A stretch of DNA of 64,000 nt from Roseibacillus sp. (GCA_965242925.1 CBDEUM010000013.1:64001-128000); one strand, 5' to 3'; numbered from the stretch's first letter, positions 1 through 64,000 are shown. Translations and numbers: made by a program. Notes: generated by a model not told the origin, from the sequence alone.

Positions 1-938
1 ATCTTCCCTCCCGCGAACAGTACGAGGCAGATAATGCCAGCTTCTTCCCTCTCTCCAATTCCTCGGACTCAGGTCTTGTGGCCTTCCTCCCGATCGCGCG
101 CGGTCTGGAGATCTTTGACGATCTGGAGGATGTCACCGACTACAACTCCGCCTCTTCGACAGGATGGAACTACTACAGCCGGCCCGCCCTGCAGACCGTC
201 ATGAAACTGCGGGTGGAAGACGTGATTTCTCCCGAGGATCAAACCCCAACCTCGATTTCCTTCACTTATCTCTCTTATGGAATCGAAAAAACCGCCCTCT
301 TCACACGGGGTAACAACTGGCCAACTCAGGACTCCCCTGAGGGCTCGACCTTCCCCTTCCACCTCGAGACCACCCGGCTTGAACGACGGACCCTCGCGGT
401 CTACATCGGCAGGCTGGCCACCTACCTCAAGTTCCTTGGAGCCGATCCCCTGGCAGTGAACAATTCCCTCATGATCAACGCGAACTACCGGGACAACATC
501 AGGATCAGCAAGCCGAACATCCCCAGCCTGTCCACCGACATCTCCCTCATCCTGCGTGACACAAGGGATTTCACCGCCTTCCCGAAGGGTTTCTCCCTGG
601 TTACTCCCTTCCGGATGTATCTCGTCAATGATGTCAACATCACGGCCAGCCGCGTCGATGACAATGGAAAGAGAATCTTCCCCCCAATCTCGCTCTTCAC
701 TCCTGAAAAGCGTTTCGGAATTCGAGACAAGGCCATGAATATCGCCCTGAAGGGGCAGATCAATCACACTGGGAAAAACAGAAGCGATGCCGTCCGACCT
801 CTTGATCTCCGGTCCGGCGCCGATGACCAAGTATCCACCAACAAGATCGAAGCCGATCTTTATTCCATTACCGACCCCGATCAGTTGCCTCCCATCACGC
901 AGATGAACTGGCTTGTGACCATCGAGCAGGTTGACTGA
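1..938 (+). CDS. Hypothetical protein, C-terminal part (5'-truncated by window edge)
   Basis: The frame of ORF 78..938 is open back to position 3 (LPSREQYEADNASFF...); protein-like composition; ends in TGA; converges on the pilus operon. Confidence 0.75.
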   Translation, partial: LPSREQYEADNASFFPLSNSSDSGLVAFLPIARGLEIFDDLEDVTDYNSASSTGWNYYSRPALQTVMKLRVEDVISPEDQTPTSISFTYLSYGIEKTALFTRGNNWPTQDSPEGSTFPFHLETTRLERRTLAVYIGRLATYLKFLGADPLAVNNSLMINANYRDNIRISKPNIPSLSTDISLILRDTRDFTAFPKGFSLVTPFRMYLVNDVNITASRVDDNGKRIFPPISLFTPEKRFGIRDKAMNIALKGQINHTGKNRSDAVRPLDLRSGADDQVSTNKIEADLYSITDPDQLPPITQMNWLVTIEQVD

Positions 939-1273
939 GACCAGGGAGACCTCAAGACTCTGCCCCCTGGCGGAACCCATCAGGCTTGCCCATCCCTCAC
1001 CCCGTGATCTCAGACGATCAACGGACCCGGTCAGCTTCCGGCACGAGTGTGTGCTCACACAGGAGAGTGGTTGCACAAACCCTCCTGGCGGGCCATCGGG
1101 TTCATGGATTAAACCGTAGAAGAAATAATCCACTTCTGAAGGATCACCGATAGAATGACAGGAGGCTGGATGTGTCACCCCCTGGCCGGGACTCACCAGG
1201 GACCGGCTTTCTTCATCCTCTCCCTACGTTCACCGGAAAACAGTGGGAGTCATTCCCGAGCAAGAAGAACTGA

Positions 1274-1771
1274 CTACTCCTTTGGGGGCAGGAGGGGATG
1301 AAGCGTGTTACCGGGACTGATCGAATTTCGAAGGATCGAACCGATCCCGGAAGATGCCCTCAACGGTCGGAAAGACTCGCTGTGCGTATCCACGCGAAAC
1401 TGAAGTTCACTCAAATCCAGGTTGGTCTCCTCCAACTGCTCCTGGAGTTTCCTGTTGGCACCCTGCAACTCCGTATTCTCGGACTTCAGTTCCTGCAGCC
1501 GTGCCACGATTTCCTGCAAGGCCTGGAGGGTGGCCGTATCCTCATCGCGAGAACCAGAGAACGGCAACCTGTTCTTCCCCTCGCTGCCAGAAGCAGGAAA
1601 AATCTCCGTTCCCTCAACGGAATCGAGACCGGAACCAACTCCCGCAAGCCATTGGCCGTTCCCGGTCAATTTCCTTGCGCCCATCACATGAACCGCATGG
1701 ATCGTGACAGCTCCACACATGAGGCCAAGCGCCACCCCACTGCTCACCAGTTGAAAGAGAGGACTTTTCAT
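1274..1771 (-). CDS. Hypothetical protein with N-terminal TM/signal segment and coiled coil; last gene of pilus operon
   Basis: Hydrophobic N-terminus, heptad-rich LQEIVARLQELKSENTELQGANRKLQEQLEE; ATGA overlap with the upstream gene at 1768-1771. Confidence 0.75.
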   Translation of the reverse strand: MKSPLFQLVSSGVALGLMCGAVTIHAVHVMGARKLTGNGQWLAGVGSGLDSVEGTEIFPASGSEGKNRLPFSGSRDEDTATLQALQEIVARLQELKSENTELQGANRKLQEQLEETNLDLSELQFRVDTHSESFRPLRASSGIGSILRNSISPGNTLHPLLPPKE

Positions 1772-2457
1772 GGTTTGAGATCCGGGTGGTTGTCACCCTT
1801 CTGTTGCGGGGACGAAAATTCGGCCATGAAGGATGCGTGAACGCGAAACTCCTCAGAGCTGCTATTCTGACCCCCATCTCCATCGGCCGCCAGGATCACA
1901 ACGTCTTCTCCCGGAATCTGATCCTCATCCTGTCCGCTACCTGCTTCCGCTGCATCCCCCAACTCAGGGGCCTCCACCGCAATCTCCCTCCTCCCAGGCA
2001 TCTCGCCAGGTGGAATCGCCCGGAAGAGGGAAGGGCCCTGCCGCTTCACGATCAGCGGCTTCAGTTCTTCTCCCGGAATCTCTTCTCCTGCAGATGAATC
2101 GCCTGTCGGCGCCGGATCTCCCGGAAGTCTGGCAATGGCCGGATCCAGATTCCCTCCTCCCGCAGTATGGCGAGTGGGTTCATCCTCCCGGACGGGTCGC
2201 TTTTCCTGAATTGCAGGCGGGGTGTTCAATGGTTGATGTGCAGGCGCCGACAGAAAGACCGGCTTGGTAATGTACATCCAGCAAAACACTGCTGCCAAGG
2301 CAGTGGTCATTAGCATCAAGGGCGGATACCAGCGATACAGCCCACAACGCTGACAGGCGCATTGATCCGGCCTTTCAAGGGATTCCATTCCCGACTTCAC
2401 ATTTGCCGGGATCCTCTCACTCTCGACCGAATTTAACCTGGAAATGCTTTCGCTCAT
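1768..2457 (-). CDS. Hypothetical bitopic membrane protein
   Basis: CACQRC motif, then one TM helix (LMLMTTALAAVFCWMYI), then a low-complexity region; co-oriented in the operon. Confidence 0.7.
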   Translation of the reverse strand: MSESISRLNSVESERIPANVKSGMESLERPDQCACQRCGLYRWYPPLMLMTTALAAVFCWMYITKPVFLSAPAHQPLNTPPAIQEKRPVREDEPTRHTAGGGNLDPAIARLPGDPAPTGDSSAGEEIPGEELKPLIVKRQGPSLFRAIPPGEMPGRREIAVEAPELGDAAEAGSGQDEDQIPGEDVVILAADGDGGQNSSSEEFRVHASFMAEFSSPQQKGDNHPDLKP

Positions 2458-2478
2458 ACTGAATCCGAGAGGGCCAAT

Positions 2479-2949
2479 TTACTTGTTGTGGCTAACCGTG
2501 ATACGTCGGTTTGCGTAGGTGATCTCCACGACATCCGAGAGAGCGGGAAACTTCGTCAGGACCAACCGTTCCTCAGTGAGCGTAAGCTGCCGGAGAATGT
2601 TTCCGACCAGGGAGTAAGCCTGTAACCCCGGAACAGTCTCCATCTTGTTTGTTCCAGCACCAGTCAAAATGCCATCATTGCGATGAATCGTGAAAGAGGT
2701 GTAGGCCTCTGTCGAACTTTCCCCATAAACGCGAACCGCGATCCCATCAGTGTAGACGCGGCAGAAGAAGGCCTTGCTTCTTACGTTGAAGGATGCGCCA
2801 TCACGGATCTTCATCCGTTTGTCGAATCTGTAGTTCCCAACAAAACGAAACCCCGGAGAAAGGGAATCCTCCTGGGCCATACTCGTCTCCGACGTCAGGC
2901 AGAGAAAGGACGCCAGAACCAGCAACAGAGATGGAACCGTTCTTATCAT
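2479..2949 (-). CDS. Hypothetical secreted protein
   Basis: Sec-type signal peptide (MIRTVPSLLLVLASFLCLTSETSMA-Q); ATGA overlap with the pilin gene. Confidence 0.75.
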   Translation of the reverse strand: MIRTVPSLLLVLASFLCLTSETSMAQEDSLSPGFRFVGNYRFDKRMKIRDGASFNVRSKAFFCRVYTDGIAVRVYGESSTEAYTSFTIHRNDGILTGAGTNKMETVPGLQAYSLVGNILRQLTLTEERLVLTKFPALSDVVEITYANRRITVSHNK

Positions 2950-3356
2950 TCGCCCACGTCCCAGAGGGAATCCGTAGAGGATCCAGAAGGATCATACACT
3001 CTACCACCCGCTTCCGTCAGAATCGGTGGCGACTTTGTTACATCATAGGTGAGGCTGTTACCGTTGAGATCCTCCACCCCGGGAAGAGCTGCGCCACCAC
3101 TCGGAAGGTATTGGATCAAGTCATTGGTCGTTATCGAATCAACCGCCTTCCTCGGGTGGTCCGCGAGGTAGGAGCGTTGCGCCACGTATACTTCCCGCAG
3201 AGCCGCGGAGGCCTTCTTGCCTTTGTTCCACTCGCCGATATTGCCGGCGAAGTACATCGTCGCTCCCATGATGCTGAGGATGATGAAGATGACAACCGTC
3301 AGCTCGATGAGAGTGACCCCCGCCCGGGGTGGTGTTTGATGACGATGTCTGTTCAT
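2946..3356 (-). CDS. Type IV pilin-like protein (minor pilin/pseudopilin)
   Basis: Class III signal peptide RAG|VTLIELTVVIFIIL with Glu at +5. Confidence 0.9.
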   Translation of the reverse strand: MNRHRHQTPPRAGVTLIELTVVIFIILSIMGATMYFAGNIGEWNKGKKASAALREVYVAQRSYLADHPRKAVDSITTNDLIQYLPSGGAALPGVEDLNGNSLTYDVTKSPPILTEAGGRVYDPSGSSTDSLWDVGE

Positions 3357-3387
3357 GGCTGATATGGTTTTGCGTTGATGATCTGAA

Positions 3388-3807
3388 CTACCTGTCCCTC
3401 AAGAGATCCAGGGACTCAATGATCTCGGTCTTGAGTCCCTCATTGGTGATGACCGCGTAGCCCAGGATAAGAACGGTGAATGCGACCACTATGACCACCG
3501 CCCACCAGAAGAGCCGGAAGAAAAAGCTCTTTCCCTCGGGTGCAATGATCGGTTTGTACCAAGGATTACCCTCTACTATCCTGGTGGCAAACATCTGGTT
3601 TCCTTTCCGAAGAACGGCCAGCAGGATCTCCAGGTCCCTCCTCGCATTAACGATCAACCGATAGCGGTAGCGCCGGGTGGGTGATTCTTCCAGTTCCTCG
3701 ATTAATACCTGCGAAGGCACTCCCGATTCCGGGAGTCTCATCGTATAAATATGAGTCCGGTAAATGAACTTCTCCCGGAGCCAGCGGTCGAATTGGGTCA
3801 GTTGCAT
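3388..3807 (-). CDS. Hypothetical membrane protein in pilus operon
   Basis: 139 aa with a C-terminal TM helix (FWWAVVIVVAFTVLILGYAVI); tightly packed between pilC and the pilin. Confidence 0.75.
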   Translation of the reverse strand: MQLTQFDRWLREKFIYRTHIYTMRLPESGVPSQVLIEELEESPTRRYRYRLIVNARRDLEILLAVLRKGNQMFATRIVEGNPWYKPIIAPEGKSFFFRLFWWAVVIVVAFTVLILGYAVITNEGLKTEIIESLDLLRDR

Positions 3808-3819
3808 CGTTTTCCGGTG

Positions 3820-4953
3820 TTAGATTCCACTCTGCATCATCTTCGGTCCCATCAGGAAGATCGGCAGAAAGGTGCCGATGAAGACTGCGGCAATCAAGGA
3901 GACCGCCATCAGGAGGACGAGGAAGTTGAGAACCTGGGTGAAGTCATTCATGTAATTCTCGGCTTCTTCCTCGTACATGTCGGCGAGCATCTTCAACTGG
4001 TTGTCAATCGAGGCTGATCGCTCACCAATGGACATCATGTGAACCACCTGCTCGTCCACGGAAGTGAACTTGCTGAAGGCAAGCGAAAGAGGAACCCCGG
4101 AGTGCTCATACTGATCCGCCGCATGCCGGATTTCCGGATAGAGAGGCGTTGCCTTGACGGACTTGGCCGCCACCCGCATGGATTTGGAAAGGTTGATCCC
4201 GTTCGAATAGAGAAGCTCCATGGTGGAGAGAAAGGTCATCTGGCGCAGGCTCATGACCAGCTGGCTGAGGAGACGCCACTTCGACATCGCAATCGAGGTA
4301 ATGGTATTTCGAACCCCCTCTGATCGCCAGATGAGCGCTCCCATGACCATCACGCCCAGGACCACGAAAGGCCACAAGACCCGGGTGGCGTGACTCACCT
4401 TGAAGGCGATGGCAGTGAGCCCGTCAGGCTTCTGGCGGACCTGTTCCAGCATGCCCTCCACCTGAGGCACGATTTTCACCTGAGAAACGATGAAGGCCCC
4501 GATGAGCACCGCAATCACGATACCCGGAAGAAGAACCGCCTTGCGAATCTGCTTCCTGAAGTAGAGATCGGCCTTCAGGCGATCGGCGAGCTCTCGAAAG
4601 GCGCGGTTAAGCTGGCCGGAATCTCCCCCGGCCTGGATCAGACCAATGGTCATGTCATCAAAACGGTCGGTCCTGCGGAAAGCCTCGTGAATCGACATCC
4701 CGGATTCGGTATCAAAACGGATCTGCTCCAGAGTGGAGGCCATCGCCTTGTTGGGAAGACCCTGTCCGTAGTACTTGAGCGCGTCAGAGGTGTTGATCTG
4801 CGCCTTGAGCATGGAGGCCAGGCCCCGGAACAGGTGGATCAGATCTTTCTTCTTGAAACGCTGTATCTTCACCTTTTTCCTCGTCACGGCGGCATGCTGA
4901 GCGGACGCGTGAGACAGGGAGACAGGGGTTGTAGTGGAGCTGCCGTTACTCAT
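3820..4953 (-). CDS. pilC: Type IV pilus/T2SS inner-membrane platform protein (PilC/GspF family)
   Basis: Two T2SSF-like repeats (GLIQAGGDSGQL, MMSIGERSASID), three TM segments, follows pilB. Confidence 0.9.
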   Translation of the reverse strand: MSNGSSTTTPVSLSHASAQHAAVTRKKVKIQRFKKKDLIHLFRGLASMLKAQINTSDALKYYGQGLPNKAMASTLEQIRFDTESGMSIHEAFRRTDRFDDMTIGLIQAGGDSGQLNRAFRELADRLKADLYFRKQIRKAVLLPGIVIAVLIGAFIVSQVKIVPQVEGMLEQVRQKPDGLTAIAFKVSHATRVLWPFVVLGVMVMGALIWRSEGVRNTITSIAMSKWRLLSQLVMSLRQMTFLSTMELLYSNGINLSKSMRVAAKSVKATPLYPEIRHAADQYEHSGVPLSLAFSKFTSVDEQVVHMMSIGERSASIDNQLKMLADMYEEEAENYMNDFTQVLNFLVLLMAVSLIAAVFIGTFLPIFLMGPKMMQSGI

Positions 4954-6640
4954 CGGAATATGTCATGTCGATTGTTTTGCTGACTGCCTTCAGGTCGGTC
5001 TGACCTTCCGCCAGGAGGCGTAATCCGCTTCGCCGAAGATTCGGGAGCGTTCCGTCATTAAGAACCATGATTTCGAGATCGTAGGGACTGATCTCCCCCT
5101 TGGAGAGTTGATCGGAGACCCGCGGAGTGATCGGAATGATCTCGAGAATTGCGGTTCGACCGCTGTACCCAGTCTGCCGGCACTCCGAACATCCCTCCGG
5201 TCGCGCGACGAAGAGAGGCCGTTCCGCCCATTCGTCACCAAGATTGAACAATCGACGCTCGGTCTCCTCCACTCCATCTACCTGGACCTTGCAGTCAGGA
5301 CAGAGCACCTTGATCAGACGCTGTGCACAGGCAGCCTTGAGGGTCTGTGCAATTTTCCAGCGCTCGATCTTCAGTTGCTCAAAACGCTCAATGATCTGGG
5401 ATGCCCTGGGAGTGTGGATGGTGGTCAGGACCTTGTGTCCCGTCACCGCAGCCTCAATGGCCAGTTCGGCCGACTCGGTATCCCGCACCTCCCCCATCAG
5501 AATGATGTCGGGATCACTCCGCATGAAACTGGTGATCATCGGCTTGAACTCCGAGGCGCTCTTAAGATCACAGTGAGTCACTCCTGGAATTTCATCCTCC
5601 ACCGGATTCTCCAGAGTAAGAATATTAACCTCGGGACGGTTGAGTTCCCGCAACATCGCGTTCAGGGTCGTCGATTTTCCAGACCCTGTCGGTCCGCTCA
5701 TCACGATGATCCCCGCCGGGATCTTCATCACACGATTGAGCTCGAAAAGGGTTTCATCATCGAAGGCCAGCGAACCCTTTCCGAGCTTCACGTTGATGTG
5801 ACTTTTATCAAGAAGCCGCATCGTGACATGGTAGCCCCGGTAGGTACGATGGCGTTCATAGCGGATGTCAATGGGCCGGTGGTAATAGGCGATGGTAAAA
5901 CGACCCGAGATTCCCGGCTTTGTATTGCGGGTCTCGGCGGGCAGTTTCATCAGATTGAGGAAGAACGCATCAATGCGATCCTTGAGCTTCATCGGCATCT
6001 CCACCTTGTCACCGAGGTCTCCATCGATCCGAAAGCAATAGTAAAACGATTCCTTTTCCACCTTGAAGTGGACATCGGAAGCACGAAGCTTGGTGGCGGT
6101 GGCAAGGATTGTGGCGGCGAGCTGGGTGATCGGCTCGTCGTATTCCGCGGTCACATCGAAATCCTGCAGTCCCTCATCGAGATCCTCTACATCGATGGAC
6201 TCCAGCTGGGAATGATTGGGTCCCTGGGTGGTTGTTACGCGCTCGATTGCACGGCTTATCTCACTGCTCAGCGTGACGACCTTGTCCAGTTGAAGATCAG
6301 GAAAGCGAGGGGGAAGATACTCGTCCGGCAAGGAACTCCAGGGATTGGATACTGCGACGAGAAGCCGCTCCCCGTAGCTGCAGAGGGGGGTAAATCCTCC
6401 CCGCGTGAGCAAGGCCGGATCACAGGCATCCAGAAGAGAAGAGTCACAGAACTCTGCTATCTTTGGCAGGAACGGCAGCCCGTTCACCTGCGCGATGGCG
6501 GACATGAACAGGGGGCGGGAAACCCTGTTGGGAACCTGGTCATGGCCCAGCTCGGCCAGGGAGGAGTCATGTGCAGCGAGCGCATCCATGACCCGACCGC
6601 TGATCAAGTCGTTGAACTGAATGCCGTCAAACTCAATCAT
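4946..6640 (-). CDS. pilB: Type IV pilus assembly ATPase (PilB/GspE family)
   Basis: ASDVHF, Walker A GPTGSGKST, TLENPVE, RSDPDIILMGEVRD, TGHKVLTTIH, Zn motif CPDC...CSEC. Start placed at ATG 6640, which overlaps the upstream stop; the track gives 6673. Confidence 0.93.
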   Translation of the reverse strand: MIEFDGIQFNDLISGRVMDALAAHDSSLAELGHDQVPNRVSRPLFMSAIAQVNGLPFLPKIAEFCDSSLLDACDPALLTRGGFTPLCSYGERLLVAVSNPWSSLPDEYLPPRFPDLQLDKVVTLSSEISRAIERVTTTQGPNHSQLESIDVEDLDEGLQDFDVTAEYDEPITQLAATILATATKLRASDVHFKVEKESFYYCFRIDGDLGDKVEMPMKLKDRIDAFFLNLMKLPAETRNTKPGISGRFTIAYYHRPIDIRYERHRTYRGYHVTMRLLDKSHINVKLGKGSLAFDDETLFELNRVMKIPAGIIVMSGPTGSGKSTTLNAMLRELNRPEVNILTLENPVEDEIPGVTHCDLKSASEFKPMITSFMRSDPDIILMGEVRDTESAELAIEAAVTGHKVLTTIHTPRASQIIERFEQLKIERWKIAQTLKAACAQRLIKVLCPDCKVQVDGVEETERRLFNLGDEWAERPLFVARPEGCSECRQTGYSGRTAILEIIPITPRVSDQLSKGEISPYDLEIMVLNDGTLPNLRRSGLRLLAEGQTDLKAVSKTIDMTYSDE

Positions 6641-7218
6641 ATCCCAAACTGTTGCTGACAGAGTGACATCCATCCATCATGGTGGAGTAGTACCCGCGAT
6701 ACAATTGGAGTGGTTCCGGTTTTCTCCCCGATGGTGTGCATGATGATCTCGGCGGCAATACCGAGCGCGACGGGATTGATCGAAGCGACTCCGATCGCCT
6801 CCGATTCCTCGGCGTAGAGAATGGGAGTCATCAGCCTTCTGCATTCCGTCAGGAGATTCTCATGGAGATCATAGAAAGCGGAGGGCGTGGACATCCTGCT
6901 TGCGAAGGGCACCAACGCCAGCTGCTGGCCCATGGCCTGCGAAAGAGCCCGTCCCAGTTGTTCGACTTCCAGGGGACGGGCATCAGGATCGCCTACGCGC
7001 AGGGCCGTGAGAAACTCAAGAGGATCCCACGGCCTTGGTCCCTGCAGCGGCGCCAAGCCGTGTTCCCGGAGCTGGTGCAGTTCAGCCGGAGTCGCCAGGC
7101 CCTGCTCCTGAAGGAGCTTGGTGGTCTGATCGAGGCAGGTCGGGTCGGTGGCAGTGGGTGCACCTCCGGGAAGAGATGCACTCTCCAGCACAGCCGTATT
7201 TCCAGCCTGGGTTTGCAT
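6637..7218 (-). CDS. Hypothetical protein resembling a stand-alone PilB/GspE N-terminal domain
   Basis: ECRRLMTPILYAEESEAIGVASINP resembles the PilB N-domain signature (compare TRGGFTPLCSYGERLLVAVSNP in the adjacent PilB); translationally coupled to pilB. Confidence 0.6.
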   Translation of the reverse strand: MQTQAGNTAVLESASLPGGAPTATDPTCLDQTTKLLQEQGLATPAELHQLREHGLAPLQGPRPWDPLEFLTALRVGDPDARPLEVEQLGRALSQAMGQQLALVPFASRMSTPSAFYDLHENLLTECRRLMTPILYAEESEAIGVASINPVALGIAAEIIMHTIGEKTGTTPIVSRVLLHHDGWMSLCQQQFGI

Positions 7219-7224
7219 GTTGGA

Positions 7225-9063
7225 CTAGCGCTTTCGGATGAACTTCAGGCGGCCATGACGAAGCACACTCTTGGCCCGGCCTTCACGGGATTCCCCTAGA
7301 TCTACCTTCAACTCTTCCACCGTGGGACGGTGATCCCGCTGACTGGGCCGCAGATCCTCAAGGGCCCGATTCAGGTCCGGTTCGTGGGCCGGTCCCGGAA
7401 GTGCTGGCTCAATCCAGTCGTGGCCGGGCTTGAGGCTCACATCATCACGGATCGCTCTGCTGGTCGCACCGTTCTCGGCAACACTCCCCGGATTGTAGGA
7501 GGTCGGAGTCACTACAAAAACAAGGCTTGAGGTTTCCTTGACGGCCTCCTTGCTCTTGAAGAAGAAGTTGATGCCGGGGATGTCTCCTAGAAGGGGCACC
7601 TTGTTCTTGTCCTTCGTCTTCACCTGCCCGTAGAAGCCGCCCACCACGAGGGAGTGCCCATCAGGAATGCGGGTGACAGTCTCGATCATGGACTCGGATA
7701 CACGGGGATACCTGTTTCCACTCTGCCCGATGATCTCCCCCACAACCTGAGCCGAACGGGGACGCATCTTCATCCGGATCGTGCCGTCAGGAAGGAGAGT
7801 CGGGGTGACCGCCACCGTCACTCCAATCTCACGGGTAGTAGAGGGATCCCCCACCGGATCCTTTGCGTCCACCGAATAGCGCACCTCTTCCGTGACCTGG
7901 TTACTCACCTCGGTCTCGTTGATAGTCGTGGTAATGATCGGAACACGATCAATGAGAGCGATCGTAGCTTTTTCATTATCCTCCGTGATCAGCGTCGGAT
8001 TGGAGGTCTGGGTTACAAGTCCTCCCTTCTGCAACGCATGGAGAACTCCACCCATTTGAACCGGGGAAAGAACAATCGTGTTGTTGCTGGGAGTATCGCT
8101 CCCACGGAGAACAGATCCTGTTCCGAGGGTTCCGGTGGCGGCGAGGGTATTATCGATGCCGAAGAGGGAATTCAGGCTCGCGATAGTCTCAAGCGGGATT
8201 CCGGTGCTCCCAAGATTGGAGGACCAATCGACTCCCTTGCGCTCGCCGGCACTACTGTTCACGCTGAGGATCTTGATTTCGATGACGACCTGACCCTTGG
8301 CCTTGTCTACCATGGTAAGCAGATTCTTGGCACGCTCCACCTGATGGGCTGCATCAACGATAATGATGGTGTTGGTCTTCGGTTCATAATTGGCGACCCC
8401 GGTAGGTGACAGCAGGGGCTGGATTAATCCCTTGATCTGCTCGATGTCCGTGGGACGTAAATAGCGCAGCTGATAATGCCACTCCGACGCGGGCAACCGG
8501 TTGAGTTGCTCGGCATTCAGCGCATAAACGGTATTCCCCTTGGTGTAGAGTGTCAGGCCATACTGGAATGCCAGTTCCTCCATCTGCTGCAGGGGATCAC
8601 CACCATTGAGGTGGCCGCTGACATTGAAATCGGCACCGGTAATACTGGTGTTGTGGAAATACTGCTTGTTCGCACGCTTGGCCAGCATCTGGAAGATATC
8701 GTTGATTGCGGCATCCCTGATCAGGTATTCACCATTGCTCTCCTCGATCTGCCCGAGATCATCGCCCGGAGCACCGGGTCCTCCATTCTCTCCACTCGGA
8801 GGTGGAGGCGGGGGTGGCAATTCGGAAAGATCACGCCCCGCGGGAAGGGCCGGAGCTCCGATGGGCACCGTCTCACCGGGCGGATTGGCTGGTGGTGGAG
8901 GCGGATCCGCCACACCTGGTGCCGAAGGATCAAACTCGGGAGGGCTTACCACCGGCGGTGACTCATCCTGTTCTTCCGGAAGAACTGGGACTGGAACCTG
9001 CTGCCCATGAACGAGTGCAACGCTCAGCAGCAGCAGAGAAAACAGTAACTTTTTCGGTTTCAT
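7225..9063 (-). CDS. Secretin (PilQ/GspD family)
   Basis: Signal peptide, Pro-rich linker, N3-like domain (EPKTNTIII), secretin C-domain (QVVIEIKIL...GHSLVVGG...KVPLLGDIPGINFFFK). Confidence 0.92.
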   Translation of the reverse strand: MKPKKLLFSLLLLSVALVHGQQVPVPVLPEEQDESPPVVSPPEFDPSAPGVADPPPPPANPPGETVPIGAPALPAGRDLSELPPPPPPPSGENGGPGAPGDDLGQIEESNGEYLIRDAAINDIFQMLAKRANKQYFHNTSITGADFNVSGHLNGGDPLQQMEELAFQYGLTLYTKGNTVYALNAEQLNRLPASEWHYQLRYLRPTDIEQIKGLIQPLLSPTGVANYEPKTNTIIIVDAAHQVERAKNLLTMVDKAKGQVVIEIKILSVNSSAGERKGVDWSSNLGSTGIPLETIASLNSLFGIDNTLAATGTLGTGSVLRGSDTPSNNTIVLSPVQMGGVLHALQKGGLVTQTSNPTLITEDNEKATIALIDRVPIITTTINETEVSNQVTEEVRYSVDAKDPVGDPSTTREIGVTVAVTPTLLPDGTIRMKMRPRSAQVVGEIIGQSGNRYPRVSESMIETVTRIPDGHSLVVGGFYGQVKTKDKNKVPLLGDIPGINFFFKSKEAVKETSSLVFVVTPTSYNPGSVAENGATSRAIRDDVSLKPGHDWIEPALPGPAHEPDLNRALEDLRPSQRDHRPTVEELKVDLGESREGRAKSVLRHGRLKFIRKR

Positions 9064-9092
9064 AACGGTATTCTTGTTAGGGGGTGGATTCC

Positions 9093-9692
9093 TTACGGGG
9101 CGGCAGGGGAGGTATTGGTATCAAGCCGGAGGGGCTCCGCTTCGCCTCGGCTCCTGGAGGTAACGCCCTGCACCCGGACCCGGCCTGCGGCGGCGGTCAC
9201 GCCCTCGGGAAGGACATCGAGGCGGCGAAGAGCGATTTCTCCGGTCCGCAGATTTCTGAAGGTCACCCGGGAGGATCGGACAGCCTCGACCCGGACGGAG
9301 AGGCGCTCACCACCGCGGACGATGGGAAAAACCTGGCCCACCCGGAAGATGCGGGCGCCGACCAGAAACTCCTTCTCCCTCGAATTGATCACGGAAATCT
9401 GGATGCCGTTGATGAATTCGATGAAAGGTGTCTTGCTAATCTTCTTGGCGACATGGTTGTCCACCGGAGTCTTCGCCGGATTCTGATAGAGACCAAATGG
9501 CCCGCGCTCACGGCTGATGATGGAGAGTCGTTTTCTCATTCTTGCGATCCGGTCATCCAGATCTGCAGAAAGAAACCTCGCGGGGGTGCCCCCGGGCACA
9601 GCCGAGGAAACAACTGGAACAGGCTCCCCGGCAGCCAGCAGGGAAGTGGCGAGAGGGAGAATAAGGAGAATCGCTTTCATTTCTTCTGCCAT
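9093..9692 (-). CDS. Secreted PilP-like pilus assembly protein
   Basis: Signal peptide, GPFG motif, beta-rich C-terminal domain (FLVGARIFRVGQVF...VEAVRSSRVTF); lies between the PilO-like gene and the secretin. Confidence 0.6.
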   Translation of the reverse strand: MAEEMKAILLILPLATSLLAAGEPVPVVSSAVPGGTPARFLSADLDDRIARMRKRLSIISRERGPFGLYQNPAKTPVDNHVAKKISKTPFIEFINGIQISVINSREKEFLVGARIFRVGQVFPIVRGGERLSVRVEAVRSSRVTFRNLRTGEIALRRLDVLPEGVTAAAGRVRVQGVTSRSRGEAEPLRLDTNTSPAAP

Positions 9693-10216
9693 GTGGTGTA
9701 AACGACGTTCGCGTTTAGGACATTCTGGTTGGAGGCCCTGGAGAGTTTGATGCTATCGAGTTGTAGTTGCGGCATTCTTGTCTCCAGTTCGAGGAAGGCG
9801 GTCTGGAGAGCCCGGAAAGTTCCGCGGAAGGAGAAGTGCAGCTGACTGGACGGCTGCTTGCTTGCGCCACCAATGCCCCCCGCCGTGGAGGTTGGACGGA
9901 AGGCCGTCTGCTGGAAATGAGTGGCATCGAATTCATTCTGAAACTCACGGAAGAACGTATTGACGGTGGTGGCGGCAGGCTGCTCGAAAAGAGCCATCCA
10001 GCGATGCATGTGCGGAGCCTGCGACTGAACGTTCTGCTCCAGCACTCCCCGTTCCCTTTCCAGGATCTTGAAGGTCTGGTGGTGATTGCGCCGGGCTTCG
10101 TACGTGTTCTCCATCTTTCCCTGAAAGTGAACTCCCAAGCCCAGACCAATCACGACAAGCAGCACCGGAGCTACCAGGCCGAAGACGATGACGGACTCTT
10201 TGTAATGCGGGTTCAT
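9677..10216 (-). CDS. PilO/GspM-like alignment protein
   Basis: TM plus coiled coil plus ferredoxin-like signature FSFRGTFRALQTAFLELETRMPQLQLDSIKL. Confidence 0.7.
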   Translation of the reverse strand: MNPHYKESVIVFGLVAPVLLVVIGLGLGVHFQGKMENTYEARRNHHQTFKILERERGVLEQNVQSQAPHMHRWMALFEQPAATTVNTFFREFQNEFDATHFQQTAFRPTSTAGGIGGASKQPSSQLHFSFRGTFRALQTAFLELETRMPQLQLDSIKLSRASNQNVLNANVVYTTWQKK

Positions 10217-11961
10217 GGGATGGAAACAATGGGAATGGCAATGGGATCTTCAGCAGTAATACGCTGAGTGATGGTCAGCCTGAAATTTTGGGAAAATCGT
10301 TCTTCCGGTTTCATTCCGCCATCCGGTTTGAAGCGTTTGTTCTCCGAAGTCAGGAGGTTCACCAGAAGAGTGCGGGAGGACAGGTCCGTCCGAAGGGAAT
10401 CGTTGCCAGTATGCTTCCGGACAACCTCAAAGACTTTCCCCATTCCCTCGGTGGTACTGATCACAGTGAGGTGATTCAGGGCCTCCGAGTTAGCGAGCCC
10501 GGTGATGGTCCACTCCTTAATCACGCCCGCCTTCTTGTCCTTTTCGTTAACCACTTCCGGTCGCACCCGGTGAGTGGTTTCAGAGAGAATGACGCTCTCC
10601 GGATCCGGAAAGAGATGGTTTACGAGCTCCATGGATACCCAGGCCTTGGAACGGTCGGCGAGCAGGGAGCTCCATTGCTCATATCGGCGGATCTCCGAAG
10701 CGAGAACCTTGTTGCCTTCGCGGGAGACCTCGCCGGTCTGATTCCAGGCTTCGTCATTGATGATCCTCACGGTCCGAATCCCGGTCCAGGACAGGAAAAG
10801 GACCAGCGCCACGGCACCAATCCGCAGGGCCACTGACCCGTAGCGGAGGATCTTCATCTCGGTTTGAGAGGGACAGAGTTCCACCTCTTCCACGGTGGCC
10901 GGGAGAAAATCCTGGGTCGCCCACTTCTGCTCAGCCATCCCCCGGAAGGTCTCGGAAGCAGCCAATCCTTCCGCCTGATCAGCGATCAGGAGACTGGCAG
11001 GGCCTTGGAACTCAAGCGGCACCTCGGGATCAAACCAGGCGCTCTCACGCCAGTTGAGGGTCACGGCCCCAGGCAGTTCGGGGAGATCAGAATCCGTCTC
11101 CTCGTGGGACAGGGGAAGGATGTAGACCAGTGGCTCGGGCAGTTCGAGTGCAGCGGCCATGGTCTGCATGATCCGCCCCACGTGTGGAGGAGCCCCCCCC
11201 GCATGATGCCGAACGGACCGGAGCATGACGAGATCCCCCTCTGCGGTGAAAAAGGCGATTACGGAGAAGGACGAATAAGAAAACAGGATACTGAACGGCT
11301 CGGAAGGCAACTGGGAAGCTAATTGCGGCAGGGCGGCCAAGGCCACCAGGGGAGCGCTCAGGGCGCAGGTGCGGATGGGAAAGTTAAGGGTTTCGCCAAT
11401 CGTCCGGATCTGGCGAAGGTAGTCATGACACTTGCGGGAAATCGTAATGGCCGAGCCGAATAGTTGGCCTGGCCTGGCACCAGGATAAGGAAAGAGCCGG
11501 AAAGAAAGCTCCTCCGTTGAGATCCTGTGATCCTCCAGGACCTCCTGGGGAGCACTGGTGACCTGATCGCTCAGAGCTCTCAGGTCCTCGGGGCGCTCGT
11601 TGGCGCGAGCGAGCTCCGAGATGGCGAATTCGTCCGCCAGATGGAGGATCACGGCAAGGGAACGCGGCTTCCCGTTGAATTCTCCGCGAATCTCCGAGAG
11701 ATACTCCCTCAGCTCCTCCTCACTTGCCTGCAGGGAAGGCGCGCTCACCCGGACCCAGTTCTTTCTGTCCTCCTTTCCAGAACAAATGCAGGCCTCCGAA
11801 ACTTCCTCGCCTTCGAGGAACAAGTGGAGTTGACACTCCAGCTCAAGAGCATTGCTGTACCAGTCAGGGTTCTTCGAGCGGGTGGTCTCACGGTGGAGAC
11901 CACGGGCCTGAAGGAACCGTTGCCAGGCAGAGAGCTGAGCTGGGTGGATCAGGGTTTCCAT
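10213..11961 (-). CDS. PilM-PilN fusion / GspL-like alignment protein
   Basis: ~370 aa cytoplasmic region, a DFLP motif before a single TM, then a PilN-like periplasmic region (WTITGLANS). The track's start at 11982 is also possible. Confidence 0.55.
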   Translation of the reverse strand: METLIHPAQLSAWQRFLQARGLHRETTRSKNPDWYSNALELECQLHLFLEGEEVSEACICSGKEDRKNWVRVSAPSLQASEEELREYLSEIRGEFNGKPRSLAVILHLADEFAISELARANERPEDLRALSDQVTSAPQEVLEDHRISTEELSFRLFPYPGARPGQLFGSAITISRKCHDYLRQIRTIGETLNFPIRTCALSAPLVALAALPQLASQLPSEPFSILFSYSSFSVIAFFTAEGDLVMLRSVRHHAGGAPPHVGRIMQTMAAALELPEPLVYILPLSHEETDSDLPELPGAVTLNWRESAWFDPEVPLEFQGPASLLIADQAEGLAASETFRGMAEQKWATQDFLPATVEEVELCPSQTEMKILRYGSVALRIGAVALVLFLSWTGIRTVRIINDEAWNQTGEVSREGNKVLASEIRRYEQWSSLLADRSKAWVSMELVNHLFPDPESVILSETTHRVRPEVVNEKDKKAGVIKEWTITGLANSEALNHLTVISTTEGMGKVFEVVRKHTGNDSLRTDLSSRTLLVNLLTSENKRFKPDGGMKPEERFSQNFRLTITQRITAEDPIAIPIVSIP

Positions 11962-12042
11962 GGCGGGGAAGATTTCCAGCAATCCTGACGAGTCAGAGGG
12001 ATCGGACCTCGAATGACTCGGTCTGAGAGTCTGGGCACATCA

Positions 12043-12081
12043 CCGGAACCGGCGCCGGGTTTCTCCAGCGCCGATCTCCGG
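12043..12081 (-). terminator. GC-rich stem-loop downstream of the pilin gene (transcript stabiliser/attenuator)
   Basis: Minus strand CCGGAGATCGGCGCTGG-AGAAAC-CCGGCGCCGGTTCCGG; no U-tract. Confidence 0.5.
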
Positions 12082-12092
12082 AGATTAACTTC

Positions 12093-12497
12093 TTACCAGT
12101 CGCCGTAATCGGATGGGACGTGCTTCTCCGATCCGGACAGCGAGCAGCTCGCGTAGAGAGCGCCTGATAGCGGGAGCGAGTCGTCCATAAACGCGTATTG
12201 GCCAGTACCGGGGCACTGGGGAACACTTTCCACGAACTTGCCGGGACCGATGATCTCGCTCTTGGCATTGGCAACGATGTCACCAGCACTGTGGCCGTTC
12301 ATGTTCTGGAAGGAACGCATTCCTTGTTGGACGTTACGGATGTTCATGATGCATCCGGCACGGTCAGAACCCCTTTTCCAGGCGCGTGCGCCGACGAAAA
12401 GGATACTGATCAGTGAAAGAAGTACAAGGATCACGACCGTCAACTCAATGAGGGTCATCCCGGACTTCCTGGCTTTTTGGGTGTATGTCAGTGTCAT
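12093..12497 (-). CDS. Type IV pilin, probable major pilin
   Basis: KSG|MTLIELTVVILVLLSLISILFVGARAWKRGSDRAGC; three Cys; followed by a stem-loop. Start placed at MTLTYTQK; the track's start at 12539 is less likely. Confidence 0.9.
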   Translation of the reverse strand: MTLTYTQKARKSGMTLIELTVVILVLLSLISILFVGARAWKRGSDRAGCIMNIRNVQQGMRSFQNMNGHSAGDIVANAKSEIIGPGKFVESVPQCPGTGQYAFMDDSLPLSGALYASCSLSGSEKHVPSDYGDW

Positions 12498-12565
12498 TGT
12501 TTCTTGTCTGTTTCGGTTGATGATGCGCACAAGGCGCATGTTAGCGAGGCTCCCGAAAACACCGG

Positions 12566-13828
12566 TCAGATTTCATCTTCATCGTTCCGGTTCATTCGAG
12601 CGCTCTCATAAGTCTGGTCATCGATGTCACCGCGCCCGAGCAGGTTGCGCAGACTGTCATCCCACGAGATGTTGCCGGCGCGGCGAATCACATCTTCCAG
12701 CGAATTCGCTCCGGAGGTGTAATTCGCAATCGCACTGGCCACCGCATCATTGTTGTTTTGAAGAAATTCGTAGGTCAGAACCCTCTTCCCGTTCAGGCCC
12801 TTCAGAAGACCCTGGGAGTGAATGAAGATCAGCATCTCGCTCAGGCGGCTGAGAACGGAATGAAACTTCTCATGGGGATACATTTCCAGGATTCGGCCCA
12901 TGGTCTTCACTGCCCCGGTGGTGTGGAGAGTGGAGAGAACCAGGTGACCGGTCTGGGCAGCTTCCAGACAGGTGTCCATGGCATCGCGATCCCGAATTTC
13001 CCCAAGAAGAATGATGTGGGGGGCCTTCCGCAGGACATCCTTGAGGCCCTGGCGGTAGCTGGCCACGTCACGGCCCACTTCCTGTTGAGTGATGATAGTC
13101 GGTGACATGGCCCGATGACCGGGATAGTTGGGATGCTCCATGTCCGCCTGATAGCGATATTCGACCGGATCCTCGATCGTGACAATGTGCTTGGGCGACG
13201 ACTGGCGGAGCCAGTCCATGAGAGAGGCCAACGTGGTCGACTTCCCGGAACCGGTCGGCCCGGTGACCAGGCAAAGGCCGGCCCGCCGAGAGACCGCCTG
13301 CCGCAACGAAGCCGCGGTATCAGGATCGATTCCCAGCACGTCGAGGGGTGGTATCTTATCGCTCAGTATCCGGCAGGTTATGCCCAGCCCCGAAGCAGAA
13401 AGGTGTGCCTGGATCCGCAGCCGCCCTGAAACCCTGCTACCATTGGCAAACTGCACCCCATCGGCCGAAAAATCGTCTACCCGGGTTTCCTGGAAGCGCT
13501 GGAGCGCGCGTGCAATCTTATCATCCGAACGACTGGCGCGATCATTCCCACCAAACCCATGACCGGATTCTTCCTGCCGGCGAACCAGTTCCTTGTAGAT
13601 CTCCAGGAGATCGCGATCGGAAAGGAATCCCAGGAAATCAAGGCATTCCATCCCATGGTTGGTTTCAACGTAGATAGGGCGCTTGGCGCGGAACTGAATA
13701 TCGGAAACACCGCGTCCCTCGCAGGCCTCCAGCGAGACCGCGAGAAGTTCCTCCCCGGACATGCCTGGCTGGAAGACCCGCAATTGCGGAGCCTCCGGCA
13801 GGACCGGCGGTTGCTGGATCGCACTCAT
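12566..13828 (-). CDS. pilT: Type IV pilus retraction ATPase (PilT/PilU family)
   Basis: VSDIQF, GPTGSGKSTT, TIEDPVEY, LRKAPHIILLGEIRD, AAQTGHLVLSTLHT; no Zn-binding motif. Confidence 0.85.
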   Translation of the reverse strand: MSAIQQPPVLPEAPQLRVFQPGMSGEELLAVSLEACEGRGVSDIQFRAKRPIYVETNHGMECLDFLGFLSDRDLLEIYKELVRRQEESGHGFGGNDRASRSDDKIARALQRFQETRVDDFSADGVQFANGSRVSGRLRIQAHLSASGLGITCRILSDKIPPLDVLGIDPDTAASLRQAVSRRAGLCLVTGPTGSGKSTTLASLMDWLRQSSPKHIVTIEDPVEYRYQADMEHPNYPGHRAMSPTIITQQEVGRDVASYRQGLKDVLRKAPHIILLGEIRDRDAMDTCLEAAQTGHLVLSTLHTTGAVKTMGRILEMYPHEKFHSVLSRLSEMLIFIHSQGLLKGLNGKRVLTYEFLQNNNDAVASAIANYTSGANSLEDVIRRAGNISWDDSLRNLLGRGDIDDQTYESARMNRNDEDEI

Positions 13829-14432
13829 GGGGAGTTAAAGAGCGACCTGCAACGAGCGGAAACGATCTCCCGGGGATTCCTCGGGATCTGCGCTCCGCCG
13901 TCTGGGTAAGGGTGAGACCAGAGGGACTGCATCAGCTAGTTGTCAGTTCTGTTGAGTATCGCTATATTACTTGCCGTAGGGCCCTCTCCTGCTGGTAGAT
14001 GGCCCCCATGTGATGGGGTGGGCGCCAACCATCTCCAGTCGGTTAAATATGTGGAAATCCTGAGTGGATTTGGTGGTGGTAGTAGTACGAACCCGGTTGA
14101 ACTGATCTGGGACAACCCAAATCACCAGACTGTGGCCCACCCGCATCCCAAAGGAGGCTGATTCCTGCAGTTCCAGATAGTTTGGAGTCACAAATACTCA
14201 TCCGTCACCAATTACTAATTGAAATTAACTAAATATTCAATCTTTTTTATCTTTACCGTGTTAATTACTTTCGGATGCTCCCAATTTTCGATCCCTGCCT
14301 CCACCAGAAAGAGACGTAAGAAATTCATTATAAGAGCATTCCGTGATTTTACGGCTCCAGGTCTGATTTTCCCATACTCTCTAATTTTCTGTGAATTTCA
14401 GACCCCTCCCTGCCTAATCCGGGCACAAGAAC

Positions 14433-14468
14433 AAAAAAAAACCGGCTCTCGCCGAAGGCTAGAGCCGG
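14433..14468 (-). terminator. Rho-independent terminator of ppdK
   Basis: Minus strand CCGGCTCT-AGCCTTCGGCG-AGAGCCGG followed by T9. Confidence 0.85.
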
Positions 14469-14495
14469 AAATAGAGTGTTTTCGACCAACTGGGG

Positions 14496-17273
14496 CTAGG
14501 AGATCTCACCACGGGCCAGTCCCCGCTCCTCAAGCACGGCTTGGGCCGCTGCCAGCTTGGCAATCGGGATGCGGAACGGACTGCAACTCACATAGTTAAG
14601 CCCGGTTCGGTGGAAGAATTTCACCGAGGCGGGGTCCCCTCCGTGCTCTCCACAGATACCGATCTTGAGCTTCTCCTTGGTCTGACGGCCACCCTTAACC
14701 CCCATTTCAACGAGTTGCCCAACCCCCGTCTGGTCCAGACTCGCAAAAGGGTTGGTGCTCACCACCTCGGCATCCTGGTAATCAGGCAGGAAGGAGCTGG
14801 AATCATCCCGGCTGAGACCGAGACAGGTCTGAGTCAGATCGTTCGTTCCAAAGCTGAAGAAGGCCGCATGCTTCGCCACATCGGCGGCGGTAAGCGCAGC
14901 ACGGGGAATTTCGATCATGGTTCCCACCTGGTATTTCAGCTGACTGGCCTTGAGGCCGCGTTTCTTGCGTACCTCGGCGGCGGCCTCGTCGATCACCGCC
15001 TTCTGAAGTTCGAGTTCCTTCTCGTAACTCACCAGCGGAACCATGATTTCGGGCAGAACCTTGATTCCCCTGGACTGCACCTCGGCGGCTGCTTCAAGAA
15101 TCGCAGTGGCCTGCATTCTCGTAATCTCCGGGTAGACAATCCCGAGACGGCAACCACGGTGCCCGAGCATCGGGTTTTCCTCATGGAGAGCCTTGATGCG
15201 ACTCTTGATCGCTGCGGGGGTGACCTTGATCTTCTTGGCAAGAGCCTTGATCTGGGTCGGCGTCATGGTGCCGATGAACTCATGAAGCGGCGGATCAAGG
15301 AGGCGAATGGTAGCGGGACGTCCCTGGAGAGCACTGAAGATTCCCACGAAGTCCTTTTTCTGGTAGGGGAGGAGTTTCCTGAGGGCCTTGGCGCGACCTG
15401 CATCATCTTCTGCCAGAATCATCTGGCGCACCGCATCGATGCGATTGCCCTCGAAAAACATGTGTTCGGTCCGGGTGAGGCCAATTCCTTCCGCCCCAAA
15501 CTTGACCGCGTTCTTAACCTGGCCCGGGGTATCGGAATTCGTACGCACACCCAGTTTTCGGAGTCTGTCGGCCCAGCCCATGAGCTGCTCGAATTTCTTG
15601 TAAGTCGCACTGCGCTTGGCCGCGGCCTTGTTCTCCAGAAGCCCCTGAATGACCTGCGACGGCGAGGTTTTCAGCTCTCCGGCATAAACATTACCCACAA
15701 ATCCATTGAGCGAGAGGTAGTCACCCTCCTTCAGGGTCACCCCGTGTCCGCTGAGTGTCTTTCTGACATAGTCAATATCCATGTCATGGGCACCACAGAC
15801 GCAGACCTTGCCCATCTGGCGGGCCACCAGAGCGGCGTGTGAGGACGCTCCTCCACGGGTCGTCAGGATTCCCTCCGCTGCAATCATTCCACGCAAATCC
15901 TCGGGAGATGTCTCCTGTCGGGTAAGGATCACCTTCTGCCCCTTGGCGGCAGCTGCCACCGCGGCATCCGCGGTGAAGTAAATATGTCCACTTGCTGCGC
16001 CGGGTCCGGCAGGAAGCCCCCTGCCGATCTTGGACGCCTGGCGCTCAGCAGCCGAGTCAAAGATGGGAGCAAGGAGATGGCTGAGATCTTCGGCAGGGAT
16101 GCGCAGGATCGCCTCTTCCTTTGAGATGAGACGCTCTTTCACCATGTCCAGGGCGATATTCACCGCCGCAAAGCCGGTGCGTTTTCCGTTGCGGGTCTGC
16201 AACATCCAGAGACGCCCCTCCTCGATAGTGAATTCGACATCCTGAACATCGCGGAAATGCTTCTCAAGAATCTTGCGGATCTTGAGGAGTTCCTTGAAGG
16301 AGCCTGGCAGGTCCTTGGCCATCCGGGCCACCTGCTTGGGAGTGCGGACTCCGGCAACCACATCCTCACCCTGAGCATCGATCAGGTACTCACCGTAAAA
16401 AACATTCTCGCCCGTGGCCGGATCGCGCGTGAAGGCCACTCCCGTCCCGGAGTTCCTGCCCGTATTCCCGAAGACCATGGCCTGCACGTTCACGGCAGTC
16501 CCCCACTCCGCCGGGATCCCGTATTTCTGGCGATAGACCTTGGCCCGGTCATTGTTCCAGGAATTAAAGACCGCGTTGACCGAGCCATGCAGCTGCTCCA
16601 TGGAATCCTCAGGAAAAGCCCGGCCGGCCCGCTTTCGGATCAGCTTCTTGAACTCTGCAATGACCCAGCGGAGGTCCGCCTCCTGCAGTCCAGAATCGTC
16701 TTGAACCCCTGCCTTGGCCTTGGCCTTGTCGAGGATAACCTCATAGGGATCGTGATGCTCGTGGGCGTGTGCCTCTACTCCCATCACCACACTGCCGTAC
16801 ATCTGCAGGAAGCGTCGATAGCTGTCCCAGGCAAACTTTGCGTTGCCTGTCCTGGCCGCGAGAGCCTCCGCCACCTCGTCGTTGATCCCGAGATTCAGCA
16901 CCGTATCCATCATCCCAGGCATTGACTCACGCGCTCCGGAACGCACAGAGAGAAGGAGCGGGTTGTTGAGATCCCCAAACTTCTTGCCCATTACCTTCTC
17001 GATCTTGGCAATGTTGGAGCGGATCTCCGCTTCAAGGGTGGCGGGCCAGTTCTTCTTATGATCGTAGTAATAAGTGCAGACCTCGGTCGTCAGGGTGAAT
17101 CCTGCTGGAACGGGAATCCCGATCCGGCTCATTTCGGCGAGATTTGCGCCCTTTCCCCCGAGAAGGGCTTTCTGGGAACCATCTCCATCGGCCTTGCTCC
17201 CACCAAAAAAGTAGATGTACTTCTTGGATTTGCGGGCCTTTGATTTGCGGGCGATCTTGCGTTTGGTTGCCAT
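14496..17273 (-). CDS. ppdK: Pyruvate, phosphate dikinase
   Basis: [40 protein letters not shown] (phospho-His), [21 protein letters not shown]. Confidence 0.97.
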
Positions 17274-17650
17274 CGTTAGAAGGGAGTAAATCTGGTTGCA
17301 AAGGGGGTTGCGCGTTGGGGGGAATCAAAGTGCCCGGCCCGAACGGGCGCGCACCTTAGCAACCGTTTGAAGACTGTCAATCAGCCAGTTGCGCCCTGAA
17401 TAATAGTGGTTCGACCCCCTCAGCTTTCTCCCCCATGCGCCCATCTTCCACCGCCAGAAGGCCCTGTCGGGCGGCGGAACAATATACAACCTCCGTCACC
17501 CGTTCTCCCCCCCACCGCCGGCAAGTTAGTTCAACAGCTTTAGAATTCAGCCTCTGATCTCTGGAAATTTCGCCCTTCTCTTCGGATTGCTATTGCCAAG
17601 AAACCTCACCCGACGCTATCGGTGCACCTGTGCAACGCTAAACCTAGATC

Positions 17651-18085
17651 ATGAGCATTATTCCAACCATCAGTTCAGGCACCGCAGGTCCTCTCGGTGT
17701 GCAGCATCTCCCGCGCCTCTGGCAGAAAGCTTCGCTCGACGCAGCTGGCAAACTTCATCCCGACTACCCCGCCGCCGGCGCAGGCTTTGATCAGATGACC
17801 CTCGATGCCCTGGGCATCGATCGTCAGACGTTCCTCGACTACATCGGAGCCGAGAAACCAAGCTACGTCGCTTGCGAGGCCTGGTGCCAGTCCAACGGAA
17901 ACGCGGATGCCGGCGCGATCGCCGCTCACAACGCAGCGGTTGACGGTTATAACCACGACGACGACACCCGGAACGGCATTCTCAGTGCGGTCGGCCTCTC
18001 CGCCGATGCGGGTATCCTCGACGCAGTGAACCTCAACAACCTTGAGGACTGGAACGACTTCCACGGCGCTGAAATCGCCGGATAG
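17651..18085 (+). CDS. DUF5069-like protein
   Basis: GPLGVQHLPRLWQKASLDAAGKLHPDY...GFDQMTLDALGID pattern recalled for DUF5069; strong codon bias; terminator follows. Confidence 0.7.
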   Translation: MSIIPTISSGTAGPLGVQHLPRLWQKASLDAAGKLHPDYPAAGAGFDQMTLDALGIDRQTFLDYIGAEKPSYVACEAWCQSNGNADAGAIAAHNAAVDGYNHDDDTRNGILSAVGLSADAGILDAVNLNNLEDWNDFHGAEIAG

Positions 18086-18113
18086 TCCAGGTCCCAGACG
18101 TAAATATTCAAGT

Positions 18114-18146
18114 GAGAGAGCCCCGCGATTGCGGGGCTCTTTCTCT
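18114..18146. terminator. Bidirectional terminator between convergent genes
   Basis: AGAGCCCCGC-GATT-GCGGGGCTCT followed by TTCTCT. Confidence 0.75.
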
Positions 18147-18195
18147 TGGGGGAAATCCCCTGGCCTGGAATCTGAAACCTGTGCCTCCGGCTCTC

Positions 18196-19086
18196 TCAGG
18201 ATCCGTGCCGTCCCGGGAAGGTCAGTTCGGCGACCCCGGACTTGTCCAGGTCCCCAAGCCCTTCCGCGGTCATCCTGTCATACTGTGCCTTGGTCGCATC
18301 GTTGACAGGCAGGCTCAGGCCTGCCTCCTGTGCCAGGGCCTGCGCGATCCCGGAGTCCTTGGCAGCATGCTCGGCTGAAAACCAGCACTCGTGATCGCGA
18401 TCGATCATGTCCTCGGAATCCGTCTCCAGTACGCGCGAGTTGGCGCCGGTCTGGGAAAAGATTTCACAGATCAACCCGAGATCGAGCCCCAGGGCCGTGG
18501 CCAGGCCGAGACCTTCTGCCAGACCAGCCGTGTTGATGTTCATCACCATGTTCACCAGTGCCTTCACCTTGGCGGCCTGTCCAGCCTCTCCGCAGTGGCG
18601 CAGGTTCAGGGAGAGGTCATCAAGAAGTGCCCGGTGACTGTTGAAGACTTCCTCCTCCCCTCCGATCATGAGGTAGAGGTTGCCTTCCCGTGCATGACTG
18701 ATGCTTGAAGCCATGGCACCTTCCAGCACCGCGGCCCCGAGCTCCTTGCCCGCATTGTATACTTCGCGGTGCGCGCCTGGAGAGAGCGTGGCGCAGTTGA
18801 TGAAGGTCTTGCCCCCCGCATTCTGCAACAGATTGTCCCCCTCCGTAAAATAGATCGCACGCATGGCCTCGTCGTTCGTGACCACGGTGATGATGACGTC
18901 CGCGGCGGCGGTGACCTCGGCGAGGTTCCCACAGTTCGCGGCGCTCAGTTCTTCCGCAAGAGAGGCGGCGATCTCCTTGTTGATATCATAGACCGCGGTC
19001 ACATCGTGGCCGCAATCGAGTTGCAGGTGGCGGGCCATGTTGGCGCCCATCCGTCCCACTCCGACAAATGCTACTTTCTGGCTCAT
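18196..19086 (-). CDS. NAD(P)-dependent oxidoreductase, 3-hydroxyisobutyrate dehydrogenase/6PGDH family
   Basis: VAFVGVGRMGANMA Rossmann motif; catalytic KALVN. Confidence 0.9.
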   Translation of the reverse strand: MSQKVAFVGVGRMGANMARHLQLDCGHDVTAVYDINKEIAASLAEELSAANCGNLAEVTAAADVIITVVTNDEAMRAIYFTEGDNLLQNAGGKTFINCATLSPGAHREVYNAGKELGAAVLEGAMASSISHAREGNLYLMIGGEEEVFNSHRALLDDLSLNLRHCGEAGQAAKVKALVNMVMNINTAGLAEGLGLATALGLDLGLICEIFSQTGANSRVLETDSEDMIDRDHECWFSAEHAAKDSGIAQALAQEAGLSLPVNDATKAQYDRMTAEGLGDLDKSGVAELTFPGRHGS

Positions 19087-19103
19087 GGTGTCTTATTCTT
19101 ACT

Positions 19104-19928
19104 TTACTTGAATTCCGGGTAGAAGGGATTGTGGGCCTTTTCCTCACCCACCGTCGTCATCGGCCCGTGTCCCGGACAGATGATGGTGTCATCCTGAAGG
19201 GTGAATAGTTCAGCCCGGTTCGTCGTCAGGGCGTCCTGGTAGGAAACCAGGCCTCCTCCCATCGACTGTGCGAAGAGAGCATCTCCCACAATCGCCACAG
19301 GCCGCGCCAGGCCGTTAATCACGTAGGTCGTGCCACCCGGTGAATGACCCTTGGTGAGCCGCGTGGAGACCCGCAACGTCCCCACCGAGAAAGCATCCCC
19401 CGGTTGAAACCGGGTTGCCTCCGCCACCGGTTCAAGGGCGCCCACGAAGGTCTTCACCTCTGGATTGTACGACTCCACCACAGCCCGGTCCATGATGTGG
19501 TCGAGATGGGTGTGGGTGAGGAAGAGTTGCGTGAGTTTCAGGTCAAGTTCCTTAACAAGCCCGATTGCCCCGCCTGCATCCGTTCCGGTATCGAACAGTG
19601 CGGCCTCCCGGGAAGTGGGATCCCACACCAGATAGTTATTCACCGTCATGTCATCATAGACGGTGTTGTACTGGCACAGGCCCTCCAGTTCGACCGGCTC
19701 CGGCGTCCATGCTTCCTTGGCACGCTCCACCAGAGTATCCGCATCCAGCCCGAGGGGCGAGGCGACCTTGCGCAGAGCATCCTCCTCGAACTCGCCGTCT
19801 TTCAGTTTCGCGATGGTCTCCTCGGGCACGCCCGTCAGGAACTCCAGAACCCCGTCTGCGATTCCGGTGCCCCGCAGCGCTTTCCCGAGAACATCCTCGA
19901 AATTATCTTCCAGGGAGATGCTGGTCAT
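19104..19928 (-). CDS. MBL-fold metallo-hydrolase (glyoxalase II-like) with N-terminal helical extension
   Basis: THTHLDH, GHSPG, GDALF, PGHGP, EKAHNPF motifs. Confidence 0.9.
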   Translation of the reverse strand: MTSISLEDNFEDVLGKALRGTGIADGVLEFLTGVPEETIAKLKDGEFEEDALRKVASPLGLDADTLVERAKEAWTPEPVELEGLCQYNTVYDDMTVNNYLVWDPTSREAALFDTGTDAGGAIGLVKELDLKLTQLFLTHTHLDHIMDRAVVESYNPEVKTFVGALEPVAEATRFQPGDAFSVGTLRVSTRLTKGHSPGGTTYVINGLARPVAIVGDALFAQSMGGGLVSYQDALTTNRAELFTLQDDTIICPGHGPMTTVGEEKAHNPFYPEFK

Positions 19929-20941
19929 TGCTTCGACGATTTCACTTTAAGGAGTTTGGCAATGCGGCCGAACCGGTTCCAGTCCTGCACATAGAGATTC
20001 CCCGACGGGTCGTAAGCCAATCCGTGTGGGGCAGTGAAGTGAGCGGGCTTCGCCTGATTGGGCGCCACCCCGTTCTGCCCCCTCTGTTTCGGGTTGGGGT
20101 TTTCACCGAGGAGGGCAATCACCTTGCCCGCCTTGTCGAGGATCTTGACTCCACCCGCCAACTCGGTCACCGCCACCACCTCTCCCCGGAAGGCAAGATC
20201 AGTGGGCCGACGCAGGCCGTCAGCAACAACTCCAATCCAGTTCCCATCCAGATCCCAGTGGGTCAGGCGACCGTTCTCCCGGTCCGCCACCATGATTCGC
20301 GGCGGATCAAAGCGGTAGTCAAGAGCCATGCCGTGCGCGGTATTGCACTGGCCTTCTCCCCTGCCGCGTCCGCCAAAGGTCTTGATGAGTTTTCCCTCCG
20401 CGTCAAACTTGTGAATGAAGTTGGAGCCGTATCCAAGGGCAATGAAGATCGAGCCGTCTGGTGCAATATCGGCAGCGGTCACTCCTCCCCATCCGCCCTT
20501 GACCTCAACGGTCTTGTCGTTCGGGATCTGGAAGACTTCCTTGCCGTCCAGCGTCATCTTTACCAGGCGCTTTCCCGCTGTATGAGAGGCCCAGATGTAC
20601 TCCGTTCCGCCCTCTTCCCGGATGAAGAGATCATGGATGTTGCCCGGTCCCACTTTCCCCAGCTGCTTTCCCTTTGCATCGTAAATGAGGATCCCATTCG
20701 GCGTATCCGTGCTGAAGTAGATTCTTCCGGCCTTGTCGATGGCGACCCCGCCATTGGTACTACCTACCCCCTTGTTTTCCGTCGTACCCCACCAGGGAAC
20801 GTTCTTATAGGAATGATCACCGGAGCCGGTGGCAACCGCAACGGTGAGAATTTCGCCCTGTGGTGCGACACCCTTGTGGGGATGGGCCGACAGGACGCCC
20901 GGTAATGTGGAAGCCGCGGCAAGCAGCAGGATGGGTTTCAT
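19925..20941 (-). CDS. Secreted NHL-repeat beta-propeller protein (peptidylglycine lyase-like)
   Basis: Signal peptide; NHL repeats (TAHGMALD, VADRENGRL, TAPHGLAYDPSGNLYVQDW). Confidence 0.8.
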   Translation of the reverse strand: MKPILLLAAASTLPGVLSAHPHKGVAPQGEILTVAVATGSGDHSYKNVPWWGTTENKGVGSTNGGVAIDKAGRIYFSTDTPNGILIYDAKGKQLGKVGPGNIHDLFIREEGGTEYIWASHTAGKRLVKMTLDGKEVFQIPNDKTVEVKGGWGGVTAADIAPDGSIFIALGYGSNFIHKFDAEGKLIKTFGGRGRGEGQCNTAHGMALDYRFDPPRIMVADRENGRLTHWDLDGNWIGVVADGLRRPTDLAFRGEVVAVTELAGGVKILDKAGKVIALLGENPNPKQRGQNGVAPNQAKPAHFTAPHGLAYDPSGNLYVQDWNRFGRIAKLLKVKSSKQ

Positions 20942-21038
20942 GACGGACCAGATATGGCTTCTTCCTGCGGACAGGAAAAGAACTTTTGAACCCTGCCAAA
21001 CCTTCGCACCGTTTTATTGCCGGGAATCGGCACACAAC

Positions 21039-21067
21039 AAAAAAAGGCCGCTGTCTCCAGTGGCCTT
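21039..21067 (-). terminator. Rho-independent terminator
   Basis: Minus strand AAGGCCACTG-GAGA-CAGCGGCC followed by T7. Confidence 0.75.
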
Positions 21068-21102
21068 GATTAACTTAACGAAGCTGAGGAAAAGGAAGAG
21101 CG

Positions 21103-21459
21103 CTAGCTGGCAGCTCCATCCTTGGCCCCGGGCTTCTTCTTTTTGCCTTCGGCCCCGGGTTTGGGTTTCTTCCTGCCGCCCTTCACTTCGTCAGCAGTCA
21201 GGGCCCCGTCACCATTCTTGTCCCGCTTCTTGAAAAGCGCCTCGATTTTCTCGGCTGGAACAGGCTTGGACTTGGCCGCTCCCCAGGACTTCATTTCATC
21301 CAGGGTGATCTTGCCGTCCTTGTTCTTGTCGGCGGACATCAGTCCCTTCGCTTTCTTGGCTGGTTTGTCCTTGGGCTTGTCACCATCCTTGTCGTCGGCA
21401 ACGACCAGTCCCACCCCGGCGATCGTGATCGCCGCTATCAGTTTCAATGTATTCTTCAT
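21103..21459 (-). CDS. Secreted EF-hand protein
   Basis: Signal peptide; two EF loops DKNKDGKITLDE and DKNGDGALTADE; Lys-rich. Confidence 0.85.
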   Translation of the reverse strand: MKNTLKLIAAITIAGVGLVVADDKDGDKPKDKPAKKAKGLMSADKNKDGKITLDEMKSWGAAKSKPVPAEKIEALFKKRDKNGDGALTADEVKGGRKKPKPGAEGKKKKPGAKDGAAS

Positions 21460-21577
21460 CAGTAGTTTGTGTGCGTGGAAGCACGCTTGTTGCTTCCCTC
21501 ACTATAACTGTCGCTCACCCCGATTCCTATCGCCCAAAGTGCAAAAAACGCGTGCCATCCCTCCGGAACCCCCACCT

Positions 21578-23797
21578 TCACTCTCCCACCAGCAGGAAAT
21601 CCACCAACTGGCGTTCCCTGTTGACCCTCGCCACCCGTACCGCCACGACCTGGCCCAGAGTCAACTCGGCGCCCTGCATCGTGGCATACCGCATCCTGTG
21701 AGATTCCAGACGCCAGTCTCCGGCCGGGAACTCATCCCGTTTGACGAGACCACGTTGCAGGATTTCAAGAGCCTCAACCATGAGACCGATCCTGCGCACG
21801 TCGGTGATAACCGCCTTGAAGACCGGAGGGTTGGCGTCATGCGCGCTGAGGTGCAACCACTCGAGCATCTTGAGGCGATGAGATTCCGTTTCCGCACTCG
21901 CACTCGTCCGCTCGGTGGTGGAGATGTGATTTGAAATCTCCGCACATTGCAACTGGACCGGCGCCCGCGGGGAATGGGTGGGCGGATTCTCCAGGAGGGG
22001 CTCCAGCGCCCGATGCATGATGAGGTCGGCATAGCGGCGGATGGGACTGGTGAAATGGCAATAGTCTGTCTTGGAGAGGCCATAATGCCCCAGAGGACCC
22101 TCGCGATAACTTGCCCGCTTCAGACTCTTGAGCAAGCCCACCTTGATGGCGTGCTCTTCCGGTTGTCCCCGGCATTCCCGCAAAAGACTCTGAATGTGCT
22201 TCCTGTTGACGAGATCCCCCGGTTCATAGCCGTGAGCACGCGCAAGTTCCGCGAATTCGAAGAGCTTGTCGTGATCCGGTTCCTCGTGCACGCGATAAAT
22301 CCCGGGACGCCCGGCATTCTTCACCGCACGCGCCACCGCCTCATTGGCTGCCAGCATGAACTCCTCGATCAGCTGGTGACTTTCATTGTAATCCTCGCGC
22401 CGGTAACCGGTTGGGCGCCCGGACTCATCGAGCTCCACGCGAATCTCCGGAAACTCCAGATCCAGTGCTCCCTGAACAAACCGGCGCTGACGCAAGAGCT
22501 TGGCCAGCTTCCAGCACTCCCTGAGAGTGCCCGCGATTTCGCAGCGGGATGGATCATCCACATCCCTCTTCCCCTCGAGCATGTTCTGCGCTTCCTCGTA
22601 AGTGAGCCGGAACTTGGAGCGGATGACCGCTTTTTCGAAACGCACCTGCGTCATCTTCCCCTTACCGTCGAAGCCCATCACCACGCAACAGGTAAGGCGG
22701 TCCTCCCCCGGCACCAGGGAGCAGATTCCGTTACTCAACGCTTCAGGGAGCATCGGGAGAACCCGGTCCACCAGGTAGGTCGAGTTGCCGCGCTTCCGTG
22801 CTTCCCGATCCAGGGCGGTGCCCGGTTTCACATAGTGTGCGACATCCGCGATGTGCACCGCCAGCTCCCATCCCTGCTCATGCTCCCGGAGCCAGATCGC
22901 ATCATCGAAATCACGCGCATCCGCCGGATCGATTGTGATGACCAATTCCTCCCGCCGGTCCGCCCGTCCCTCCAACGCCTCCGGCAGGACGGAGGAAGGA
23001 ATCTCCCCGGCCTCTTCCTCCACCTCCCCGGGAAACTCCTCATGCAACCCATGGCGCAGGATGATTCCACGGATATCCACTCCCGGTTCATCCGGCCAGC
23101 CCAGCACCTCGGCAATCTCCCCGCGAGGCGCCACCTGCCGGCTGTCCCACTCCAGCAGACGTACCGCCACCATCTGCCCCGACTTCCCTTCCGCCGCGTT
23201 CTCCAACTCGATTGTTGGAGGCAGGCTCTTGTCGGTGGGCTGCACGTAGACAAATCCCTTGCGTTCCATCAGGATGCCCACCACCACCCCGCTGCGGCGC
23301 TGCAGGATGCGTTCCACGCGACCAGTGGCCTGGTCCTCCGCGCCCGGGAGCTCCAAGGACGCGCGCTTGTGCTTGGCGTGCTTCCACCAGACCGGCGGAC
23401 CAAGTCGCTCGACGCGAAGTGCCACCCGGTCACCATCGAGCGCCACCGAAGTCTTTCGCGCCCCGACGTAAATGCGGCTGAAGCGCTCTAGGTCAATTCC
23501 GCTCGCCAAGTTGGCAGGGTCACGGGGGTCGGGATAAAACCAGGCGGCACCCTTCGGCTGAAAGCGAAGAATCCCGGAGAGCAGGTTCCCCTCCTGTTCG
23601 CGAAGCCGGTAGCGGGCCTTTTTCCCACGGACAATCACCCCCTCCCTCTCAAGGGCCGCCAACTCGGCTCGCAAATCAACCCGCAGGTCGGGGTGGAGCT
23701 CCAGATCACGAGCCAACTCGCCCTTGTTGCTCGGACGATATCCGGGGCGGCGCATGAGCTCCAAAACCTTCTCCCGCAATCCCCCGCCCTCTCCCAT
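21578..23797 (-). CDS. rnr: Ribonuclease R
   Basis: N-terminal HTH, TIDPADARDFDDA, HIADV, IEEFMLAAN, HFTSPIRRYADL, C-terminal S1 domain. Start uncertain (track 23944). Confidence 0.92.
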   Translation of the reverse strand: MGEGGGLREKVLELMRRPGYRPSNKGELARDLELHPDLRVDLRAELAALEREGVIVRGKKARYRLREQEGNLLSGILRFQPKGAAWFYPDPRDPANLASGIDLERFSRIYVGARKTSVALDGDRVALRVERLGPPVWWKHAKHKRASLELPGAEDQATGRVERILQRRSGVVVGILMERKGFVYVQPTDKSLPPTIELENAAEGKSGQMVAVRLLEWDSRQVAPRGEIAEVLGWPDEPGVDIRGIILRHGLHEEFPGEVEEEAGEIPSSVLPEALEGRADRREELVITIDPADARDFDDAIWLREHEQGWELAVHIADVAHYVKPGTALDREARKRGNSTYLVDRVLPMLPEALSNGICSLVPGEDRLTCCVVMGFDGKGKMTQVRFEKAVIRSKFRLTYEEAQNMLEGKRDVDDPSRCEIAGTLRECWKLAKLLRQRRFVQGALDLEFPEIRVELDESGRPTGYRREDYNESHQLIEEFMLAANEAVARAVKNAGRPGIYRVHEEPDHDKLFEFAELARAHGYEPGDLVNRKHIQSLLRECRGQPEEHAIKVGLLKSLKRASYREGPLGHYGLSKTDYCHFTSPIRRYADLIMHRALEPLLENPPTHSPRAPVQLQCAEISNHISTTERTSASAETESHRLKMLEWLHLSAHDANPPVFKAVITDVRRIGLMVEALEILQRGLVKRDEFPAGDWRLESHRMRYATMQGAELTLGQVVAVRVARVNRERQLVDFLLVGE

Positions 23798-23980
23798 GAC
23801 CGGACTCTGGATAGTTGATGCCCGGTCATCAATGCGGAAGGCCTGCAAAAATTGAGTTGCATCAAACCCGGGACGAGACCAGCTTGGTATTGACATTGTA
23901 ATTCCCGAAACCGGAAGATTGCCAAATCCCGGCCATCCCGCCACCTTTCCCGCAGAAAACTCCCCAATTCCAGATCAGCT

Positions 23981-24604
23981 ATGAAAATAACTTCCCCTCC
24001 TTCCAGGAACCGCGGCTTTACCCTCATCGAACTACTCGTCGTCATCGCCATCATCGCGATCCTCGCGGCCCTCGGCTTCAGCGGTGGTGCCGCCGTGATG
24101 AACACCGCCAAGAAAACCGTCGCCAAGAACGACTGCACCAACCTCGTCCAAGCCATCCAAGCCTACTACGACGACTACAACTACCTGCCCGAAGCCCCGG
24201 AAGCTGGCACAGCTCCGGGCGCGCCTACCACCAACGAACTGATGGACCAGCTGGTGGGCTTTGACAAGGAAAGCAACCCCAAGGAAGAGCGCTACTACTC
24301 AGGCAAGGATGCCAAGGGCAAGACCCAGAATGGTGCCTACGGAGGACTCTTCTACACCAATCGCTCAGTGGAGCTTTTTGACGCCTGGAAGAAGAGCGGC
24401 ATTGCTGCTACCAACCGCCACTATTTCGTCCTCATGGATATTGATCTGGACGATGAGCTCACCGATCCCTTTGACGCCACGAAACCTCTCTTCGGACGCA
24501 TGGCCATCGCGTGGACCTCGGGACGTGATGGACAGTACACCACCGGTCAGGCCACCGCGACGAAGAACCGCGACAACGTTTACTCCTGGAGAGGCAAGCA
24601 ATGA
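23981..24604 (+). CDS. Prepilin-type N-terminal cleavage/methylation domain protein
   Basis: RG|FTLIELLVVIAIIAILAAL; DAW...AWTSGRDG...DNVYSW, a GspG-like C-terminus. Confidence 0.9.
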   Translation: MKITSPPSRNRGFTLIELLVVIAIIAILAALGFSGGAAVMNTAKKTVAKNDCTNLVQAIQAYYDDYNYLPEAPEAGTAPGAPTTNELMDQLVGFDKESNPKEERYYSGKDAKGKTQNGAYGGLFYTNRSVELFDAWKKSGIAATNRHYFVLMDIDLDDELTDPFDATKPLFGRMAIAWTSGRDGQYTTGQATATKNRDNVYSWRGKQ

Positions 24605-24633
24605 GTTCGGCATCATAACCTGACCTGCATGGT

Positions 24634-24660
24634 AAAAAGCTGGCTTCGACCAGCTTTTTT
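24634..24660 (+). terminator. Rho-independent terminator (possibly bidirectional)
   Basis: AAAAAGCTGG-CTTCGA-CCAGCTTTTTT. Confidence 0.8.
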
Positions 24661-24834
24661 GTTGTCACCCCCCCCTTCCTGATTGCTCTGATCCTCTTGC
24701 CTTCATCCGTGAACAGCCTGCCATCGGCAACGGTAATGTACAAGGGATGATCATGCGGTCTCCTGCTTCTGAGTGCCAATCCCCGATCCGTGAGGGCTGA
24801 CCGGAAATCGACGAGTGCCCGTTTCCCTTGCAAT

Positions 24835-24864
24835 AAAAAGCCGGGCGGTTCCCCGCCCGGCTTT
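24835..24864 (-). terminator. Rho-independent terminator of groEL
   Basis: Plus strand AAAAAGCCGGGCGG-TTCC-CCGCCCGGCTTT. Confidence 0.85.
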
Positions 24865-24906
24865 GTTCGTTGATCAATCTGGAAACCTGGATCTTCTCGT
24901 CTTCTC

Positions 24907-26556
<1,650 letters not shown>

Positions 26557-26620
26557 TCAGTTAATAATTGTCGGTTGTCGGCTGGGAGTCCCGATAGCGG
26601 ATTACTCCCGACCACGGATG

Positions 26621-26914
26621 TTAGTCCGCAATCACGCCGAGAATGTCGCCCTCATTGATGATGAGGACATCTTCGCCATTCACTTTGACATCAGTTCCAC
26701 CGTACTTCGAGATGAGGACCTTGTTGCCCTCCTCGACGGTGAATTGGATGTCGTTTCCGTTTTCGTCTTTCCCGCCGGTGCCGAGTGCGACGACTTCAGC
26801 TTCCTGCGGCTTCTCTTGGGCAGTGTCGGGAAGCACAATGCCGCCGGCACTGACTTCTTCAGCATCGAGGCGCTTTACAAGCACGCGCTGACCGAGTGGT
26901 TTGATACTAGCCAT
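26621..26914 (-). CDS. groS: Co-chaperonin GroES
   Basis: [15 protein letters not shown]...[22 protein letters not shown]; true start at ATG 26914 (track ORF over-extended). Confidence 0.96.
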
Positions 26915-26924
26915 TGTTTCGTAG

Positions 26925-26957
26925 TGGTTGGTTCTGGTTGGTTCTGGTTGGTTTTGG
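26925..26957. repeat. Short tandem repeat (TGGTTGGTTC)x3 in groES leader
   Basis: Three near-identical 10-mers directly upstream of the groES start. Confidence 0.7.
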
Positions 26958-26965
26958 TCGAGTAG

Positions 26966-26996
26966 CCGCCCCGTCTTCCGGAGAAGAGCGGGGCGG
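26966..26996 (-). terminator. Stem-loop between dnaK and groES
   Basis: CCGCCCCG...CGGGGCGG inverted repeat without a long U-tract. Confidence 0.55.
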
Positions 26997-27008
26997 GAAA
27001 CTGACAGA

Positions 27009-28958
27009 TTACTTCTCGGCGTCAACGACTTCCGCATCAACGACCTTGCCCTTGGCCTCACGGGGCTCTTCCGGAGCGTCCTCGGGAGGCACTGATCCCG
27101 CTCCAGCCCCCGCAGCTGCGGCTGCGGCAGGGTCCATTCCCGCTGCCCCGGCAGCCTGCTGGGCGGCAGCCATGAGTTCGCCCATGGTTTTCTCAAGCTC
27201 TTCGACAGCCGGCCGCACCGCTTCCATATCGGCGGCCTTGAGGGCCTCGCGCACCGCTTCGGTTTTCGCCTCCAGATTGCTCTTCAGCTCGACAGGTGCC
27301 TGGTCGCCCAGTTCCTCAAGCTGTTTCTCGACCTGGTAGACGAGATGCTCGGCCTTGTTCTTTTCGTCGATCTCCTCGGCGCGTTTCTTGTCTTCCTCCG
27401 AGTGGGCCTCCGCCTCCCGTTTGGCCTTCTCAATCTCGTCATCACTCAGGCCGCTGGACCCTTCAATGGAGATCTTCTTTTCATTGCCGTTCTTCTTGTC
27501 GCTGGCGGTCACATGCAGGATCCCGTTGGAGTCGATGTCGAAGGTGACTTCGATCTGGGGCATGCCGCGCGGCGCGGATTCAATGCCCTCCAGATTAAAG
27601 GTTCCGAGAATCTTGTTGTTGGCGAATATGGGTCGTTCGCCCTGGCAGACCCGGATTGTCACCTCGGGCTGGTGATCCGCCGCAGTGGAGAAGATCTGGG
27701 ATTTTTGTACCGGGATGGTGGTATTGCGCTCGATCATCGGGGTGGATCGGCTGCCCTCCGTTTCGATCGCAAGCGTGAGCGGAGTGACATCAAGCAGGAC
27801 CACATCCTTGACGTCGCCTTGCAGGACGCCCCCCTGAATCCCGGCTCCGATAGCAACCACCTCGTCCGGATTCACCCCCTTGTGGGGCTCCTTGCCCGCA
27901 AGCTCCCTGGCCACTTCATGGACCTTGGGCATCCGGGTCATCCCGCCCACCAGCACGAGTTCATCGATCTCGCTGGCACTGACGCCCGCCTCCTGCAGGC
28001 AATCGCGTACCGGCTGCTTGGTACGATCCAGCAAGTGCTCGGTAAGCTGCTCCAGCTTGGAACGGGAGATCTCCATCTGGATATGTTTGGGCCCGGTCTG
28101 GTCTGCCGTCACGAAGGGCAGGTTGATTTCGTAGGTATTAGAGGAACTCAGCGCAATCTTGGCCTTCTCTGCCTCCTCCTTGATGCGCTGCAGGGCATCC
28201 GGCTGCCCCCCCAGATCAATGTCCTCCTTCGCTTTGAATTCGGAGACCACCCAGTCGATGATGGCGTTGTCCCAGTCGTCACCACCAAGCTGCGTGTCTC
28301 CGTCGGTGGCCATCACTTCGAAGACTCCGTCCCCGATATCGAGAACCGAAATATCGAAGGTCCCGCCTCCGAGGTCGTAAACGGCGATCTTCTCATCGCT
28401 CTCCCTGTCGAGCCCGTAGGCCAGCGAGGCGGCTGTGGGCTCGTTGATGATGCGGCGGACCTTCAATCCCGCGATCTCCCCCGAAGCCTTGGTGGCGTTA
28501 CGCTGTGAATCGTTGAAATAAGCCGGCACCGTGATGACCGCCTCTTCGATGGTCTCTCCCAGCTTGGCCTCTGCATCGGACTTCATCTTGGCAAGGACCA
28601 TGGCGGAGATCTCCTGCGGGGAGTACGTCTTTTTCTCACCATCCACTTCCACCTCGATGTGGGCGTCGCCATTCGGTGCTTCCACGATGGTGTATGGAAG
28701 TTTCTTGTCCTCTTTGGTAAGCTCAGCGAATTTGCGCCCGATCAGGCGTTTGGCAGAGAAAATCGTGTTCCTGGGATTAGTCACCGCCTGGCGCTTGGCA
28801 GCCTGTCCTACCAGACGCTCTCCACCCTTCGCAAAGGCCACCACTGAGGGAGTCGTCCGGGCCCCTTCCGAATTCTCAAGGACAACCGGTTCGCCGGCCT
28901 CCATCACGGCCATGCAGGAGTTCGTGGTCCCAAGGTCAATTCCGAGTATTTTTGCCAT
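27009..28958 (-). CDS. dnaK: Chaperone DnaK
   Basis: [40 protein letters not shown] tail. Confidence 0.98.
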
Positions 28959-29060
28959 GTGCTTAAATCCTTTCCGTTGAGGTAGCCCGGTAGAGATCCG
29001 GATTTCCCTTCAGGTCTGTTAAAAGTGAATCATCAGGGCTGGCCCCGACGGGGTTCTCTA

Positions 29061-29077
29061 TGGCAGATCCTGTGCCA
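29061..29077 (-). promoter_or_regulatory. Sigma54 (-24/-12) promoter of dnaK-groES-groEL
   Basis: Minus strand TGGCACAGGATCTGCCA: TGGCAC with exact GG-N10-GC spacing, ~100 bp upstream of dnaK. Confidence 0.65.
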
Positions 29078-29473
29078 GCCAGGACTGAAAATCACTTAAC
29101 TGACTGATCATAAGTGCTTGATGGATTTATAAGGCACTTCCCGCAAACGTTTCACTCGCGTCATTTTGACTCAATTTCCCCTTCCTGATCGGCCCAATTG
29201 TCGCAGTGACACAGTCTGGCACACCCTCAGCTAAAGCCTCTCTCCCGCATCACCGCCCAAACTGACAGAAGGTAGCGCTTTTCGCCTCCGGCTGGAAATC
29301 GTTGCGTGCCTAACTCAGCAGGATACACGCTGTTGCCCGAAGCAGTTCAAAGCAAGCGCACCGGTTCTCTCTTGCCTCTCCCTGCACCTTCTGCGCCGCC
29401 ATCGCCCTGACTCAACCGATCTAGAGGAAGGTGATGTGACACATCGAACGCGGGATCGACAAGCGCCCCTTCA

Positions 29474-31264
29474 ATGCCCAAGAATCCCTCCAAGAAGTTC
29501 CTCATGACCGATCAACAGAATCACGAAAACGCAGACGGTACAGCACCGGAAGAGCAGGTTCCCAAGAAAAAGGCCGCCACGAAGGCTCCCAAATTTATTT
29601 TCCCTGGCGCCGAGGAAGATCCGCCCTCCCCTTCCACTTCTGCCTTGGACTCCCCAACCGACCAAGCCTCCGCCGAACCACCTCCCACTCCCCCGGCCGA
29701 GCCTGCCCCGGCAGCGGCCGAACCACCTCCCACTCCCCCGGCCGAGCCTGCCCCGGTAGCAGCCGAACCACCTCCCACTCCCCCGGCCGAGCCTGCCCCG
29801 GCAGCAGTCGAACCACCTCCCACTCCCCCGGCCGAGCCTGCCCCGGTAGCAGCCGAACCACCTCCCACTCCCCCGGCCGAGCCTGCCCCGGCAGCAGCCG
29901 AGCCACCTCCCACTCCCCCGGCCGAGCCTGCCCCGGCAGCTCCCCCCGCTCAATCCCCTGCGCCGGTAGCAGGTGCAAAGCCCGGACAGATCAGCTTTGG
30001 CGGGTCCACGCCCGCACCCCCCGCGGGAGATTCCATTCCCCTCGCTGCGCCCGCGAGCGCGGATGCCACTCCCGGTCCCTCCACCTTCATCTCGGGCAGC
30101 ACCGAGACCAAGGGGGGAGGAGTCAGCAACGCCGTCAAGTTCACCATCGTAACTGTTCTGGTGGCAGCCATCATCATTACGGGTATCGTCGTCCTCGGAA
30201 AATCCGGAGAGAACAAGCGCGCGGAAACCCTGAACAGGCTCCTCGCCCAGGTGGCGGAAGAGGGCGTCAGGGAACTCGCCACCACCGAGGAAGAAGCGGA
30301 GGTTCTCCTCGGGGCCGCCAGGTCCCTCAAGACCAAAGGCGACCGGGAAGCCATCTACCAGCGCCTGCTGCTCGCCAAGGGTAGCGGAGTCAACCTCGAC
30401 GAGTTGATCGCCAAGTTCGCGGGCGATGAGGAAAACGCAATGACCCCGGACATCCGGGTCAAGTTCTTCCAGGTCGTGCAGGGACGCAACTCCCCCCATT
30501 CCCTCCCCTTCCTGATTGAACACGCGCAAAACGCCTCCAGACCGGCGACTGCTTCTGCCGCGCTGAAGGCCGCCCGGAAACTGGCCACCGACGACAATCT
30601 GCCCGCCCTCCTCGGGATCATCCAGTTCAACGCGAGCAGCCAGATCCAGCAGGATGCCAAACGCACAATCACCTCTCTGGCCGAACGCAGCACCGCCCGC
30701 AACGAAATCGCCACGGCAATAAAGAACTCCCATGACAGCGCCACCAGTGATGATGCCAAAAACATCTTTCTTGAACTCCTCGGCTCAACCGGGGGCGACA
30801 CTGCGGCCGGAATCATCAGGGAAACCCTGAAGAGCGATAGCAAGACCACTCGTATCGCCGCCATTGCCGCCCTCGGCACCTGGGCGGACGACAGTCAGTT
30901 CGATGTCCTCCTGAACTACATGGCCGGGGAGCAGGATGACACCCTGCGCAAACGGGCTTTCGCCTCGTCCTACCAGTTTCTGACGAAGGACCGCAAACGC
31001 GATGCTCTCGCCCTTGAGGACATGTGGAAGGCCCTCGCGCAGGAAGCGGGAACCGAAAGCGAAAAAAAACAGATCGTAAATGGTCTGGCCAATATCGTGG
31101 AGGACTGGTCCTTCGCGGTGGTGGAATTCTTTCTTGAGGATGAAAACGACGAGGTTTCCTTCCGGGCGGAAAAGGCCTTGGACCATATGAAAGAGAAGCG
31201 TAATCGGCTTAATCCGGATCGTGACGACGATAAGGATACCGAGGATGACAAAGGTGCTGAGTAG
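29474..31264 (+). CDS. Membrane-anchored HEAT-repeat protein with Pro-rich N-terminal repeats
   Basis: Pro/Ala repeats, one TM (FTIVTVLVAAIIITGIVVLG), HEAT-like helices (RIAAIAALGTW; EVSFRAEKAL). Start may be 29504. Confidence 0.8.
   Translation: MPKNPSKKFLMTDQQNHENADGTAPEEQVPKKKAATKAPKFIFPGAEEDPPSPSTSALDSPTDQASAEPPPTPPAEPAPAAAEPPPTPPAEPAPVAAEPPPTPPAEPAPAAVEPPPTPPAEPAPVAAEPPPTPPAEPAPAAAEPPPTPPAEPAPAAPPAQSPAPVAGAKPGQISFGGSTPAPPAGDSIPLAAPASADATPGPSTFISGSTETKGGGVSNAVKFTIVTVLVAAIIITGIVVLGKSGENKRAETLNRLLAQVAEEGVRELATTEEEAEVLLGAARSLKTKGDREAIYQRLLLAKGSGVNLDELIAKFAGDEENAMTPDIRVKFFQVVQGRNSPHSLPFLIEHAQNASRPATASAALKAARKLATDDNLPALLGIIQFNASSQIQQDAKRTITSLAERSTARNEIATAIKNSHDSATSDDAKNIFLELLGSTGGDTAAGIIRETLKSDSKTTRIAAIAALGTWADDSQFDVLLNYMAGEQDDTLRKRAFASSYQFLTKDRKRDALALEDMWKALAQEAGTESEKKQIVNGLANIVEDWSFAVVEFFLEDENDEVSFRAEKALDHMKEKRNRLNPDRDDDKDTEDDKGAE
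29672..29941 (+). repeat. Coding minisatellite, 6 x 45 bp (AEPPPTPPAEPAPAA)
   Basis: Six near-identical 45-nt units GCCGAACCACCTCCCACTCCCCCGGCCGAGCCTGCCCCGGYAGCN. Confidence 0.95.
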
Positions 31265-31409
31265 ATAGTCGGCCCCGCAGCCATTCCTGCGCTTATCTCT
31301 CTGATTCCCCGCTATTGCGATGGTGAGAACCATCGATAAGGGGATCAGCCCCCCTCTTCCCCCGGACCGTCAACCCCTCCCGGAACCTTGAGGGGAAAGC
31401 GCTTCCCTC

Positions 31410-33113
31410 TCATTTCGTTCTCAACGACTGCCACAACCAGTGGATTAAGCGCAACGTCAGAATCGTTCCCACAAACTGCCAGAACCAGAAGGCCCGTGGC
31501 AGGGACCGCATGATGTCGGCCCCCGCATCCGTCATCGGCAGCATCACCCCCGACGCATACACCGGTGCCATCACCGGAGAGATCCCCATCAACCACGTCG
31601 CCACCACGCTGAATCCCATCGTGCCCAGGATCGATCCCACCATGATCGGAACCACTCCAATGAAAATGGCCGCCATGCCCGCCGCCCGGGGTCCGCGCCC
31701 CTCGAGGAGGGCATGGAAACCAAGGCCACCCGTCGCCATCACCAGCAGGAAGGCTGCGATCGCCATCGTCGGCAACTCTTGCCCGGGGAACCAGCGCGAC
31801 TCGACCAGTTCCTTCGCAAAGAGGTGCCATCCCACCGCCCCCATCCCGACCATCAGGACCAGCCAGGGAAAGGCAGTGGCCGGATCCGAGACCGGGGAGA
31901 AGCGCCGCCTGCCGAGCTTGCGGATCCTCCGCCATCCCCGCAAACGCGTCTCCGCGTTCGGGGAGATCATCAGCATCATCACCCACAGCATCATCAGGGT
32001 CACCAGCCCGTAGGCGCCAACCATCACCACCGGCTCCCATTCCTCAGGCTGCCAGTCCCCACCCATCCGGAAGCGCCCCAGGAAACTGTCAAAGCCCCGC
32101 GACGGAAAGAGGTGGCCCGGCTCGATCAAGGGCAGGGCGTTGCCCAGCAGCACCAGCTGCAACCACCCGAAAAAACCCGTCGCCCACACCTTGCCAAGAA
32201 GATGCGATTCCGCCCGCCGCCAGCGCCGCCATAACATCACCGTCATGGTCAGGATCAGCACCCCCTGCGACAACAAGGTGAACACCGCCTGCGGAAAATC
32301 GAGATTGAAGAACTTCGCGCTGGGCAGGAGCTGCTGCAACGCCTGGGCGGTGGCCCCCGCATCCCGTGGAATCAGGTGCGGATAGCATTCCTCGAAGACC
32401 GGCATGATGGTGAGGTACTTGAAGTAGGCCAGGCCGAACTTCGCCAGCTGCGGGATCACGGTGTAGAGCAGGAAGATCACTCCCATCGATACCAGGAAGG
32501 CCCAGCGCTTGTTCTTCACCACCGTCCCCGCCAACAACCCGGTCAGGTGATACAGCACCCCCGCGGTGAAAAAGATTCCGTAAAGCTGCAACGCGGTGCC
32601 CAGCGGCACCTGCCCACGCCACAGCGACCACAGGCTGAAGGGCATCGTGACCAGCACCAGCACGTACTCACGGATCGGCAGGCCGAACAGGTAGCCCAGC
32701 ACCTTGGCCAGCGGCGACATCGGCGCCAGTCGCTGGTAGTCGAGCACGCCCTCGTCCGCCTCCGCCGTCATCCCACCGGCCACCTGCCCGGTTCCCAGCA
32801 GGAACAGAATGACCCCCTGGAAAATGAGCAGCGCGATCAGCGGGGTGCGCTCCGCATCCACCAGGTCCATCCCCTCCCAGCGCAACATCCCCTGCCGGAT
32901 GATGAAAAACAGGAATCCCGAAATCAGAAGCGAGATCAGCAGCCACAGCGAGAGGGCCCGCAACCGCAGGCGAGACCGGCAATACCGGCGAAAAATCGGG
33001 TTGACCCAGATCTTCCACGTCGGCGCCCCCAAACCCTGGAGGGGAGGCGGTTTCCCGGGCAGGGGAATTTCCGGACGCGGTCTGCTGGCTGCCTTCCCTT
33101 GTTCGTCCATCAT
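31410..33113 (-). CDS. ABC-2-type permease-like multi-pass membrane protein
   Basis: ~12 TM segments; EADEGVLDYQRLAPMSPLAKVLGYLFG motif; coupled to the ABC ATPase. Confidence 0.75.
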   Translation of the reverse strand: MMDEQGKAASRPRPEIPLPGKPPPLQGLGAPTWKIWVNPIFRRYCRSRLRLRALSLWLLISLLISGFLFFIIRQGMLRWEGMDLVDAERTPLIALLIFQGVILFLLGTGQVAGGMTAEADEGVLDYQRLAPMSPLAKVLGYLFGLPIREYVLVLVTMPFSLWSLWRGQVPLGTALQLYGIFFTAGVLYHLTGLLAGTVVKNKRWAFLVSMGVIFLLYTVIPQLAKFGLAYFKYLTIMPVFEECYPHLIPRDAGATAQALQQLLPSAKFFNLDFPQAVFTLLSQGVLILTMTVMLWRRWRRAESHLLGKVWATGFFGWLQLVLLGNALPLIEPGHLFPSRGFDSFLGRFRMGGDWQPEEWEPVVMVGAYGLVTLMMLWVMMLMISPNAETRLRGWRRIRKLGRRRFSPVSDPATAFPWLVLMVGMGAVGWHLFAKELVESRWFPGQELPTMAIAAFLLVMATGGLGFHALLEGRGPRAAGMAAIFIGVVPIMVGSILGTMGFSVVATWLMGISPVMAPVYASGVMLPMTDAGADIMRSLPRAFWFWQFVGTILTLRLIHWLWQSLRTK

Positions 33114-34066
33114 GCTTCCCGGTTCCCTTCCGCCACCTCCACGAGGATCTGCTCGAACGACGACCCGCGTGCCTCGAAGGTCTTCACCCGCAGGCCTGCC
33201 GACACCATGGCCGCCAGCAGATCCGCCTGGCCGTCGTTGTCGCCCTTGAATCCGAAACGCACCTCCTCCTCATCACTCTCCACGTCATGCACCTCCTCGC
33301 AGGCCGCAAGCCACGTCAGCAGACCATCCTGACCGTCGATCATCGTGACACACAGCTGCCGGTCCGACCTTCCCAGCTCACCCCGCACCTCGTCCTCGGT
33401 TCCCGACGACAGGATCCGCCCCTGGTTCATCACGCAGAGCAGTGAGCACATCTCCGCCAGCTCGCTCAGGATGTGCGAACTCACCAGCACCGTGGCCCCG
33501 TCCGCCGCCAGCTTCTGCAGGGCGAGGCGCAATTCCCGCCGCGACAGGGGGTCCAGTCCGCTCGCTGGCTCGTCGAGAATCAGGACCTGGGGCCGGTGCA
33601 GAAGCGTCTTGGCCAGCACCAGACGCTGGGTCTGGCCACGCGACAGTGCCTTGCACCACGCCTCGCGTTTATCCAGCAGATTGACGATTCCCAGACACTC
33701 CTCGACCCGCTCCCAGCGCGCTGTCCGCCCACCCAGCACGTGCGTGTCGGCATGAAAGTCGAGAAACTCCCACACCTTCAAATCCGAAGGCACCGGCGCC
33801 AAGTCCGGCATGTAGCCCATGATCCGCCGCGCTGCGGACGTCGACTCCAGCACGTCGTGGCCCGCCACCATCACCTCCCCGTAGGTCGGCTCCATCAGCG
33901 TCGCCAGCACCTTGAAGGTGCTCGTCTTCCCCGCCCCGTTCGGCCCCACCAGCCCGTATACCACCCCCCACGGAATCGACAGACTCACGTCATTCACCGC
34001 GATGAAATCACCGTAGTCGACCCGCAGGTCACGGATCTCGATCGCGCTCCCGGTCACCTCCCTCAT
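33110..34066 (-). CDS. ABC transporter ATP-binding protein
   Basis: GPNGAGKT, LSRGQ, LILDEPASGLD, SSH. Confidence 0.93.
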   Translation of the reverse strand: MREVTGSAIEIRDLRVDYGDFIAVNDVSLSIPWGVVYGLVGPNGAGKTSTFKVLATLMEPTYGEVMVAGHDVLESTSAARRIMGYMPDLAPVPSDLKVWEFLDFHADTHVLGGRTARWERVEECLGIVNLLDKREAWCKALSRGQTQRLVLAKTLLHRPQVLILDEPASGLDPLSRRELRLALQKLAADGATVLVSSHILSELAEMCSLLCVMNQGRILSSGTEDEVRGELGRSDRQLCVTMIDGQDGLLTWLAACEEVHDVESDEEEVRFGFKGDNDGQADLLAAMVSAGLRVKTFEARGSSFEQILVEVAEGNREA

Positions 34067-35007
34067 CAGAAACCCGCGTCGTCAAGGAGGTCCCAGTCGC
34101 GCGGCAGCTCCAGGCCCATCCGCCGCATCTCACGCTCCGCCTCCAGTCGGCGCTCCTCCTGATACTCATTGTAACGATCCAGTTGATCCGGCCGCAACAC
34201 CCGGCGGATCGCTCCATCCCGCGCCCGCCCCTCCAGTCGATCGGTGTCCGCTCCCATCCCGTCAAATTCCATGCCGGGATCGTAAGCCCGCGACCCCCGC
34301 GCCATCACTGCGAACATCCCGTCCAGCTGGTCCTCGTCCAGATTCACCACCTCGTCGAGTCTGTGCAGCCGCCGGTTCGCCTCGTCCTGCACGCTGTCCA
34401 CCCGCCCCTGCAGGCGCTCCGCCTTGAATGCCGCCAGTTCCTCACTCTGAAGCCGGGTCTCCATGAAGGCCTCCAGACCGCGCTCCGAATCTTCGTTCAT
34501 CTCCATGACACGCACAAAATCCACGAATCCGGTCGTCTCACTGTTGATCATGTCATGGAAGGCCCGGGCATTCTCGTCCTCCCTCTTCCGGAACCACTCC
34601 TTCAACTCCACCTGCCCCTCGTCCGACAGGTGGTATTCCCGGGCATAGTGCCCCGCCAATGAGTCGAACCGCTCCTCCTGCTCCACCATCCGCATCCGGT
34701 CAAACAGGGGCGCCATGTCCCGCATCCACGGCTTCATCGTCCAGAAGACATCGTCGAGGCTCACATCCCGGCCCTCCCTGATGTCTTCTGCAATCGACCG
34801 AATGCCGTCCCGCACCGTCCGCCTGCTCCCCGGACCGTAGTTTGCCTCGTACCTGGACAACTCCCTCCGCGTCACCCGCAACTCACCCTGCAACTTCTCC
34901 ACCTTTTCCTCCGTCGACCCCTCTTCCGGCGGCATGCTCTGCTGAAACAGAATCGCCCCCACCACTCCCACCGCCAAGCCGATCACAAGCCCAAGATACT
35001 GGCGCAT
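34066..35007 (-). CDS. Hypothetical membrane-anchored alpha-helical protein
   Basis: Probable start MRQYLGLVIGLAVGVVGAILF; coiled-coil, acidic; LRPDQLDRYNEYQEERR. Confidence 0.75.
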   Translation of the reverse strand: MRQYLGLVIGLAVGVVGAILFQQSMPPEEGSTEEKVEKLQGELRVTRRELSRYEANYGPGSRRTVRDGIRSIAEDIREGRDVSLDDVFWTMKPWMRDMAPLFDRMRMVEQEERFDSLAGHYAREYHLSDEGQVELKEWFRKREDENARAFHDMINSETTGFVDFVRVMEMNEDSERGLEAFMETRLQSEELAAFKAERLQGRVDSVQDEANRRLHRLDEVVNLDEDQLDGMFAVMARGSRAYDPGMEFDGMGADTDRLEGRARDGAIRRVLRPDQLDRYNEYQEERRLEAEREMRRMGLELPRDWDLLDDAGF

Positions 35008-35244
35008 GCGGCACCTTCCGCGATTTCCGGTCGAACACAAGGAACAAGACCCTCTCCATCTGGGCCGTACCCGAACCCGATGCAGGGCTTCCGCATCCTG
35101 TTTTAAATAGCCCACTACGCTCCCTCACCAAATCTCATCCGGCTGCCGAATTGACGCCCCGGTCCGGGCTCCCTATCCTTACCCGTGACATGCTCGAAAG
35201 GGCTCACTGTTCCGGGGATCAGACCGATTTCGCACCCCGGAAGG

Positions 35245-35391
35245 CCCCGGATCACTTTCAAGAACCTCGAAGTCCTGACCGAATACCTCGCTGAAGACGA
35301 TCTCCTCTACCAGGGCAGGCGCAGACGGATCATCCTCAGCGAACAAGGCTTCCACACCCCCGACGGCACTGATGGGGAGACCATTCAGGCC
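35245..35391 (+). pseudogene. Internal fragment of a DUF5722-like (putative glycoside hydrolase) gene
   Basis: PRITFKNLEVLTEYL...LLYQGRRRRIILSEQGFHTPDGTDGETIQA resembles that family's conserved core from memory; no flanking gene parts. Confidence 0.55.
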
Positions 35392-35551
35392 TCCAGGCGA
35401 ACCCCGGCACCCTGACAGGAGGATCCGATACAGCCCCCCACGCACCCCCGGCCTGCCAGCCCGTTCCTAAGCCTTGAAGAAAAGGAAAAATCTGTCAGTC
35501 TCTCCTTGGAAATCCCAGTCAGGTTCTTCTGAAGGATTCTAAGCTTCTATC

Positions 35552-37084
35552 ATGGCACATCCCCAGATCATCCAAGGCGGCATGGGCATTGCCGTCTCCG
35601 ACTGGCGCCTGGCACATGCGGTGGCAAGAGAGGGAGCGATGGGCGTCGTGTCCGGCACTGCGATCAGCTCTGTGCTGGCGCGCCGGCTTCAGTTGGGGGA
35701 CATCGGTGGACACATGCGCCGCGCTCTTGAGCATTTTCCCGTACCCGAGATCGCTGAGGAAGTGCTCAACACGTATTACCGTGCCGGTGGCAAGGGGGCG
35801 GACGAGCCCTACAAACTGACACCGATGTACAAGATCAAGACCAGTCTTGCCGGACTCCGTCTGACGGTAGTGGCCAACTTCGCCGAAGTCTTCCTCGCCA
35901 GGGAAGGTCACGACGGCCAGGTGGGAATCAATTTCCTCGAGAAGATACAGTTGCCGCATCTAGCCTCCATCTACGGGGCGATGCTCGCGGGCGTCAACTA
36001 TGTGTTGATGGGAGCAGGAATTCCCCGTCAAATCCCCGGGGTTCTCGACAGTTTGAGCCAGCATCTGAAGTCGCGTTACAGGCTGGCCGTCGAGAATGAG
36101 CCGAGCGGCGAAGAGACCTACACGGAATTCGATCCGGCGGAAGTCATCGGGTTGCCTTCTGCCTTCCCGCTCTCGAGACCTTGTTTCATCGCCATCATCG
36201 CGTCGACGACGCTGGCGCTGTCCCTGTCTAAGAAAGCTTCAGGCTACGTGGACGGCTTCGTCATCGAGTACCCTGTCGCCGGTGGACATAATGCGCCGCC
36301 CCGAGGAAAGTTGCAGCTGAGCGAGCGGGGAGAGCCGATTTATGGACCGAAGGACGATGTGGACCTGGAGAAGATCGCCGCCATCGGGCGTCCCTTCTGG
36401 CTCGCCGGGGGATATGCTGACCCCGATCGCCTCGTTCGCGCAATGGAACTTGGGGCCACGGGGATCCAGGTCGGATCCGCCTTTAGCCTCTGCGAGGAAT
36501 CCGGCGTCGACCCTGCATTAAAACAGAGAGCCCTCGACAGCGTGAAGCAGAACGGCATCCGAGTCTCCACTGACGCCATCGCATCTCCGACCGGTTTTCC
36601 TTTCAAGGTCCTCCCCCTTGAAGACACCGCATCCGAGTTGGCCGTCTACGAGAAGCGTCCCCGAATCTGCGATCTCGGCTACCTGCGGGTGCTGGCCAAG
36701 TCCGGCGACGACAAGATCGTCTACCGTTGCGCAAGCGAACCGGTTGCCGCCTACGTGAAAAAGGGCGGTGATGAGGCTGCCTCAACGGGACGCAAGTGCC
36801 TGTGTAACGCGCTGCTGGCGAATGTCGGTCAGGCACAATTGCAGAAGTCAGGTTTCACCGAAACGCCACTGTTGACGTCGGGAGATGACGTCAACATGGT
36901 AACCCGTTTCCTCAGCGAGGGACGCACCTCCTACAAGGCCAAGCAGGTTCTCGATTTTTTACGTGCTCCAACCAAATCCAACGAAGCGGCGGCGGGAGAC
37001 GGGGACGTCCGACCCTTCGGCAGCCCGACTCGTAAATCCTTTGAAGTTGGGAGTTCCAATGGTCCATCAAATAACGCGTGCTGA
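35552..37084 (+). CDS. Nitronate monooxygenase-family flavoprotein
   Basis: IIQGGMGIAVS, AGGHNAPPRG, WLAGG, GIQVGSAF, CDLGYLR...YRC...CLCNAL. Confidence 0.88.
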   Translation: MAHPQIIQGGMGIAVSDWRLAHAVAREGAMGVVSGTAISSVLARRLQLGDIGGHMRRALEHFPVPEIAEEVLNTYYRAGGKGADEPYKLTPMYKIKTSLAGLRLTVVANFAEVFLAREGHDGQVGINFLEKIQLPHLASIYGAMLAGVNYVLMGAGIPRQIPGVLDSLSQHLKSRYRLAVENEPSGEETYTEFDPAEVIGLPSAFPLSRPCFIAIIASTTLALSLSKKASGYVDGFVIEYPVAGGHNAPPRGKLQLSERGEPIYGPKDDVDLEKIAAIGRPFWLAGGYADPDRLVRAMELGATGIQVGSAFSLCEESGVDPALKQRALDSVKQNGIRVSTDAIASPTGFPFKVLPLEDTASELAVYEKRPRICDLGYLRVLAKSGDDKIVYRCASEPVAAYVKKGGDEAASTGRKCLCNALLANVGQAQLQKSGFTETPLLTSGDDVNMVTRFLSEGRTSYKAKQVLDFLRAPTKSNEAAAGDGDVRPFGSPTRKSFEVGSSNGPSNNAC

Positions 37085-37400
37085 AATCGAATCCGAAGGA
37101 ATCATCGGGTAAGAGTCAGTCCATTGGTACAAAAAGAAATGGTCCGCACCCATGGGTGGGATTTATCTCACTCCCCAGCGCATCGTTTTCATAAAGAGCC
37201 CGTCCGTGATTGGTGGCCTTATTAGAGCTCTCATTAACAGATCGGGATCTGTTCACGATATGCCTGTTGCCGAGATAGTGTCGTGCTCAAGGGCGAACAA
37301 CCACCCGGGCAAGATCACTCCTACTTCCATGGCATATGGCATCCCATGCCGCAATCAGGGCGGTCAATTTATCAAGGCATATCCTTGGAAAGATCGTTGA
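37083..37400 (+). pseudogene. Degraded small gene, PH/GRAM-like
   Basis: Frame reads EIESEGIIG*ESVHWYKKKWSAPMGGIYLTPQRIVF with an internal TAA at 37110; GxxYLTxQRxxF is PH/GRAM-like; lower GC. Confidence 0.3.
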
Positions 37401-37740
37401 CTGCTCCCGGGCCTTCCTCCTCGTCTCCCAGGTCGACCTCGACCAGCAGCGCAGGCTCTTTGCGTGCCCTACTCCGCCCCGAACGTCCCAGGTCACCCTG
37501 GAGGATGCCAGAAATGCGAATGAGGCCGCGAGACCGCGGCATAACCCAAAACCCGGTCTTTTCTTCCCTTTATCAGGAGCAATAGGAAAGCGCTTAAAGC
37601 TCTTTTTCCCGCTCTTTTATTGGAATCGGCACGCCCTGCGGGCCCTCGCGGAACTTACCTCTTGCAATTTGGATCAATTAGGTCCAAACACCTCGCCCTC
37701 CCTGCGCCTAGCGGGGATCTTCAAATTAAGACTAGATATT

Positions 37741-37935
37741 ATGGCAACAGGTAAAGTAGCGCGTTTCTTCGATCAAAAAGGTTTTGGCTTCATTCAACCC
37801 GAAGGAGGCGGCAAGGATTTGTTCGTGCATATCAATGAAGTTGAAGGAGGCCAACTTCAGGAGGGTGACACAGTTGAGTATGAGGCCACTGAAGGTCCAA
37901 AAGGACCACAAGCTTCCAGCGTTAAGGTTGTTTAA
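37741..37935 (+). CDS. Cold-shock protein (CspA family)
   Basis: MATGKV..KGFGFI..DLFVH..GPKGPQA (RNP1/RNP2); true start ATG 37741. Confidence 0.93.
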   Translation: MATGKVARFFDQKGFGFIQPEGGGKDLFVHINEVEGGQLQEGDTVEYEATEGPKGPQASSVKVV

Positions 37936-38192
37936 CCTAATTCAGCCATCATTGATGGCTGCCCCCATTCCATTCACCGCAAATCAAACCCTTTTCCCGG
38001 GTTTGGCTGAGGTGCTTGCTGTTGCATTTTACTGCAACAGCTGCACCTCTGTTCGGGGGGGGCCCCATTCTTCAACCGTTACATTGTCACGGTTGCACGG
38101 GATCTCTCATCTTGAGCAACTGAGGAAGTGAGGCCATCAAGAGCCTCCACCCGGTAGTCCCCGGGCACCCAGGAGCAGAGGGTTAACCTCTC

Positions 38193-38226
38193 CCCCTCAA
38201 GCGGCATCACCCCTCAAGCGGCATCA
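38193..38226. repeat. Perfect 17-bp tandem duplication
   Basis: CCCCTCAAGCGGCATCA x2. Confidence 0.85.
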
Positions 38227-38268
38227 TTGCCCTTGTGTGTGAAACCTCGTGCCGGACCTCAGAACCGC

Positions 38269-38592
38269 TCAACTTCGATCCTGAGATAATTCTGGGGGAC
38301 GGGACCACTGGTTCCCCAACTGCGCTGGCGGCCCCTGTTGATAGATCTGCACTGGTGGCATACCGCGGTGGGTAACGACTATCTCAGGCCCTCCTTCTTG
38401 TGGACGCGGAAGGAAAATATCAACGAACGCCCAGATCATCCAAGCCGGGAACAGAAACAGGAGAAGCACGAGGGCCAGGATCCAGTTCCGCCTGAAGGTC
38501 TGGATGACACCTCGTGCACAACAGCCCAGCAGAACCAGCAGGACGGACAACCCGATGACTATCGGACCCCGCTCTCCTTCTCCTGCCTCCAC
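38269..38592 (-). CDS. Small hypothetical membrane protein
   Basis: Two hydrophobic segments (IVIGLSVLLVLLG; WILALVLLLFLFPAWMIWAF) and a Pro/Gln tail; GTG start inferred. Confidence 0.5.
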   Translation of the reverse strand: MEAGEGERGPIVIGLSVLLVLLGCCARGVIQTFRRNWILALVLLLFLFPAWMIWAFVDIFLPRPQEGGPEIVVTHRGMPPVQIYQQGPPAQLGNQWSRPPELSQDRS

Positions 38593-38701
38593 GCTCAACG
38601 CAGGAGGTCCGGAAAGAGCGGCTGGAATTCTGCGCGAAGTGAAATGTTTCCTTGTGCGCTGGAGGACACGAGGGTCACGTTGACCTCGCTCCACCGCCCA
38701 T

Positions 38702-40411
38702 ATGAAAACCCTGTTCACCACTCTTGTCCTTTCCCTTACCAGCCTCCTGGTCCTCACTGCGGACGACCGGCCCAACATCATCCTCATCATGGTGGATGAC
38801 ATGGGGTTTTCGGACATCGGTTGTTATGGGAGTGAGATCCCCACCCCGCACCTCGATGCCCTCGCGTCCCGGGGGGCCCGATTCTCCCAGTTCTATAACA
38901 CGGGCCGCTGCTGTCCCACACGGGCCTCGCTCCTGACCGGCCTCTACTCCCACCAGGCCGGAGTGGGCTGGATGACTGCGGACCAGGGCCTGCCGGGCTA
39001 CCGCGGGCGGCTCACCGAACAGTGCCACACCATCGCGGAGGTTCTCGGCCGGGCCGGCTACTTCACCGCCATGACCGGCAAGTGGCACGTGGGTTACTCC
39101 GAGCAGGTCAATCCCACCGCCCGCGGTTTCCTCCGCAGCCTCAATCTCGACCAGGGAGGAGTGCACTTCTCCAACCAGACCGGCCGGATGGCGAGCCGCA
39201 AACTGTACTTCAACGGAAAGGAAATTGCCAGGGATGACCCACGTCTCTCTCCTCCGTGGTACGGATCCAATCTCTGGACCAGGCAGGGGATCCGCTTCCT
39301 TGACGAAGCCCGCACCGCCAACAAACCCTTCTTCTGGTACCTCGCCCATGTGGCGCCCCACTTCCCGTGCATGGCCCCGGAGGCGACCATTGCCAGATAC
39401 CGTGGCAAGTACCGTGCCGGATGGGATCAACTGGCCCGCGAGCGCCACGCCCGCCAGGTGGAATCCGGCCTGGTCGAGGCCAGCTGGAAGCCGGAATCCC
39501 GTCCCGCGCAAATCCCGGCCTGGAAGTCCCTGGGGGAGAAAGCCCAGGTGCGCTACGACGACATGATGGCCATCTACGCCGCCATGATCGAGGAGATCGA
39601 CAGAAACGTGGGGAAGCTGGTGGCCGCCCTCAAGAAACGGGAACAACTGGACAACACTCTCATCCTGTTTCTTTCCGACAACGGTGGAAACGCCGAAGCC
39701 GGCATCAAGGGGCGCTATGAGGGTAAACAACCGGGCGACTCGCATTCCAATGTCTTCATCGGACGGTGCTGGGCCCATCTCAACAACGTCCCCTTCCGCC
39801 AGTACAAGCACTACAATCACGAAGGCGGGATTGCCTCTCCGCTCATTGCCCACTGGCCGAACCGGATCTCTCCCCGCAAGGACTGGATCAGCACGCCCAC
39901 CCACCTCATCGACCTGATGGCGACCTGCGTCGATCTCGGAGCCGCGAGCTACCCAAAAAACCGCAAGGGCCGACCGGTTCCCGCCATGGCAGGGCAAAGC
40001 CTGCGCCCACTCCTCACCGGCAAGGGGGAATTCGCCAGGCGCCCCCTCTTCTGGGAACACGAGGGCAACGCTGCCATCCGGGTGGACGATGAGAAGCTGG
40101 TACGCCTCGGGGAGAAGGGTCGATGGGAACTTTACGACCTGGCTGCCGACCGCACCGAACAGCAGAACCTGGCCCCCCGACGGCCCGGGCGGGTAAAAGC
40201 CCTTGCCGCTCAGTGGGAGGAATGGGCCCAGCGTTGCCAGGTCCTCCCCAGGCCCAAGCCGAAGGCCAAGCCCAGGAACAAGCCCAGGAGCACGCCCAAG
40301 CCGAGGAAAGCCACCTCCCGGGTTCGTCCTTCCTTTTCCTCACCCGTGGTGGTCGGCGCGGAGTCGCCGGACCGTCCCGATTCGTCCTCCACCGGTGGTT
40401 CCGGCACCTGA
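38702..40411 (+). CDS. Arylsulfatase (formylglycine-dependent)
   Basis: Signal peptide, PNIILIMVDDMG, CCPTRASLLTG, GKWH, SDNG, ELYDL..DRTEQQNL; the last ~33 aa look like read-through into the opposite gene. Confidence 0.92.
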   Translation: MKTLFTTLVLSLTSLLVLTADDRPNIILIMVDDMGFSDIGCYGSEIPTPHLDALASRGARFSQFYNTGRCCPTRASLLTGLYSHQAGVGWMTADQGLPGYRGRLTEQCHTIAEVLGRAGYFTAMTGKWHVGYSEQVNPTARGFLRSLNLDQGGVHFSNQTGRMASRKLYFNGKEIARDDPRLSPPWYGSNLWTRQGIRFLDEARTANKPFFWYLAHVAPHFPCMAPEATIARYRGKYRAGWDQLARERHARQVESGLVEASWKPESRPAQIPAWKSLGEKAQVRYDDMMAIYAAMIEEIDRNVGKLVAALKKREQLDNTLILFLSDNGGNAEAGIKGRYEGKQPGDSHSNVFIGRCWAHLNNVPFRQYKHYNHEGGIASPLIAHWPNRISPRKDWISTPTHLIDLMATCVDLGAASYPKNRKGRPVPAMAGQSLRPLLTGKGEFARRPLFWEHEGNAAIRVDDEKLVRLGEKGRWELYDLAADRTEQQNLAPRRPGRVKALAAQWEEWAQRCQVLPRPKPKAKPRNKPRSTPKPRKATSRVRPSFSSPVVVGAESPDRPDSSSTGGSGT

Positions 40412-41424
40412 TCACGGGACTCCTCCGCCAACACCGCCGTGTCCACTTCCCGCGCCTGTTCCGAATTCAACCGGAACCTGAGGGATTCCTTCTCAAGAGA
40501 TTTCAGGGATCTTTGCTTTCTTTTCTCTAGGGGGACCCCAGCAGACGGGACCACCTCGCCACTGCGACCTTTCGGTTTCGGCCCGCGATCCGCGCGGGAG
40601 AGATCCGCCTCCTCCTTCACCTCCGCCTGCGGATGCAGCGCCTGCCTCTTATCAGCGGCCCGCTCTGCCGCCGTCAGGGGAGCGGGAGCCGCCGCGGCCG
40701 GTCGGGAAGGAACCTTCGAGTCCAGTTCAGGAGTGCCGAGCAAGGCAGATGGCACTCCCCTTCCCTGCCCCGGCTTCTTCTCCCCGGGATCCTCGTCCGC
40801 TTTAACCTCCGCCGCCTCAGCCTTTCCGAGCAGATCGTCCTGAAACCGGTTGGCCTTCCCCCCAGAGAACCCCGAAGCCTCACCGAAGCTCGCCCCATCA
40901 GCATCCCGGGAGAAATAGAGATCACCGGAATCCGGGGTAATTGTATGGGTCTCCCCCACGAGCTGTTTCCCGTCATCCACTCCCCTGCCAGCCTCGCTGT
41001 CAAAAGCCACCCAGGGTCGGGTCAGCAAGGTCACCAAAAAGAGGGTGAGGACGAAACAGGCCGCCGCCGACCACATCACGCGCCGGCCGGCCCTGCGGAT
41101 GCGGCGCTCGCGGGAGCGCTCCCCGGTAGCTACGTCCATTCCCGGGATTTCTCCGGTGGGCCCGGCCAGCGCAAGCGCTTCCAGAAGCTGCAGCCTGCGC
41201 TCCGGGGCCAGCTTCCACTCCTTGTCATCCTCCCGAACCAGGGTCTCGCCCAGCAGTCCATGAAGGGACTCCAAGCGCTGCTTGAAGGCCCGGATCTCTG
41301 GCTGCTCAGCGACCATGCGCTCCAGTTCTTCGAGCTCCGACCCCGATGCCTCGCCCAGAACGAGGTCCACCACACGGGCCTCGATCCCGTCTTGAAGGTC
41401 GCCACTGTAGTTGTCGTCGCCCAT
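40210..41424 (-). CDS. Anti-sigma-type membrane protein, apparently truncated (probable vWA/YfbK-like C-terminus missing)
   Basis: IEARVVDLVLGEAS..ELERMV N-terminus, TM (WSAAACFVLTLFLVTLL), low-complexity linker; follows the ECF sigma; 202-bp overlap with the sulfatase. Confidence 0.65.
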   Translation of the reverse strand: MGDDNYSGDLQDGIEARVVDLVLGEASGSELEELERMVAEQPEIRAFKQRLESLHGLLGETLVREDDKEWKLAPERRLQLLEALALAGPTGEIPGMDVATGERSRERRIRRAGRRVMWSAAACFVLTLFLVTLLTRPWVAFDSEAGRGVDDGKQLVGETHTITPDSGDLYFSRDADGASFGEASGFSGGKANRFQDDLLGKAEAAEVKADEDPGEKKPGQGRGVPSALLGTPELDSKVPSRPAAAAPAPLTAAERAADKRQALHPQAEVKEEADLSRADRGPKPKGRSGEVVPSAGVPLEKRKQRSLKSLEKESLRFRLNSEQAREVDTAVLAEESRDQVPEPPVEDESGRSGDSAPTTTGEEKEGRTREVAFLGLGVLLGLFLGLAFGLGLGRTWQRWAHSSH

Positions 41425-41429
41425 GTCCC

Positions 41430-42017
41430 CTATCCTTTCGCTCCCTCTACCCCCGCACGCCGCAGGGAATCAGCGAGGTCCTTCAAAGTGTAATGCAGCC
41501 GGTAACCCACGTTCCCGACACTCATGCCACTGCGCTGGCTGATCTGCTTGTAATTGAGTCCTTCGAAATACTTGAGCCGGAGGAGGAGCTGGTCGCGCTC
41601 GTCGAGGTCTCCCATGAGCATGTGCAGGATCCCAGCTGCCTCCATCTTACCGAGCACATCGTCAGAGGCCTCCCGTCCCATGTCCTTCCGGCCCGCACCC
41701 ATGCCGCCATCTCCGCCCGGATTGGTCGCATCCCCGTCCCCGATGCTCTCCTGGGTGGCAGGATCGGCAAGCGTCTCGCGTTTGTTGTCGCGAATATGGT
41801 TGTAGGCCCTGTTCCTTACACAGCGAAACAGCCAGGCGCGCGGTTGCCGGACCTCGTCCCAGTGCTGATGGAGACGCAGGAAGGCGTCCTGCACCAGGTC
41901 CTCGGCAACTTCCCGGCGTCCCACCAGGCCAAACGCGTAGCGCAGAAGCGGGGTCTCCTCCGCTTCGAATACCATTTCAAGGGAAGGCTTGGGCGCCTTG
42001 GGGGGCTCAGGGGACAT
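41430..42017 (-). CDS. ECF RNA polymerase sigma-70 factor
   Basis: AEDLVQDAFLRL, AWLFRCVRNRAYNHIR, GLNYKQIS...VGNVGYRL. Start uncertain (42017-42080). Confidence 0.9.
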   Translation of the reverse strand: MSPEPPKAPKPSLEMVFEAEETPLLRYAFGLVGRREVAEDLVQDAFLRLHQHWDEVRQPRAWLFRCVRNRAYNHIRDNKRETLADPATQESIGDGDATNPGGDGGMGAGRKDMGREASDDVLGKMEAAGILHMLMGDLDERDQLLLRLKYFEGLNYKQISQRSGMSVGNVGYRLHYTLKDLADSLRRAGVEGAKG

Positions 42018-42324
42018 GGGAACCACGATGGCCACGACCACAGCCATCGACGGGAAGCATTGTAGACCTGAAACTGCCACCTGATTCCATCCTTTCTAGC
42101 CTTAAGACACTCCAAATGGACAAGCCTTGGAAAATTCCGGTCATTTTTGCCATCATTATGATCCCCAAGGCCGCAAAAAGGCCTTTCCGGAAGAACGTCC
42201 GACGGCCTGGGGGCCTGAAACAAACTCTCCCACGATGCTGAAAACAGCAGTGAATCCACGTATTCACCGGCACAAGACCCTCGACCTCCGGGCATTCCCA
42301 ACCTAAACAAATCGGCCCCCGCAG

Positions 42325-43965
42325 ATGTACTTCCTCAAGAAAATCTTTCAGCTCCGGGATAAAACCAATCCCAGCGCCGAGAAGCCGTTCCTCGACCACC
42401 TCGAGGATCTGCGGAAATGCATTACGCGTGTCGTTCTCACCCTGCTCCTTTCCACGGTGGTCTGCTTCATCTTCCGCAATGAGCTCATGGACATCATCCG
42501 GCGACCGGTTACCCAGGTTTGGGAAGAGGGACAGGAGAGTGCCTTGAAGGACACCGGGATTCTCCTCCAGGACTGGGAGAATGCCAAGAGCATCGCGGAA
42601 GGCTTTAATGAGCTGCGGCCCGAGGACCGCACCCACTACCTTGAAAATTACGAGAATCCCGAGGAGATCCTCAACAATATCCGGACCGTCAACCTCTTTC
42701 GTGCCGCCCTCACCTTCGAGAATGAGACGGAGCAACGGGAATTCATCGAATCGCACAGCGGCCTCGACGAGGCCTTGAGGAACAAGATCCTCGCCCTGAT
42801 AGAAGGCGAACCCAATCCCAAGTCCGACGCACGCGGTAAACTGGTCCTCATGCAGGCCCTCAAACCCACCGAAGGCTTCATGCTCTCCATCAAGCTCGCG
42901 TTCTTCGCGGGCATCGTGGTCTCCTTCCCCTTCCTGCTCTTCTTCATTCTGCAGTTTGTCCTGCCGGGCATGCATCAAACCGAGCGCAAGGCCCTCTGGC
43001 CCGCAATGGCCATCGGCTTCGGCCTCTTCCTCTCCGGGGTCTGCTTCTCCTACTACATCGTCCTGCCCAAGGTCCTTGAGTTCTTCCACGATTACAGCTC
43101 GGACATGGCGATCGAGAACGAGTGGCGCATCGGTTACTACATTTCTTTTGCCACCCAGTTCACCCTTATCTTCGGACTCAGCTTCGAACTCCCCGTTCTG
43201 GTCATGACCCTGGTAAAGCTGGGCATCCTCAACTGCGAAATGATGCGCCGCACCCGGGCCTACGCCATTCTGGCCATCTTCGTCATTGCCGCCCTCATCA
43301 CTCCCACCCCGGACGCCTTTACCCTCTGCCTCCTCGCAGGTCCCATGGTGATACTCTACGAGATCTGCATCTGGCTGGCCTACTTCCTGGAACGCAAGAC
43401 CTCCCGCCTTGAGGCTGAGGAAGAGAAAGAACGCATGGAACGCCTCCTTGAGATCAGGAAGCGCAAGGAGGAACTCGGCATTACAGACGAGGACGATGGA
43501 GACGATGACGACGATCCCCATGACCCCCACGAACCGGATGACCCCCACGAACCGGACGAGGGCAATGATCAGGGATTCAGCGGGGACGGTGAGAACGAAC
43601 ACGATCCCTATCACGACGAGCACGGCCACGGGACCGAGCACGACCATGAGGCGGAGGACTACCACTATCATACGGACGACGACTCCTTCCGTGCGGACCA
43701 GCATGAGGAAGGAGATCTCGGCTTCGGGGACGACGGCCACACCGGCGAGGAACCGGAGGATCAATCCGGGGAGAGCGACTCCCCGCCTGCTCACGACCGG
43801 GAGCAGCAGGGCTTCGACTTCCACGAAGAGGTCGACCCGGCCGACACCGGGGAGGAGCGGGAGAAAGAAGAGGAACATCTCGATCCCCAGCATCCCCCCG
43901 AGGAGATTCCGGACGAAGAGAGATACCGCGAACGGGACGATCCGGATAATCGCGACCAGGATTAG
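42325..43965 (+). CDS. tatC: Twin-arginine translocase subunit TatC with loop insertion and long acidic His-rich tail
   Basis: PFLDHLEDLR, PTEGF, FVLPGM...ER, FGLSFELP, ALITPTPD, LYEICI. Confidence 0.9.
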   Translation: MYFLKKIFQLRDKTNPSAEKPFLDHLEDLRKCITRVVLTLLLSTVVCFIFRNELMDIIRRPVTQVWEEGQESALKDTGILLQDWENAKSIAEGFNELRPEDRTHYLENYENPEEILNNIRTVNLFRAALTFENETEQREFIESHSGLDEALRNKILALIEGEPNPKSDARGKLVLMQALKPTEGFMLSIKLAFFAGIVVSFPFLLFFILQFVLPGMHQTERKALWPAMAIGFGLFLSGVCFSYYIVLPKVLEFFHDYSSDMAIENEWRIGYYISFATQFTLIFGLSFELPVLVMTLVKLGILNCEMMRRTRAYAILAIFVIAALITPTPDAFTLCLLAGPMVILYEICIWLAYFLERKTSRLEAEEEKERMERLLEIRKRKEELGITDEDDGDDDDDPHDPHEPDDPHEPDEGNDQGFSGDGENEHDPYHDEHGHGTEHDHEAEDYHYHTDDDSFRADQHEEGDLGFGDDGHTGEEPEDQSGESDSPPAHDREQQGFDFHEEVDPADTGEEREKEEEHLDPQHPPEEIPDEERYRERDDPDNRDQD

Positions 43966-44053
43966 GCCCGGGCGACAAGTGACCTTCCCCTCCCGGGATC
44001 CCCTTCCACCGCCTTCAATGGCCCACTGCGCTCTCGTTCCTCGAGAATCCAAA

Positions 44054-44130
44054 TGGTCGGGACGACTGGATTCGAACCAGCGACCTCCTCACCCCCAGTG
44101 AGGCGCGCTACCAAGCTGCGCCACGTCCCG
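44054..44130 (-). tRNA. tRNA-Pro (GGG)
   Basis: Minus strand CGGGACGTGGCGCAGCTTGGTAGCGCGCCTCACTGGGGGTGAGGAGGTCGCTGGTTCGAATCCAGTCGTCCCGACCA: cloverleaf, anticodon GGG, encoded CCA. Confidence 0.96.
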
Positions 44131-44231
44131 ATGTTGGCTAATTTGGATGGGGCCAAGAGCCGCGCGCTGTGTAACCTGCCGCATTCGGCATTGGCAAGCC
44201 GCGATTTTCCTGCCATGTCCACCCGTTCATC

Positions 44232-45269
44232 ATGGAAGCCACCAAGGTCGCCATCCTGGGCGGAAGCGGCTATACCGGAATGGAGCTCGTCAGGCTCCTT
44301 CTGGGCCATCCCGCAGCGCAGATCACCGCCGCCACGTCCCGCAGCAATGCCGGAAGACGGATCGAGGAGGTATTCCCCAGGTTTTCCCAACTCCCAGGCA
44401 GCCAACTTCCCTTCATCGAACCCGATATGGAGGCGGTGGTGGCGAGCGGTGCTACTATTGCCTTTCTTGCCCTCCCTCATGGAGCAGCTGCGCAATATGC
44501 CACCGAATTGCTCGAAAAGGGCCTGCGCGTGATCGACCTGAGCGCCGACTTCAGACTGCGTGAAGCAGCCACATACGAGGACTTTTACGGCGAAACGCAC
44601 CCGGCGCCGGACCTCCTCACAACGGCGGTCTACGGACTGCCCGAAGTCCATGGGGAGGCCATTGCCGCCGCCCGTCTGGTGGCTTCTCCCGGTTGCTATC
44701 CCACCTCCATCCTGCTCCCCCTCATCCCGCTCCTGCGCGAGGGGTTGATTGACCCCGCCACCATCGTGGCGAACTCCCTGAGCGGAGTGAGCGGTGCCGG
44801 ACGCAAGTCCGACCTCGCCCTCCTTTTCGTGGAGTGCAACGAAAGCATGCGCGCCTACGGCCTTCCCAGGCACCGCCACCTGTCCGAAATCGAACAGGAG
44901 CTTTCCGCCGCCGCCCGAAAGAGCGTCACCATCACCTTCGTCCCCCATCTCATCCCTGTGAACAACGGGATCTGCACCACCACCACCGCGATGCTGCAGG
45001 GAGACCTCGCAAGCGTGGAACACGCCCTCCGTTCCACTTATGAAAACAGTTCTTTCGTTCGCTTGCTCGGAACAGGGGCCTGCCCTGATACTAAGAATGT
45101 GACCCACACGAACTTCATCGACATCGGCTGGCAACACGATGAACGCACTGGCCGGCTTCTCTTGCTGAGTGCGGAAGACAACCTTGGAAAGGGAGCGGCG
45201 GGTCAGGCCGTGCAAAGTTTTAATATCATGACCGGATTGCCGGATATGACGGGCCTGGGAACAGTTTAA
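44232..45269 (+). CDS. argC: N-acetyl-gamma-glutamyl-phosphate reductase
   Basis: GGSGYTG, LALPHG, DLSADFRL, SPGCYPT, SGVSGAG, DNLGKGAAGQAVQ. Confidence 0.96.
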   Translation: MEATKVAILGGSGYTGMELVRLLLGHPAAQITAATSRSNAGRRIEEVFPRFSQLPGSQLPFIEPDMEAVVASGATIAFLALPHGAAAQYATELLEKGLRVIDLSADFRLREAATYEDFYGETHPAPDLLTTAVYGLPEVHGEAIAAARLVASPGCYPTSILLPLIPLLREGLIDPATIVANSLSGVSGAGRKSDLALLFVECNESMRAYGLPRHRHLSEIEQELSAAARKSVTITFVPHLIPVNNGICTTTTAMLQGDLASVEHALRSTYENSSFVRLLGTGACPDTKNVTHTNFIDIGWQHDERTGRLLLLSAEDNLGKGAAGQAVQSFNIMTGLPDMTGLGTV

Positions 45270-45287
45270 GGAGAAAGGAACGAACGG

Positions 45288-46532
45288 TTGGCGATAGCCT
45301 TCAAGAAAGTGAAAGGCGGCGTGTGCTCCCCGATCGGATTTTCGGGCGGCGCGGTAAGCTGCGGGATCAAGGATCCGGGAAATCCGCGCCTCGACCTCGC
45401 TCTCATTTACTCCAACCACCCCTGCGTCTCGGCCGGAACGTTCACCTCCAACCGGGTAAAGGCTGCACCGGTAAAGGTCACCCAGGCTCACCTCCGCACC
45501 CGTGAACTACGGGCCATCGTGGCCAACAGCGGCAACGCCAATGCCTGCACCGGGATCCCGGGGATTGAGGACGCCCGGACCATGGCCAAGGCGGTGGCCA
45601 CCACCCTGGACCTCCGGCAGCGCGAAGTGGGCGTATGCTCTACCGGAGTGATCGGCCTGCCGCTGCCAATGGACCGGATGAAGACGGGACTGGCCGGACT
45701 GGCCGATCACCTCAGCGCCAGGGGAGGCTCCGAGGTGGCCAGGGCCATCATGACGAGCGACACCACCGTGAAGGAGATCGCCATCAGCGCCACCGTGGGC
45801 GGAAGGAAGGTGCGCATCGGCGCCTGTGCCAAGGGGGCCGGCATGATCTGCCCGAGCATGGCCACCATGCTCTGCTTCGTCACCACGGATGCCAACATCA
45901 GCAAGGCCTGCCTGCAGAAGACTCTCCTGGAAGCGGTGGAGGGATCCTTCAACCGCATCTGTATCGACGGTGACATGAGCACCAACGACACGGTCCTGCT
46001 ACTGGCCAACGGACAATCCGGAGGCAAGCCCATCGCCCGTGGCAGCAAGGCCTGCCGCGAATTCAGCGAAGCCCTCCAGCATGTGCTCCTGGAACTTGCC
46101 AAGGCCTGCGTGCGCGACGGCGAACGCGTAAGCAAATTCGTCACCCTCGAAGTAGTCGGCGCATCCGTTTATCACGACGCCAAGAAGGTCGCGGAAGCGA
46201 TTGCCAAGTCAGCTCTCGTCAAGTCGTCCTGGAACGGCGACGACCCGAACTGGGGCCGCATCATCCACGCCATCGGTTACTCCAGGGCCCGCATCCGGGA
46301 AGAACTCATCGACATTTCCTATGATGGCAAACCGGCCTGCGAAGGTGGCCTGATGGCCAGGACTCCCATCAGGACCCTGCGGGACATTGCGGCCAAAAAC
46401 AGCTTCACCATCACGGTGAACCTCCATCTTGGCAAGGCCGACTATACCATCTATACCAGCGATATTTCCCCGGAGTACATCGATTTCAATCGCAGCGAGT
46501 ACTCTTACTGGAAGAATGCAGGAGTGGATTAG
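45288..46532 (+). CDS. argJ: Bifunctional glutamate N-acetyltransferase / ornithine acetyltransferase
   Basis: NSGNANACTG, STGVIG, AIMTSDT, KGAGMICPSMATML, DGDMSTND, DPNWGRI. Confidence 0.96.
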   Translation: MAIAFKKVKGGVCSPIGFSGGAVSCGIKDPGNPRLDLALIYSNHPCVSAGTFTSNRVKAAPVKVTQAHLRTRELRAIVANSGNANACTGIPGIEDARTMAKAVATTLDLRQREVGVCSTGVIGLPLPMDRMKTGLAGLADHLSARGGSEVARAIMTSDTTVKEIAISATVGGRKVRIGACAKGAGMICPSMATMLCFVTTDANISKACLQKTLLEAVEGSFNRICIDGDMSTNDTVLLLANGQSGGKPIARGSKACREFSEALQHVLLELAKACVRDGERVSKFVTLEVVGASVYHDAKKVAEAIAKSALVKSSWNGDDPNWGRIIHAIGYSRARIREELIDISYDGKPACEGGLMARTPIRTLRDIAAKNSFTITVNLHLGKADYTIYTSDISPEYIDFNRSEYSYWKNAGVD

Positions 46533-46577
46533 CACCCCATCTCCGGACGGATTTCGCTTCACTCGCCCGGGAGCCGG

Positions 46578-47387
46578 CTATGCTGGACGAACAGCACAGA
46601 ATCCATCCTTCCAGCTCACCCTGACCTCCACCCCGTAGCAGGCACTCAGTTGCTCCGGGGTGAGAATCTGGCGCTTCCTTCCATCGGCCAGGATCCGCCC
46701 CTTCTTCATCAGGACCACCCGGTCGATCTCGGGAGGAATTTCGCGCACATCGTGGGTGACGAGCATGACTCCCGTCCCGTTCCGCATGAGTGCGCGCACC
46801 ACCTCAATCAGATCCCAGGCCCCCGGAAGATCCAGGGAGGTGGTGGGCTCGTCGAAGATGAGCATCTCGGGTTCGTGCACGAGGGACCGGGCCAGGAGGA
46901 ACCGGCGGCGTTCACCGGAAGAGAGATCGCCATAGTCCCGCCACATCAGTTCGTGCACGCCCGCCGCCTTCATGGCCCTCCAGGCCCTGCGCTTCTCCGC
47001 CGCCGTGAACGTCTGGCCCCGCGTGATCCCGTAGGTCCCGTGCAATCCGGTGAGCACCACGTCGCTGGCCAGTTCGTCGTCGGCAAAGAGGCCATGCTGC
47101 TCCGGAGTGACCACCCCGATGTGCTCGCGCAGATCGTAAAGCGACCAGTAGTCCTCTCCGAAAAGCCGCGAACTGCCCTGGTCCGCAACAGGATGAATAT
47201 CCCCCGAGATCAGCGCCAGAAGCGTACTCTTGCCCGCACCGTTGGGGCCGAGGACAGCAACCTTCTCCCCGGTTTCGATCCGCAGGGACAGCCCGTCAAA
47301 AACCTTGTTGTCACCACGCCACACCGTGACGTTCTCCAACTCAAGCACAGGCGAACCCACCGCATGACCTCCTGCCCAGTTCACCAA
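46578..47387 (-). CDS. ABC transporter ATP-binding protein (ModF-like)
   Basis: GPNGAGKS, LSSGE, IFDEPTTSLD, LVTHDVREIP. Confidence 0.88.
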   Translation of the reverse strand: MVNWAGGHAVGSPVLELENVTVWRGDNKVFDGLSLRIETGEKVAVLGPNGAGKSTLLALISGDIHPVADQGSSRLFGEDYWSLYDLREHIGVVTPEQHGLFADDELASDVVLTGLHGTYGITRGQTFTAAEKRRAWRAMKAAGVHELMWRDYGDLSSGERRRFLLARSLVHEPEMLIFDEPTTSLDLPGAWDLIEVVRALMRNGTGVMLVTHDVREIPPEIDRVVLMKKGRILADGRKRQILTPEQLSACYGVEVRVSWKDGFCAVRPA

Positions 47388-47553
47388 CCATGTTCCTTCT
47401 CATCATTCCACCTCTGGACTAGCTTTATGGTGAATGTCCGGACCCAGGCAACCGCAAAGCGTCCCGGGAGCTCTTTCCGAAGCCCTTCCTCCCCTTCGTC
47501 CCTGAATGATGACCTCGGTGGAATCCGCCATCTCATTCCGGCCCAGGCGCACT

Positions 47554-48864
47554 CTACCGGTCCCCCACCCGCTCCGAGATGCGGTCGAACTCACGCGCTG
47601 CAAACCTCAATACCAGATCCTCAAGGGCCTTATTCTTCAGGCGCGAAATCGACTCCACGCTGAATCCCTGCGCCACCAGCTGCCTGGCAATGTGCGGTTT
47701 GATGCCCCGGGCACGGAGATAGAAGATCTCACCTTCATCTATCATGGTCGAAGTGCTCCCGTGGGAGCACTTCACCTGGTCCGCGTTAATCTCCAGTCCG
47801 GGCATGGAATTTGCCTCTGCCGCCTCACTCATGAGCAGGTTGCGACAGGTCTGGTAGGCATCGGTCTGGTGCGCTCCGTCATCGACCAGGATGAGACCGG
47901 AAAAGACGGTTCGGCTCCCGCCGTAAAGCGTGTTCTTGTAGAGGAGATCAGAGTAGCTGCGCGCGCTGGCGTGATGCTGGAAGGTGCGCTGATCATACTC
48001 CTGCTTATCCCGTGCAATGCTCACCGAGAGCATGTCGGAACGGGCATTCTCTCCCTCCAGGCAACTGCGGGATTCCTGCCGGGCCCAGGCCGCCCCCGCA
48101 TTCAGGATGAATGATTTGGAGGTGGCATCGCGGGCAACGGTGGTGTTGCCCACCTGGATCATCCGGGCCTGGTCACAGAGGTCCTGCAGGGCCAGATACG
48201 TCAGTTGCGATCCCGGACCTGCCACCATGTCATTGACCGCGATGGTCCAGGAATTTCGGGCTCTGGTATCGGACTGAAAATAGTCGATCACCGTGACCCG
48301 GGCATTCCTGCCGGTCACCACCAGACTGTGAGGGAACGTGATGACGTGGTCGCCGGCAAGCCAGTGAAAGATCTCGATGGGATTCTCCACCACCACTCCA
48401 TCCGGCACGTAGATGAACATCCCGGAGGAGACGTGAGCCCGGTGAAGGGCGGCAAACTTGGCCGAGCCCAGTTGGTGATCGGACTTCATGAAATACTCCT
48501 GCACGAGGTCGGAGTGTTTTTCCAGGGCATGCCGCAGGGGCAGGCAAATGACCCCCTCGGGAAGATTGAGTTCCTGCTCGTTCAACCCGTCATTGAAGAA
48601 TCCTACCCGCGCCGCACGGTTCTCCAGTCCGCTGGCTCCGCGGTGCACCCCCATCGACTGCGGATCAGGAAGTTGTGCCCTCTCGAAGTCGAGATGCCCT
48701 AGGCTGGCAAAACGCCATTCCTCATCCCTGCGGGTCGGCATGGGCAACTCCTGAAAGCGGGCCCATCCGGCCTGCCGGGAGGCATTAAACCAGTCCGGCA
48801 CTCCGTCCAGCGGCCCTGGCGCCCGTTCCAGGGCGTTCCCTCGATCCAATATCGCTGTCATCAA
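47554..48864 (-). CDS. sufD: Fe-S cluster assembly protein SufD
   Basis: PTRRDEEWRF, PGLEINADQVKCSHG, FYLRARGI. Confidence 0.93.
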   Translation of the reverse strand: MMTAILDRGNALERAPGPLDGVPDWFNASRQAGWARFQELPMPTRRDEEWRFASLGHLDFERAQLPDPQSMGVHRGASGLENRAARVGFFNDGLNEQELNLPEGVICLPLRHALEKHSDLVQEYFMKSDHQLGSAKFAALHRAHVSSGMFIYVPDGVVVENPIEIFHWLAGDHVITFPHSLVVTGRNARVTVIDYFQSDTRARNSWTIAVNDMVAGPGSQLTYLALQDLCDQARMIQVGNTTVARDATSKSFILNAGAAWARQESRSCLEGENARSDMLSVSIARDKQEYDQRTFQHHASARSYSDLLYKNTLYGGSRTVFSGLILVDDGAHQTDAYQTCRNLLMSEAAEANSMPGLEINADQVKCSHGSTSTMIDEGEIFYLRARGIKPHIARQLVAQGFSVESISRLKNKALEDLVLRFAAREFDRISERVGDR

Positions 48865-48902
48865 ATTCGGTCCATTGAAAACTGAACAGGAAACATGGGG
48901 CG

Positions 48903-50330
48903 CTATCCCACACTCCCTTCCATCTCCAACTCGATGAGACGCTTGAGTTCCACCGAGTACTCCATCGGGAACTCCCGCACCAGGTCATTGACGAAGCCGT
49001 TCACCGCCAAGCTCATGGCCTCGCCCTCACTCAATCCCCGTTGCTGCAGGTAGAACAACATTTCCTCGGAAACCTGAGAAACGCTCGCCTCGTGCTGGGT
49101 GGCGTGCTGGTTGCCCCGCACCGTGATGGCCGGGTAGGTATCCGTCCGGCTGTTGGTGTTGATCAGCAGGGCATCGCACTCCGTGTTGTTCCGACAACCC
49201 TTAAGGTGTTTGGGAATGTGAACCTGACCGCGGTAGGTCGAACGCCCCTCGCCCACCGAGATCGACTTGGAAACAACGTTGGAGGTCGTCTCGTCGGCAG
49301 CGTGAATCATCTTGGCCCCGGTATCCTGGTGCTGCCCTGAATTGGCGAGGGCAATCGAGATCACCTCGCCCCGCGCCCTGCGGCCCTTCATGACGACTCC
49401 GGGATACTTCATCGTGAGCCGGCTCCCGATGTTGCAATCGATCCAGCGCACTTCTGCGTTCTCGTGTGCGATCCCGCGCTTGGTCACCAGATTGAATACA
49501 TTGTCACTCCAGTTCTGCACGGTAATATACTGCAACTTGGCGTCCTTCATGGCCACCAGCTCAACCACCGCCGAGTGCAGGGTAGCGGTCTCGAACTTGG
49601 GGGCGGTACAGCCCTCCATATAAGTCAATTCCGAACCCTCGTCACAGATGATGAGGGTACGCTCAAACTGACCGAAGTTTTCGGAATTGATCCGGAAGTA
49701 GGCCTGCAGCGGATGCCGCACCTTCACTCCCTTCGGCACGTAGATGAACGACCCCCCCGAAAAGACCGCGCTGTTGAGAGCCGAAAACTTGTTGTCTCCG
49801 GTGGGAATCACCTTGCCGAACCACGGCCGGAAGATTTCCTCGTATTCCTTCAGGCCTTCCGTCGAGTTGACGAAGATGACCCCATCCTTTTCGATTTCCT
49901 CCTTCACGTTGGAGTAGGCCGCCTCGGAATCATACTGAGCCTCTACTCCCGCCAGAAAGGCCCTTTCCTGCTCCGGGATACCCAGACGCTCAAAGGTCTC
50001 CTTGATATCGTCGGGCACCTCGTCCCAGCTCCGGGTCGGCTTCGCCCCATCCGAAAGATAGTAGCGAATGATGTCGAAATCGATGTTCTCGAGATCCTTG
50101 GTGGCCCAGTGCGTGGGCATGGGTTTGGCCAGGAAGGTTTTGAGAGCCCTGTGCCGGAACTTCCGGACCCAGTCCGGATCCTCCTTCACATCGCAGATAT
50201 AGTCGATGGTGGCCGGGCTTAACCCGCGACCCGCATCATATTTGTGCGACTCGGGGTAGGAAAAGTCCCCCTTGCTCTGGTCGATATCAATCGCCACCTG
50301 TGTTCCGGAATCTAAGACTGCTTCACTCAT
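48903..50330 (-). CDS. sufB: Fe-S cluster assembly protein SufB
   Basis: [40 protein letters not shown]...EGSVG. Confidence 0.97.
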
Positions 50331-50354
50331 GATCTTCTCCCTTCATTCCCAGAT

Positions 50355-51110
50355 TTATCCCGCCACCGGCACTTCTTCCTTCAGGAAGTCGTAGCCCTTC
50401 TGCTCGAGCTCAAGGGCCAGCTCCTTGCTGCCACTGCGCACGATCTGGCCGTCCGCCAGTACGTGCACGTAATCCGGTTCAATATAGTCTAGCAGGCGCT
50501 GATAGTGGGTAATGACCAGAAAACCGCGTCCCGGCGAACGCATTGAGTTCACCCCGCTCGCCACCACCTTCAGGGCGTCGATGTCGAGACCGGAGTCGGT
50601 CTCGTCCATCACGCAATAGCCCGGCTCCAGCATCATCATCTGGAGCACTTCGTTGCGTTTCTTTTCGCCCCCCGAAAAACCTTCGTTAACCGAACGCGAG
50701 GTGAACCGCCGATCGATTCCCAGTTGGTCCATCTTCTCGTAGAGTTCCTTGTAGTAGACCACCGCATCAATCTCCTCGCCCTCCGGAAGACGCGCCTGGC
50801 GGGCAGCGCGGATGAAATTTGCCATGGTAACCCCCGGGACTTCCGCAGGGTACTGGAAAGCCAGAAAAAGCCCGGCCCGGCTCCGCTCGTCAATCCCGAG
50901 ATCGAGAAGATCCTCCCCATCCATGGTGACCGTCCCCCCCGTCACCTCGTAGTCCTCATGGCCGGCGATGACCTTGGCGAGGGTGGACTTGCCGGACCCG
51001 TTCGGTCCCATGAGCGCGTGTACTTCGCCGGCGGGAACTTCAAGGCTCAGGCCCTTGAGAATATCGTTGCCGTCAATGGCGGCTTGGAGATTTGTGATAA
51101 CCAGACTCAT
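50355..51110 (-). CDS. sufC: Fe-S cluster assembly ATPase SufC
   Basis: [47 protein letters not shown]. Confidence 0.97.
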
Positions 51111-51144
51111 CTTAAACTGGGCAGGAATAGGAGCAGGATGAAAA

Positions 51145-51588
51145 TCAGGACCCTTTGGGGAGGAATCCGCGGATTGTGAGCTCCAGCTCGCTCACCTCAG
51201 CGCCATTCGGCAGATCGAGGACATCAGTAATCTGGCAGCCATCCTTGAATGAAAGATCGTGAATCACTCCTGACTTCTTATCCTGGAAGTGGACATGGGG
51301 TGTCAGATTCACGCAGAAACGAGATGGCTCACGGTCGAAGTTTACCCGATTGATCAGCCCGTGGTCCACCAGGGCATCCAAGCAGTTGTATACCGTGGCC
51401 AGGGAGATACTGGGCATGTCTGCCTGAACCCGCCCAAAGACCTCGTTGGCAGTAGGATGGTCCCGGTTGTGGAGAAGGACACTGTAAACCTCCCGTCGCT
51501 GCTTCGTCATACGGAGCCCCTGCAGTTCGGGAGGGATCTCCTTCGCCGCAGTCGGTAGCGCTTCACCATCGTTGCCCAACATGCCCAC
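51145..51588 (-). CDS. Fur-family transcriptional regulator (PerR/Irr-like)
   Basis: RMTKQR, HPTANEV, SLATVYN, PHVHF; lacks CxxC motifs. Confidence 0.9.
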
Positions 51589-51599
51589 AAGCTAGGTGG

Positions 51600-51645
51600 T
51601 TGAGACCAGTTCTCAAGACATAATTAGAACTATTCTAATTATGTC
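51600..51645. promoter_or_regulatory. Tandem Fur-family operator sites upstream of fur-sufCBD
   Basis: TTGAGA-CCAGT-TCTCAA (51600-51616) abutting a perfect 13-3-13 palindrome GACATAATTAGAA-CTA-TTCTAATTATGTC (51617-51645). Confidence 0.8.
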
Positions 51646-52039
51646 GGGGTGAGAAATGAGATTCTGCCGTATCGGTAGTGGGATGGGGTGGTCATAACGG
51701 GGAATTCCTGTCCCTGGGGTTCGTTACCGCAGAATGCATGGCGGCCACCGGACTCTTTGGAGCCGCACTCTCCCCCATCCCGATGGCTGAAAAATCGGGA
51801 AGGGGGAGGGATCGCAGGGACGGACCTGCCTGACCTGTCTGACCGCCCGGGAGCTCGTCAACATGATCTCGGGTCGCCCTGCGCTCTACCACTGTTGCTC
51901 TGATCATCCTCCCCATTGACCCACCCATCATTGAAGCCACTCATCTCATCTCGGGGGATGGGCTGAATCTCCGCCCTCATCGCTCTCCTTCCAGCCATCG
52001 CCACCACCTGCCTCAGCTCCTTTTCTGCGGCCCGGAGGG

Positions 52040-52642
52040 CTAATGCCCGCGCCAGAAGAGCACAGCGCATAGCAGGGTAAGCACTCCGTAAACCAGTCCG
52101 CTGAAGGTCAGGATACGCCAGCGGTTGTCGCTGGCTGTCGCCCAGGTTGCCAGATCGCGGAAGGTGTAGGGCATCCCCACCCAGAAGAGCCCCTTGGTGA
52201 GCAGAAGATAAGAGAAGATCGGGACCAGCAGTCGCGTGGCCGGATCCTTGTTGAAGGAGGCCGCCAGCAGCGGCCCGGTCACCATCAGGGCCAGCACTCC
52301 CAGAGCGCGCACGAAAAGAAACTCCTTCACATAAAGGACCATCCCCAGGAAGGCGATGGGGACGAAGAGGCGCAGCCACGGCTTCACCGCATTGAACTCC
52401 CCGATGTCCATGCTCAGGGAAGACAGCAAACCCATGTCATCCGGGGCAATGAGAAGCCAGAACCAGGACATACCCACCCCCAGAGTGTAGATTCCGGCGG
52501 CGTGGTGACGCGGCAGCTTGATGAGCCACTCCTTACACGCCTTCGCCTTCCAGGCCATCAGGCCATGAGCTACCAGGAGGTAGGCCGCCAGGGCGTAGCC
52601 CGCAACACTGAGGGGAATACTTTCGTAGGGATGCGGACCCAT
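52040..52642 (-). CDS. Hypothetical multi-pass membrane protein
   Basis: Six hydrophobic segments; EFLFVRALG and GMPYTFRD motifs. Confidence 0.8.
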   Translation of the reverse strand: MGPHPYESIPLSVAGYALAAYLLVAHGLMAWKAKACKEWLIKLPRHHAAGIYTLGVGMSWFWLLIAPDDMGLLSSLSMDIGEFNAVKPWLRLFVPIAFLGMVLYVKEFLFVRALGVLALMVTGPLLAASFNKDPATRLLVPIFSYLLLTKGLFWVGMPYTFRDLATWATASDNRWRILTFSGLVYGVLTLLCAVLFWRGH

Positions 52643-52761
52643 TTTCGTGCGCGCTAGCTACGCCAGCACCGGGGGCAGGTAAAGGGCAAAGGCGGGAATT
52701 CTACCCAAACTACCACCCGGCCGGAGCCTGAAATTGGATTTTGAGGCCGGGACATGTTTCT

Positions 52762-54193
52762 CTACGGCCCCGCTGCCGCCTTCCCAAAGAGGGTAAAGCC
52801 GGTGGAATCCTCGATTTTCACCTCGAAAATCTCCCCTGTCATGCGCTCGCGGTCGCCATCGAAAATGACGATCTTGTTTTGGGTGGTGCGCCCGCTCAGG
52901 CGCTCCTTGTTGGTCTTGCTGGGACCCGAGCAGAGGATCTCCTGGCGCGTGCCGATAAGGGCCGCATTCTTGGGGACCGCGATCTCACTCTGGATACGCA
53001 GCAGTTCCTGGTTCCGCTCTTCCTTCAACCGCTCCGGGAGTTGCCCGTCCATCTCAGCCGCAGGCGTGTTCTTCCGCTTGGAGTAACGGAAGATGAAAGC
53101 TGTTGTCGAACTGCAGGCGTTTCATGCAGTCGACCGTAGCCTGGAAGTCCTCTTCCGTTTCGGTCGGGAACCCGACGATAACATCGGTGGTGATTGCCAT
53201 GTTGGAGCGCACCGCCTTCATCTTCTCGCAGATCTCGATGAATTGCTCATTCCTGTAGGGGCGCCGCATCGCCCTGAGGATGCGATCGCTCCCGCTCTGC
53301 ATGGGAAAGTGAATATGCGAACAAAGCTTGGGAAGATAAGTGAAGGCCGCCACCAGATCGTCACGATAGCCGATGGGATGAGGCGAAGTGAAACGAATGC
53401 GTTTGATCCCCTCCACCTCATGAACTGCCTCGAGAAGCTGCACGAAGGGTGACTTGCCCTCGACTTTCCCGAATTCGGTACGCCCGTAGAGGTTCACGAT
53501 CTGCCCCAGGAGAGTCACTTCCTTGGTGCCCTGCTCCGCCAACTGTCTCACCTCCTCCACCACATCCGCAATGGGGCGCCCGCGCTCCTGCCCCCTCGTG
53601 TCGGGCACGATGCAGAAGCTGCAGCGCATGTTGCATCCCTGCATGATGGACACGAAGGCCGAGGGCTTCTTCCCTGCCGCCACATGATCCCGAATGGTGT
53701 TCTGGCTCCCCTCCTCCGCACCGGTATCCACCAGCTTCCCATTCCTGGTTCCTCCGCCCGGGATCCAGATTCCCTCCTCCTCGACGGTATGCCCCTCCAG
53801 GGACATCGAGGGATCATCCATCCTCTCCTCCATCCGTTTGCGCAGGATGTCATCCACGTAGCCAAAGACCCGGTGGTACTTTTGCGTCCCCACTACCAGG
53901 TCGAGATGGGGGACGCGCTCGAAGAGTTCCTCTCCCCGGCTCTGCGCCATGCAACCCATGAAACCGTAAACCACATGGGCCCGCTTCTCACGGTGCTTAC
54001 CCATCATTCCCATCTTGCCCAGGGCCTTCTGCTCAGCCTGGTCGCGCACCGAGCAGGTGTTGACCAGGATGGCATCGGCATCCTCTTCCGCACGGGTGAG
54101 GGTATAGCCTCCCTCCACGAACATCCGAGCAACCTGCTCGGAATCACGCTCGTTCATCTGTCATCCGTAGGTCTTGACGAATACTTTGGGCAC
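52762..54193 (-). CDS. miaB: tRNA-i6A37 methylthiotransferase MiaB, with in-frame UGA at codon 11 (candidate Sec) and a +1 frameshift at ~53097-53101
   Basis: GTG start: VPKVFVKTYG*QMNERDSEQ; NTCSVR; GCMAQ; radical SAM CNMRCSFC; TDVIVGFP; after the shift FIFRYSKRKNTPAA and a TRAM domain (SGRTTQNKIV). About 476 aa if both interruptions are read through. Confidence 0.9.
54117..54153 (-). promoter_or_regulatory. Candidate bacterial SECIS element in miaB
   Basis: Minus strand ACGAGC-GTGAT-TCCGAGCA-GGT-TGCTCGGA-T-GTTCGT; apical GGU loop about 26 nt after the UGA. Confidence 0.65.
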
Positions 54194-54352
54194 AACTCTC
54201 CCCGTGCATGCTGACGACGGGGCGGAACCCTTAGCGTCTCTGCCGCAAAAGATCAACCTTCGGCTTCCCTCGGCACCGATTGAAGCCGGAGCCGCAATCC
54301 ATGGCATAAGGAGCTCTTTTTCGGCCCTCCCTCGCCCCGGGTTTCTGCTACA

Positions 54353-55249
54353 GTGGCCGTGTTGGCTCCGCAAATCGACATTTTCATCCTCTACCTCGCC
54401 ACCGAGCGTGGGCTTTCGGATGCTTACCAGCTTTCCGTGCGACGCACCCTGGAGACACTCGCCGACTGGGCCCAGAAGCAGAAATTCGCCACCTGGCAGG
54501 ATCTTGGCATCGATTCTCTCAGGGAATTCCTCGCCCAACTGAAGAAGAAGGGCCTGGAGGCCTCCTCCCTCCGCATCGCAGTGGTTCATATCAAGATCTT
54601 CTTCCGCTTCCTTGCCGGCCGCAGCCTCATCGAGGACGATCCCGCCGAGCCTCTCCTTTCCCCCAGGACTGGAAGTCACCTGCCTGAGACACTTCACGAA
54701 TCCCAGATCGTAAGACTGCTGGAATCCATCGACCCCTCCAGGGCGCTCGGTCGCCGCGACCTCGCCATTTTGGAACTCTTCTACTCCTCCGGCCTGCGCC
54801 TCGCCGAAATCTGCTCCGCCCGATTGGAGACGCTGGACCTCGAGGATGGCTTCCTCAGAGTCACCGGCAAGGGCAACAAGACCCGCATCGTTCCGGTGGG
54901 TGGGCGGGCCCGTTCCGCCCTGGAAAGCTATCTGGCCAACGAGCGCCCCAAGCTTGTCAAGCGCCACACTTCCTCCGAGATCTTCCTCTCCGTGCGCGGC
55001 GGACCACTCGGTCCCGATCGTGTCCGGAAAATTGTGAAGGAACGCGCCCACCAGGCCGGGATCAAACAGAACATCTACCCGCACCTCCTGCGCCACTCCT
55101 TCGCCACCCACCTCCTCCAGAACGGAGCCGACCTGCGGGTGATCCAGGAACTGCTCGGGCACGCCGATATTGCCACCACTCAGATTTATACCCACGTCGA
55201 CGACCAGCTCCTGAGGAAGGTTCACCGCCAATTTCATCCCCGGGCGTGA
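54353..55249 (+). CDS. xerD: Site-specific tyrosine recombinase XerD/XerC
   Basis: RDLAILELFYSSGLRLAE, GKGNKTR, PHLLRHSFATHLL, LLGHADIATTQIYTHV, HPRA end. Confidence 0.85.
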   Translation: MAVLAPQIDIFILYLATERGLSDAYQLSVRRTLETLADWAQKQKFATWQDLGIDSLREFLAQLKKKGLEASSLRIAVVHIKIFFRFLAGRSLIEDDPAEPLLSPRTGSHLPETLHESQIVRLLESIDPSRALGRRDLAILELFYSSGLRLAEICSARLETLDLEDGFLRVTGKGNKTRIVPVGGRARSALESYLANERPKLVKRHTSSEIFLSVRGGPLGPDRVRKIVKERAHQAGIKQNIYPHLLRHSFATHLLQNGADLRVIQELLGHADIATTQIYTHVDDQLLRKVHRQFHPRA

Positions 55250-55614
55250 CAGGCCTTTAGCCAGTGCCGGTGGAAACCATCATGGCTGCTCCTTCGTTCC
55301 CCTCGGGCCCTTCTTCCTCCTCGTCCTGCCTTGATCTACAACTCATGGCCGTAGCGGAACACGAACGCAGGGGGAGGGCGAAAGAGATCGCTCCGCTTCA
55401 CCGGTTGTCTGCCTTCCCTCCCGGGCCCTCCACCAGGTTACTGATCCTCCTCCACGAAAGAACCCTGATTGTGTATTCCCAAAGCCTGACGGTGGCCCGT
55501 TCCGTATAAGCCAAAATGGGTATAACTGGCGCCAATTGACCTCCGCGGCCGCTTGCACGGTCACGTGAGAAGATTAGAATAAAATCTCTCCACTTCGCTT
55601 TGGAGATTCACCCC

Positions 55615-58600
55615 ATGACCTCCAACCCCCACCGGCCGCTCCTTACCCGGGCAGCGGCACCTCTCTCCCGCCCCCCCGCATGGACCGGTTGGCTCCTGGC
55701 CCTCGTCATGATCTCCCTTCCGGCCGCGGGACAGCTCGTCATTAACGAGATTGTCGCCAACAACAAGAACACGATCGATGATGTGGATGGCGAATCGTCA
55801 GACTGGATCGAGATCCTCAACACCGGATCCCAGCTTAATCTCGGTGGCTACAGCCTGACCGACGACCCGTCCGTGCCCGGGAAGTGGAGCTTCCCGGGAG
55901 GCCAGTTCCTCGGTCCCAACTCCTATCTCGTTGTCTTCGCCTCCGGCAAGGACCGCGCCGTCCTGGGCCAGCAGTTGCACACCAATTTCTCCCTCGAATC
56001 CGACGGCGAGTATCTCGCCCTGTGCGATCCCGGCGGAACCGTGATTCACGAGTTTGCACCGTCCTTCCCCAGCCTCAAACGCGATATCGGGTACGGGATC
56101 GGCAACGACGGAACCCTCGGATATCTCTTCCCTGCCACTCCCAATAGAGCCAATGGAAACCATCTCACTGGATTCGTGGCGGACACGGTCTTCTCTCACC
56201 AGCGCGGGTTCTACGACGATCCCATCGAGGTCATCATCAGCTCCACCACCCCGGGCGTCAGCATCCGTTACACCACGAACGGACGGGAGCCAACCCCCAG
56301 GCATGGACAGATCTATACCCGTCCCGTCACTATCAACTCCACCACCGTCCTGCGCGCGGTGGCCTACAGGCCGGACATGGTTCCCACCAACGTGGACGCC
56401 AAGAGTTACCTCTACAGCCAGGACATTATTGAGCAGAGTGACATGATCGGTTCAGTGGTGAACTCCATAACCTATCGCAACGAGATTCAATCTGCTCTCA
56501 AGGAGATTCCCGTCGTTTCGCTTTCCTTCAATCCGACTGACCTGTTCAGTGCCAGCGGGATCCATAATCTCCCCAATCTCAGCGGCAGCACGAGCGAGCG
56601 CGACGCACACTTCGAGTTCTTTGATCCCTCCAACCCTGACGCCTCGACTCAGGAGCCGGCTGGAATCCGCATCCATGGCGGAAACGCCCGGCGGCACCCC
56701 AAGAAAAACTTCCGGCTCTATTTCCGCTCCGACTACGGCAAGACCCGCCTCGATCACAATCTCTTCCCTGAATCTCCGGTCGACAGCTTCAAGAGCATCC
56801 TTTTGCGTGGTGGGGGCCACGACGCGTGGACCTACCGTGACGACTGGGACAATGCCAGTTTCATCCGGAACGAATTTCTCCACCGCCTGCAGCAGGACAT
56901 GGGGCAGCCTTCCCCCTATGGCCGCATGGTAAGCCTTTTCCTCAACGGCGACTACTGGGGAGTCTACGAGTTGCAGGAATTTCCCCATGAACACTTCAAT
57001 GCCGCCCACCATGGTGGAGACCCGGAAGACTGGGACGTCATCAAGCACGGTGCCGAGGTGGAAGCCGGTGATCTGATCGCCTGGAACGAGTTGATCAACA
57101 TGGCCGAGAACGGTATCGAGTCAGATTCCGACTATGCCGCCATCCAACGGTTCATCGACATCGACAATTTCGCCGATGCGATGATCCACCGCATCTGGTC
57201 CAGCGACGAAGACTGGCTGGCACCTGCCACCCGTAACGGCCAGCCCATCTCCACCTTTTCAGACGACAAGAACTGGTACGTCGCGCGCAGGAGCCGGAAC
57301 GGCGAGGAACCCTTTATCTTCTACAGTTGGGACGCTGAAATGTCGATGGGCATCCCCTTCTCACGCAACGAGGCCACCGGTGGCACCAATCCGCCGAGCT
57401 GGGAGAATGACTTCACCCAGGTGGACAATCCGGATTCGCCCGGCATCATCTACGATGCCCTCCGCCGGCATCCCGAGTTTCAACTCCACTTTGCCGACCG
57501 TCTGCACAAACACATGTTCAACAAGGGGGCTCTGTCCCTGCGACACCTGCAGGGCCTCTGGGATCGCCTGGTAGATACCGTTCACTCCCCCATTGTGGGC
57601 GAATCAGCACGCTGGGGACTCGATAGCTGGACCGGCGCCACCCGACGCTCTCCCTATACCAGGAATACGCAGTGGATCCCCGCAGTCAACTGGGTGCGCT
57701 CCCGGTTTCTCGTCAACCGTAGCACCACCGTCCTCGCTCAATTTAAGGCAGTGGATCTCTATCCCGATGTAGTGGCTCCCAGGCCTTCTCTTCAGGACAC
57801 TCTTTTCCCCTCACCGGTCAACCTTACCCTCACGACCACCTCCCCCGGGTCCAACATCTACCTCACAACGGACGGAGCGGACCCACGGCTCCCGAGCACG
57901 CAGGGGATTGTCTCCTTAGTGACGAGCGACCACCCGGTACAGGCCCATGTGCCCACTCAGGCCAGCAATGCGGAGATCGGAGAGAGCTGGCTCCAGGTCG
58001 CCGACCCCTCCAACATCGACGACTGGGTGACCGGTCCCAACGGAGTCGGTTTCGAGCGGTTCCCCGCCAGCAATCCCAGCTACGACGAACTCATCCAGAC
58101 GGAGCTCACCGACATGTATGGCCTCAACCCGTCCGCCTATATCCGCTACAGGTTCACCATTCCCGACCAGGCCACGATTGACTCCCTCAGCTCGCTCATC
58201 CTGCGCATCCGTTATGACGATGGCTTCGTGGCCTATCTGAATGGCGTCCAGATCGAGTCCCGTAACGTCGGCAATGCTCTCTGGAATTCTGCTGCTTCCA
58301 CAAGTCACCGCGACACCGATGCGTTCAACTACGCGGCATTCGATCGGTCCAGCGATATTCAGTTCCTGCAACCCGGGGAAAATATCCTCGCCATTCACGG
58401 GTTCAATCGCACCTCCGGCAGCAGCGACTTCCTGATCCAGGCCGTACTGGAAGGCGACACAGGCGAACCCGGCGGCACGGTGGCACCCTCTGCCCGGATC
58501 TACGACGGGGCCATGTCCCTGGACCAGACCACGCGACTCAAGGCCCGTACCCGCCGCGCCGACGGAACCTGGTCGGCCCTTCTCGATATCCTCTACCGGA

Positions 58601-59547
58601 TCGGCACCCCGGCCTCCTTCGACAATCTCAGGATCACGGAGATCCACTACCATCCCACCGATCCTGTCACCGAGGCCGAACTGGCTCTTTCTGATTCCGA
58701 CAACGATTTCGAGTTTCTTGAACTGCAGAACGTGAGCGATGGCGACATCGATCTCAGCCTCTGCAGGTTCGACCAGGGAATCGACTTCCAGTTTCAGCCC
58801 GGAACCAATCTTCCAGCAGGTCAGAGGGCACTTCTCGTAAACAACCGGGAAGCCTTCCTCTCCCGTTACGGCCCATCGGTGGAACCTGCTATTTTCGGCG
58901 AATTTGGCAGCAACACCAATCTCTCGAACAAAGGGGAACGCCTCGCCCTGGAGGACGCTCTGGGGGAAAAGATTTTCAGCTTCCCCTACGACGACAAGGC
59001 ACCCTGGCCGATACCGCCCGACGGCGAAGGGCCCAGCCTGGTTCTCGTCGATCCTCTCGGCACCCCGGAGGAGGAATTGGATGAGGGATCCCGCTGGCGA
59101 ACATCCCACCTCGACCACGGCGCACCCGATCTCGACGACGACTGGTCCTACCAGCTCTGGATCCGCGCGTTCTACGGTCCGCTCGCAGCCAGCGATCCCC
59201 TTCTCACTGATCCCCATCTTGTTCCCGGTCCGGGAGGACTCAGCAACTTCATGCTTTACGCCCAGGGCTACGACCTTGGTGCCACTCCAGCCCACCAGTT
59301 GAGCATTGTGGCGGTGGATGACCTCAATGGCTCCGACTACCTGACCCTTACCTATCAGCTGCGGGCCGATCTCGCAGGTGCAACCGTGACGGTCGAGGTG
59401 AGTGAAGACCTCCAGACCTGGAGCCCGGACGTCGCGCTGATCTCAAAGGAGGAAAATGGTGATGGCACCAACACCATCACCGTCCGGGATGCCCAGCCTG
59501 TCAAAGCCGGGAGGGACCGCTACATCCGAGTGCGCATCGGAGAGTAG
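55615..59547 (+). CDS. Large secreted lamin-tail domain / chitobiase-Fn3 / CotH-kinase family protein
   Basis: Signal peptide; LTD (VINEIVA..SDWIEILN; RITEIHYHP..FEFLELQN); FSHQRGFY..IRYTTNG; CotH (HGGNAR..KKNFRLYFR, LNGDYWGVY, NWY, WDAE); C-terminal VEVSEDLQTW..RYIRVRI. Confidence 0.85.
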   Translation: MTSNPHRPLLTRAAAPLSRPPAWTGWLLALVMISLPAAGQLVINEIVANNKNTIDDVDGESSDWIEILNTGSQLNLGGYSLTDDPSVPGKWSFPGGQFLGPNSYLVVFASGKDRAVLGQQLHTNFSLESDGEYLALCDPGGTVIHEFAPSFPSLKRDIGYGIGNDGTLGYLFPATPNRANGNHLTGFVADTVFSHQRGFYDDPIEVIISSTTPGVSIRYTTNGREPTPRHGQIYTRPVTINSTTVLRAVAYRPDMVPTNVDAKSYLYSQDIIEQSDMIGSVVNSITYRNEIQSALKEIPVVSLSFNPTDLFSASGIHNLPNLSGSTSERDAHFEFFDPSNPDASTQEPAGIRIHGGNARRHPKKNFRLYFRSDYGKTRLDHNLFPESPVDSFKSILLRGGGHDAWTYRDDWDNASFIRNEFLHRLQQDMGQPSPYGRMVSLFLNGDYWGVYELQEFPHEHFNAAHHGGDPEDWDVIKHGAEVEAGDLIAWNELINMAENGIESDSDYAAIQRFIDIDNFADAMIHRIWSSDEDWLAPATRNGQPISTFSDDKNWYVARRSRNGEEPFIFYSWDAEMSMGIPFSRNEATGGTNPPSWENDFTQVDNPDSPGIIYDALRRHPEFQLHFADRLHKHMFNKGALSLRHLQGLWDRLVDTVHSPIVGESARWGLDSWTGATRRSPYTRNTQWIPAVNWVRSRFLVNRSTTVLAQFKAVDLYPDVVAPRPSLQDTLFPSPVNLTLTTTSPGSNIYLTTDGADPRLPSTQGIVSLVTSDHPVQAHVPTQASNAEIGESWLQVADPSNIDDWVTGPNGVGFERFPASNPSYDELIQTELTDMYGLNPSAYIRYRFTIPDQATIDSLSSLILRIRYDDGFVAYLNGVQIESRNVGNALWNSAASTSHRDTDAFNYAAFDRSSDIQFLQPGENILAIHGFNRTSGSSDFLIQAVLEGDTGEPGGTVAPSARIYDGAMSLDQTTRLKARTRRADGTWSALLDILYRIGTPASFDNLRITEIHYHPTDPVTEAELALSDSDNDFEFLELQNVSDGDIDLSLCRFDQGIDFQFQPGTNLPAGQRALLVNNREAFLSRYGPSVEPAIFGEFGSNTNLSNKGERLALEDALGEKIFSFPYDDKAPWPIPPDGEGPSLVLVDPLGTPEEELDEGSRWRTSHLDHGAPDLDDDWSYQLWIRAFYGPLAASDPLLTDPHLVPGPGGLSNFMLYAQGYDLGATPAHQLSIVAVDDLNGSDYLTLTYQLRADLAGATVTVEVSEDLQTWSPDVALISKEENGDGTNTITVRDAQPVKAGRDRYIRVRIGE

Positions 59548-59638
59548 GCGCAGGAATTGTGACCCCTGCCGCACCGAATGACTGTCACCGGTCAAAACCC
59601 GTTGCCACTGCCTGTCGGGGCGGTATGCTGAGGGAGGG

Positions 59639-60586
59639 ATGAGCGAAACACCGGCGGTCCAGGTCAGCAGCCTCGTGAAGGACTTCCGGGGGTCCTTCGG
59701 CCGCGGGATGATCCGAGCCGTGGACGATGTCTCCCTTCAAATCGCCCCTGGCGAGGTTTACGGGCTCATCGGTCCCAACGGTTCGGGGAAGTCGACAACC
59801 ATGAAGGCTCTCCTTGGCCTGGTGACCCCTACCTCCGGCACCTGCGCCATCTTTGGGCGGGACTCTTCCAAGGTGGACTCGCGTCAGGAGGTCGGCTTTC
59901 TGCCCGAGAACCCCTACTTCTATAAACACCTCAACGGTGAAGAGACCATCCGATTCTACGGCAAGCTCTGCGGCATGCGGGGAAGATCCCTCCGGGAGCG
60001 CACCGAGGAACTCCTTGAACTTGTCGACCTGCAGGATGCCCGCAAGCGGCGCCTGGGGGCCTACTCCAAGGGCATGCTCCAGCGCATCGGCCTGGCCCAG
60101 GCCCTGGTGCAGGATCCGCGCCTTCTCATTCTCGACGAACCGACCGCCGGGGTCGATCCCATCGGTTCGCGCCAGATCCGCGACCTCATCTTCAATCTCA
60201 AGGAACGCGGCTTCACCGTCTTCCTCTGCTCCCATCTCCTCGAGCAGGTGCAGGAGGTGTGCGACCGAGTGGGAATCATTCACAAAGGGACCCTCGTGAA
60301 GGAAGGTCGTCTGGAAGAACTCATTTCCATCGAGGACCAGACCGAGATCATCCTGCGCAACGCCACCCCGGATCTCCTTCACAGGATCCACGAACTGGCC
60401 GATCAGGAAGAAGGCGTCGACCTTGTCCGCAGCGGCAACCCCCGCACCACCCTGGAGCGACTGTTCCTCCGCGAAACGGTTCAGCGGGACGCAAAGGCGG
60501 ACCCGGGGAGCGGAACGGGACAGGGAAGTCCGGCGGACGGAGGACCGGACGGATCCAACAGCGACACCGAAAAAGAATCCCCATGA
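59639..60586 (+). CDS. ABC transporter ATP-binding protein
   Basis: [34 protein letters not shown]. Confidence 0.93.
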   Translation: MSETPAVQVSSLVKDFRGSFGRGMIRAVDDVSLQIAPGEVYGLIGPNGSGKSTTMKALLGLVTPTSGTCAIFGRDSSKVDSRQEVGFLPENPYFYKHLNGEETIRFYGKLCGMRGRSLRERTEELLELVDLQDARKRRLGAYSKGMLQRIGLAQALVQDPRLLILDEPTAGVDPIGSRQIRDLIFNLKERGFTVFLCSHLLEQVQEVCDRVGIIHKGTLVKEGRLEELISIEDQTEIILRNATPDLLHRIHELADQEEGVDLVRSGNPRTTLERLFLRETVQRDAKADPGSGTGQGSPADGGPDGSNSDTEKESP

Positions 60587-61518
60587 GTCGCCACCCGCAC
60601 TCCACGCCCCTCTTCTCCTGCAGCCGCATCTGGATCATCGCGGGCAACACCTTCACGCATCTCATGCGCATGAAGGTCTTCTATTTCCTGCTCGTCTTCG
60701 TGTTGATCTGGCTCGGGTTGAATGTCTTCAAACTTCCCCACACCGCCGGACCGGAAAGTGTGGGCGGCGAGGAGCTCCGGCTCCTGAAGGCCCCGCTGGT
60801 GGGAACAATGAAGCTCTTCGCCATCATCATCGGGATCGTAGCGACCGCTCTCCTTATCCCGCGTGACGTGGAAGACCGCACGCTCTACACCATCCTGGCC
60901 AAACCAGTCCCGCGGCTCGATTACCTCCTCGGCAAACTCTTTGGCGTTCTCCTCCTCATTCTGGCCGGGTTGACAGTCATGACCCTGCTTCTTGATGCCG
61001 TCCTCTGGTATCGTACTCAGGGGATCCTCACCGAGTTCGACAAGATCGCCAGTATCCTGATCGAACAGCAGCAATGGACAGTGGAAGACAGCCAGGAAGC
61101 CAGGGCGGAACTCCTGAGCCACGGGGTGACGTGGGGCCTGCAGGGAGCCATCCTGGTTATCTTCTTTGAAGCGGCCATCATCGCCGCCCTCGCCCTCCTC
61201 GTCTCCACCTTCTCAACCAGTACACTTTTCACCGTGGTCATTTCCACCCTGTCCTACTTCATCGGGAACTTCATCGCCGACGGTCTGGACCACTGGCAGG
61301 GATCTTCCGGGATCGGCGAAGGGAGCCTCGGAGACCTCTCGGCCAGAGCCCTCTTCGTCGCCTTCCCGGATTACCGCCCCTTCAAGATCGTCGACGAAGT
61401 GCTGGCAGGCCAGATCTTCCCCCCTGACATTCTCGGCAGCCTCGCCCTCTCCACGGGCCTGTATGTGGGCCTTTACGTCGTCCTGAGCTGGTTTATCTTC
61501 ACCTACAAGGAGATCTAG
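60583..61518 (+). CDS. ABC-2 family permease
   Basis: IPRDVEDRTLYTILAKPVPRLDYLLGK motif; 6-7 TM; ATG 60583 overlaps the upstream stop. Confidence 0.85.
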   Translation: MSRHPHSTPLFSCSRIWIIAGNTFTHLMRMKVFYFLLVFVLIWLGLNVFKLPHTAGPESVGGEELRLLKAPLVGTMKLFAIIIGIVATALLIPRDVEDRTLYTILAKPVPRLDYLLGKLFGVLLLILAGLTVMTLLLDAVLWYRTQGILTEFDKIASILIEQQQWTVEDSQEARAELLSHGVTWGLQGAILVIFFEAAIIAALALLVSTFSTSTLFTVVISTLSYFIGNFIADGLDHWQGSSGIGEGSLGDLSARALFVAFPDYRPFKIVDEVLAGQIFPPDILGSLALSTGLYVGLYVVLSWFIFTYKEI

Positions 61519-61555
61519 GGAGGTCTGACCTCTGGCTGCAAGAATCGGGAACCCA

Positions 61556-62620
61556 GTGAAACTCTTCTGCAATCTCTCCGTGGTGCTGGCCGCCGTCATC
61601 CTGACCGGCTTCCTCCGGCGACCCTTCGATGACCGTCTGGCGGAAGACATGCAGGAGCGCAATCTTCTTCCTCCCCCCATCGCGTTGGATACCCGCGAGG
61701 AACTGGGACAGACCGCCCTCGCCATCGCCCTGGGAGGTCTGCGTCCGCTGGTGGCTGCGATGACCAATATCCAGGCTCACGGCCACTGGGAGGAACAGGA
61801 CTGGCACGAACTCGAACAGAGCTACAAGACCATCGTGGCGCTCCAGCCACGCATACGCTACTACTGGGATGCAGGCAGCTGGCACCTCTACAGCAATGCC
61901 TACGCCGACTACGCGGACAGACCCGGACTGAGCGAAGGACGCCGCAAGAGAAAGCAGCAGGAATTCTTCGAGAAGGGCATCGCCTTCCTTGAACGTGGAG
62001 TGGAACAGAACCCCCGGGACTGGCGTCTCTGCCACCTGCTCGGGAACGCCCTCAGTGCCAACTGGCGTCCGCAGAACCTCGAGCGCGCGGTGGAATGCTT
62101 CGAGCGGGGTCATACCGAGAGCGGTGCCGCACAACTGCAGCGAAATCACGTTTACTGCCTGTCTCGCATCCCGGAACGCAAGACGGAGGCCTGGGAAGCG
62201 TGCCGCAGAATGTGGGACAAGGAGGGGAACCGCCGTTACAACACACCGCAGACCATCTTTTTCGCTCTGCAATCGTGGGCAGGCGAGACCACCTACAGCA
62301 TGGAGGAAATCCTGGGATCCCGCATGGCAGCGGCACAGAAACTTCCTGACTACTGGTTCCGGCAGGTCGAAGGCTTTCCCATGGACGGGGTGGCTGAGAC
62401 GATTAATCAACTCTGCGAGGAATTCGAGGTCCCCAGTCACCTCCACCCCCTCACTTTTCCTCCCGGGAAGACCTTTGATCACGATCCCTCCACCCGGAAA
62501 CCCTACCCCCTGCACCCCGTGACGGGCGAACCCCGCACGAAAACCTGGCGCAGCATCTGGATGAATCGGCCTCGCGATACCTATCGGACGTATCTGCGGT
62601 CAGTGCAGGCGAAGCGGTAG
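61556..62620 (+). CDS. Hypothetical membrane-anchored TPR-like protein
   Basis: N-terminal hydrophobic segment; TPR-like KGIAFLERGVEQNPRDWRLCHLLG; follows the ABC pair. Confidence 0.75.
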   Translation: MKLFCNLSVVLAAVILTGFLRRPFDDRLAEDMQERNLLPPPIALDTREELGQTALAIALGGLRPLVAAMTNIQAHGHWEEQDWHELEQSYKTIVALQPRIRYYWDAGSWHLYSNAYADYADRPGLSEGRRKRKQQEFFEKGIAFLERGVEQNPRDWRLCHLLGNALSANWRPQNLERAVECFERGHTESGAAQLQRNHVYCLSRIPERKTEAWEACRRMWDKEGNRRYNTPQTIFFALQSWAGETTYSMEEILGSRMAAAQKLPDYWFRQVEGFPMDGVAETINQLCEEFEVPSHLHPLTFPPGKTFDHDPSTRKPYPLHPVTGEPRTKTWRSIWMNRPRDTYRTYLRSVQAKR

Positions 62621-62714
62621 AATTCCACCCGGGGCCTCATCCGGCCCGAACCTTTCACTCGACAGGCTTTCGACCCGTTTCTATTCCTTGCCTCCCGCTG
62701 CGGCGGGAGACGAC

Positions 62715-63437
62715 ATGCGAATCGCTCTCTTTGGGGACATACATGCCAATCTGGAGGCTCTGAATGCCGTTCTGGAGGATGCTGCCAGCCAGGACTGCAC
62801 GGACCGGGTCTGTCTTGGCGATATCGTGGGCTACAATGCCAATCCCGGAGAGTGCCTGGATTTGATCCGGGAGATGGAATGCCCGGTGGTGAAAGGAAAC
62901 CATGACGAGGACGCCAGCGGTGATCACTGCCTCGAAACCATGAATCCGATCGCCGCCACCGCCCTGGAGTGGACCCGTGAACAACTCTCCGACGAGCAGC
63001 GGAAGTGGCTGCGTACCCTGCGCATGGTCCGGCAGGTTTCCGCCTTCACTATGGTGCACTCCACCCTCGATCAACCGCAGGCCTGGAATTACGTCACCAA
63101 CAAGTTCGATGCCATGTCGAACTTCTCCTACCAGTTCACTCACGTCTGCTTCCATGGTCACACCCACGTTCCCCGCGTCTTCGTGAAGGACAAACGCGTT
63201 CGCGAAGTGGTGGCTGAACTCGTCGAGGTGGAGGAAGACTTCAAGTACTTCATCAACGTCGGCTCGGTGGGCCAGCCGCGCGACGGCGATCCACGGGCCT
63301 GCTACGCCATCTACGACGTCCCCAGGAATCTCATTATCTTCCGCCGGGTCGACTACGACCGCAAGACGACCCAGCAGAAGATCCTGGACGCCGGCCTGCC
63401 CCCCAACCTGGCAGAGCGGCTCTCTGATGGGAGATAG
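62715..63437 (+). CDS. Metallophosphoesterase family protein
   Basis: GDIHAN, LGDIVGY, GNHD, GHTH, NVGSVGQPRDGDPRA; start at MRIALF. Confidence 0.92.
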   Translation: MRIALFGDIHANLEALNAVLEDAASQDCTDRVCLGDIVGYNANPGECLDLIREMECPVVKGNHDEDASGDHCLETMNPIAATALEWTREQLSDEQRKWLRTLRMVRQVSAFTMVHSTLDQPQAWNYVTNKFDAMSNFSYQFTHVCFHGHTHVPRVFVKDKRVREVVAELVEVEEDFKYFINVGSVGQPRDGDPRACYAIYDVPRNLIIFRRVDYDRKTTQQKILDAGLPPNLAERLSDGR

Positions 63438-63506
63438 CAGCGTTCTTACGACCCTCTTGCTGAAGGACACCCCCTGACAGGAATCACCAGTCCCGCATGA
63501 GCGGCG

Positions 63507-64000
63507 TTATCTCCGCCGTGGAACCAGCGGATTGCGCGGAATCCGCGGACGGTTGTCCGGGGCACGCTTGAAGGGATCGGGGTTCTTCCCCTCCGGCGGA
63601 ATGAGATCCTTCTTCCTCTGCGCCTCCGCTTCCTTTTCCTTCATGATCCTGAGCTGCTCCTTGAAATGGAGGGCCAGTTTCTTCATCCGCTCGTGGTCGC
63701 CGAGGGCGATCTCTGCCTGGCGGGTCCCGCGGTGGGCTTCACTGAGGGCCAGATAATCACCAGCCAGTCTCTGGCAGAGTGGGATGGTGTGGCCCTTGGC
63801 CTCCTCCCGCAGGAGCACGCGATGCGCCGCCAGCGCCTTGACCTCCGCGCCTACCCGCCCTCCTTTCTCAAGCTTGGTCACCAGGGCCCTCACGCGAGCT
63901 TCTGCCTCCTCCCCAAGCGCCCGGAGATACGGGGCCTTCTCCAGATCACGGAAGGCCACCCACTGGTCCACGAGGTTCGGCTTCCCCTTGATCTCGTCGA
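63507..64000 (-). CDS. Hypothetical protein, C-terminal part (5'-truncated by window edge)
   Basis: Frame is open to the window end (DEIKGKPNLVDQW...); helical, with a Pro/Arg tail. Confidence 0.6.
   Translation of the reverse strand, partial: DEIKGKPNLVDQWVAFRDLEKAPYLRALGEEAEARVRALVTKLEKGGRVGAEVKALAAHRVLLREEAKGHTIPLCQRLAGDYLALSEAHRGTRQAEIALGDHERMKKLALHFKEQLRIMKEKEAEAQRKKDLIPPEGKNPDPFKRAPDNRPRIPRNPLVPRRR

Follow-up and report, generated by a model that had tools for sequence, protein, structure and literature searches.

A TGA codon at a cluster-ligand position of miaB in marine Verrucomicrobia, and a downstream stem-loop, point to a candidate selenoprotein

The miaB gene and its reading frame

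The window, a stretch of 64,000 nucleotides from Roseibacillus sp. (GCA_965242925.1 CBDEUM010000013.1:64001-128000), carries on its minus strand a miaB gene, the features of which are collected in Table 1. The strand reads GTG CCC AAA GTA TTC GTC AAG ACC TAC GGA TGA CAG ATG AAC, giving the protein sequence VPKVFVKTYG, then the TGA at 54163-54161, and then QMNERDSEQVARMF onward. On re-reading the sequence we obtained the same frame and the same TGA as an earlier sequence-only reading of this DNA. The motif GGGGAGAG is found five bases upstream of the start codon, which is GTG here and ATG in 50 of the 60 TGA-type orthologs described below. A 358-codon ORF (54161-55237) that enters the TGA in frame is spurious and lies across a xerD-like recombinase gene of the opposite strand.

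Table 1. Positions of miaB, its cluster ligands and the associated hairpin, counted from the first nucleotide of the window
Feature	Position	Strand	Remarks
miaB	52762..54193	minus	UPF0004, radical SAM and TRAM domains; read through TGA codon 11; 1-nt insertion in the assembly
Start codon GTG	54191..54193	minus	GGGGAGAG upstream
UGA codon 11, proposed selenocysteine	54161..54163	minus	at the position of the first auxiliary-cluster Cys
Whole hairpin including lower stem	54117..54153	minus	lower stem not Sec-specific
Upper stem-loop, proposed SECIS	54124..54142	minus	8-bp stem with GGU apical loop; predicted Sec-specific part
Cys47, second auxiliary-cluster ligand	54053..54055	minus	
Cys81, third auxiliary-cluster ligand	53951..53953	minus	
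CxxxCxxC of the radical SAM cluster (C187, C191, C194)	53612..53635	minus	
TTT run with one extra T (TT to TTT)	53096..53098	minus	frameshift particular to this assembly

The NCBIfam model TIGR01574 gave a score of 358.4 bits (cut-off 355.3) with the N-terminal 380 codons, before a frameshift discussed below, and a further 73.2 bits came from the C-terminal piece. In Pfam, UPF0004 covers residues 3-102 and Radical_SAM residues 181-355, with TRAM in a shifted frame. These three domains are shared with Cys-type MiaB, the tRNA i6A37 C2-methylthiotransferase (TIGR01574; 7MJV-7MJZ), and the six cluster residues are spaced alike. By its best named match, a Cys-type MiaB with 78% identity, the lineage lies near Roseibacillus, and the Cys-type orthologs within the same family are 73-93% identical to this MiaB. 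The differences are that the first auxiliary ligand is encoded by UGA here and by TGY there, and that a hairpin tied to this codon is present here.

The closest relative of solved structure is the MiaB of Bacteroides uniformis (7MJV, E = 4.4e-68), and TGA codon 11 aligns with its Cys27. The spacing of the ligands is U11-X35-C47-X33-C81, with UGA rather than Cys at the first position. In the available text of PMC5352715, the motif CysX35-36CysX32-33Cys is stated to bind the second (auxiliary) [4Fe-4S] cluster in all methylthiotransferases. The TGA therefore stands where the first auxiliary-cluster ligand is expected, as had been proposed, and the motif is complete only if the UGA is decoded as Sec or Cys. 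The claim that the other five cluster cysteines are intact was also borne out (C47 and C81; C187, C191 and C194).

The frame is also broken towards the 3′ end of the gene. After residue 365 the protein continues FDNS and then nonsense, the TRAM domain being placed in another frame by the extra T at 53096-53098; this frameshift had been overlooked in the sequence-only reading. A gap lies opposite the extra T in all 19 of the other orthologs aligned by blastn, seven of these alignments having been inspected. The extra T is also missing from contigs of near-identical strains in two other seawater studies (X2 and X4; 95-100% like this stretch). In X1, the run that holds most of this stretch and is its possible source, the contig graph breaks at the frameshift site, and there are short contigs lacking the base. 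Since the extra T is absent from the relatives, from X2 and from X4, and since the X1 graph breaks at this point, we take the frameshift to be a minor variant or an error of assembly and not a property of the gene.

The extra T, in splitting off TRAM, could alternatively be read as a sign that the miaB of this genome is a decaying pseudogene, perhaps following the loss of selA, in a family that still encodes Sec. Against this stand the contigs without the extra T and the break in the X1 graph, and no other lesion is seen in miaB. We consider a pseudogene very unlikely; the search for selA, which also bears on it, is described below.

Codon 11 in related genomes and metagenomes

In the 40 nearest genomes, one in-frame TGA is found in the MiaB ortholog of 12 besides the present one. 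An N-terminal match was obtained for 29 of 30 loci, and codon 11 is TGA in 13 of these and TGT or TGC in 16. In a family sample of 401 genomes, a MiaB match at E ≤ 1e-100 was found in 368, and one TGA was present in 59 of the 150 matches listed from this search. All 47 of the family members newly fetched have the TGA at codon 11. Together with 13 from the nearest relatives (G020 among them) they form the set of 60 genomes analysed here. The TGA at codon 11 is thus present in at least 60 species genomes from six genera of a marine verrucomicrobial family, 12 of them in this genus and 37, 5, 3, 2 and 1 in the others. A TGA/Cys pair, which the sequence-only reading had suggested looking for in relatives, is evident in the sequences examined, the same alignment column holding 60 TGA and 29 Cys codons.

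The codon was also followed in metagenomes. Of 101 stretches matching a sequence pattern, 80 yielded loci, and 75 of these belong to this MiaB lineage, keep the TGA and are intact in frame downstream of it. The pattern matches L200, L215, L265 and L274 are non-coding and arose by chance. Contig L203 gives a single instance of TGA at this codon in a MiaB from an unrelated lineage.

The TGA at 54161-54163 is unchanged in contigs of X1 and of the seawater studies X2 and X4. In the RNA library X15 one contig spans 54094-54400, again with the TGA unchanged, the presence of a contig being no proof of transcription; the region 52700-53326 is without cover in this library, which is uninformative either way. 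Had the TGA been unique to this assembly it would have been open to doubt, but it occurs at the same codon in 60 species genomes and is kept in independent metagenome contigs. It is no sequencing error.

On a tree of 25 genes there are six changes of Sec/Cys state, at least five of which are forced by well-supported branches. Sister species differ only by TGA versus TGT at codon 11.

We then consider the coding constraint on either side of the TGA. In the 60 TGA-type genes, codons 2-10 occur as 35 nucleotide haplotypes that encode only five peptides. The variable columns number 1/9, 2/9 and 9/9 at the first, second and third codon positions, and the codon differences among haplotypes comprise 2765 synonymous and 197 nonsynonymous. 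This conservation ends at the start codon, the 30 nt upstream being different in 56 of the 60 sequences. Coding constraint is present on both sides of the TGA, and the constrained peptide in codons 2-10 indicates translation of the ten codons preceding the TGA as a normal MiaB N-terminus.

That result bears directly on a rival explanation in which the UGA is the true stop of a 10-codon leader, MiaB is made from the AUG of Met13, and the hairpin regulates re-initiation. An in-frame ATG does lie 6 nt after the TGA in every sequence, as it must where Q-M-N is part of the conserved motif, and gene callers would report exactly such a truncated ORF (53054-54157). However, translation of the codons before the TGA counts against termination and re-initiation at Met13, the supposed leader being the normal N-terminus of MiaB. 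Sister species have TGT at the same codon. Moreover, by the motif given in the available text of PMC5352715, a MiaB begun at Met13 would be without one of its three auxiliary-cluster ligands. We regard a leader peptide as extremely improbable.

A general reassignment of TGA can be set aside, because TGA is the commonest stop codon of this genome, ending 600 of the 1207 ORFs of at least 500 codons; the earlier statement that there is no genome-wide recoding is upheld.

The hairpin downstream of the TGA

Downstream of the TGA the RNA is predicted to form the hairpin that had been described from the sequence alone. A lower stem of 7 bp pairs 54153-54147 with 54123-54117, and an upper stem of 8 bp pairs 54142-54135 with 54131-54124. 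The stem-loop begins 18 nt after the UGA, and its GGU apical loop lies 26 nt after it. The upper stem had been called perfect, and in this assembly it is; that is one allele, since position 54128 is polymorphic (GCT/GCC, giving A-U or A.C), both in reads and across species, and the A.C variant is found in 15 of the 60 TGA-type sequences. Within the hairpin, the codons GTT and GCT had been noted as uncommon in this genome, and they are, making up 17% of Val and 13% of Ala codons in the long ORFs.

For the 60 nt beginning at the UGA, a minimum free energy of -19.7 kcal/mol was calculated. The folding energy is not unusual for the base composition (-22.1 kcal/mol, z = -1.43), 16 of 200 shuffled sequences folding at least as well. 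By contrast the architecture is rare: an uninterrupted stem of at least 8 bp around GGT, placed 18-40 nt downstream, follows 188 of the 141,267 TGA trinucleotides of the genome (0.13%). The bSECIS model, as quoted in PMC13188914, allows 3-9 nt in the loop and 4-16 bp in the upper stem, and asks for a G in the first two loop positions, a distance of 16-37 nt from the UGA, and a minimum free energy of -7.5 kcal/mol or lower. With its GGU loop, 8-bp stem, 26-nt spacing and -19.7 kcal/mol, the hairpin lies within all four limits. An E-value-threshold scan of 54050-54250 against Rfam gave no match. The check by folding and SECIS model proposed earlier supports the element by its architecture and not by folding energy alone.

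A more informative comparison is that between TGA-type and Cys-type genes. The upper helix is paired in 92.6% of cases in the 51 distinct TGA-type sequences versus 59.9% in the 29 Cys-type sequences, although these sequences are related and the counts therefore overstate their independence. For the lower helix, in contrast, the figures are 79.8% of cells for the TGA-type and 85.2% for the Cys-type sequences. As Cys-type genes keep it equally well, the lower helix reflects the conserved amino acids (MNER ... MF) and is uninformative on Sec. In a control in which the partners were shifted by 1-3 columns, overall pairing fell from 86.7% to 32-41%.

Compensatory change is visible, if thin. At pair 24-38, formed by position 3 of a Ser codon and position 2 of an Arg or Gln codon, the 51 TGA-type sequences have U-A in 21, C-G in 17 and U-G in 5, with 8 unpaired. 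This is the one pair of the 15 that changes on both sides, so that the covariation that had been looked to as support is present in a single pair.

The third codon positions give a clearer signal. In the 60 TGA-type genes those of codons 19 and 20 (GAG CAG) are invariant, and across codons 19-23 the third-position entropies are 0, 0, 0.57, 0.81 and 0.53, versus 1.0, 0.99, 1.56, 1.58 and 1.66 in the Cys set. Outside these codons the two sets are alike.

This freezing of synonymous sites at the apex in TGA-type genes only is left unexplained by another rival, SelB-free readthrough of the UGA by near-cognate tRNA-Cys or tRNA-Trp, which would give a low level of Cys- or Trp-MiaB. The use of TGA as the main stop codon of the genome also speaks against it, as does the restriction of the TGA to Sec-decoding genera described below, and we give such readthrough next to no credence.

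The whole hairpin is kept in five TGT-type genes of the same genus and in one of another genus, while in Cys-type genes with TGC the hairpin apex has diverged. The TGT-type genes with a full hairpin would fit recent switches from Sec to Cys, a reading based on the six state changes in the 25-gene tree and on the sisters that differ by TGA versus TGT. The suggestion that the hairpin is specific to TGA-type orthologs therefore stands for the upper helix and fails for the lower stem, and the TGT-type genes retain all of it. On these sequence comparisons, the upper stem-loop with its GGU is the only part of the predicted hairpin that is specific to TGA-type genes.

Selenocysteine machinery and the proposed selenoprotein

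The genome is a 42-contig assembly that is 89.9% complete. Of the machinery for selenocysteine that we were led to look for, tRNA-Sec, selB and selD are present and intact, and selA was not found. The tRNA-Sec scored 59 bits (gathering score 47), with anticodon tca according to ARAGORN. SelB has 653 residues (287.5 bits), with the GTPase, the SelB beta-barrel and both winged-helix domains. SelD scored 366.6 bits and has an in-frame TGA of its own, at ...SSCAG-U-ASK..., with a GUC-loop stem of 7 bp downstream.

Searches with the family model, and by tblastn with SelA of the same genus, found no selA in the 89.9%-complete assembly, and this is the second observation in favour of a pseudogene. 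However, it is not selA alone that is missing. The 17.5 kb around selA of the closest relative, and 12 kb of another, have no counterpart in the assembly; blastn gave no matches to this neighbourhood, and tblastn only two weak paralog matches. The absence of the entire neighbourhood agrees with a piece missing from the assembly more than with selA having been deleted, so that the lack of selA here is probably an assembly gap. It counts against a pseudogene, as do the intact selB, selD and tRNA-Sec.

Elsewhere in the genus, 18 of 19 genomes have selA, and the family has it in 123 of 401 genomes and 9 of 20 genera; the supposition that Sec use is untypical of this lineage was mistaken. Among the 60 TGA-type genomes 56 have selA, and the other four are 72-90% complete. 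Among the MiaB matches listed, no TGA was found in genera that lack selA. This restriction to selA-bearing genera, within those matches, is a further argument against a leader peptide as well as against near-cognate readthrough.

We also scanned the genome for other genes with an in-frame TGA and a GGT-loop stem, ranking the candidates by codon usage. The scan recovered an FdhA-type formate dehydrogenase with TGA at the canonical site, ...NCSRA-U-HAPTV..., and an FG-GAP/ASPIC gene with a GGU hairpin after the UGA. Four other candidates (L300-L303) have no Pfam match and were set aside as chance ORFs. An apical GGU like that of miaB is also found in the hairpins after the UGA of the genome's selD, FdhA-type and FG-GAP/ASPIC genes; as GGT was a condition of the scan for the last two, the selD hairpin alone allows an unbiased comparison.

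The TGA/Cys pair is conserved, the upper stem-loop is tied to the TGA, and the TGA is limited, among the matches listed, to Sec-decoding genera. These observations support the selenoprotein reading that had been put forward, and we think it very probable that miaB is a selenoprotein gene with Sec encoded by the UGA at codon 11. Translation would start at the GTG at 54193 and reach the UGA at codon 11, where SelB with Sec-tRNA(Sec), bound to the upper stem-loop as the ribosome arrives, would allow Sec to be inserted. Translation would then run on into an otherwise ordinary full-length MiaB.

The auxiliary cluster of MiaB helps to build the methylthio group and deliver it to C2 of i6A37 in tRNA, and it is damaged and partly consumed in catalysis. 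Sec11 would replace the first of the three auxiliary [4Fe-4S] cysteines in UPF0004, leaving the cluster held by one selenolate and two thiolates. We infer that Sec is actually inserted at codon 11 and that its selenolate ligates iron. As a guess, Sec might alter the redox potential of the cluster, or aid the stability or rebuilding of the reaction-damaged cluster in oxic seawater.

Several features of this arrangement are familiar from known systems. Like the bacterial genes with a SECIS inside the ORF described in the available text of PMC13188914, miaB has a UGA at a Cys position and a stem-loop within the coding sequence downstream; the difference is that its predicted Sec codon is only 11 codons from the start. 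Radical SAM proteins bearing Sec are also described there, namely the TIGR04167 family and TrsS (NF045646). These are other families, however, and neither was among the NCBIfam matches to this MiaB. In the same source, Sec stands in for a metal-ligating Cys in formate dehydrogenase, in [NiFeSe] hydrogenase subunits and in HdrA, as it would here, whereas the site proposed here is the auxiliary cluster of a tRNA-modifying enzyme. The source further states that about 20% of selenoprotein families have a predicted capacity to bind atoms or chemical groups, and that about 70% of that capacity involves metals or Fe-S clusters (PMC13188914).

MiaB itself appears to lie outside the known selenoprotein families, as the sequence-only reading had supposed. 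We found no paper describing it as a selenoprotein, the full-text matches listed concerning the modification of tRNA-Sec or being general reviews, and a full-text search combining selenoprotein families, Verrucomicrobia and SECIS returned none. A 2026 review of the prokaryotic selenoproteome contains, in the main text and its family table, neither MiaB nor the term methylthio (PMC13188914). We regard as real a conserved, predicted Sec/Cys pair in a housekeeping tRNA-modifying enzyme that would use the ordinary bacterial machinery. If the assignment is true, selenocysteine would be known for the first time in a tRNA-modification enzyme and in a methylthiotransferase, and a housekeeping gene would be added to the selenium demand of these bacteria.

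MiaB places ms2i6A37 on the tRNAs that read codons starting with U, and tRNA-Cys and tRNA-Trp are the near-cognate competitors at UGA. A Sec-dependent MiaB could conceivably couple selenium supply to decoding, in a feedback loop between the selenoproteome and tRNA modification, although we think this unlikely. Both tRNAs are on the list of those carrying ms2i6A37 in E. coli (PMC5699536). If such a loop exists, scarce selenium would lead to less MiaB, those tRNAs would stay as i6A, and the reading of UGA and of other U-starting codons would be altered.

The marine Verrucomicrobia concerned are abundant, and in at least 60 of their species standard gene callers would give an N-terminally truncated or broken miaB. 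How the auxiliary cluster takes part in sulfur insertion has been a matter of long debate (PMC10813225). A Sec ligand on this cluster would give a selenium handle for spectroscopy, and the near-identical MiaB enzymes of these species would offer a natural Sec/Cys pair for comparison.

Candidate selenoprotein genes elsewhere in the genome

The genome assembly to which the window belongs was scanned for genes with an in-frame TGA followed by a stem with a GGT loop. Because this loop was required, the presence of GGU in the resulting candidates is a condition of the search, and the hairpin of selD provides the only unbiased comparison. In selD a stem of 7 bp, capped by a GUC loop, lies ~35 nt 3′ of the TGA.

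The scan identified an FdhA-type formate dehydrogenase gene (L296), with the domains Fer2_4, Fer4, Molybdop_Fe4S4, Molybdopterin and Molydop_binding. Its TGA lies within ...NCSRA-U-HAPTV..., and a short GGUCU-loop stem follows on the 3′ side. As a selenoprotein of a classical type, it was to be expected.

A further set comprises seven paralogous genes of 1200-1400 codons (including loci L297-L299), each with a single in-frame TGA and encoding FG-GAP repeats together with UnbV/ASPIC, AhpC/TSA-like and TPR domains. The site is conserved among the paralogs as ...DL-[TGA]-S(F/V)(F/Y)WRQVV..., and 20 nt 3′ of the TGA a 7-bp stem, capped by a GGUCG loop, exhibits compensatory changes from one paralog to another. 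The main text of a review of the prokaryotic selenoproteome (PMC13188914) makes no mention of this family.

Locations of genes with in-frame TGA codons and of neighbors of miaB
Feature	Location	Strand	Remarks
FdhA-type formate dehydrogenase (L296)	C22:62350-65202		domains and TGA
FG-GAP/ASPIC paralog 1	C12:89967	+	in-frame TGA
FG-GAP/ASPIC paralog 2	C20:16543	+	in-frame TGA
FG-GAP/ASPIC paralog 3	C28:4493	+	in-frame TGA
FG-GAP/ASPIC paralog 4	C22:99699	-	in-frame TGA
FG-GAP/ASPIC paralog 5	C30:361056	+	in-frame TGA
FG-GAP/ASPIC paralog 6	C17:49805	+	in-frame TGA
FG-GAP/ASPIC paralog 7	C12:51079	+	in-frame TGA
selD	C14:573883		in-frame TGA in ...LSSCAG-U-ASKLGQ...
XerD/XerC-type tyrosine recombinase	window 54353-55249	+	NF001399, 309 bits
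Candidate SufC/SufB-like ORFs	window 48903-51110	-	reading of translations

A TGA-containing MiaB from another lineage

A metagenome contig of 1524 bases (L203) encodes a MiaB of a lineage unrelated to that of the window, reading MKKLYIKTYG-[TGA]-QMNVYDSARMADLL..., with the TGA at the same cysteine codon. As a single example, it may represent an error or a pseudogene, or else a selenocysteine form that arose independently.

Surroundings of miaB

In the non-coding sequence upstream of miaB, the window differs in length by one base at 54271-54272 from the contigs of the four runs compared, a second indication that its assembly contains minor indel differences or errors. The recombinase gene adjoins miaB and is transcribed divergently. 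ORFs whose translations, judged by eye, resemble SufC and SufB are located ~2 kb past the 3′ end of miaB.
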